DNA of 32,346 nt from Candidatus Pacearchaeota archaeon. Its GTDB lineage: Archaea; Nanobdellota; Nanobdellia; Pacearchaeales; GW2011-AR1. Position 1 is the first letter of the stretch, and each line of letters begins with the position of its first letter. The position numbers and the translations under genes were made by a program. The stretch spans positions 1 through 32,346 of the forward strand of contig VGKP01000010.1 in assembly GCA_016866975.1 (NCBI GenBank). The letters are read 5' to 3'. The notes under the pieces were generated by a model that was given only the letters and a program-made list of their open reading frames with translations, made no database searches and was not told where the DNA came from. This document shows, one piece after another, positions 1-32,346 of this stretch.

Positions 1-86
1 TAAAGAAAATATGGATACAATGAGCTAGATGTTAGCTCACTGTACACCCAATATAGTGATAACTTTCTGACTCTAAATAAACCTTT

Positions 87-606
87 CGTGAGCGCGACAA
101 CGCGCTTCGCGCGGAGAAATAATGGAACAAACACAACTTAGCGAGAGCTATCAAACATATGAAAGGAGGGCGCACAGCGTCGGAATATCCATCTGGCACT
201 TTGAGTGGTGCTCAAAGTATCGGTATAAGATGTTTCAAAAGGAAGAATACTGTAATCTTGTTGCAGCATGCATCAGAAGAGCAGCATCTGAACACGGCAT
301 AAGAATTGTCGTTCTGGCTGTTCAGCCGGAACACCTACATTGCGAGGCGGAATTAACGCTTGCAATGTCGCCTTCGTGGGCACTGCAAATATTGAAAGGA
401 AGGTCGTCGTATTTGTTCTTTCGATTTCACGAAAGAGCGCGGCTGAGATATCCTAAAGGACATCTTTGGAGTAGAGGAAAATTTGCAGCCTCTGTCGGTT
501 TTGTGCAACGTGATGTCATCACAGAGTATGTGAGAAACCAAAGAGAGCATCACGCCGCGAAGGCGGCGCTAGGAAACCGCACCCTTTAGGGTGTCGGAGG
601 ATGTCA
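87..606 (+). mobile_element. IS200/IS605-family insertion sequence, tnpA-only (IS200-like); left boundary uncertain
   Basis: Y1 transposase ORF. Right-end bulged hairpin CCGCACCC-TTTA-GGGTG(T)CGG (577-597) followed by AGGATGTCA (598-606). GC-rich bulged hairpin at 87-111 upstream of tnpA. No tnpB follows. Confidence 0.8.
122..589 (+). CDS. tnpA: IS200/IS605 family Y1 (HUH) transposase TnpA
   Basis: HFEWCSKYR motif, HUH motif EHLH, KGRSS, LWSRG, and catalytic Y..Q (YVRNQ). Confidence 0.93.
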   Translation: MEQTQLSESYQTYERRAHSVGISIWHFEWCSKYRYKMFQKEEYCNLVAACIRRAASEHGIRIVVLAVQPEHLHCEAELTLAMSPSWALQILKGRSSYLFFRFHERARLRYPKGHLWSRGKFAASVGFVQRDVITEYVRNQREHHAAKAALGNRTL

Positions 607-614
607 TATAAATT
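607..614 (+). promoter_or_regulatory. putative TATA box directly after the IS right end
   Basis: TATAAATT about 25 nt upstream of ATG 632. Confidence 0.35.
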
Positions 615-631
615 GAACTGCAAGTTAGTAT

Positions 632-943
632 ATGGAAGATGCACCGTTAATGATTCGTATTTGACGTGGGCAGATTTACAATGGCTTGCCCCCTATCGGT
701 AAAGTTCTTGACAATATTTTTCTAACATTGGGTTTTTCTAAGATCTGCGATGGAAGAAATTTAGCTATATATGATATTCCTGGTATGGGAGGCGTAGCCG
801 CATTTATAGGTATGCCTGAGTATCTAGGAGATGAAGTCGATGGAGAAACTGAAGCTGCATTGCTCTATGTAGGTCTTAATCCTTCTCTCGAACATAAAGT
901 TACTCAAGAACTTGGTTTGCAGTTTGGGATGCCCAACGGATAG
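632..943 (+). pseudogene. small hypothetical gene interrupted by an in-frame TGA (662-664); the ORF track shows only the TTG-started 686-943 part
   Basis: Frame reads MEDAPLMIRI*RGQIYNGLPPIGKVLD...PNG from ATG 632, with a TATA-like box upstream. Confidence 0.35.
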
Positions 944-973
944 TTTCTTAAACTTTCTTTTCTCTTCAGTAAA

Positions 974-1822
974 ATGGCAGGCAGAGCAGCATATGGGATG
1001 AGAAGATACGGTCCAAGTGACTCCCATAATCAGCATAGGAAATCTTTTCCAGCGCACGCGCAAGAAGTCATTCGTATTTCAGATGTCATTCTTCAAATTC
1101 TAGATGTAAGATTTATCAAAGAAACTCGCAATCCCGAACTGGAGAAATTGATAAAAAATCAAGGAAAGTTTCTTATTAATGTAATTAATAAGATTGACTT
1201 AGTCTCACATGAAGAACTCAAGAACAAACTTATTCTCGAAGAACTCAAGCCCTATGTGATGATTTCTTCAGCAAAGCGGTTAGGTATTGGAAAACTCAGA
1301 GAACGTATCAAGATCGAAGTCAAGCGTTTCAAAGTGAGACATGCAAAGGCACATGTAGGAGTTATAGGTTACCCAAATACGGGAAAAAGCACACTTATGA
1401 ACATACTTTCAGGAAGTGGAAAGGCTCGTTCCTCTCCCGAATCAGGTTTTACCAAAGGCGTACAAAAAATTCGTCTAAACAAAGACATTCTTCTTTTAGA
1501 TACTCCCGGCGTAATTCCAGATAAGGAATATACCTCTCTTTCTCAAGAGGATGCGAAAAAACATGCGAGTATAGGGATAAAAAATGCTGCAAAAGTAAAG
1601 GAACCTGAGATTGCAGTTACAGAACTTCTAAAGCACAATCGCGCCTCTTTAGAATCTTTCTACAATATAGATTCACATGGAGATGTAGAAATTTTTATAG
1701 ACATTCTCGGGAAGAGAAAGGGCTTTCTTAAGAAGGGAGGAATTGTGGACACAGATAGGACGTCAAGAGCAGTATTGAAAGATTGGCAGGAAGGGAAGAT
1801 TCTCCATGGATCAAAATCTTAA
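974..1822 (+). CDS. circularly permuted ribosome-biogenesis GTPase (RbgA/YlqF-like family)
   Basis: Motif order G4 NKID, G5 SAK, G1 GYPNTGKS, G2 GFTK, G3 DTPG; C-terminal DW.EGK helix. Confidence 0.92.
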   Translation: MAGRAAYGMRRYGPSDSHNQHRKSFPAHAQEVIRISDVILQILDVRFIKETRNPELEKLIKNQGKFLINVINKIDLVSHEELKNKLILEELKPYVMISSAKRLGIGKLRERIKIEVKRFKVRHAKAHVGVIGYPNTGKSTLMNILSGSGKARSSPESGFTKGVQKIRLNKDILLLDTPGVIPDKEYTSLSQEDAKKHASIGIKNAAKVKEPEIAVTELLKHNRASLESFYNIDSHGDVEIFIDILGKRKGFLKKGGIVDTDRTSRAVLKDWQEGKILHGSKS

Positions 1823-2282
1823 ATCTTACCTTGACGAGCAGGGGATTAAGTACGAGACTTACGAACATCCTGCCGTATTCACTGTTTCTGAATCAGATAA
1901 GGTGACTAAACATATCCCTGGAAATAGGTCCAAGAACCTTTTTCTAAAAGATGAAAAGGGAAGATTTTACCTTGTATCCCTTCCTGGAGAGAAAAGATTG
2001 GATATGAAATATCTTAAACGCCGTCTGGGAGTAAAAGAGCTATATTTCGGCTCTTCAGAAGATCTTAAGAGAGAGCTCAATCTTACACCTGGCAGTGTAT
2101 CTATTTTTGGAATGATATATGCCAGAAATACTTCTTTATTGATCGATCGCGAGATTTGGGAAGCAGAATTCTCAGGTTTTCATCCCAATATAAATACTTC
2201 TACTCTAGTCATATCCAGAGAATCTCTAAGAAAGTTCTGCATGTCTCTGTCATCTAAGTGGGAGGTAGTGGACCTTGCGTAA
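1806..2282 (+). CDS. YbaK/ProX-family aminoacyl-tRNA editing domain protein
   Basis: HPAVFTV, KNLFLKD, GSVSIFG and HPNINTST motifs typical of ProX/PrdX. Confidence 0.88.
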   Translation: MDQNLKSYLDEQGIKYETYEHPAVFTVSESDKVTKHIPGNRSKNLFLKDEKGRFYLVSLPGEKRLDMKYLKRRLGVKELYFGSSEDLKRELNLTPGSVSIFGMIYARNTSLLIDREIWEAEFSGFHPNINTSTLVISRESLRKFCMSLSSKWEVVDLA

Positions 2283-3009
2283 ATCCTATGCCTTTTTCCT
2301 ATCTTTATTACTCACTTTATTACTCATTTTAAATCTAGTTTTTTTCAGCAAAGAATTAACTAGAGAAAAAGTTACGGTAGGAAGAGTCATAGATGGAGAT
2401 ACTTTTGAATTGAAGGACGGCAGGGTAATAAGACTGCTTAATATAAATGCTCCTGAAAAGAACTTGCCTCAATCCGATGCTGCAAAAAGCTATCTTTCAA
2501 GATTGGAGAACTCTTCAGTAGAATTAGAAGTTTTTGAGACGGATAAGTATGAAAGGCATCTTGCTAGAGTCTATTCTCCAGAATATACAAATCTTTATCT
2601 TGTTAAGGAAGGAATGTCTTCGAAATTTTTAGTGCAAGATAAAGAAATAGATATTTTTTCAAAAGCAGAGGAGGAAGCCATTAGGGTAGGGAAAGGTATA
2701 TGGAAGCACTCAAATTACTATGGGTGTTTCACAACCGATATCGATAAAAAGAAGGAAGTTGTCTATTTCATAAGGACATGCAATATATCATCTATGGAGG
2801 GGTGGATTGTCAAGGACGAAAGCAGGAAGACATATTCTTTCTCATCTACACCAAATGATAGATTCATGTTATCGGTCGGATCAGGCAATAATACACCAGC
2901 AGAGTTATATTGGGATTCTAAGACGAATATTTGGAATAATGACCGTGATTCACTCTATTTGTTTGATAAAGACTATAGTCTCGTTCACTATCATTCTTAC
3001 GGTTATTAG
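2275..3009 (+). CDS. membrane-anchored thermonuclease (SNase-like) with C-terminal lamin-tail-like domain
   Basis: N-terminal TM/signal; VIDGDT, RLLNINAPE and DKYER motifs; C-terminal W.VKDES...WNNDRDSLYL. TTG start with GGAGGT RBS at 2261-2266. Confidence 0.85.
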   Translation: MRKSYAFFLSLLLTLLLILNLVFFSKELTREKVTVGRVIDGDTFELKDGRVIRLLNINAPEKNLPQSDAAKSYLSRLENSSVELEVFETDKYERHLARVYSPEYTNLYLVKEGMSSKFLVQDKEIDIFSKAEEEAIRVGKGIWKHSNYYGCFTTDIDKKKEVVYFIRTCNISSMEGWIVKDESRKTYSFSSTPNDRFMLSVGSGNNTPAELYWDSKTNIWNNDRDSLYLFDKDYSLVHYHSYGY

Positions 3010-3655
3010 TCTTTTGCCCTCAGTATATGCAGAGGTTAATTTATCTTCTCAGAGCAATGTAGAACTTAAAGAAGAGTTCTCTGTAAATATTTTTTCGGAC
3101 CTCTCAGGCATTTATGATGTCAAGATATATATCCGTAACGAGTCTGGCGCCATATCGTCAGAGATTTTTGACGGAAATTGGAAGAATGGACGGTTTTATA
3201 TCAATGAAGCTTTTCCAGCTAGGCACACCTTCTCATTGAGAGCAATATCAGATTCATCCGATAGCTTTTTATGTGTAAAGCTAAGGCTTTCTGAGAAAAG
3301 AAATACAAAGCCACCAACTCCAGAGTCCTGTGTCAAAATAACTATTGGTGCTAATGTCAAGGAAGTTATCGAGAATAAAGAAGAAAAAAAGCCTGTGAAA
3401 AAGGAGAGGGTAAATAATCGAGAAAAAAATAAAGCAGTTATAATTTATCAGAATATTTCACCCAAGCTCGAAGCACCAGACACAACTATCATTCAGGATT
3501 CGAAACCTATACCTCTTAACATTCTAGCCGAACGGACAGATTCGACTTCAGACCAATTGAACAATTTAATACTTTTCTCGATATTCTTTGTTCTCTCTAT
3601 TTTTGCAATGATTTGGCTTATTAGAGACAGTAATTCTAGAAGAGAGAACATTTAA
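2963..3655 (+). CDS. hypothetical exported protein with C-terminal membrane anchor (start uncertain: TTG 2963 or ATG 2939)
   Basis: Signal peptide MIKTIVSFTIILTVISLLPSVYA-E, beta-rich domain, Lys/Glu linker, C-terminal TM LILFSIFFVLSIFAMIWLI. Confidence 0.7.
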   Translation: MIKTIVSFTIILTVISLLPSVYAEVNLSSQSNVELKEEFSVNIFSDLSGIYDVKIYIRNESGAISSEIFDGNWKNGRFYINEAFPARHTFSLRAISDSSDSFLCVKLRLSEKRNTKPPTPESCVKITIGANVKEVIENKEEKKPVKKERVNNREKNKAVIIYQNISPKLEAPDTTIIQDSKPIPLNILAERTDSTSDQLNNLILFSIFFVLSIFAMIWLIRDSNSRRENI

Positions 3656-3670
3656 AAGAATGCTTAGGCA

Positions 3671-4189
3671 ATGCAAGTTATGAAAATACAGGCAAGGATG
3701 ATACTCGAGATTCTCGGTCGGCCTCCAGAACACATCAAAGAGGCCATGAATGTGTTGCTCCAAAGATTGAAAAGTGAACCTGGGGTCAAGATCTTGGAAG
3801 AGAATCATCACGAGCCTGTCCTGGTTCAAGACAGCAAGGACTTATTTACCACATTTTCAGAGATAATCTTCGAGACAGACAGTATCTCTATGTATTTCGG
3901 GATCATTTTTGCTTATATGCCTTCCAATATAGAGCTCCTTTCCCCACAGCAAGTCTCTTTTTCAAATGCAGACTTCAATGAGATAACCGGGCTACTGACC
4001 CAAAGACTTCACGATTACGATTCCATTGCGAAAAGAATGGTGAGTGAACGACATATATTGGAGCAGAAACTTCGCGAGATTGCACCACATCTTTTCAAGG
4101 CACCGGCTAAGACACCTCAACAAATAATTGACAACCAGCCAACTGAGAAGAAATCAAAAAGTTCTAAGAAAAAGAACAAGAAACGTTAA
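3671..4189 (+). CDS. conserved hypothetical archaeal protein
   Basis: Well-formed 172-aa ORF (EILGRPPEH...YMPSNIELLSP pattern seen in archaeal hypotheticals) with a Lys-rich tail. Confidence 0.7.
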   Translation: MQVMKIQARMILEILGRPPEHIKEAMNVLLQRLKSEPGVKILEENHHEPVLVQDSKDLFTTFSEIIFETDSISMYFGIIFAYMPSNIELLSPQQVSFSNADFNEITGLLTQRLHDYDSIAKRMVSERHILEQKLREIAPHLFKAPAKTPQQIIDNQPTEKKSKSSKKKNKKR

Positions 4190-5385
4190 GGAATTTTTTC
4201 TGCTTCCTTAATCTTTTTGGGCAAAGGATTTTGATCTGGTTTTGTCTTCTTATACTTCCAGTATAATCCAATCAAGCCTGCAACGACGAGTATGGCTAGT
4301 ATATATCCCATTATCGAGCCGCCATTTTCACTCTCTTTATCTTTTTGGGCACAGCTCCCAATGCAGCATAATCCTTCCTGGCTAGAATTTAATGTCCCGA
4401 TACATTTCTGTGAGTCGGTGCATATCTTGCCGCCTAATTCGCTGCACCTATAATCTTCATTTTTCTTTATGGGTGTATCATTAATCTCTTCAAAATCTAT
4501 TTTTATGGGCAACACAATATTCCATTCTCCTGACCTTGCAGAAATTTGATCTTGCAGTCTTATACCATCCGACTTTAATATAGTAAGTGTATATTCTTTA
4601 CTCTCTTTAGCCTTTAAGGTTATTTTTTCTGTAGGATATAATGTGAAATAATCTCCATGTATTATCTGTATATCTTTTATTTCTTTTTCTCCAGTATTTA
4701 CTATGCTGAATCTAGCAGTCTTATTTTTTTCATTAACCGAAAAAGTTTTTGTCAAGTAGTTAGGCGCGAATGAATAAGGAGCATTTATACTACTGCTTTG
4801 GGACCCAGAGAGGATATTGATTGGAATTGAATATTTTCCCACTGATATAATTTTTATTCCAGGAGGGCCTTCTATCTTAAAGTCCAACACATTGTTTCCA
4901 GGTTTGAGCATAAACTCTCTCTTGCTCGGATAGTCGACGTTTATTTTAATGTCTTTATCAAGATATAATTGGGCCTGTATCGAGAAATCCTTTTCAGATA
5001 TTATAAAGCCAGGGGAAACGCTGTAATCAGTCAGATTCTTTTCTATAGAGAAATTCTGCCTGAACTCGACTTTCTTTGGAGACCCAGACAGAGTAGTGGT
5101 TAAATCGTTCAATATCAATGTATAATTGCCAGGAGACTTTGGTGCCAATGCCCAGATATAATAGTTATCATCTAATTTCTTTAGTTCATATATCACCGGT
5201 ATCTCTTGTACGTGTCCTGCTCTGATAAACTTGACTTGTTCAGGTAGGAAAGGTTCAATGATATTGCCCGAGATCTTGACTACGATGGTTTCTCCTTGCA
5301 GATAGTTTTTCTTAAGGTCAGTCTCTATGGCTGCCGCAGACTGCACCATCAAAATTACGAAAAGCAACAAAATATATTTTCTCAT
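4186..5385 (-). CDS. exported Ig-like beta-domain protein with Cys-rich module and C-terminal TM anchor
   Basis: Signal peptide MRKYILLLFVILMVQSAAA, beta-rich body, C-x7-C-x5-C-x11-CC-x3-C module, TM, basic tail. Confidence 0.8.
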   Translation of the reverse strand: MRKYILLLFVILMVQSAAAIETDLKKNYLQGETIVVKISGNIIEPFLPEQVKFIRAGHVQEIPVIYELKKLDDNYYIWALAPKSPGNYTLILNDLTTTLSGSPKKVEFRQNFSIEKNLTDYSVSPGFIISEKDFSIQAQLYLDKDIKINVDYPSKREFMLKPGNNVLDFKIEGPPGIKIISVGKYSIPINILSGSQSSSINAPYSFAPNYLTKTFSVNEKNKTARFSIVNTGEKEIKDIQIIHGDYFTLYPTEKITLKAKESKEYTLTILKSDGIRLQDQISARSGEWNIVLPIKIDFEEINDTPIKKNEDYRCSELGGKICTDSQKCIGTLNSSQEGLCCIGSCAQKDKESENGGSIMGYILAILVVAGLIGLYWKYKKTKPDQNPLPKKIKEAEKIP

Positions 5386-5388
5386 GGA

Positions 5389-7251
5389 TTAAGAGCTGCC
5401 CATTTCCTTCAGCTTCTTGAATGTCTCTTCCATCTCTTTGTCTTTTTCAACTGTTCTAGGTCTGAATGGAGGCCGAGCCATAGGTCTAGGATATCCAGGA
5501 GGTCTAGGCCCAGGTCTTGTAGCCATTACAGGTGCAGGAGGAGGACCGCGAGTTACAGGAGACGTTTTGACACCATGTCTCCAACTAAACCAGGCAACAC
5601 GAATCTTATCTCTATATACTATGGCAACTATTACTAAAATTATAAGCAGTATCAGTATTATTATCAGAAACCAATTGGCTCCTGGACCCGCCTTACCTTT
5701 CTCAAGGCAACACACTGTCCCTCCACTGCACGTAAACTGAGAAGATTGTTCTTCATTATCTCCGCAGCCGCTTCTGCAAGTTCCTTTAAGTTCCCCAGAA
5801 GATGGACAGGTTTCTCGTTCTACCTTAGGCGAGCATTCAATTGAACAGCATATTCCAGAATTAGAGATATCTAGTCTTGTCCCAAGGCATTCTTCATTTT
5901 CTTTGCAATTAAATCCTTTTGCACCCGTACAAGACTGTGTCGGCACCTTTACAGAGCAGCAGAATTCTCTAGCTTTTAGGCACTGATTTGAAAGTTCCTT
6001 TCCTCCCGCAGATATGCAGGCGCTCTTATCAGTCTCACACGAAGCTCCAGACACGGCAGAACACAAGCTACCGCCTCCTCCCCCTCCTCCGCCTTGAGCC
6101 GCAGCCCTTGGCCATCCTGAGAAAAGTATGAATGACGTATCAACTATGTTATCTCTAGCATTCCAGCATCCGTCTTTGCTCTGGGCGCCTTCAAGGTATT
6201 TCTTGGCCTGCGCCACTTCTGTTCTTGGATTGCTGCTTCTATCCAAAGCCAAGATAGCAAGACTTGTATCGTAGAATTTTTTATAAGGACTCCCTATTAT
6301 TTCCCAGAATTTTGAAGAGTGCTGTCTTTGCACTATTTCTCCATATTGATCTTGAGTAGGGACCACGAAATAAAGAAAAGAACTAGGGAAATATTGAGGG
6401 GAGTCTTCAGCCATGGCTCTTAGATAAGGTACTACGTCGTTTATGTCTTTCTTTAGATGTGTAAGGACAAGCGCAGCCCATAAGCTGCCTTCATAATCAC
6501 ATCCCTGCGCGTTCTTGAAGCATTTGGCATTTACTTGCTCGGTAGTTGTAGCATCTGCTCCGGCATTATGGGTCTCTGATGAGATGTATACTATTCCACC
6601 TACTTTTTCATAGAGCAATGTGGTAACAAAATCTTTCTTGCAAGATACTGTAAACTTTTTGTCCAGGCAAGAGTCAGATATTCTTAGCCAGTATCCTGAG
6701 ACTGAAGGTGTGAAGCAACCAGTGCTGGCTCCAGATCCAATTTTCATGTCTCCAAGTATAGATATTTCCTTCTGGGTCGAATCATAGCTTACTGTGCATG
6801 TAGATGGAGTGTGGTCTGTTATATCTATCTCAAGATACCATGTGAGTCCCACTGCTCCACCTTTTCTCGCTTCAAGCCAGGAAATGATATTTTCATTTGC
6901 TTGCCCTGCTCTAGAATAAGCCAAGGCTACCTGTGCAGTAGTTTTCACGTCACAAGACGAAGCGGGCCAGCACACGTCATTCGATCTCTTTTCTGCACCA
7001 ATTTTATCAATAAGTGGCTTCTGGTATCCTAGCGCTATCGCGCCGAAAATAGCTTGTTCTAGTGAGAAACTTGACTGATTTTTTATCTTAGCCTCAAGAC
7101 AGGCATATCCCTTTGTAGGCACATCTTGCGATACTTCAGGTACAGTAACAGTCGTTGCCTTTGAGGTATCGCTCTTTGTATCTTCAGCACCAGATACAAA
7201 ATAAAATGCAAATAGGCTCAATATAATGAACGCAATCACCAATCTTTTCAT
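5389..7251 (-). CDS. large exported surface protein: prenyltransferase/alpha-alpha-toroid-like repeats, Gly linker, three Cys-rich modules, TM, Pro/Arg-rich cytoplasmic tail
   Basis: ATG 7251 preceded by AAGGAG and followed by a signal peptide; DTSLAILAL and YLEGAQSKDGCW (Q..DG.W-type repeat); GGGGGGGG linker; CC-ending Cys modules. Confidence 0.78.
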   Translation of the reverse strand: MKRLVIAFIILSLFAFYFVSGAEDTKSDTSKATTVTVPEVSQDVPTKGYACLEAKIKNQSSFSLEQAIFGAIALGYQKPLIDKIGAEKRSNDVCWPASSCDVKTTAQVALAYSRAGQANENIISWLEARKGGAVGLTWYLEIDITDHTPSTCTVSYDSTQKEISILGDMKIGSGASTGCFTPSVSGYWLRISDSCLDKKFTVSCKKDFVTTLLYEKVGGIVYISSETHNAGADATTTEQVNAKCFKNAQGCDYEGSLWAALVLTHLKKDINDVVPYLRAMAEDSPQYFPSSFLYFVVPTQDQYGEIVQRQHSSKFWEIIGSPYKKFYDTSLAILALDRSSNPRTEVAQAKKYLEGAQSKDGCWNARDNIVDTSFILFSGWPRAAAQGGGGGGGGSLCSAVSGASCETDKSACISAGGKELSNQCLKAREFCCSVKVPTQSCTGAKGFNCKENEECLGTRLDISNSGICCSIECSPKVERETCPSSGELKGTCRSGCGDNEEQSSQFTCSGGTVCCLEKGKAGPGANWFLIIILILLIILVIVAIVYRDKIRVAWFSWRHGVKTSPVTRGPPPAPVMATRPGPRPPGYPRPMARPPFRPRTVEKDKEMEETFKKLKEMGSS

Positions 7252-7350
7252 ACTCCTTTCATAGAAGGTCATCTTTAAAAATCTTCGTTTGCAGAGAATC
7301 AAGTCATTAATTGTCTTGAGGATTACAAAAGTGATCGTCAAAAAGCACTA

Positions 7351-8898
7351 TTATCTTGCTCTTTTTCTAACTGCCCTCATGACCTCAACTAAAGGATTTT
7401 TCACATCGGGTTTCTTATCAATTAAACCTAAGTCTTTATAGAAACTAGGGTTTTCATAATTAGGAGGCAGTATCTTCTTCTTTTGTCTGAAATGCCAGTC
7501 AATCTGGCTTTTGATATAACCTTCTTTTAACGGGGGCTGATTTAACTTGTTCCAATCTCTGATTTTCGTCTCGATAACATCATTTGGAAATCCGCATGCC
7601 CTCAAGAAAGTGATTATTACAAACAGTCCTCTTTTCTTTCCATCATGCAGACCCTTGAATAATTTTTTTATTGGCGCAGGAAACATCTCTTCGCTTACTC
7701 CAGTCAGTTCAATCAAATCTTCAGACTTGTACTCCTTTCTCTTTCCTTTCTCAAGTTCTTCATCATCTTTTTCTCTTGTTTTCTTCCATGCTAATGCATT
7801 GACCAGCAATTGTGTCGCCTCTCCTTCTTTTCCATGTTTGATAAATGGCCTAAGTTGTATTCTCAAAGGGTCGGCATCTCTGGGAGAGAATACAGCAAGA
7901 TCTTCTTTGTTCATGACAACGCTTGCAAGCGCCGTCTTCTCATGCAATGAGTAAGGCATTCTGAAGAGGTGCCTGGGCGCGACCAGTACAAGGTCTAATG
8001 CCGCCACTTTGGCAGCACTTACAGATTTTGACTTATCAAATGATTCGGGATTATTCTGCGAGTTAAGATTTTTTCCTTCATCATCTTTACAATATTCACA
8101 AAAATGATATTCTTTGCTTTCTCCATTCTCAAGGACTCCGGCGCAGTCAGAATTTAGGCACCTTAACCTTCTTTTCGTCAGTTTAATATCTCTTCTATTC
8201 ATCTCAAGTCCACATACAGGACACTTCAAGGCAATAATTGCGCCTTTTTTTGCAGGCCTATCACATATCTTACAATAGACTTCCATCAATTCATCTTTTG
8301 AGACTTTTGTCCTTTTCTCTATGGCTGCAAAATTTGTTAGTATCTCCGAGGCCTGCCTATTATAATCTGATCTTATGAAGTGCATTAGATATTCAGAGAT
8401 TGCTCTAGGCCAAGATGGAAACATTTTACACGTCTCAAAATCCCCATATCTTGCTGGGAAAGATTCTCCAGATATGATAAGATGAAATCCTTTGCTTCCA
8501 GAAAATTTCAATCCGAAATTCTTTACACCATGGTGTTCCAATGCCGCAATTATTAGTTTAGCAGCTATTCTTGAGCAATCAAGGAACGGGGAGTCTATAT
8601 CAATCAGAAGATCCCAGCCTTTCCTTAGATCATTCATCTCTTCTTGAGTCATCTCAGAATTGAGCTGTAAGGGATCTTTCCAGAGTTCCTCAGAAGCATG
8701 GAAAGATGTAGCTCCTTTAAGCACAAGTCCCATTACATCGGAAGGGTAGTGAAGAGTATCTGGTCTTTTTCCAAATCCTTCGAAATACCTTGGGACAACT
8801 TCTCTCTCTTTTGAGAATGAGGCAAGATATTCCTGCACTTTAGGGTTAGAGTAATACATCTGGGTTATAGCCCTTATCCTCCTTTCTTTCTCTTCCAT
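7351..8898 (-). CDS. single-chain archaeo-eukaryotic DNA primase (PriS fused to a PriL-CTD/PriX-like domain)
   Basis: AEP motifs WDLLIDID, FSGSKGFH, RMPYSLH; C-terminal GL.DGKKR.LF...W..N.PPL...Q..W...PPN. Likely start ATG 8898 (MEEKERR). Confidence 0.9.
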   Translation of the reverse strand: MEEKERRIRAITQMYYSNPKVQEYLASFSKEREVVPRYFEGFGKRPDTLHYPSDVMGLVLKGATSFHASEELWKDPLQLNSEMTQEEMNDLRKGWDLLIDIDSPFLDCSRIAAKLIIAALEHHGVKNFGLKFSGSKGFHLIISGESFPARYGDFETCKMFPSWPRAISEYLMHFIRSDYNRQASEILTNFAAIEKRTKVSKDELMEVYCKICDRPAKKGAIIALKCPVCGLEMNRRDIKLTKRRLRCLNSDCAGVLENGESKEYHFCEYCKDDEGKNLNSQNNPESFDKSKSVSAAKVAALDLVLVAPRHLFRMPYSLHEKTALASVVMNKEDLAVFSPRDADPLRIQLRPFIKHGKEGEATQLLVNALAWKKTREKDDEELEKGKRKEYKSEDLIELTGVSEEMFPAPIKKLFKGLHDGKKRGLFVIITFLRACGFPNDVIETKIRDWNKLNQPPLKEGYIKSQIDWHFRQKKKILPPNYENPSFYKDLGLIDKKPDVKNPLVEVMRAVRKRAR

Positions 8899-8988
8899 AA
8901 TCATCAAGATGGCTTGTACTATATAGGGTTTATGGCTGTACTTTTTTATCACCATAATCCTTAAAAGCTCTTAGGGATGTACAACAAA

Positions 8989-9714
8989 ATGTTATTGAAG
9001 TTGGAAAGCCCTAAACTTCTTTCAGACATAGTCTCCATAATCTCGGAGCTTGTCACAGAGGTGAGGCTTAAAATAAATAAAGAAGGTGTTTCTGTCACTG
9101 CGATAGACCCTGCAAATGTAGCGATGGTATACTTTAAGATGCCATCGGATCTATTTTCCCAGTACGAGATCGATAAAGATGAGATTCTAGGAGTCAATCT
9201 TGAGAATCTAAGACAAGTCCTTAGAAGATGTGGCCTTGGCAGCTCTCTTACTCTCTCAAAAGATGACAATCTACTCAAATTAAGTATTCAGGACAGGATA
9301 AAAAGGGACTTCACTCTAGCCCTTATAGATATAGAGTCGGATGACAAAGAGATGCCTCAGTGGGAATTCAAATCAGTTATTAAGATGAATGCAGACTCTT
9401 TTGTAGAAGTTATTGAGGACTGTGGGGTCGTAGGAGATGCCTGTACATTCATTGCAGATCCAGCCAAGTTCGTAGTTGAGGCCCACGGCCTTAACTCTGC
9501 AAGGGCAGAGTTCTCATCTGACGAGATTGAGCTCTATGCAGATGCAAGTACTGCTCGATTCTCCTTGGAATACTTAAACAAATTCATAAAAGGAAGCAAG
9601 ATATCTTCAAGGGTCACAATATCATTCTCAGACAATCATCCTATGCGCATAGATTTTCCAACAGGGAATGTCATGCTTTCCTTTGTCCTTGCTCCACGAG
9701 TCGAGCAAGATTAA
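8989..9714 (+). CDS. pcn: DNA polymerase sliding clamp PCNA
   Basis: AIDPANVAMV, RFSLEYL, HPMRIDF and FVLAPRVE motifs; likely start ATG 8989. Confidence 0.96.
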   Translation: MLLKLESPKLLSDIVSIISELVTEVRLKINKEGVSVTAIDPANVAMVYFKMPSDLFSQYEIDKDEILGVNLENLRQVLRRCGLGSSLTLSKDDNLLKLSIQDRIKRDFTLALIDIESDDKEMPQWEFKSVIKMNADSFVEVIEDCGVVGDACTFIADPAKFVVEAHGLNSARAEFSSDEIELYADASTARFSLEYLNKFIKGSKISSRVTISFSDNHPMRIDFPTGNVMLSFVLAPRVEQD

Positions 9715-9852
9715 TGAAAAAGAGGGCTGGTTAGGCCCATCTTTTACGTGTCAGAACCAGAACTTGCCTCCTCGCAGCGCGATTTAATTAACATATCAAA
9801 GTATTATGTTTTTATATTACATATGAAGAAATATTCCATAAATGACCTGCAT

Positions 9853-9864
9853 AAGGCTTAAAAA
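9853..9864 (+). promoter_or_regulatory. putative BRE/TATA promoter
   Basis: AAGGCTTAAAAA, 22-33 nt upstream of ATG 9886; resembles the AAAGCTTAAA boxes at 29143 and 29664. Confidence 0.45.
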
Positions 9865-9885
9865 TACCTGCCCCTCTCTTCAATC

Positions 9886-10551
9886 ATGGCTTCTGTGTAT
9901 TATGTCCCGCAATGGTTTATCGGATTTGACATAATGCTCGAGTTCCTTTTCGCCATTGTCACTGCAATAGTGGCCATCATTGCGGCAAGGATGTATCAGA
10001 TCTCTCAGGAGAAGAATATTCTCCATTTCAGCCGAGGATTTCTATGTATTTCATTATCTTATTTCATCTGGGCGATCGTTAACATATCCATAGTCAAAGA
10101 ATTGATTGCAGGAAGTCCAGCCGTAATCCTGGAGAAGCTTTCAGGATTCTGGCTGATAGGTATTTACGCATATCTATTCTTGTTTATAGCAGGCTTAGTG
10201 ACAATAGTCTATGCGACTCTCAATATAAAAAGAGGAGATATATATTACCTGCTTCTGGCACTTCCACTTATAGCTATAGGCGGGGCATACCAGAAAATTC
10301 TCATTTTCAGGATTGTTTCTGTATTTCTACTAGCATTCATAATCTACCGGGAATTGCTTGCATTTATGCAATCCAAGAAAGTAAACACTCTTTTTGTTAC
10401 GCTTGCATTCACATTTATCTTCATAAGTCATGTAGATCTGATTTTCCTTACAATGAGACCTACAGCATATGTATTAAGTCATTTGTTAGAATTAGGAGCA
10501 TATGCTCTTCTTGCTATAACTCTATTTAGAGCCTTAAAAAAACATGACTAA
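9886..10551 (+). CDS. polytopic (6-7 TM) membrane protein, possible sensor
   Basis: Alternating hydrophobic segments along the whole 221 aa; overlaps the start of the downstream wHTH gene. Confidence 0.8.
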   Translation: MASVYYVPQWFIGFDIMLEFLFAIVTAIVAIIAARMYQISQEKNILHFSRGFLCISLSYFIWAIVNISIVKELIAGSPAVILEKLSGFWLIGIYAYLFLFIAGLVTIVYATLNIKRGDIYYLLLALPLIAIGGAYQKILIFRIVSVFLLAFIIYRELLAFMQSKKVNTLFVTLAFTFIFISHVDLIFLTMRPTAYVLSHLLELGAYALLAITLFRALKKHD

Positions 10552-10819
10552 AAAAAGAAATCGTCTGGAGATAATAAGAGATATACTCGAAGTAATAAAA
10601 ACCAAGCAAGGCAGGATAAAGCCTACGCACATTTTATACAAGTCAAACTTATCCTATATAATGATGGAAGAATATCTATCGGAACTAAAGGAGAAAGAAT
10701 TCATAGAAGAACTCTCATCTGGAAACGGAAAGACCTATAGGGTAACTGAAAAAGGTCTGACTTATTTAGACAAATACAAGATGGTCTCTGAGTTTACTTC
10801 TTCATTTGGTCTTAATTAA
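10544..10819 (+). CDS. winged-helix transcriptional regulator (small archaeal wHTH)
   Basis: RNRLEIIRDIL...THILYKSNLSY...YL..L...Y.VTEKG pattern. Confidence 0.88.
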   Translation: MTKKRNRLEIIRDILEVIKTKQGRIKPTHILYKSNLSYIMMEEYLSELKEKEFIEELSSGNGKTYRVTEKGLTYLDKYKMVSEFTSSFGLN

Positions 10820-11316
10820 GGTGGTGAGGCATTTTCCTGAACAGCAAAATACTTCGTAGCATCGCAAGAATAAACAATCAAGACACGTTTCATTTTGTCA
10901 GCTCCTTCTAGATTTACAAATTCAACGGGATTTTCAGAGAAGCGCTCAACTAAACTTTGGAATCCACGAGGTCTCTCACATAGTTTCAGCAAGGAATCTG
11001 TCTTAACTACAACTTTACTGACAAGATCTCGATACTCTATTCTCAGTTGAGTATCTTTTGATTCCTTGATACCTCTATGGGTCAGGTAGAGCTGTCTAAA
11101 CTGAACGCCTTCTCCTCGATGTGTAGTTGCAAATGCCACGCCGATGATATCCTCAGGAGCATATACTTCTCCATGACCAAGCTCACGAATAATTCTTTCT
11201 AAATAGTCGCTCTCAACAAGAGCTTTATGCTGTTCAGGTGTTACTCGGTGGAGAGACTTTTTCTCAGGTTGTGAGAAATAACCTTTTAGATTATCAAAAA
11301 ATCCCAGGCCTCTCAA
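10816..11316 (-). CDS. hypothetical protein (TTG start)
   Basis: 166-aa ORF filling the gap, convergent on the wHTH gene; no motif recognised. Confidence 0.6.
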   Translation of the reverse strand: MRGLGFFDNLKGYFSQPEKKSLHRVTPEQHKALVESDYLERIIRELGHGEVYAPEDIIGVAFATTHRGEGVQFRQLYLTHRGIKESKDTQLRIEYRDLVSKVVVKTDSLLKLCERPRGFQSLVERFSENPVEFVNLEGADKMKRVLIVYSCDATKYFAVQENASPP

Positions 11317-11405
11317 TGCGAGCCATATTATATAAAAATAATTGCACCAGGATATAAGGGTTAGAACAGAAGGATTTTATGTGCAAGGCCCCCATCGGCA
11401 TAACC

Positions 11406-11413
11406 TTTATATA
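11406..11413 (+). promoter_or_regulatory. putative TATA box of the ribosomal-protein operon
   Basis: TTTATATA about 105 nt upstream of the uL3 ATG. Confidence 0.45.
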
Positions 11414-11517
11414 CCCACACAAATAACAGATTAAGAATCTAATTGTAAAACACAACCTACGTTCTGATAAAACGAAGGTTACTTAGAGAGAGTTGCATCT
11501 GATTAAAATGACAAACA

Positions 11518-12468
11518 ATGGCAAAGTTATCAAGTCCACATGCAGGATCCCTGCAATTTTGGCCTCGTAAGAGGGCTGCAAAATCTATCCCTAGTGTGAA
11601 CTGGAGCGTTGTGAAGGGGAAGGACAAGGCAACTGGTTTGCTCGGGTTTCTGGCATATAAAGCAGGGATGGCTACAGTTCTAGTGAAGGATTCAACTCCC
11701 GATTCACTTTCCAAAGGCAAGAAAATATATCTTCCAGTCACTATCCTTGAGGCCCCACACCTTAAGGTCTTCTCAATAAGATTTTACAAAGATGGAAAGA
11801 TTATGAAGGAAGCTCTAGTTTCTAATGATAAGGAACTAAAGAAAGTCTTAAGATTGCCGAAAGAGGTTAAGTCTCTTGACTCTCAGATCCCTCAAAGTTT
11901 TGATGATATAAGGCTAATTGTATACTCTATTGCAAAGCAGACTTCTGTAAAGAAGACTCCTGATCTTGCAGAAGTAGGCATCAGGGCAGATAATAAACTT
12001 GAATTCGCCAAATCTCTGGTAAATAAAGAAATAACATTGAAGGACTTCTTGCACTACGAACTTCTAGACATTAGGGGTCTTACAAGAGGAAAAGGATTTT
12101 CAGGCCCAGTCAAGAGATTCGGAATAACCTTGAAGCAGCATAAGACTGAGAAAGGAGTACGACGTCCAGGGTCCTTGGCTCCTTGGCACCCTGCCAGAGT
12201 CACATTTAGGACTCCTCAAGCAGGCCAACTTGGCATGTTCACCCGCGTTCATTATAATCAAAAAGTTATTTCATCAGGAAGTATCTCTGAGAAGGACATT
12301 AATCCAGGAACAGGATTCAAGCATTATGGCAAGATAAAGACGGACTACCTCTTTGTCAAAGGCAGTGTTCAGGGTCCAGTCAAGAGACAAATTCTTCTTA
12401 CGCCATCTTTCAGGCCAACCAAGCTTACGGCAAAAAGAAAGTATGAGCTTCAGGAGGTCTTCATATGA
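11518..12468 (+). CDS. rpl3: 50S ribosomal protein uL3
   Basis: GSLQFWPRKRA, GFLAYKAGM, TRGKGFSGPVKRFG and GSVQGP motifs. Confidence 0.98.
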   Translation: MAKLSSPHAGSLQFWPRKRAAKSIPSVNWSVVKGKDKATGLLGFLAYKAGMATVLVKDSTPDSLSKGKKIYLPVTILEAPHLKVFSIRFYKDGKIMKEALVSNDKELKKVLRLPKEVKSLDSQIPQSFDDIRLIVYSIAKQTSVKKTPDLAEVGIRADNKLEFAKSLVNKEITLKDFLHYELLDIRGLTRGKGFSGPVKRFGITLKQHKTEKGVRRPGSLAPWHPARVTFRTPQAGQLGMFTRVHYNQKVISSGSISEKDINPGTGFKHYGKIKTDYLFVKGSVQGPVKRQILLTPSFRPTKLTAKRKYELQEVFI

Positions 12469-12569
12469 TGAATAACGGTTGCTGGACGTTGAGACTAAGA
12501 GAACCGTTAGTTCTCGAGGCGCTCAGGAATCTTCAATTCCTGACGGACCCGCTGGAGGTCTTCATATGA
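12453..12569 (+). mobile_element. 101-bp palindromic insert at the uL3/uL4 junction flanked by the 16-bp direct repeat GGAGGTCTTCATATGA
   Basis: Direct repeats at 12453-12468 and 12554-12569. Internal stems GAGAAC/GTTCTC (12499-12515) and TCAGGAAT/ATTCCTGA (12523-12543). Core resembles the inserts at 23310 and 23936. Confidence 0.7.
12465..12569 (+). CDS. 34-aa translationally coupled mini-ORF (MMNNGCWTLRLREPLVLEALRNLQFLTDPLEVFI)
   Basis: ATG overlaps the uL3 TGA and its own TGA overlaps the uL4 ATG; no internal stop. Expression is unproven. Confidence 0.4.
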   Translation: MMNNGCWTLRLREPLVLEALRNLQFLTDPLEVFI

Positions 12570-13351
12570 AAGCACAATTATACTCAAACACAGGAGAGAA
12601 GAAATCATCGATAGATTTGCCTTCTTTCTTTAGTTCTTTGATAAGAGAAGATATTGCGGGCAAAGTCTTTGAAGCAGAGAAATATGAGCTTATGCAGCCC
12701 TATGCAGGATATAAGGAAGCAGGAAAAAGGCATTCTGCTTCAGGAACTATAAGTCATCTTCGTCACACGTGGAAAGGCCATTATGGAAAAGGTATTGCAA
12801 GGCTCCCAAGGAAGACTATGTCAAGGCGCGGAACACAATTTTTCTGGGTTGGTGCAGAAGTCTCTCAGACGAGAGGTGGAAGAAGTGCTCACCCTCCATT
12901 AGGTCTGCACGCATTTAGGAAAATCAATAGCAAAGAGAATACTATTGCCTTCCAGACAGGATTTGCTTCCACAGCAGACAAGGAATACATGGCAAAGAGA
13001 TATTCATCTTTGCAAAATACCAAAGAACTTCCTTCGATACCATTTGTGATAGAGTCTTTGCCTCATAAGACAAAAGAGTTCAATAATCTGATGGAAAAAT
13101 TACTGGGATCATTAACCTCCATAGCTTTTAAGAAAAAAGAAGTGAGGACAGGAAAGGGAAAGAGAAGAGGAAGAAAATACAAATCTACAGCAGGACTTCT
13201 TATAATCAAGGGGAGAAATGAGAAAGCAAAGTTCAACGGTGTTGAAGTCAAGAATGCCCAAGATATATTGATGAGAGACATCTACCCTCTTGGAAGATTG
13301 ACTCTTTACACGCAGCAAGGGCTCAAGGAGCTGGAGGAGATATATGCTTAG
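12566..13351 (+). CDS. rpl4: 50S ribosomal protein uL4
   Basis: GKGIARLPR, TRGGRSAHPP and GRLTLYT motifs. True start ATG 12566 with GGAGG RBS; the ORF-track extension is insert sequence. Confidence 0.97.
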   Translation: MKAQLYSNTGEKKSSIDLPSFFSSLIREDIAGKVFEAEKYELMQPYAGYKEAGKRHSASGTISHLRHTWKGHYGKGIARLPRKTMSRRGTQFFWVGAEVSQTRGGRSAHPPLGLHAFRKINSKENTIAFQTGFASTADKEYMAKRYSSLQNTKELPSIPFVIESLPHKTKEFNNLMEKLLGSLTSIAFKKKEVRTGKGKRRGRKYKSTAGLLIIKGRNEKAKFNGVEVKNAQDILMRDIYPLGRLTLYTQQGLKELEEIYA

Positions 13352-13583
13352 ACCAATAACCACAGAAAAAGCAGTAAAACTAATAGATATAGAAAATACT
13401 CTATTGTTCGCCACAGATAGGCGTAGAAATAAAACAGAAATTAAGAAGGAAGTGGAATCCGTATTTAGCGTCAAGGTCGAAGATATCCGGACCTTTATAA
13501 AAAATAATGAAAAGTATGCATATGTTAGATTAACTAAACAATTTCCAGCCATAGACGTGGCGACGAAACTAGGGATGATCTAA
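13344..13583 (+). CDS. rpl23: 50S ribosomal protein uL23
   Basis: PITTEKA, NTLLF, KYAYVRL and AIDVATKLG motifs. Confidence 0.97.
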   Translation: MLRPITTEKAVKLIDIENTLLFATDRRRNKTEIKKEVESVFSVKVEDIRTFIKNNEKYAYVRLTKQFPAIDVATKLGMI

Positions 13584-13585
13584 CC

Positions 13586-13948
13586 ATGATTCAAGAAATT
13601 TTCAAAGTCGGAGCAAGATATGACTTAATAGAAGGAAGAGATGAAGAAGTTTGCCAGATACCTTCACATTTTACTGATTTTTATCCAGTAGTTTTTGTTG
13701 GAACAGAACAACTAGATAAAAACTATCATCTCTTTGCGTATAGGTATCTCAATAGCAAAATAATTATTTTATATGGGCTTAGTGATTTTATAACGACAGG
13801 CGAGAGGGTAATGGCCAGAAATGGAAGTCAGATAGTGACTAGAACATATATGCAAGAACAAAAATTTGGCACAGGGGATCTCTCGGCATCTGATTCAAGA
13901 AAGAGATTTGAAGAACTTTCAACATTACTGGAGGGATCAGGATTATAA
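13586..13948 (+). CDS. orphan hypothetical protein inserted between uL23 and uL2
   Basis: 120-aa ORF exactly filling the gap (2 nt after the uL23 stop, 1 nt before the uL2 ATG). Confidence 0.75.
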   Translation: MIQEIFKVGARYDLIEGRDEEVCQIPSHFTDFYPVVFVGTEQLDKNYHLFAYRYLNSKIIILYGLSDFITTGERVMARNGSQIVTRTYMQEQKFGTGDLSASDSRKRFEELSTLLEGSGL

Positions 13949-13949
13949 A

Positions 13950-14663
13950 ATGGGTAAGAGAATCATAGCACAAGCACGAGGACATGGAAGCTTAACGTAT
14001 CAAGTAAGAAAGAGAGCATACATATACAGGATAAAATATCCTATGGAAGAAGGACAGGCAGAGATACTTGATCTTATCCATTCGGCAGCACATTCAGCAC
14101 CATTAATGAAGTTGAGAGTGAATAAGGAAATATGTTATAATCCGGCTTTCAACGGCGCAGTCGTTGGAGACACAGTAATGATAAAATCTGATGCAGAATC
14201 AAAACCAGGGAACGTTGCGATGTTAAAGAATATAGTTCCCGGAACTAATATCTATAATATTGAAAACAATCCAGGCGATGGAGGTAAGATGATTCGTGTA
14301 GCTGGAAGCAGCGCAATTCTTCTTAAGAAGTTAGACCATAACAAGGTGAGAATCCAGATGCCCAATAAAAAAGCAAAAATCAATGAGATTGTAGTTAGTG
14401 GAGATTGTAGAGCGACAATAGGAGTAATAGCAGGAGAGGGAAGAACACTCAAACCTTTTATAAAGGCGGGACCCAAGTTCTACAAGATGAAAGCAAGAAA
14501 CAAGCTTTGGCCAAGATCATCTGCAGTTAAGATGAACGCGGTGGATCATCCATTCGGTTCAGGCAGAGGTAAGAGAATCAAGCCCAAGATTGCCAAGCGC
14601 AATGCGCCTCCAGGAACAAGAGTGGGCCACTTACGTCCAAGAAGGACAGGTAGGAGCAAATAA
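13950..14663 (+). CDS. rpl2: 50S ribosomal protein uL2
   Basis: MGKRIIAQARG, C.ATIGVIAG.GR and MNAVDHPFG motifs; start ATG 13950. Confidence 0.98.
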   Translation: MGKRIIAQARGHGSLTYQVRKRAYIYRIKYPMEEGQAEILDLIHSAAHSAPLMKLRVNKEICYNPAFNGAVVGDTVMIKSDAESKPGNVAMLKNIVPGTNIYNIENNPGDGGKMIRVAGSSAILLKKLDHNKVRIQMPNKKAKINEIVVSGDCRATIGVIAGEGRTLKPFIKAGPKFYKMKARNKLWPRSSAVKMNAVDHPFGSGRGKRIKPKIAKRNAPPGTRVGHLRPRRTGRSK

Positions 14664-15067
14664 TGGTTGAAGAAGTAATTGTAAGGTCCAAGGAATTATT
14701 TTATCGTGGCAAAAATTTAGAGGATCTCAAGAAGATGGATGTGAGGGAATCAGCTAAATTCCTGCCATCTAGGTCCAGAAGGACTGTCTTGAGGAACTTC
14801 GATATGATAGAGAAATTTATCAAGAGATGTGAGAAGAAGGTATCCATGAAGAAGAAAATAAGGACCCATTTAAGAGATATAGTTATTGTCCCTCATCTAG
14901 TGGGGCAGACAATACAAGTCTATAATGGAAGGACATTCAATGAAGTAAAGGTTTCTGCAGCTATGATAGGGCACCGCTTAGGAGAATTTTCTCTGACTAG
15001 AGGCAAAGTCACTCACGGTACTCCAGGTATAGGTGCGACAAAGAGCTCTGCAGGAGAGAAGAAGTAA
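14663..15067 (+). CDS. rps19: 30S ribosomal protein uS19
   Basis: RTHLRD, VYNG and MIGHRLGEFSLTR motifs. Confidence 0.98.
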   Translation: MVEEVIVRSKELFYRGKNLEDLKKMDVRESAKFLPSRSRRTVLRNFDMIEKFIKRCEKKVSMKKKIRTHLRDIVIVPHLVGQTIQVYNGRTFNEVKVSAAMIGHRLGEFSLTRGKVTHGTPGIGATKSSAGEKK

Positions 15068-15068
15068 A

Positions 15069-15758
15069 ATGACTGAAAAACCACAATCAAGACCAGAAGG
15101 TAAACCTGCTCAACAACTCAAGCAGCAGAAGCCAGTTGCATCTAAAGAAAAGAAAGTGGAAACAAAAGTTGTCACGCCTTCTATTCCTGTTCCAACTCCA
15201 AGTCCCGTGCCTTCAAATTCCAACGATAATTCTTCTGTTCCTGCACCTAACCCTTCACCATCGCCAACAATCTCTTCATCTTCTTCAACACCTGCAGAAA
15301 AGCCTGCCAAAGTTGTTGCCCCAAAACCTTCTAAGAAAGAAGAAGCCGTTGCAAGAGGGACAAATCTTCATGCTTCAAAGAAACATTGCATGTATATCTG
15401 TAACTTTATCAAAGGAAAACCTATCGACCAAGCAATCACCGAGTTACAAGAAGTTCTCAAATTCAAGCGCGTTATTCCCATGAAAGGAGAAATTCCTCAC
15501 CGCTCGGCACACGGAATCATGTCCGGCCGCTATCCTATAAAGACGACGCAACAGTTTATTCCTTTGCTCAAAGCATTAAAAGGCAATGTAATAGTCAATG
15601 GGATGGAATTGGACAAAACACGCATCACCTATGGCTCTGCAACCTGGGCCTCTCGTCCTCAGAAGCGAGGAGGCATGAGATTTAAAAGGTCATTTGTTGT
15701 CCTCAAGGCCAGGGAAATCCAAATGAAAGAAAGTAAGAAACAGGAGATAAAGAAATAA
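15069..15758 (+). CDS. rpl22: 50S ribosomal protein uL22 with a long Pro/Ser/Lys-rich N-terminal extension
   Basis: Core starts near EEAVARG; GRYPIK and LKGNVIVNG.ELDK motifs; start ATG 15069. Confidence 0.95.
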   Translation: MTEKPQSRPEGKPAQQLKQQKPVASKEKKVETKVVTPSIPVPTPSPVPSNSNDNSSVPAPNPSPSPTISSSSSTPAEKPAKVVAPKPSKKEEAVARGTNLHASKKHCMYICNFIKGKPIDQAITELQEVLKFKRVIPMKGEIPHRSAHGIMSGRYPIKTTQQFIPLLKALKGNVIVNGMELDKTRITYGSATWASRPQKRGGMRFKRSFVVLKAREIQMKESKKQEIKK

Positions 15759-16465
15759 TGGAAGAGAAAAAATTTGTAGGTTTCAAGAAAGAAGAACTTG
15801 CAGTTAAGGAATATGTTAAAAGAGCTCTCGGAAAAGGAAAAATCAGCAATGTCTCTATTGAATACACTCCAGTTGGGGAGAAAATAGTCATTGCCACAAG
15901 CAGACCCGGAATGGTCATCGGTAGAAAAGGAGAGAAGATAGAAGAACTCACAAGAGTCATAAAAAAGAGATTCAAGTTCGACAATCCTCATATTGAAATA
16001 AGAGAAATAATAAATCCTCTATTGGATGCCCAGCTTGTTGCAGATGAGATTGCTCTGGGTCTTGAAAGGGACGGGCCTCAGAAATTCAAGGTCATCGCAT
16101 ACAAGATGATTCAGGAGATCATGAGTGCAGGAGCATTGGGGGTAGAGATAGTTCTTTCAGGAAGGCTTCCAAGCGAGAGAGCTAGGAGCTGGAGATTTTC
16201 CCAAGGATACCTCAAGAAAACAGGAGACCCTGCAAAAGTAGTGGATAGAGCTATGTCTCAAGCTACAACACAACCAGGCGTAGTAGGTATCAAAGTCAGC
16301 ATACTTCCACCAAATGCTCACATACATGACAGGATAGTAATTGACCAGGAGATGCTCTCAAAATTAAAGTCTCAAAATAGCGAAACAAAAGAAGAGGAGA
16401 ATAGCGAAGAAGACCCTAAGCCTAAGAGAAAGAAAAAATCAGATAAGGCAGGAGAGACACAATGA
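15758..16465 (+). CDS. rps3: 30S ribosomal protein uS3
   Basis: RPGMVIGRKG KH motif, GVEIVLSGRL and GVVGIKVSI motifs. Confidence 0.98.
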   Translation: MEEKKFVGFKKEELAVKEYVKRALGKGKISNVSIEYTPVGEKIVIATSRPGMVIGRKGEKIEELTRVIKKRFKFDNPHIEIREIINPLLDAQLVADEIALGLERDGPQKFKVIAYKMIQEIMSAGALGVEIVLSGRLPSERARSWRFSQGYLKKTGDPAKVVDRAMSQATTQPGVVGIKVSILPPNAHIHDRIVIDQEMLSKLKSQNSETKEEENSEEDPKPKRKKKSDKAGETQ

Positions 16466-16740
16466 CATTATTGAGGATGAAAGATGTGAATAAAATGGAT
16501 GAAAAAGAAAGGCAGTCAAAGATACAGGAATTAAGATTATCTTTAATAAGATCTCAAGTCACAGCACATAAGGCAACTGCAAAAACCAAAGAGATTAAAA
16601 GGGCACTTGCACGCTTGTTAACATGTCAAGGCGCTTCAGAAAGGACTCGCGCCTTAAGCATGATCAAGGATTCAAAGCAGAATAAAAAAGAATCCTCAAC
16701 ATTCAACAACTCTCACAAGGAGGGGTTGGAGAAGAAATAA
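16462..16740 (+). CDS. rpl29: 50S ribosomal protein uL29 with C-terminal extension
   Basis: ELRLSL...EIKRALARLLT; syntenic position after uS3. Confidence 0.92.
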   Translation: MTLLRMKDVNKMDEKERQSKIQELRLSLIRSQVTAHKATAKTKEIKRALARLLTCQGASERTRALSMIKDSKQNKKESSTFNNSHKEGLEKK

Positions 16741-16742
16741 AT

Positions 16743-17042
16743 ATGGACAATGATCCAGGGTTCGGATTCCCAGAAGAATCTGAATTGTTTGACGAAATCG
16801 CTAAGGGCGAGCAGAAGATCACCGTATCGACGGTAGCACGAAGATACGGAAAGATCATAACTCTCGTGAGCGGCTTTGACAAGAACTTTGACATCAAAGG
16901 CACTGCAAAGCACCTCAAGGAGAAGCTTGCATGCGGGGGCACCATCAAGGATGGAGTCATCGAGCTTCAGGGAAACCACAAGAAGCAAGTAAGGCCAGTA
17001 TTGGTGAAGCTTGGATTCCCAGAAGAGTCAATAAGTGACTAG
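16743..17042 (+). CDS. sui1: translation initiation factor aIF1/SUI1
   Basis: RRYGKIIT, LKEKLACGGT and IELQGNH motifs. Confidence 0.97.
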   Translation: MDNDPGFGFPEESELFDEIAKGEQKITVSTVARRYGKIITLVSGFDKNFDIKGTAKHLKEKLACGGTIKDGVIELQGNHKKQVRPVLVKLGFPEESISD

Positions 17043-17063
17043 CGACAAATCCAGACAACACAA

Positions 17064-17408
17064 ATGAAAACTGAAAAGAAAAACAACAAGAAAGAGAAGA
17101 AGGAATCTCAATTAGCCGCAGCCCCATTCACCACGAGTACCAGAGGGAGAATATTCGAGGGAATTGTAAAAAAGAAATTCCCGACAAGGATAGTGATTGA
17201 GATGGAGAGGATACTTTATGTGAAGAAGTATGAACGATTCTACAAGAAGAAGAGCAAGATTCACGCTCGTCTGCCAGCAGGAATGGATGTCAATATAGGC
17301 GACCTAGTCCAGATTCAAGAGTGCAGGCCGTTAAGCAAGATCATACATGCAGTCATGATAAAAAAATTAAAGTCTGTGGAATCATATAAGCAAGGAGATA
17401 AGAAATGA
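17064..17408 (+). CDS. rps17: 30S ribosomal protein uS17
   Basis: RGRIFEG, KYERFYKKKSKIHA and ECRPLSK motifs. Confidence 0.97.
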   Translation: MKTEKKNNKKEKKESQLAAAPFTTSTRGRIFEGIVKKKFPTRIVIEMERILYVKKYERFYKKKSKIHARLPAGMDVNIGDLVQIQECRPLSKIIHAVMIKKLKSVESYKQGDKK

Positions 17409-17806
17409 CAAACGATATATTAGTAGTAGACTTAAAGCGAAGGTATCAATCTATGATAAAAACGCGCATAGATGGAAGGCAACAAGAAATAGATAAGTTC
17501 GAGAGATTGAATGAAATATATAATAAAACAGTAGAGAATATAGGGTATTGTAAACAATTAGCATTGAGTGATAATTTCCCAGCTCATGCGACGTGGTTAG
17601 ATCCTGTCACGTTAGCACGCTGGCTGCACGGCTCTGTCTTGGAATTCGGTTTAGAATATCATCGTGAAAGTTATAGTACAGGCATACTTTCACACGAGAA
17701 AAATAAACTCAAATCAGCATGGAATGGACATATTCAAGCATTAATTATTGAAGCAGGACAAGAAATTCTTTCAAAATATCCGGAATTGGAGGGCAAACTC
17801 ACATGA
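17405..17806 (+). CDS. orphan hypothetical protein inserted between uS17 and uL14
   Basis: 133-aa ORF with ATGA overlaps at both ends. Confidence 0.78.
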   Translation: MTNDILVVDLKRRYQSMIKTRIDGRQQEIDKFERLNEIYNKTVENIGYCKQLALSDNFPAHATWLDPVTLARWLHGSVLEFGLEYHRESYSTGILSHEKNKLKSAWNGHIQALIIEAGQEILSKYPELEGKLT

Positions 17807-18204
17807 AACCGATATCAGCACGCGTCACTAGAGGATTGAACATAGGAAGCAATGTGGTTGCAGCAGACAATAGCGGTGCGCGCATCGTCAGAATCACTGG
17901 AGTCAAGCATGGAAAATCAAAGAAAGGAAGGCAGCAATATGCCAAGGTCGGAGACTGGGTTAAGGTTTCAGTCCGCGCAGGAAAGCCTGAGCTAAAAGGG
18001 CAGGTCTTCGATGCAGTAGTGATCAGGCAGAAAAAATATTATAGAAGAATAACTGGGGAGAGGGTCTGTTTTGAAGACAATGCAGTTGCCATTCTCAAAG
18101 ACGAAAAAGGCAATCCAAAAGGAACATTTATCAAGGGCCCAGTAGCAAGGGAGATTCATGAGCGCTGGAAAGAGGTCGCGAAGATCGCGCAATACGTACT
18201 ATGA
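17803..18204 (+). CDS. rpl14: 50S ribosomal protein uL14
   Basis: ADNSGAR, VVIRQKK and FEDNAVAI...PKGT.IKGPVARE motifs. Confidence 0.98.
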   Translation: MKPISARVTRGLNIGSNVVAADNSGARIVRITGVKHGKSKKGRQQYAKVGDWVKVSVRAGKPELKGQVFDAVVIRQKKYYRRITGERVCFEDNAVAILKDEKGNPKGTFIKGPVAREIHERWKEVAKIAQYVL

Positions 18205-18560
18205 GCGCACGCGAATTTTCTCTAGAAGAACGGACAAGGAAAATTGAGGCAGCTGTTAATGCAGGATATATAAAACCTGAATTAGGGCAAGCATTAAGAG
18301 ACTCAAACCTCATACAATCTCAAATCCATAATGCGCGTCATAATGTTCAAGAAGGAAATATTCCCCAAGCAATCCAATTATATCGGGGAGCGGTAGATAG
18401 TCTTAAAAAATTTAATGAATATGTGGAAAAAGCAAATCTCACAACTGAACAGAGAGAAAGTTTGAGGCTGAGTCTTGCAGACCATTTTTCAACAGTTCAT
18501 TCATTGATATCTAATCATCCTTCTTATGGTGCTCTTGGAACTATGGGTGAATCCTCATGA
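18201..18560 (+). CDS. orphan alpha-helical protein inserted between uL14 and uL24
   Basis: 119-aa ORF with ATGA overlaps at both ends; helical MIT/TPR-like pattern. Confidence 0.78.
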   Translation: MSAREFSLEERTRKIEAAVNAGYIKPELGQALRDSNLIQSQIHNARHNVQEGNIPQAIQLYRGAVDSLKKFNEYVEKANLTTEQRESLRLSLADHFSTVHSLISNHPSYGALGTMGESS

Positions 18561-18985
18561 AATCAGAATTTTCTACGGCTTGGAAATCAAGTATACAACC
18601 AAGAAAGCAGCACAAATATAGGCATAACGCCCCATTACATATAAAGCATAGGTTTTTAAGTGCACATTTATCAAAGGATTTAAGGAAAAAGTATAGCAAG
18701 AGGAATCTTCCCCTTCGTAAAGGGGATGAGGTGCTTGTTATGCGAGGCGCCTTCAAGAAAAAAAAGGCCAAAGTAGCTTCTGTAGATCATGCCAGTGCAA
18801 AGGTCGCGCTTGAAGGGATACAAAGAACTAAAAGAGACGGAACTAAGGTCTCTGTTGTCTTTAATCCAAGAGCATTACAAATTATTTCACTTAATCTCGA
18901 TGATAAGAGAAGGATAAGCCAAGGCAAAGAGCAAATCAAGGAGCAGAAAGATAGCAAGCCAGGAGAGAAAAATGCATCTAACTAG
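18557..18985 (+). CDS. rpl24: 50S ribosomal protein uL24
   Basis: QPRKQHKY...SAHLSKDLR...RKGDEV.VMRG motifs. Confidence 0.97.
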   Translation: MKSEFSTAWKSSIQPRKQHKYRHNAPLHIKHRFLSAHLSKDLRKKYSKRNLPLRKGDEVLVMRGAFKKKKAKVASVDHASAKVALEGIQRTKRDGTKVSVVFNPRALQIISLNLDDKRRISQGKEQIKEQKDSKPGEKNASN

Positions 18986-19604
18986 ACAGAACGTAACGAC
19001 TAAATTACCGATACCAAGAAAAGGAACAAAATATATAGCTAGAGCTTCAAGCCATCTATCAGAATCAGTCAGTGTTCTTTTGGCAGTGAGAGACATGCTC
19101 AAGCTGGCTAGGACCGCTAAAGAAGTAAAGAAGATGGTCCAAGACAAGGCCCTCAAGGTAAATGGAAAGGCTGTGATGGATATACACGAGAGTATAAAAC
19201 TATTCAATTTTTTTGAGGCAGACAGGCTATACAAACTTTCTCTTCTTCCTACAAAAAAATTCACTTTGGAAGAGGTAAAGTCTAAGGATCTATCAAAAGA
19301 GCTTAGACTGGCTAAGGTTACTGACAAGAGGCTTGTGAAGAAGGGCAAGGTTCAACTCAATCTTCATGATGGATCAAACATCTTGACATCTGACAAGATA
19401 AATGTCAACGACTCCATTTATATAGACTTTGAAGGCAAGATAAAAAAGCATATCAAACTTGAGAAAGGAAAAGAAGCTTTGGTCATCTCAGGTAAGCACA
19501 CGGGGAAGACTGGCACAATAGAATCGATTGATGGGGTATCAAGTAAAATTAAATCTAATGGAGACAGCATAGTTGTCCAGCTCCAGCAAATCATAGCATT
19601 ATGA
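18972..19604 (+). CDS. rps4e: 30S ribosomal protein eS4
   Basis: VRDMLKLA, VNGK, QLNLHDG.N and ISGKHTG motifs. Confidence 0.96.
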   Translation: MHLTRQNVTTKLPIPRKGTKYIARASSHLSESVSVLLAVRDMLKLARTAKEVKKMVQDKALKVNGKAVMDIHESIKLFNFFEADRLYKLSLLPTKKFTLEEVKSKDLSKELRLAKVTDKRLVKKGKVQLNLHDGSNILTSDKINVNDSIYIDFEGKIKKHIKLEKGKEALVISGKHTGKTGTIESIDGVSSKIKSNGDSIVVQLQQIIAL

Positions 19605-20146
19605 GTCGACAATTGAAACAACAGGAAAAATCTCCAAGAGCAGATTCAGAAAATATTATGAGACAAGTGAGGGTAGAGAAGGTTCTTTTAAGTTGCGGAG
19701 CTACCGGAGATAATCTTACTAAAGCCAAGAAACTCCTCGATTTAATATCTCAAAGAAATGCTCAGATTATTGCATCTAACAAAAGAATTCCAGACTTTGG
19801 TGTCAGGCCAGGTCTAGAAGTAGGTACGAGGGTAACTCTTAGAGGCGAGGAGGCAATCTCTCTCTTAAGAAGGCTTCTTGGCGCCATAGATAATGTACTC
19901 AAGAAAAAGCAGATTTCTCCAAATCATTTCTCATTTGGGATACATGAATATATAGAGATTCCAGGCATAGAGTATCAAAGAGATATAGGTATTAGGGGAC
20001 TAAATGTTACAATAGTGTTCTCAAGGCCTGGAGTGAGGATTGCCAACAAGAAAAGGAAGTCTGGGAATTTACCAAGGAGACAGAATGTAACACCGCAAGA
20101 GATAATCAAGTTCATGGAGGATAACTTTAAGACAAAGTTCAAGTAA
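19601..20146 (+). CDS. rpl5: 50S ribosomal protein uL5
   Basis: [26 protein letters not shown] and GIRGLNV motifs. Confidence 0.98.
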
Positions 20147-20147
20147 A

Positions 20148-20381
20148 ATGACTGCAAGTGATTGGAATAAGATAGCAAGCAAGCAATTGAAGAATAAACC
20201 TGTTATTATGCAGAAGTTCCTAAAGTTTAATAAACCAAAAGCTAGAAAAATGGGTATCGCTGCAAAGAAATGTGAAAGATGCGGCAGGTTCGGAGCCCAT
20301 ATTGGTCAGTACAATCTCAATCTTTGCAGGCAATGCTTCAGAGAAATTGCAACAAAGATAGGATTCAAGAAATATAGTTAA
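20148..20381 (+). CDS. rps14: 30S ribosomal protein uS14 (Zn-ribbon type)
   Basis: CERCG...[12 protein letters not shown] motif. Confidence 0.97.
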
Positions 20382-20382
20382 C

Positions 20383-20757
20383 ATGAGTCAAGATAAAGTG
20401 GCCGATGGCCTTAACCAGATAATGAACGCCAAAAAGGCGGGGAAAGCAGCAATAACGCTGAAAGCGCATTCAAAGCTATTGCTTTCAATTTTAGCAATAG
20501 CTAAGTTGAAGGGATATATTAAGAACTACAAGCTTGATGGAAATAATTTGTTGGTGGAAATAGGGAGATTGAATGGTTGTAATGCGATTAAACCAAGGTA
20601 TTTTGTCACAGTAGAAGATATAGAAAAATATACGAAGAGATATCTTCCAGCAAAAGATATTGGAATACTTATAATCACAACAAACCAGGGATTGATGACT
20701 CATCAGACGGCACTTGAGAAGAACATTGGAGGGGGCTTGCTTGCCTATATTTATTAA
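20383..20757 (+). CDS. rps8: 30S ribosomal protein uS8
   Basis: GRLNGCNAIKPR, YLPA, TTNQG.MTH and GGGLLAYIY motifs. Confidence 0.97.
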   Translation: MSQDKVADGLNQIMNAKKAGKAAITLKAHSKLLLSILAIAKLKGYIKNYKLDGNNLLVEIGRLNGCNAIKPRYFVTVEDIEKYTKRYLPAKDIGILIITTNQGLMTHQTALEKNIGGGLLAYIY

Positions 20758-20758
20758 C

Positions 20759-21301
20759 ATGAGAAAAGAAATGTTGGAAACCGTAAATATTCCTGAAGGA
20801 GTGAATGTTGAAATCAAAGGTACCACTGTGATTTGTAAAAAATCAGGAATAGAACATTCAAAAGAGTTTGTTATTCCAGGAATAACTATCTTAGCTAATG
20901 GAAATAACATTATTATAAGAGCAGAAAAAGGAAATAAAAATGATTGGAAAAAGATAAAATCTACAGTAGCCCACATCAATAACCTATTGGCCGGTATCGA
21001 CAAGAAATTTACATACACTTTAGAGGCTTGCAATGTGCATTTTCCTATGACGTTGAAGCTTGATAAGGGGAACTTGATAATCAACAATTTCTTGGGTGAA
21101 AAAGTCCCAAGAAGTGCAAAAATATTGTCAAATGTAGACATAGATATAAAGGGTACCAAAATAACATTGAGTTCTCACGATAGGGATTCAGCCGGCCAGA
21201 CTGCAGCAAATATAGAGAAAGCGACGAAGATCAGGTATAGGGACAGAAGAATATTCCAAGATGGCATATTTATAACATCCAAACCGGAGGCAGCACAATG
21301 A
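20759..21301 (+). CDS. rpl6: 50S ribosomal protein uL6
   Basis: HFPMT, NFLGEK.PR, GQTAANIE and DRRIFQDGIFI motifs; start ATG 20759. Confidence 0.97.
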   Translation: MRKEMLETVNIPEGVNVEIKGTTVICKKSGIEHSKEFVIPGITILANGNNIIIRAEKGNKNDWKKIKSTVAHINNLLAGIDKKFTYTLEACNVHFPMTLKLDKGNLIINNFLGEKVPRSAKILSNVDIDIKGTKITLSSHDRDSAGQTAANIEKATKIRYRDRRIFQDGIFITSKPEAAQ

Positions 21302-21663
21302 GTAATAAGAGGCCAAAGTTTTTGAGAGCAGACACAGTTAGATTATTGAGGCTAGGAAAGAATAGGAGAAAGATACAGAAGTGGAGAAGACCTCGTGGCC
21401 ACCATAACAAGCTGAGATTGAAGAGATTCAGTTATCCTGTCCAGCCAGGGATAGGGTACGGTTCATTGAGAAAGGATGAAAGCAAGATAGATGGTCTCTA
21501 TCCTGTACTGGTGCACAATGCTGCCGAAATACAGAAATTGAACTCAAAGACACAATGCATTATATTGGCAAGGATTGGTGCCAAGAAGAAAATTGATTTG
21601 TTGAAAAAGGCACAAGAGTCTGGTCTTAAGGTCATAAATGCAAGTGGAGGAAATATAAGATGA
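21298..21663 (+). CDS. rpl32e: 50S ribosomal protein eL32
   Basis: F.RAD...WRRPRG.HNK.R...IGYGS motifs. Confidence 0.96.
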   Translation: MSNKRPKFLRADTVRLLRLGKNRRKIQKWRRPRGHHNKLRLKRFSYPVQPGIGYGSLRKDESKIDGLYPVLVHNAAEIQKLNSKTQCIILARIGAKKKIDLLKKAQESGLKVINASGGNIR

Positions 21664-22064
21664 ACCTAGAAAAGAAGAAAATTCTTGCAGCCAAGACTTT
21701 TGGAGTAGGCATGGGCAGGATAGTCTTGAATCAAGCCAGGCTTGCAGACATAAAAGAAGCTATAACGAAGCAAGACATTAGAGATCTATTTGTTGATAAG
21801 GCAATATTGATAAAGCCGATAAAAGGGAGAAAGACGAAGATAAAAAGAAATACAAGAAGAAGGGCAGGTAGCATAAAAAAGAGGATTAACAAAGGTAAAC
21901 TAGAATATATGAGAATGGCAAGAAAACTAAGGAAGAATCTGGCTACATTGAAAAGAAAAGGATCTATCAAAAATGAACACTATTGGAAACTGAGGAAAGA
22001 GATTAAGGCAAGGGCATTCAAGGACAAGCATCATTTCAAGGAGAGGCTAACGCAATTACAATGA
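21660..22064 (+). CDS. rpl19e: 50S ribosomal protein eL19
   Basis: LAAKTFGVG.GR, AITKQDIR, MARKLRK.L and F.DKHH motifs. Confidence 0.96.
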   Translation: MNLEKKKILAAKTFGVGMGRIVLNQARLADIKEAITKQDIRDLFVDKAILIKPIKGRKTKIKRNTRRRAGSIKKRINKGKLEYMRMARKLRKNLATLKRKGSIKNEHYWKLRKEIKARAFKDKHHFKERLTQLQ

Positions 22065-22534
22065 GAAGGACATTCAGAAGACGTAGAAAAGAACAGAAGA
22101 CCGATTATCGGGCAAGGCTAGCTTTGCTTAAGTCAAGAAAGCCCAGACTAGTTATAAGAAAGACAAACCGTGGAATAATAGTGCAGATTGCAGAATCTGA
22201 AGGTGCCCAAGATAAGGTGGTATTCCACATAACCTCTAAGGACCTTATTGCTCGCGGCTGGCCAAAAGAATCCGAAGGAAGTCTAAAAAGTCTTCCTGCC
22301 GCTTATCTCACCGGTTTTCTAGCTGCCAAAAAGGCAAAGGAAAAGATAAAAGAGGCAATATTAGATATCGGGCTTCAAAGAAATATTCCTAAGTCCAGAA
22401 TATATGCAGTTTTGAAAGGTGCGGTGGATGCAGGCCTGAAAGTACCCCACAACCCTGATGTTTTTCCAACAGAAGAGATGTTTAAGAAACATAAACTTAA
22501 TAAATTGATGGAGGGCATAAAGCATAAACTATAA
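22061..22534 (+). CDS. rpl18: 50S ribosomal protein uL18
   Basis: KTDYRAR..LL, RLVIRKTN, AAYLTG and KGAVDAGL motifs. Confidence 0.97.
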   Translation: MRRTFRRRRKEQKTDYRARLALLKSRKPRLVIRKTNRGIIVQIAESEGAQDKVVFHITSKDLIARGWPKESEGSLKSLPAAYLTGFLAAKKAKEKIKEAILDIGLQRNIPKSRIYAVLKGAVDAGLKVPHNPDVFPTEEMFKKHKLNKLMEGIKHKL

Positions 22535-23325
22535 TGGCGGAAAAAGATAATATGAAGGAATTAATTGAAGCAACACCGGAAGAAGTAGCTAAGCTGGAAG
22601 AGAAGGTAGAGAAACTGGAGGCGGTCCAATTGACTAGGGCCCAAAAGAAAGCTCAGAGAGATGAGGAAAATGAGAAAAGGACTCTTGCTGCATGGGTGCC
22701 CAAAACTGCACTGGGGAAAGCAGTAAAGACAGGCAAGGAAAAGAACTTCGATTCTATACTCCAGTCACATAAAAAGATACTTGAGTCTGAGATTGCAGAC
22801 ACTCTTCTAAGGCTTGAGAATGATCTTCTTCTGATAGGTCAAGCAAAAGGCAAATTTGGGGGCGGTAAGAGAAGAGCCTGGAGACAGACACAAAAGAAAA
22901 CAATGGAAGGCAATGTAGTCACATTCTCTTCTCTTGCAGTTGTAGGAGATAGAAGAGGCCATGTAGGCATAGGTATGGGAAGAGCAAAGGAGACGTTACC
23001 TTCAAGATCTAAGGCACTTAGACAGGCAAAGCTCAATATAATAAAGGTCCGAAGAGGTTTTGAGTCTCCAGATGAGAAAGCATTAGGAGTAGACCCTCAT
23101 ACAGTGCCTTTCATTGTTGAAGGAAAATGCGGTTCAGTCAGGATCAAGCTTATTCCAGCACCAAGAGGGACAGGCCTGGTAGTTGGAGATGAATGTAAGA
23201 AGATACTTAGGCTTGCAGGGATAGAAGACATCTATGCAGTCACTAGAGGACAGACTAGGACAACTTTCAATGTCGCTAAGGCTTGCGTAGAAGCTCTCAA
23301 AAAAACCACGGAGATGTTATCATGA
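22534..23325 (+). CDS. rps5: 30S ribosomal protein uS5
   Basis: VVGDRRGHVG.G, PHTVPF.VEGKCGSV, PAPRGTGLV and GQTRTT.N motifs. Confidence 0.98.
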   Translation: MAEKDNMKELIEATPEEVAKLEEKVEKLEAVQLTRAQKKAQRDEENEKRTLAAWVPKTALGKAVKTGKEKNFDSILQSHKKILESEIADTLLRLENDLLLIGQAKGKFGGGKRRAWRQTQKKTMEGNVVTFSSLAVVGDRRGHVGIGMGRAKETLPSRSKALRQAKLNIIKVRRGFESPDEKALGVDPHTVPFIVEGKCGSVRIKLIPAPRGTGLVVGDECKKILRLAGIEDIYAVTRGQTRTTFNVAKACVEALKKTTEMLS

Positions 23326-23538
23326 ACTCAAATAATAAGGGAAGGTTGACCCACAAGGAGACCGTAGGTTTCCTTAGGAAGGAGATGTTATCATGAACTC
23401 AAATAATAAGGGAAGGTTGACCCACAAGGAAACCGTAGGTTTCCTTAGGAAGGAGATGTTATCATGAACTCAAATAATAAGGGAAGGTTGACCCACAAGG
23501 AGACCGTAGGTTTCCTTAGGAAGGAGATGTTATCATGA
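23310..23538 (+). repeat. tandem array of three 71-bp palindromic units plus a terminal 16-bp repeat (GGAGATGTTATCATGA) between uS5 and uL30
   Basis: The 16-mer recurs at 23310, 23381, 23452 and 23523 (period 71). Each unit has the hairpin AAGGA(G/A)ACC-GTA-GGTTTCCTT. Unit 2 differs by one base. Confidence 0.95.
23322..23538 (+). CDS. three chained 24-aa mini-ORFs MNSNNKGRLTHKETVGFLRKEMLS (23322-23396, 23393-23467, 23464-23538)
   Basis: Each starts on the ATG overlapping the previous TGA and is preceded by GGAG. Expression is unproven. Confidence 0.4.
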
Positions 23539-23951
23539 TAGTTGCAATTAGAATATCTGGGCTAGTTGAGATGCCAAGAGAGGCTCAAATAACTCTTGAC
23601 AGGATGAGATTGAGAAGAAAATATTCTGCAATCCTTCTGCAACCAACTCCAGAAAATACTAAGCTTCTCCAACATGTAAGAAATTTCATAGCTTATGGAG
23701 ATATAGACAAAGAGACACTATCTCTATTGATCGAGAAGAGAGGCGTATCTATCGATAAAAAGAAGATAGATTCAAAAAAGATCCTTGAACTGCTAGATAA
23801 AAAAGGATTAGAAGGAGCAGGATTGAAACCATTCTTCAGACTTCATCCACCACGTGGAGGCATCGACAGCAAGATTCACTATCCTATAAAGGGCGGAGTT
23901 CTAGGCGACAATAAGAAAGATATTAACGATCTCATCAGGAGGATGTTATGA
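23535..23951 (+). CDS. rpl30: 50S ribosomal protein uL30
   Basis: AIRISG, LDRMRLRRK, AYGDI, FRLHPPRGG and INDLIRRML motifs. Confidence 0.97.
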   Translation: MIVAIRISGLVEMPREAQITLDRMRLRRKYSAILLQPTPENTKLLQHVRNFIAYGDIDKETLSLLIEKRGVSIDKKKIDSKKILELLDKKGLEGAGLKPFFRLHPPRGGIDSKIHYPIKGGVLGDNKKDINDLIRRML

Positions 23952-24019
23952 GCAGCCTCGTATTTATGAGGGAGTTGACCCACAAGAACCGTAGGTTCTT
24001 AGGCAGGAGGATGTTATAA
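23936..24019 (+). mobile_element. 68-bp palindromic insert at the uL30/uL15 junction flanked by the 14-bp direct repeat CAGGAGGATGTTAT; carries a 23-aa coupled mini-ORF (23948-24019)
   Basis: Direct repeats at 23936-23949 and 24004-24017. Core GTTGACCCACAAG-AACC-GTA-GGTT-CTTAGG is shared with the 71-bp units. Confidence 0.8.
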
Positions 24020-24489
24020 TGATGGGGACAAAGAAAAGGCGCAAGTCATCAAGGTATCGAGGAAGTCAGACTGCCAGAAGAGGAGCAAAAGAAAGGACAA
24101 GAGGATCAGGTAATCAAGGAGGAAAAGGATGGGCTGGCACTGGTAAGAGAGGAGATCAGAAAAATTCATTGGTTATCAAGATTACTGGAGGAAACAATTA
24201 TTTTGGTAAAGATCGCACATTAAGGAGAGGCACTGTCCCAAAAAAATTGAAAGTAATAAATCTCTCAGACCTGTCTTCTAAAGTTCCAGGCAAAGATGGA
24301 TTTATCGATCTCGAAGGCTACAAGATTCTCGGTGAAGGAAAAATTACAGAGGCTCTCAAGGTCAAGGCAAGTGCAGCATCACAGTCTGCACAGGAAAAAA
24401 TCGAGGCTGCCAAAGGAACGCTCTCACTCTCAGAATCTGGAGAAAAGAAAGAAGAAGTCAAAGAAGAGAAAAAGGCTGAGAAGAGATAA
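24019..24489 (+). CDS. rpl15: 50S ribosomal protein uL15
   Basis: RGSQT..RG, GSGNQGGKGWAG, FGK, INL, KILGEG and ASQSA.EKIE motifs. Confidence 0.96.
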   Translation: MMGTKKRRKSSRYRGSQTARRGAKERTRGSGNQGGKGWAGTGKRGDQKNSLVIKITGGNNYFGKDRTLRRGTVPKKLKVINLSDLSSKVPGKDGFIDLEGYKILGEGKITEALKVKASAASQSAQEKIEAAKGTLSLSESGEKKEEVKEEKKAEKR

Positions 24490-24491
24490 TA

Positions 24492-26291
24492 TTAAAGTTT
24501 CTCTTCCTGCTGCTTCTCAAGCTTTTTGTCCAGCATTTTTTCTCGGGTGTAACGTGTCCACATCGTATGGAAGTGAGGATTTTTCTTGATTTCTTCAAAC
24601 GTTCCTTGTCCAACAATTTTCCCTTTAGAGAAGAGGTAGATTATATCAAATTTATCGAGGAGATGCAGACGATGAATGGAAGAAATAATGGTTTTGTGCT
24701 TGAATTGTTCAAAGATATGTTCATGGATCTTAAGCTCATTAAGACTATCCACGCTGCTTGTTGGCTCGTCTAAAAGGACAATATCACTCTTCCAAGCGGC
24801 AAGCAGTCCTCGCGCCAGCGCAAGCCTCTGCTTCTCTCCTCCACTTAAAGAGACTCCTTTCTCCATGACTTGCGTGTCAAGTCCTTGGGGAAGTTTTTCA
24901 ATCACAGGATTCAATTGAGACATTGCAATCACGCTTTGAATGACCTCTTCTTGTGCGGGGAGGTTCATGGTAATGTTATATCGGAACGTATTATTAAATA
25001 TCTCTGGCTCTTGGGGAATCAGAGTAACTTGATCTTTAACGCTATGCACTCCTCCACGAAGTAGCGCGCCATCGCAAAGAACGCTTCCGCGTTCGATGTC
25101 ATACAATCCTCTGATAAGGGAGAGAATGGTGCTTTTTCCAGAGCCACTTTCTCCCACGAGTGCAATTTTCTGCTTTCTCTTCAAGGTGAATGTGATGCCA
25201 TCGATATGTCGTTGCTTCCCTTCTTTATCATATGTGAACGAGGCATTTTTAAACGTGATCTCTTTCCATCCTTTAGGCAGTGCGCCGACGTCTGTGAAAG
25301 CTATCTTGCGATAGGCTTCATCCAAGGGATATGCTCCTTCGATACGCGCATTCATGCGGATGATGTTGCCATACAAGTCAGCAAATTTATAGAAAGTATT
25401 GCCTACATTGTCAAGATATCCGTAAAGCATATATAGGGTTCCGATTAAAATCGTGCCTGTTGAAGAATACTCTGTAAATGCGCGGTACATGAGCGCAGCC
25501 ACAATGATAACTTTTAGGGCGATACTTGCAAAGCCCCACTTAAGTTCGTTAACAATGTTGCTGCTTTTGAACGTGGGGTAGCTTGCAATTTGCTTGGCAT
25601 CCACTTCTTCAGCAACAGTTTTTTTTAGCCGCAGAGTGATAACCGTGATAATATTGCTGATATAGTCAAAGAGAGTCGCAGAATATTTGTTGTTATAGGT
25701 ATTGATCTCCTTGTATTTCTTATTAAGGTTCTTGTCGACACGTGAGATAATAAAGAGAGTGAGCGTTGAAAAAATAAATGTGAAAATTGCTATTTTCCAA
25801 TCGATAAAAAACAAGACGAGCAGGGACCCAAAAAATCCAGTAATTCCATAGATGATTTGGAAAGTCATTTGCCCTGAAAAATCTTCCAGTGCATTCGAAG
25901 CGCGGTTAATTTTGTCAATCGTGTCGCCAGAATGGTTATCCTTATGCCATTGAACGGGCAGCTTAAGGATCATTCTTAATTTATCATTGACATAGTTTTT
26001 TCTGACAAAAAAACTTGTTGTTGTTTCAAGCACGCGCGCCGTGCCATGAAATATCCAGAAGACAATGGTGAGGATCAAGAGGAGAGATATCTTAAAAAGA
26101 AGGCTCGTAAGTTCTTCTTGACTTGAAATAGTTTTCTGAATAGAATTAAAGATCATTCCGATAACATAGGGGGTGGCAAGATCAATGATGCCAGCAATCA
26201 AGAAAAGGAGAAGATATCCTATGAAGACAGTTCTTCGCTTTCCCAGATAGCCCCATTCAGTCTTAACAATGTTAATAATTGGATGCGTCAT
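24492..26291 (-). CDS. ABC exporter, fused TMD-NBD (ABCB/MdlB-like), antisense within the spc cluster
   Basis: N-terminal TM helices; Walker A GESGSGKS, Q-loop IPQEP, signature LSGGEKQR, Walker B LLDEPTS, H-loop IHRL. ATG 26291 preceded by GAGGTG. Confidence 0.93.
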   Translation of the reverse strand: MTHPIINIVKTEWGYLGKRRTVFIGYLLLFLIAGIIDLATPYVIGMIFNSIQKTISSQEELTSLLFKISLLLILTIVFWIFHGTARVLETTTSFFVRKNYVNDKLRMILKLPVQWHKDNHSGDTIDKINRASNALEDFSGQMTFQIIYGITGFFGSLLVLFFIDWKIAIFTFIFSTLTLFIISRVDKNLNKKYKEINTYNNKYSATLFDYISNIITVITLRLKKTVAEEVDAKQIASYPTFKSSNIVNELKWGFASIALKVIIVAALMYRAFTEYSSTGTILIGTLYMLYGYLDNVGNTFYKFADLYGNIIRMNARIEGAYPLDEAYRKIAFTDVGALPKGWKEITFKNASFTYDKEGKQRHIDGITFTLKRKQKIALVGESGSGKSTILSLIRGLYDIERGSVLCDGALLRGGVHSVKDQVTLIPQEPEIFNNTFRYNITMNLPAQEEVIQSVIAMSQLNPVIEKLPQGLDTQVMEKGVSLSGGEKQRLALARGLLAAWKSDIVLLDEPTSSVDSLNELKIHEHIFEQFKHKTIISSIHRLHLLDKFDIIYLFSKGKIVGQGTFEEIKKNPHFHTMWTRYTREKMLDKKLEKQQEEKL

Positions 26292-26323
26292 AGACACCTC
26301 TCAAATCGTCAATTCACGGTCTC

Positions 26324-26336
26324 ATTTAAACTTTCC
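26324..26336 (-). promoter_or_regulatory. putative BRE/TATA promoter of the ABC exporter
   Basis: GGAAAGTTTAAAT on the minus strand, 33 nt upstream of ATG 26291. Confidence 0.5.
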
Positions 26337-26360
26337 TGCCTTCGATAAATGTCTTTATCA

Positions 26361-26373
26361 ACAGCTTTAAAAA
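26361..26373 (+). promoter_or_regulatory. putative promoter of secY
   Basis: ACAGCTTTAAAAA about 50 nt upstream of the secY ATG; GAGGAG RBS at 26406-26411. Confidence 0.4.
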
Positions 26374-26422
26374 CTCTTTTTTGTACATGCACTTATGATT
26401 AAACAGAGGAGAATTTCTTAGG

Positions 26423-27811
26423 ATGGATATCCGAAATATTCTAAATAATCTGCCAGAGGTGAGGCATCCAGTAGAAAAGAAACTTAGCTTCAATGTAAAG
26501 CTCAAATGGACTTTGATTATACTTCTCTCTTTCTTTGTACTGGCAAATATACCACTTTATGGTCTCGGTCCAAACTCTCTCGCGAATTTTGAATATCTCG
26601 CCATTATCTTGGGTACAGACTTTGGGAGCATCATCAGTCTCGGTATTGGCCCTATCGTCATGGCCTCCATCATTCTTCAGCTTCTTGTTGGCTCAGGGAT
26701 ATTGAAAATAGACACCTCAAACCCAGAAGGCAGAAAGTATTTCCAGGGCCTGCAAAAACTTGGCGTGATATTTTTCATAGTATTTGAAGCGATGATATAT
26801 GTATTGATGGGAGGTCTACAGCCAATAACTCCAAATCTGACTCTGATATTGATAGTGCAACTCATCCTCGGCGGCCTTGCGATAATGTTTATGGATGAGG
26901 TAGTCACAAAATGGGGATTTGGTTCAGGCACATCAATATTCATCGTAGCAGGAGTAGCGTGGAGGATGTTTGCGCAGTTGTTCCAGTTCATAACTCCTAC
27001 CGGCGAGAACTGTCTTGCAAACTTTTCAGAAGGGCAGACTTCTTGCGTAGGAAAAGTGCTGGTAATAATTCATTCCGTGATAAATGGCGCTCCGACAGAG
27101 GCACTTGCAGCACTTGCAGCAATAATCGCCACAGTTATAATCTTCCTTCTCGTCGTAGCTGCTCAAAGTCTTAAGGTGGAGATTCCTCTTACATATGAAA
27201 GACTGAGAGGGCATAGCATGAAGTGGCCACTAGCATTCTTCTATGCATCAGTTATGCCAGTTATCCTGGTCGCAGCACTTTTGGCAAACCTCCAGTTATT
27301 TGGGATATTGCTTGAGAACGCAGGGAATCCTATTTTAGGGACTTTTAGTCAAGGTCATCCTACAACAGGTCTGGTTTTCTGGTTCAGTAGTTCGAATCTT
27401 CTTGATTCTGCGATAAAAGGAGGACTTTCTCAGAGATTGATATGGCAATCCATTATCCATACACTGTTCTTCATGATATTCTCTGCAATATTCGCAATCC
27501 TCTGGGTAAGGACATCTGGGATGGACGAGTCATCGCAGGCAAAAAAAATCTTGGCTTCAGGTTTACAGATACCAGGCTTCAGAAAAGACCAGCGCGTCCT
27601 AGAATCAATATTGAAGAGGTACATCCTTCCTCTTACGGTCATGGGAGGTCTAGCAATAGGACTTCTTTCTGCTATCGCAGATATTTTAGGCGCATTGGTC
27701 TCAGGTACGGCAATCTTGCTTGCAGTAATGATAATGTATCAGCTTTATCAGAATGTTGCACAACAGCACGCAGTTGATATGCATCCAGCACTAAAGAAGG
27801 TAATTCAATGA
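26423..27811 (+). CDS. secY: protein translocase subunit SecY (Sec61 alpha)
   Basis: LGIGPIVMASIILQLL, KWGFGSGTSIFI, FFYASVMPVIL, QIPGFR.D and GTAILL motifs. Confidence 0.98.
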   Translation: MDIRNILNNLPEVRHPVEKKLSFNVKLKWTLIILLSFFVLANIPLYGLGPNSLANFEYLAIILGTDFGSIISLGIGPIVMASIILQLLVGSGILKIDTSNPEGRKYFQGLQKLGVIFFIVFEAMIYVLMGGLQPITPNLTLILIVQLILGGLAIMFMDEVVTKWGFGSGTSIFIVAGVAWRMFAQLFQFITPTGENCLANFSEGQTSCVGKVLVIIHSVINGAPTEALAALAAIIATVIIFLLVVAAQSLKVEIPLTYERLRGHSMKWPLAFFYASVMPVILVAALLANLQLFGILLENAGNPILGTFSQGHPTTGLVFWFSSSNLLDSAIKGGLSQRLIWQSIIHTLFFMIFSAIFAILWVRTSGMDESSQAKKILASGLQIPGFRKDQRVLESILKRYILPLTVMGGLAIGLLSAIADILGALVSGTAILLAVMIMYQLYQNVAQQHAVDMHPALKKVIQ

Positions 27812-27829
27812 TGACGGAGAAGATTTAAT

Positions 27830-28354
27830 ATGAAAGGGATGAAGCTTTTTTTGCTTGTAACCGTAGTAGCTTTGCTTATCCCTTCTTTATGGGATGCTTT
27901 TCCAATTATCAAGACAACCGGTCATGCAATCCTCGATCCCACAGCAGGGGCACTTCTTAACTGGAACAGGGATATAGGGATGGTGATAATAGTAATCATG
28001 CTTACTCTCTTGACGAGCATAGTCCAGAAGTTAACTATTGACAAGGAGGCCATGAAGCAACTCAAATCTGAGCAGAAAGCACTTAACGAGGAGATGAAGA
28101 TTCACAAAGACAATCCTCAGAAGATGATGGAGCTCCAGAAGAAGAGTTTTGAGTTTCTTCCAAGGACTTTCGAGCTGACCCTCAAACCCTCTCTATTCAC
28201 AATCGCACCACTCATTCTCCTATTCCGTTGGTTCAGCGATTATTTCACAACAAACCCTGGAGTAATTTTTGGGTTCTTTAGTTGGTTCTGGGCTTACCTT
28301 ATCTTGACAATAATTATAGCATCATTTCTCAGAAAGTGGATGGATTTATTATAG
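27830..28354 (+). CDS. DUF106 / EMC3-TMCO1 (Oxa1 superfamily) membrane protein
   Basis: TM, coiled coil (KQLKSEQK.LNEEMK), TM, FFSWFWAY TM; canonical position after secY. Confidence 0.88.
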   Translation: MKGMKLFLLVTVVALLIPSLWDAFPIIKTTGHAILDPTAGALLNWNRDIGMVIIVIMLTLLTSIVQKLTIDKEAMKQLKSEQKALNEEMKIHKDNPQKMMELQKKSFEFLPRTFELTLKPSLFTIAPLILLFRWFSDYFTTNPGVIFGFFSWFWAYLILTIIIASFLRKWMDLL

Positions 28355-28380
28355 GTCTAAAAAATTTTTAAAAAACAATC

Positions 28381-29106
28381 TTACTTTGAGTACTTCTTCA
28401 GCTCATCACCGTGCAATCTTACAAGCTTCTCATCAGCAATCTTTACATAACCTACATCAAACCTCTGGAGATCGAAATTTTTCTCAAGTATCTCTTTGAA
28501 TATCTTAAGTGAAAACTTTATACCTTCATCAATAGTCATGTCTTCCCTATAATCTTTTCTTAATATCTCTTTAATCTTCTCATCATTCTCTCCCAACGCA
28601 TTGGCTTTATATGCCAAGAAATTCCCAGTGACGTCCGAAGTATAAAGATGGGCCTTTCCTTTATTGGCTCCTCCCAAAAGGAAAGCTACACCATAAGGTC
28701 TTGCTCCGCCATATTGCGTTGACATCTGCTTTCTGTCAGCAATCATCCTTATTACCGCTATGGGCTCTATTGGAGAATCGTACGTGACTCTATTTTGCTG
28801 TGAAAGTACTTGAGCATTCTCAATCAGTATTCGAGCATCTGAAAGAAGTCCGGACGCAGTAGCCACTATATGCTCATCAATCTCATAGATCTTGTTCATA
28901 GATTCTGATGCAACTAGCTTGTCTCTTAATCTTCTATCTGCGATTATTACGACGCCATCTTTACATACTAATCCAATGCTTGCACTTCCCCATTTAACTG
29001 CTTTCTCCGCATATTCCACTTGTAAGAGATGTCCATCTGGGGAGAACATTGTGGCTGCTCTGTCGTAGCCCATTGCCTGATGCTGCATTTCAGTCGGTAT
29101 ATCCAT
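28381..29106 (-). CDS. psmA: proteasome subunit alpha
   Basis: GYDRAATMFSPDG.LLQVEYA, YGGARPYGV and A.ALGEN motifs; likely start ATG 29106. Confidence 0.97.
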   Translation of the reverse strand: MDIPTEMQHQAMGYDRAATMFSPDGHLLQVEYAEKAVKWGSASIGLVCKDGVVIIADRRLRDKLVASESMNKIYEIDEHIVATASGLLSDARILIENAQVLSQQNRVTYDSPIEPIAVIRMIADRKQMSTQYGGARPYGVAFLLGGANKGKAHLYTSDVTGNFLAYKANALGENDEKIKEILRKDYREDMTIDEGIKFSLKIFKEILEKNFDLQRFDVGYVKIADEKLVRLHGDELKKYSK

Positions 29107-29142
29107 AGAAAATCCTCTCCCAATTGACAAATAATTGAGCTA

Positions 29143-29155
29143 TTTAAGCTTTACT
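29143..29155 (-). promoter_or_regulatory. putative BRE/TATA of psmA, embedded in the last codons of the upstream gene
   Basis: AGTAAAGCTTAAA, identical to 29664-29676. Confidence 0.45.
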
Positions 29156-29629
29156 GCATTCTTTTCTCGCCCATTCACTCTCAGCTCTATTGCATAAATA
29201 TGATTGGTTCAGATCCTTAGCAATCTGCATAAAACATTGGTCGCGCAATGATGGCAAGGATTGAGAACCCTTCTTTAATAGAGGCACCAAATCACATTCT
29301 TCCGGATTAGAATTTTTTATAGCTATATCTGACTTGCATTTCTCTCTGCAGTAATTTTCATATTCCCAATAAGGATTCTTTGTCACAACTTGGCCGCAAA
29401 GAGATATATCATTCATGGATATGGCTCTTGAATATTCTACAGAGCAATCTTCTGGAATGCTCTGGCAATTAAAACAAAAAAGACCTGGAAAGAAAGATGA
29501 AATCAGGAATAATACCGCAAAGGTCATAAGTAAGACCACTGCAATCTTGGAAGCATTCTTCAAAAAATTTGAGAGGAAGAATATATTAGAAAACTTACCG
29601 TAGATGCTTAAAATTCTTTGAAGGATCAT
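29144..29629 (-). CDS. membrane-anchored Cys-repeat hypothetical protein
   Basis: N-terminal TM followed by C...IA..(D/N)...C repeats. Confidence 0.7.
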   Translation of the reverse strand: MILQRILSIYGKFSNIFFLSNFLKNASKIAVVLLMTFAVLFLISSFFPGLFCFNCQSIPEDCSVEYSRAISMNDISLCGQVVTKNPYWEYENYCREKCKSDIAIKNSNPEECDLVPLLKKGSQSLPSLRDQCFMQIAKDLNQSYLCNRAESEWARKECSKA

Positions 29630-29663
29630 CTTTTTTCCTCATATAATTATATTATCTTAAGGT

Positions 29664-29676
29664 TTTAAGCTTTACT
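29664..29676 (-). promoter_or_regulatory. putative BRE/TATA of the Cys-repeat gene
   Basis: AGTAAAGCTTAAA, about 35 nt upstream of ATG 29629. Confidence 0.45.
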
Positions 29677-29770
29677 AATCGACTAAAAAATGTGCAATCC
29701 ACAGACATATATCTCTGGCTATAAACGATTAAAACATAATCTTTATATAATCTCCACTTCTACCGTCTTT

Positions 29771-30448
29771 GTGGCACAAGTTACAGCACGCATTAAGGTA
29801 AATAAAAATCATTATGAAATTCTTGTAGATCTAGATGAAGCCTTGAAGGTCAGAGCCGGCAAAGGAAATGTCTCTCAGGCTCTGGTGACGCCAAATATCT
29901 TTCATGACATGAAAAAAGGCCTTCATGCTGGAAAGGCAGGACTAATAGAATCGTTTGGTACAGATGATGTATATCAGATAGCGCAAAAGATAATAGTCTC
30001 AGGAGAAGTCCAAAAGAATCAAGAGTATAGGGATGCAGAGAGGGATATCAAGATTAAGCAAATAGTCAATCTCCTTCTCAAGAATTCTATTGACCAGAAC
30101 GGGAGACCTTATACCGAAGAGAGACTTAAGCGCGCCTTAGAGGAAGCACACGTCACTATAGACAATAGGGCTCCTGAACAGCAGTTGACAGACATTATTT
30201 CTAAGCTTCAGGCAGTTATCCCGATAAAAGTAGAGACAAAACGCATAAAACTCAATATTCCTGCCAGATATACTGGCCAAATATACAGTATTCTAAAAGA
30301 TTTTAAGGAGAGCGAGGAATGGTTGGCAAATGGCAATCTGCAGGCTATCCTAAACATTCCAGCAGGTATGCAGCTAGATTTTTACGATAGATTGAATGCA
30401 ATTGCACATGGTGCCATTATGAGCGAAGAGATTAAGGATAAGAAATAA
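29771..30448 (+). CDS. ribosome maturation factor SBDS/Sdo1
   Basis: EILVD, FGTDD...IA.KI...GEVQ, R..RALEEA and LQAVIPIK motifs. GTG 29771 lies about 25 nt after TTTATATA (29742-29749). Confidence 0.95.
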   Translation: MAQVTARIKVNKNHYEILVDLDEALKVRAGKGNVSQALVTPNIFHDMKKGLHAGKAGLIESFGTDDVYQIAQKIIVSGEVQKNQEYRDAERDIKIKQIVNLLLKNSIDQNGRPYTEERLKRALEEAHVTIDNRAPEQQLTDIISKLQAVIPIKVETKRIKLNIPARYTGQIYSILKDFKESEEWLANGNLQAILNIPAGMQLDFYDRLNAIAHGAIMSEEIKDKK

Positions 30449-30450
30449 TT

Positions 30451-31483
30451 ATGAAGATCCGGTTCTTTATTATCGCAGTATCGTTAATGTTGATTATTAC
30501 AAGTATGTTTTTTTATGTCGGGAACCGATGAAAACCACACCTTTCAAGGTGTGGTGGTTCCCGAGCATCTCCAAAAACGAGCGCCTGCAACAAACCTCGG
30601 CTTTTAAGCCGAGGTGGCGCATCGTTTTTGTGATTACAAAAAAACGAGCCCTCAGGAAATAATCTCAAATGAATATAATGAAGTTATATATGAAGATAAG
30701 ACAGACTATTTAACGTTAAGCTTTCCTGTCAATGGATCCGACCGCAGCTTGGACGGAGAAGTTATAATAGACAATTCTTCATACTATAATACTACGAATG
30801 GAAAATTATATTTTTATAATTATTCGTCTTATCCCAATAAAATAGTGCTAAAAATGGGAAATTTTAGGATATTTTATGAGGTGCCTGAGAATTTCAACAG
30901 GACGAATAATCTCCGACTAATCGTGCCGCCTCAAGAGTATGAGAGATATCAGAAATATTTGCTTTTATCTAAAAAAGATATCTTCAAAGAATCTTCAAAA
31001 GACCACTGGAATCATATGCCCTTGACTTATACTACTAATTTTTCCGAATACAAGGATCAAAAGATTAAAGACGGCAAAGAGCTTAAAATAAAATATGCTT
31101 TGGAAAGGCTTCAAGGTGCAGTACCTTCAATTTCATTTGTCAGGATATTGGATGAAACCGAAGCAGATATAAATTTTTATGGAGAAATACCTTCTAGGAT
31201 AAGAGAAGCCTATCGTCCAGAAGGTCACGCAAACACAATAGGTCTTGCATTGCGCAACATTACTGGCAACATAATATATAAGGCCACAGTATACATACCA
31301 TTGCCTACCGAGGGAGAAGAATGCCCTAGCTCAGACATTGCTCTCCACGAATTATTGCATACTTTCGGTCTAGGTCATTCTACAGATTATAAGAGTGTCA
31401 TGTGGGATACTGCATCTTGCACAAATAATGAGATTGTTAAGGAAGAGAAAGACTTTCTTGAAAAAATATATCTCAAACCATAG
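30451..31483 (+). pseudogene. matrixin (M10-like metzincin) metalloprotease, apparently split from its N-terminal anchor by an inserted element
   Basis: HELLHTFGLGH zinc motif and Met-turn SVMW in ORF 30614-31483. A separate hydrophobic 26-aa ORF at 30451-30531 lies in another frame. Confidence 0.65.
30520..30631. mobile_element. non-autonomous IS200/IS605-like double-hairpin element (PATE/MITE-like), boundaries approximate
   Basis: Two 9-bp stems with 4-nt loops: ACCACACCT-TTCA-AGGTGTGGT (30534-30555) and ACCTCGGCT-TTTA-AGCCGAGGT (30594-30615). Each is extended by outer stems. Confidence 0.65.
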
Positions 31484-31498
31484 AATTTAAAAATAGTC

Positions 31499-31792
31499 AT
31501 GCTTTCTATGTTATATGAAAAAGAGCTGGTCGTATGCAATTATAGGCCTGATTCTATGGGGCCTGATTTTCATTGCATTTACCCTTCAATCATTGCAAGG
31601 CCTACAATATTCATCTTTCATGCAGACCATATATATATACAGCTGTTCCTCTTCATTATTCCAGGGTTGATAATAGGGTTATTGCTCTTTGAAGTAGGCA
31701 ACATCAAGAATCCAAAAGTAAGGAGTAAGTCTTTTTGGGCAGTAATAATAATACTGGTACTCTTTGTGGTAGATTGGAGGATTTTCTATTAG
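31499..31792 (+). CDS. small hypothetical membrane protein (2 TM)
   Basis: 97-aa ORF with two hydrophobic C-terminal segments. Confidence 0.55.
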   Translation: MLSMLYEKELVVCNYRPDSMGPDFHCIYPSIIARPTIFIFHADHIYIQLFLFIIPGLIIGLLLFEVGNIKNPKVRSKSFWAVIIILVLFVVDWRIFY

Positions 31793-31799
31793 ATGGTAG

Positions 31800-32246
31800 A
31801 GTATACCAAGTTACTATCACTTTGATCCGAGAGGCAACACGATCGCACTCACCGATTCAAGCGGTAGAGTTACTGACAAGTACACCTATGAGACATTTGG
31901 CAATCTTAGCAACAAGGAAGCGACATCAGAGAATCCGTTCCGTTACCTCGGGAAACACAGCATCGTAGATGACGGCAACGGTCTTCTTTACGTGCGCGCA
32001 CGGTATTACAAACCTGCCTTTGGGCGGTTTATGACGAAGGATCCACTGACGGTGCGTGATAGCGACGGCCAGAGTCTGAACCGGTATGTTTACGCGCTCA
32101 ATAATCCAATTCGTTTTATTGACATTACTGGGCTTTCGCCGTCTGAGGGTTCTGTTGGTCAGCCTGAATTTGCCGAAAGCCTTATTCCGGTTTGGGGTTC
32201 TGGGCGGGCAGCCATAGACTACTGTCAGACCGGTGAATACGCTTGA
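31800..32246 (+). pseudogene. 5'-truncated Rhs repeat-associated core fragment with aborted C-terminal (toxin) region
   Basis: Open frame from 31800 (after TAG) with no start codon: YYHFDPRGN...Y.YETFG...NPFRYLG...GLLYVRARYY.P.FGRF.T.DP...LN.Y.YALNNP.RF.DITG. Confidence 0.85.
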
Positions 32247-32346
32247 GGATAGACAGTAAAGAACCTTCCAGAAACTCCGTTTTTATAGACGGGTCAGATT
32301 AGCAAGGTTTTTAAACCCTTAATTATACCCACTTAGAATAATCACA

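Follow-up and report, generated by a model that had tools for sequence, protein, structure and literature searches.

The three inserts that separate genes of the ribosomal operon in this stretch of Pacearchaeota DNA (the window, 32,346 nucleotides in full) are in our reading, to which we give a probability of about 0.7, MIRU-like non-autonomous mini-cassettes drawn from a modular Pacearchaeota hairpin family, tolerated rather than functional. The initial annotation had placed inserts of 101, 71 (three times) and 68 bp at the uL3/uL4, uS5/uL30 and uL30/uL15 junctions, and all are confirmed, with exact direct repeats of 16, 16 and 14 bp. At uL3/uL4 (uL3, 11518–12468; uL4, 12566–13351) the exact 16-bp repeat occupies 12453–12468 and 12554–12569, a period of 101. 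At uS5/uL30 (uS5, 22534–23325; uL30, 23535–23951) the 16-bp repeat starts at 23310, 23381, 23452 and 23523, which makes three units of period 71 with one G/A difference. At uL30/uL15 (uL15, 24019–24489) the exact 14-bp repeat lies at 23936–23949 and 24004–24017, a period of 68. All features given here are on the forward strand. Four of the flanking genes are identified by Pfam; uL30 has no Pfam match and owes its name to where it lies, between uS5 and uL15; homologues occur in 17 of 17 genus genomes. Each period is 2 modulo 3. No other stop/start junction insert anywhere in the 806-kb genome is bracketed by a repeat of at least 12 bp.

As first described, all five insert units are stop-free: the ATG of each lies at −4 relative to the upstream stop, and its own stop overlaps the ATG that follows. 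The predicted bridging mini-ORFs encode 34 aa at uL3/uL4 (12465–12569, ATGA to ATGA, a gene also called in an independent assembly), 24 aa in each of three identical, coupled copies at uS5/uL30 (23322–23396, 23393–23467 and 23464–23538, within tandem 71-bp cassettes spanning 23322–23538), and 23 aa at uL30/uL15 (23948–24019, ATGA to TAATG). Shuffle nulls put the chance of three independent bridges at 0.08 × 0.09 × 0.14, or about 0.001. The bridge is not, as had been supposed, peculiar to this element. In a survey of 1177 ribosomal-operon junctions nearly all inserts are a coupled ORF, short inserts form coupled chains in 65 of 90 cases versus 18% in shuffles, and because coupled ORF chains make up 185 of the 221 inserts seen in ribosomal operons of the family, bridging is, as judged from these sequences, a selection filter and not an element-specific trait. 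Coupling by termination-reinitiation at ATGA overlaps is established in Haloferax (PMC6728339), and the near-universality of coupled inserts offers comparative evidence that it is close to obligatory in this lineage. A peptide function was rejected, as the shell ORF described below shows no third-position bias (variable columns 4/5/3); the mini-ORF peptides would be by-products.

The uL3/uL4 insert is composite. The 5' part of a shell cassette (12465–12494), homologous to the 16-aa uL3/uL4 cassette of the related genome G016, is followed by a nested 51-bp (17-codon) two-hairpin module (12495–12545), whose second hairpin is found again at many other loci, both intergenic and within introns, and then by the 3' part of the shell (12546–12569), which holds an SD (GGAGG), the stop/start overlap and the second repeat copy. 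At uS5/uL30 the first core unit (23337–23378) consists of a purine-rich leader, GTTGA at 23345, a 9-bp hairpin at 23355–23375 and a CTTAGG end, and is repeated at +71 and +142; the core at uL30/uL15 (23969–24003) has its second repeat copy directly after CTTAGG. The core held to be common to all inserts does recur, but at uL3/uL4 it straddles the border between outer shell and nested module. Every unit has a 7–9-bp hairpin, and RNAalifold finds a weak alternative pairing of leader and 3' arm; the units fold with unremarkable z-scores (about −0.8 to −1.0), and the core hairpin shows no more covariation than shuffles do. The core (leader, GTTGA, hairpin and a CTTAN end) nests modules within itself and builds tandem arrays with periods of 33, 36, 45, 71 and 90 bp. 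What links the shell to the GTTGACC core is a set of motifs in common and arrays that mix the two, not a full-length alignment.

The hairpin core is a Pacearchaeota-family repeat. Covariance-model matches number 43 in this genome and 40 in G051, and occur at E ≤ 0.05, many of them weak, in 46 of 61 family genomes; the exact core pattern is in none of 16 congeners, the sequence variant being genome-specific. Among 98 loci classified in 17 genomes, 18 are tRNA introns, 10 abut tRNA +1, and 21 precede a start codon versus 4 at the opposite end, a pattern seen again in G298 and G254. The 3' end of the core docks at the start codon or SD region, at tRNA +1 or in the anticodon loop, and within tRNA introns the core lies in either orientation. 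The proposal that the family targets coupled junctions fails for the family at large: of the 24 loci curated in this genome only three show long repeats, and the majority lie inside tRNA introns, at the 5' ends of tRNAs or mRNAs, between genes or in frame. It survives for one cassette subfamily, found at coupled junctions and start codons, that brings its own SD and a stop overlapping the following start (the terminal TGA overlaps a start in seven of eight shell copies examined); a start-codon location with a −4 coupled ORF is found in only a minority of the wider core family. Because many canonical tRNA introns contain the same core, the family is a tractable handle on the origin and movement of archaeal tRNA introns. 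It is conceivable, if doubtful, that one mobilisation system targets both functional-RNA 5' boundaries (start codons, tRNA +1) and anticodon loops, rewriting the C-termini of core proteins as it goes. One mini-element would then yield new tRNA introns as well as translated bridge cassettes, and tRNA-intron gain would be tied to a mobile element, of DNA or RNA, that has an enzyme of its own.

Rfam gave no match in the window and phage records none to the element; 19 pattern matches on viral contigs lack the hairpin and are put down to chance. A promoter role was also set aside: a TATA-like word 27–31 nt before the start occurs in some variants of G044, G067 and G062, but the window copies have none, and several loci of this genome have native TATA boxes farther upstream. 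A literature search, mostly without subscription papers, returned no description of this repeat family.

Comparison of orthologous junctions, suggested in the initial annotation, indicates lineage-specific gains, most relatives being empty (ATGA or TAA-N-ATG). As the search turned up no near-identical strain whose site is empty, exact insertion borders and event order are deduced from relatives of 75%–86% protein identity; a metagenome search for close uL30 relatives reached at most 73% identity and gave no empty/filled pair. A domesticated translational rheostat had been offered as one explanation; under it, the stoichiometry of uL4, uL30 and uL15 would be tuned by hairpins and by the number of units. 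Open coupled inserts do stand at both uL30/uL15 and uL3/uL4 in this genome and in G016 (the uL30/uL15 inserts being related) despite 15%–25% protein divergence, G298 independently carries a coupled insert at uS5/uL30, and MIRU copy number has been reported to affect neighbouring promoters (PMC4128351). However, the inserts are absent from G008 and most relatives, orthologous sites differ in peptide, length and frame, and the junctions accept any cargo, some 60 unrelated ORF clusters included. Predicted SD accessibility shifts in both directions (0.67 to 0.51, 0.35 to 0.50, 0.62 to 0.51), and we regard the rheostat as unsupported and unlikely.

The direct repeats had been taken for duplications of the upstream gene's last codons; this appears to hold for uL30/uL15, while the uL3/uL4 repeat is element-borne and the uS5 repeat probably is likewise. 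The last codons of uL3 (12453–12468) match the cassette tail, reading QEVFI-stop here versus QELIT-stop or QELII-stop in the closest relatives, and an HMM built from seven other copies detects both the shell 3' part (E = 5e-5) and the uL3 tail (E = 0.026). In this genome the same tail stands upstream of exosome Rrp42-like and presenilin-like genes; in G298 it precedes uL30 and a membrane protein, and elsewhere a 436-aa gene (G250), uL4 (G016) and a tRNA-like sequence (G254), in no case with a long repeat. Because this tail precedes these six unrelated genes and the tRNA-like sequence, we read the uL3/uL4 "target duplication" as the cassette's own SD-stop/start tail, replacing the last codons of uL3; G016 has at this junction a bare 47-bp shell, an 8-bp repeat and the ancestral uL3 tail. 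The uS5 tail (23310–23325) reads EMLS-stop here and EMQL-stop, TMQL-stop or EMKL-stop in relatives, and matches the uL30/uL15 cassette tail except for one gap and one substitution; it was probably replaced in the same way. Only the uL30/uL15 repeat looks like a copy of host sequence, its first copy lying in the conserved RRML-stop tail of uL30. That a 50-bp repeat can edit the C-terminus of an essential ribosomal protein and leave a false target-site duplication is a warning for element annotation.

These repeats also bear on the other proposed origin, a dedicated selfish element. Its enzyme would make a 14–16-bp staggered cut at coupled junctions, thereby duplicating SD, stop and start. Each of the three junction inserts with long repeats in this genome does belong to the hairpin family, the uL30/uL15 repeat is conserved host sequence beginning right after the CTTAGG end, and five loci in G051, G024 and G044 have similar 12–16-bp repeats at the 3' end. 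Yet repeats of at least 12 bp occur at only eight of the 98 loci (they are absent at 90), five of the eight are not gene junctions, the uL3/uL4 repeat belongs to the element itself, long repeats are missing from five homologous junction cassettes, and Cas1 and reverse transcriptase are absent from this 89%-complete genome. The junction copies without repeats largely refute such a cutter, which we consider distinctly improbable. At least six loci do show host-derived repeats; the 12–16-bp duplications adjoining the element's 3' end (G051 L195–L197, G024 L256, G044 L216) are unexplained by tail capture and suggest a second route.

Under the tolerated-cassette reading that we prefer, a cassette would land on a stop/start overlap, and, if the downstream gene relies on termination-reinitiation, only open, doubly coupled mini-ORF inserts would survive. 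Units could then expand or contract by slippage or by recombination between short shared motifs (GGAG, ATGA). Collapse between host SD and cassette SD would replace the last four to five codons of the upstream gene by the cassette tail and yield a perfect SD-to-ATGA "direct repeat", clearly for uL3 and likely for uS5, whereas the uL30/uL15 repeat would be truly copied from the host, as would those at about five loci outside gene junctions in other genomes.

For the primary move, replication template switching or microhomology recombination is a plausible route, at somewhat under even odds; an IS200/IS605-type HUH enzyme acting in trans is a tentative candidate, and an RNA route via tRNA splicing seems rather unlikely. 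A search for a recombinase or HUH enzyme, as had been advised, did find IS200 TnpA and tyrosine recombinases, but established no link to the element. The window itself holds an IS200-type Y1 HUH transposase (122–589), a candidate helper in trans not linked to the inserts; two IS200 TnpA proteins are resident in the genome. TnpA is present in 20 of 61 genomes, including the two of highest copy number, and copy number is higher with TnpA (p = 0.018, by a statistic that ignores kinship); it was not found in the carriers G016, G008, G024, G044 and G298. The Y1 enzymes here sit in ordinary IS200-like elements, and TnpA loci carry IS ends, not the core. When the element was compared with IS200 ends, one of 24 comparisons (a single right end, weak) beat 300 shuffles, which ignore palindromy. 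Tyrosine recombinases occur in this genome, G051 and G044, and were not found in G016 or G024. Reverse transcriptase is present only in G051 and G024. A casposon or retroelement derivative, with its 14–15-bp target duplication, finds no support, as neither Cas1 nor reverse transcriptase was found in this 89%-complete genome.

That the tRNA splicing endonuclease excises these inserts as mRNA introns is very unlikely. The same core does form canonical tRNA introns, a sound bulge-helix-bulge motif being present in five of six, and two of the repeats hold short palindromes able to form a 4-bp central helix, but no register that restores the empty site has both flanking helices (best cases 4/0/3, 4/1/1, 4/2/0 and 4/0/0 versus 4/5-6/1-6 in tRNA controls), and a spliced insert would need no open coupled frame. 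An assembly artefact from repeats is highly improbable: a second assembly, identical over 3275 bp, does have one 71-bp unit instead of three, but unitig depth in one run (72.8 vs 21.6) fits about three, contigs from two runs span the uL3/uL4 insert, the uL30/uL15 insert is identical in the second assembly, and other species have homologous inserts, so that the doubt concerns the count of three alone. In Logan contigs from four runs, a data type that drops rare variants, no joint skips an insert.

Several known systems share part of this anatomy. Rickettsia palindromic elements (RPE; PMC3184786) resemble those copies that lie in frame within proteins or at an N-terminus. Coding insertion is a minority context here, and the Pacearchaeota element is much shorter, but the distinction drawn in the initial annotation is not a sharp one, since in-frame coding copies do exist (C4:13.2 kb and C20:1.3 kb). 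PATEs, non-autonomous IS200/IS605 derivatives, likewise have no terminal inverted repeats, a near-terminal palindrome and nested targeting, but they make no target duplication (PMC3119063), whereas eight of our 98 loci have one or a look-alike, no left-end/right-end pair is defined, and several carriers have no detected TnpA. REP/BIME and REPIN sequences are similar in their imperfect palindromes of about 35–45 bp, mosaic arrays, nesting, tens of copies and genome-specific variants (PMC3184786, PMC3116915); unlike them, the Pacearchaeota copies have no REP-flanked RAYT that we could find and, in contrast to REPINs, are single or head-to-tail and face gene starts instead of forming inverted pairs. 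Archaeal bulge-helix-bulge tRNA introns (37/38) share the core outright at 18 of 98 loci, but the junction copies have no splice motif at their borders.

The closest known kind is the mycobacterial MIRU. MIRUs range from 40 to 100 bp and, in Supply's 1997 account, reportedly lack dyad symmetry, whereas the Pacearchaeota units are nested hairpins, with a 7–9-bp hairpin in every one. The initial annotation knew of no named element with this combination of traits, yet MIRUs, one example of which has 77 nt (PMC4128351), are described as elements that insert at start codons and carry an ORF coupled at −4 to the host gene (PMC12548453). Both kinds are short, dispersed and built of variable-number tandem units (PMC12548453, PMC4128351), both also stand before otherwise leaderless genes, and neither has a known mobilising enzyme. 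The Pacearchaeota family differs in its archaeal host (the likeness is one of features, with no sequence link expected), in a core that also forms tRNA introns and sits at tRNA +1, and in a cassette tail that can overwrite the C-terminus of the upstream gene. It would thus be an archaeal, independently evolved counterpart of the MIRU, and one that comes with a reason for its survival.

The G000 genome (806 kb, 89% complete), which by its gene content falls among Pacearchaeota-like DPANN archaea, carries in the window, its contig C10, an S10-spc ribosomal operon from uL3 through uL15, with inserts at uL3/uL4 (bridging ORF, 12465–12569), uS5/uL30 (three tandem units, 23322–23538) and uL30/uL15 (bridging ORF, 23948–24019). 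The initial annotation placed these correctly: periods are 101, 71 (three units) and 68 bp, with exact repeats of 16, 16 and 14 bp, and every unit is, as reported, an open frame that begins at an ATG sharing bases with the preceding stop and closes at a stop that overlaps the following ATG. Interiors shuffled with length left free give an open bridge by chance in 8%, 9% and 14% of cases for the three inserts (~0.001 jointly). A genome-wide scan of G000 found no other stop/start junction with a bracketing repeat of at least 12 bp. Two sequencing runs span the uL3/uL4 insert, and unitig depth is compatible with ~3 of the 71-bp units; a second assembly, identical over 3,275 bp, has a single unit, which may reflect collapse or polymorphism. 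The A at window position 14351 is C in all four runs, and is probably an assembly error in uL2.

The core shared by these inserts proved, in BLAST and HMM searches of the kind initially proposed, to be a general repeat with ~25 loci in G000. They include six canonical tRNA introns, with both orientations represented, copies immediately 5′ of tRNA-Pro and tRNA-Leu, arrays with 36- and 45-bp periods, intergenic mosaics in which hairpin modules are nested, insertions in frame, and copies 5′ of start codons; long flanking repeats occur only at the three junction loci. A covariance model finds 43 matches in G000 and 40 in G051, a genome of a different genus, and 44 more of the 61 genomes surveyed match it, each with fewer and often weak matches. 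Among 98 core loci from 17 genomes, a start codon lies just downstream in 21 (13 within ~1 nt; opposite-end control, four), ten loci lie at tRNA +1, two at tRNA 3′ ends, 18 in tRNA introns, three in frame, and 44 elsewhere. By these counts the family prefers gene 5′ boundaries and anticodon loops, rather than coupled junctions as such. Five non-junction loci have 12–16-bp repeats starting at, or a few bases from, the element 3′ end (one a duplicated tRNA-Thr 5′ end, one a duplicated TATA region); real duplication therefore does occur, at <10% of loci.

Family copies also stand at five probably leaderless G000 starts (C15:4686, C1:97246, C14:4994, C15:16957, C20:1299), each either fused in frame or retaining a short ORF whose end meets or overlaps the true start; two have GGAGG in the hairpin loop. 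Five loci in G044, G067, G024 and G062 (L213, L215, L218, L208, L227) have a purine run and a TATA-like word ~30 nt 5′ of the abutting ATG or tRNA +1, with the upstream TATA absent, and are possible portable promoters.

The orthologous junctions of relatives, a comparison also suggested initially, are mostly empty. In G016, which our tree places as one of the two nearest species, uL3/uL4 holds a cassette of 47 bp whose 16-aa ORF runs from ATGA to ATGA and whose repeat is only 8 bp; the window insert minus a 51-bp in-frame hairpin module is this same shell. The shell tail, comprising the SD and the stop/start overlap, is also found 5′ of unrelated genes: those for RNase PH (exosome; C23) and a presenilin-like protein (C14) in G000, uL30 and a membrane protein gene in G298, a 436-aa gene in G250, and a tRNA-like sequence in G254. 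A diverged shell homologue occupies uL22/uS3 in G041. An HMM of seven shell-tail copies matches 12546–12569 at E = 5e-5 and the uL3 tail (12453–12468) at E = 0.026, and uL3 ends in QEVFI* in the window versus QELIT* in G016 and QELII* in G008, the other close relative. The tail's recurrence, these matches and the altered uL3 end indicate that the uL3/uL4 repeat originated in the element, whose tail was transferred to uL3, and is not host sequence taken up by the insert. The uS5 tail (23310–23325) reads EMLS* versus EMQL*, TMQL* and EMKL* in relatives, and equals the end of the neighboring uL30/uL15 cassette except for a single gap and a single substitution (the alignment of the two cassettes, at 82%, extends through the ATGA); it too was likely copied from the cassette. 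Since uL30 ends in RRML* or a close variant in 14/14 genus sequences, the downstream copy at uL30/uL15 appears host-derived. The initial derivation of all repeats from the upstream gene's last codons is thus retained at uL30/uL15, abandoned at uL3/uL4, and likely wrong at uS5. G016 has a related uL30/uL15 insert, 78% identical to a G000 tRNA-Lys intron module and open in a different frame from the window insert's.

Hairpin fillers between 13–40-bp copies of tRNA 3′ ends, often tandem, are seen elsewhere in G000 (C1:78633, C3:25877, C5:20263, C8:30768, C9:7968, C12:26067, C25:3220), with the junctions' geometry of insert plus copied gene end and different cargo. A tRNA-Asn (C3:31295–31575) has a 206-nt intron dissimilar to the hairpin family.

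The bridging mini-ORF had been taken as specific to the element. Across 61 operon stretches, 914 of 1,177 junctions are tight, and coupled ORF chains make up 185 of the 221 inserts (65/90 for short inserts, versus 18% in shuffles). The 84 inserted ORFs in the genus survey fall into 65 clusters. The window itself has three orphan junction genes that lack repeat, hairpin and Pfam match and are coupled at both ends: 120 aa in uL23/uL2 (13586–13948), 133 aa in uS17/uL14 (17405–17806; homologues in the same slot in five congeners) and 119 aa in uL14/uL24 (18201–18560). Bridging is thus a feature of the junction and not specific to the element. Downstream translation at such overlaps depends on upstream translation in Haloferax (PMC6728339), and by analogy would do so in the G000 lineage.

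A second, hairpin-poor cassette family (16–25 codons, (R/K)FSFI-like motif, start often duplicated) occupies many different r-operon junctions in G057, G058, G044, G070, G042, G046 and G075 (L303, L288, L282, L310, L293, L289 and L304, respectively); its motif codons differ by synonymous changes, a hint that the peptide is under selection. L304 also has inserts with exact repeats of 34 and 25 bp at SUI1/uS17 and uS5/uL30, and six junctions of one G091 operon (L286) hold related cassettes, several hairpin-bearing. A 209–216-aa protein with an N-terminal DIETSG motif (50%–63% identity), exonuclease-like as judged by eye, lies at L32/L19 in G011 (L087) and L4/L23 in G013 and G018 (L089, L095).

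The junction inserts are unlikely to be spliced out. We propose that a cassette would arrive at a start region, that only inserts keeping frame and coupling would survive, and that expansion or collapse between short shared motifs, which could pass a cassette tail to the upstream gene, would follow; the many array periods support such slippage. RT and Cas1 were not found in the 89%-complete G000 genome. Of the recombinase or HUH enzymes for which a search was initially proposed, IS200 TnpA is present in the window and in G051, and was not found in several core carriers. Genomes with TnpA hold modestly more core copies (p = 0.018, the genomes not being independent by kinship), and the core's resemblance to IS ends is at most suggestive. 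The window's IS200-type element spans 1–610 (TnpA, 122–589) with end hairpins; several contig breaks coincide with ends of a second IS200 family. The window also holds, at 30515–30634, one copy of a separate palindromic element of 120–122 bp. This element is two-armed, starts and ends in AT, lacks a long flanking repeat and is present in at least 44 full copies genome-wide.

The initial observation stands and its interpretation is supported in part; family-wide targeting of coupled junctions and host duplication at uL3/uL4 are not supported. The cassettes have architecture in common with REP/BIMEs (PMC3184786) and PATEs (PMC3119063), but pass the membership tests of neither. [quoted passage not shown] The junction cassettes work in the MIRU manner, but because they belong to another host domain, are hairpin-built and are shared with tRNA introns, they are not MIRU members.
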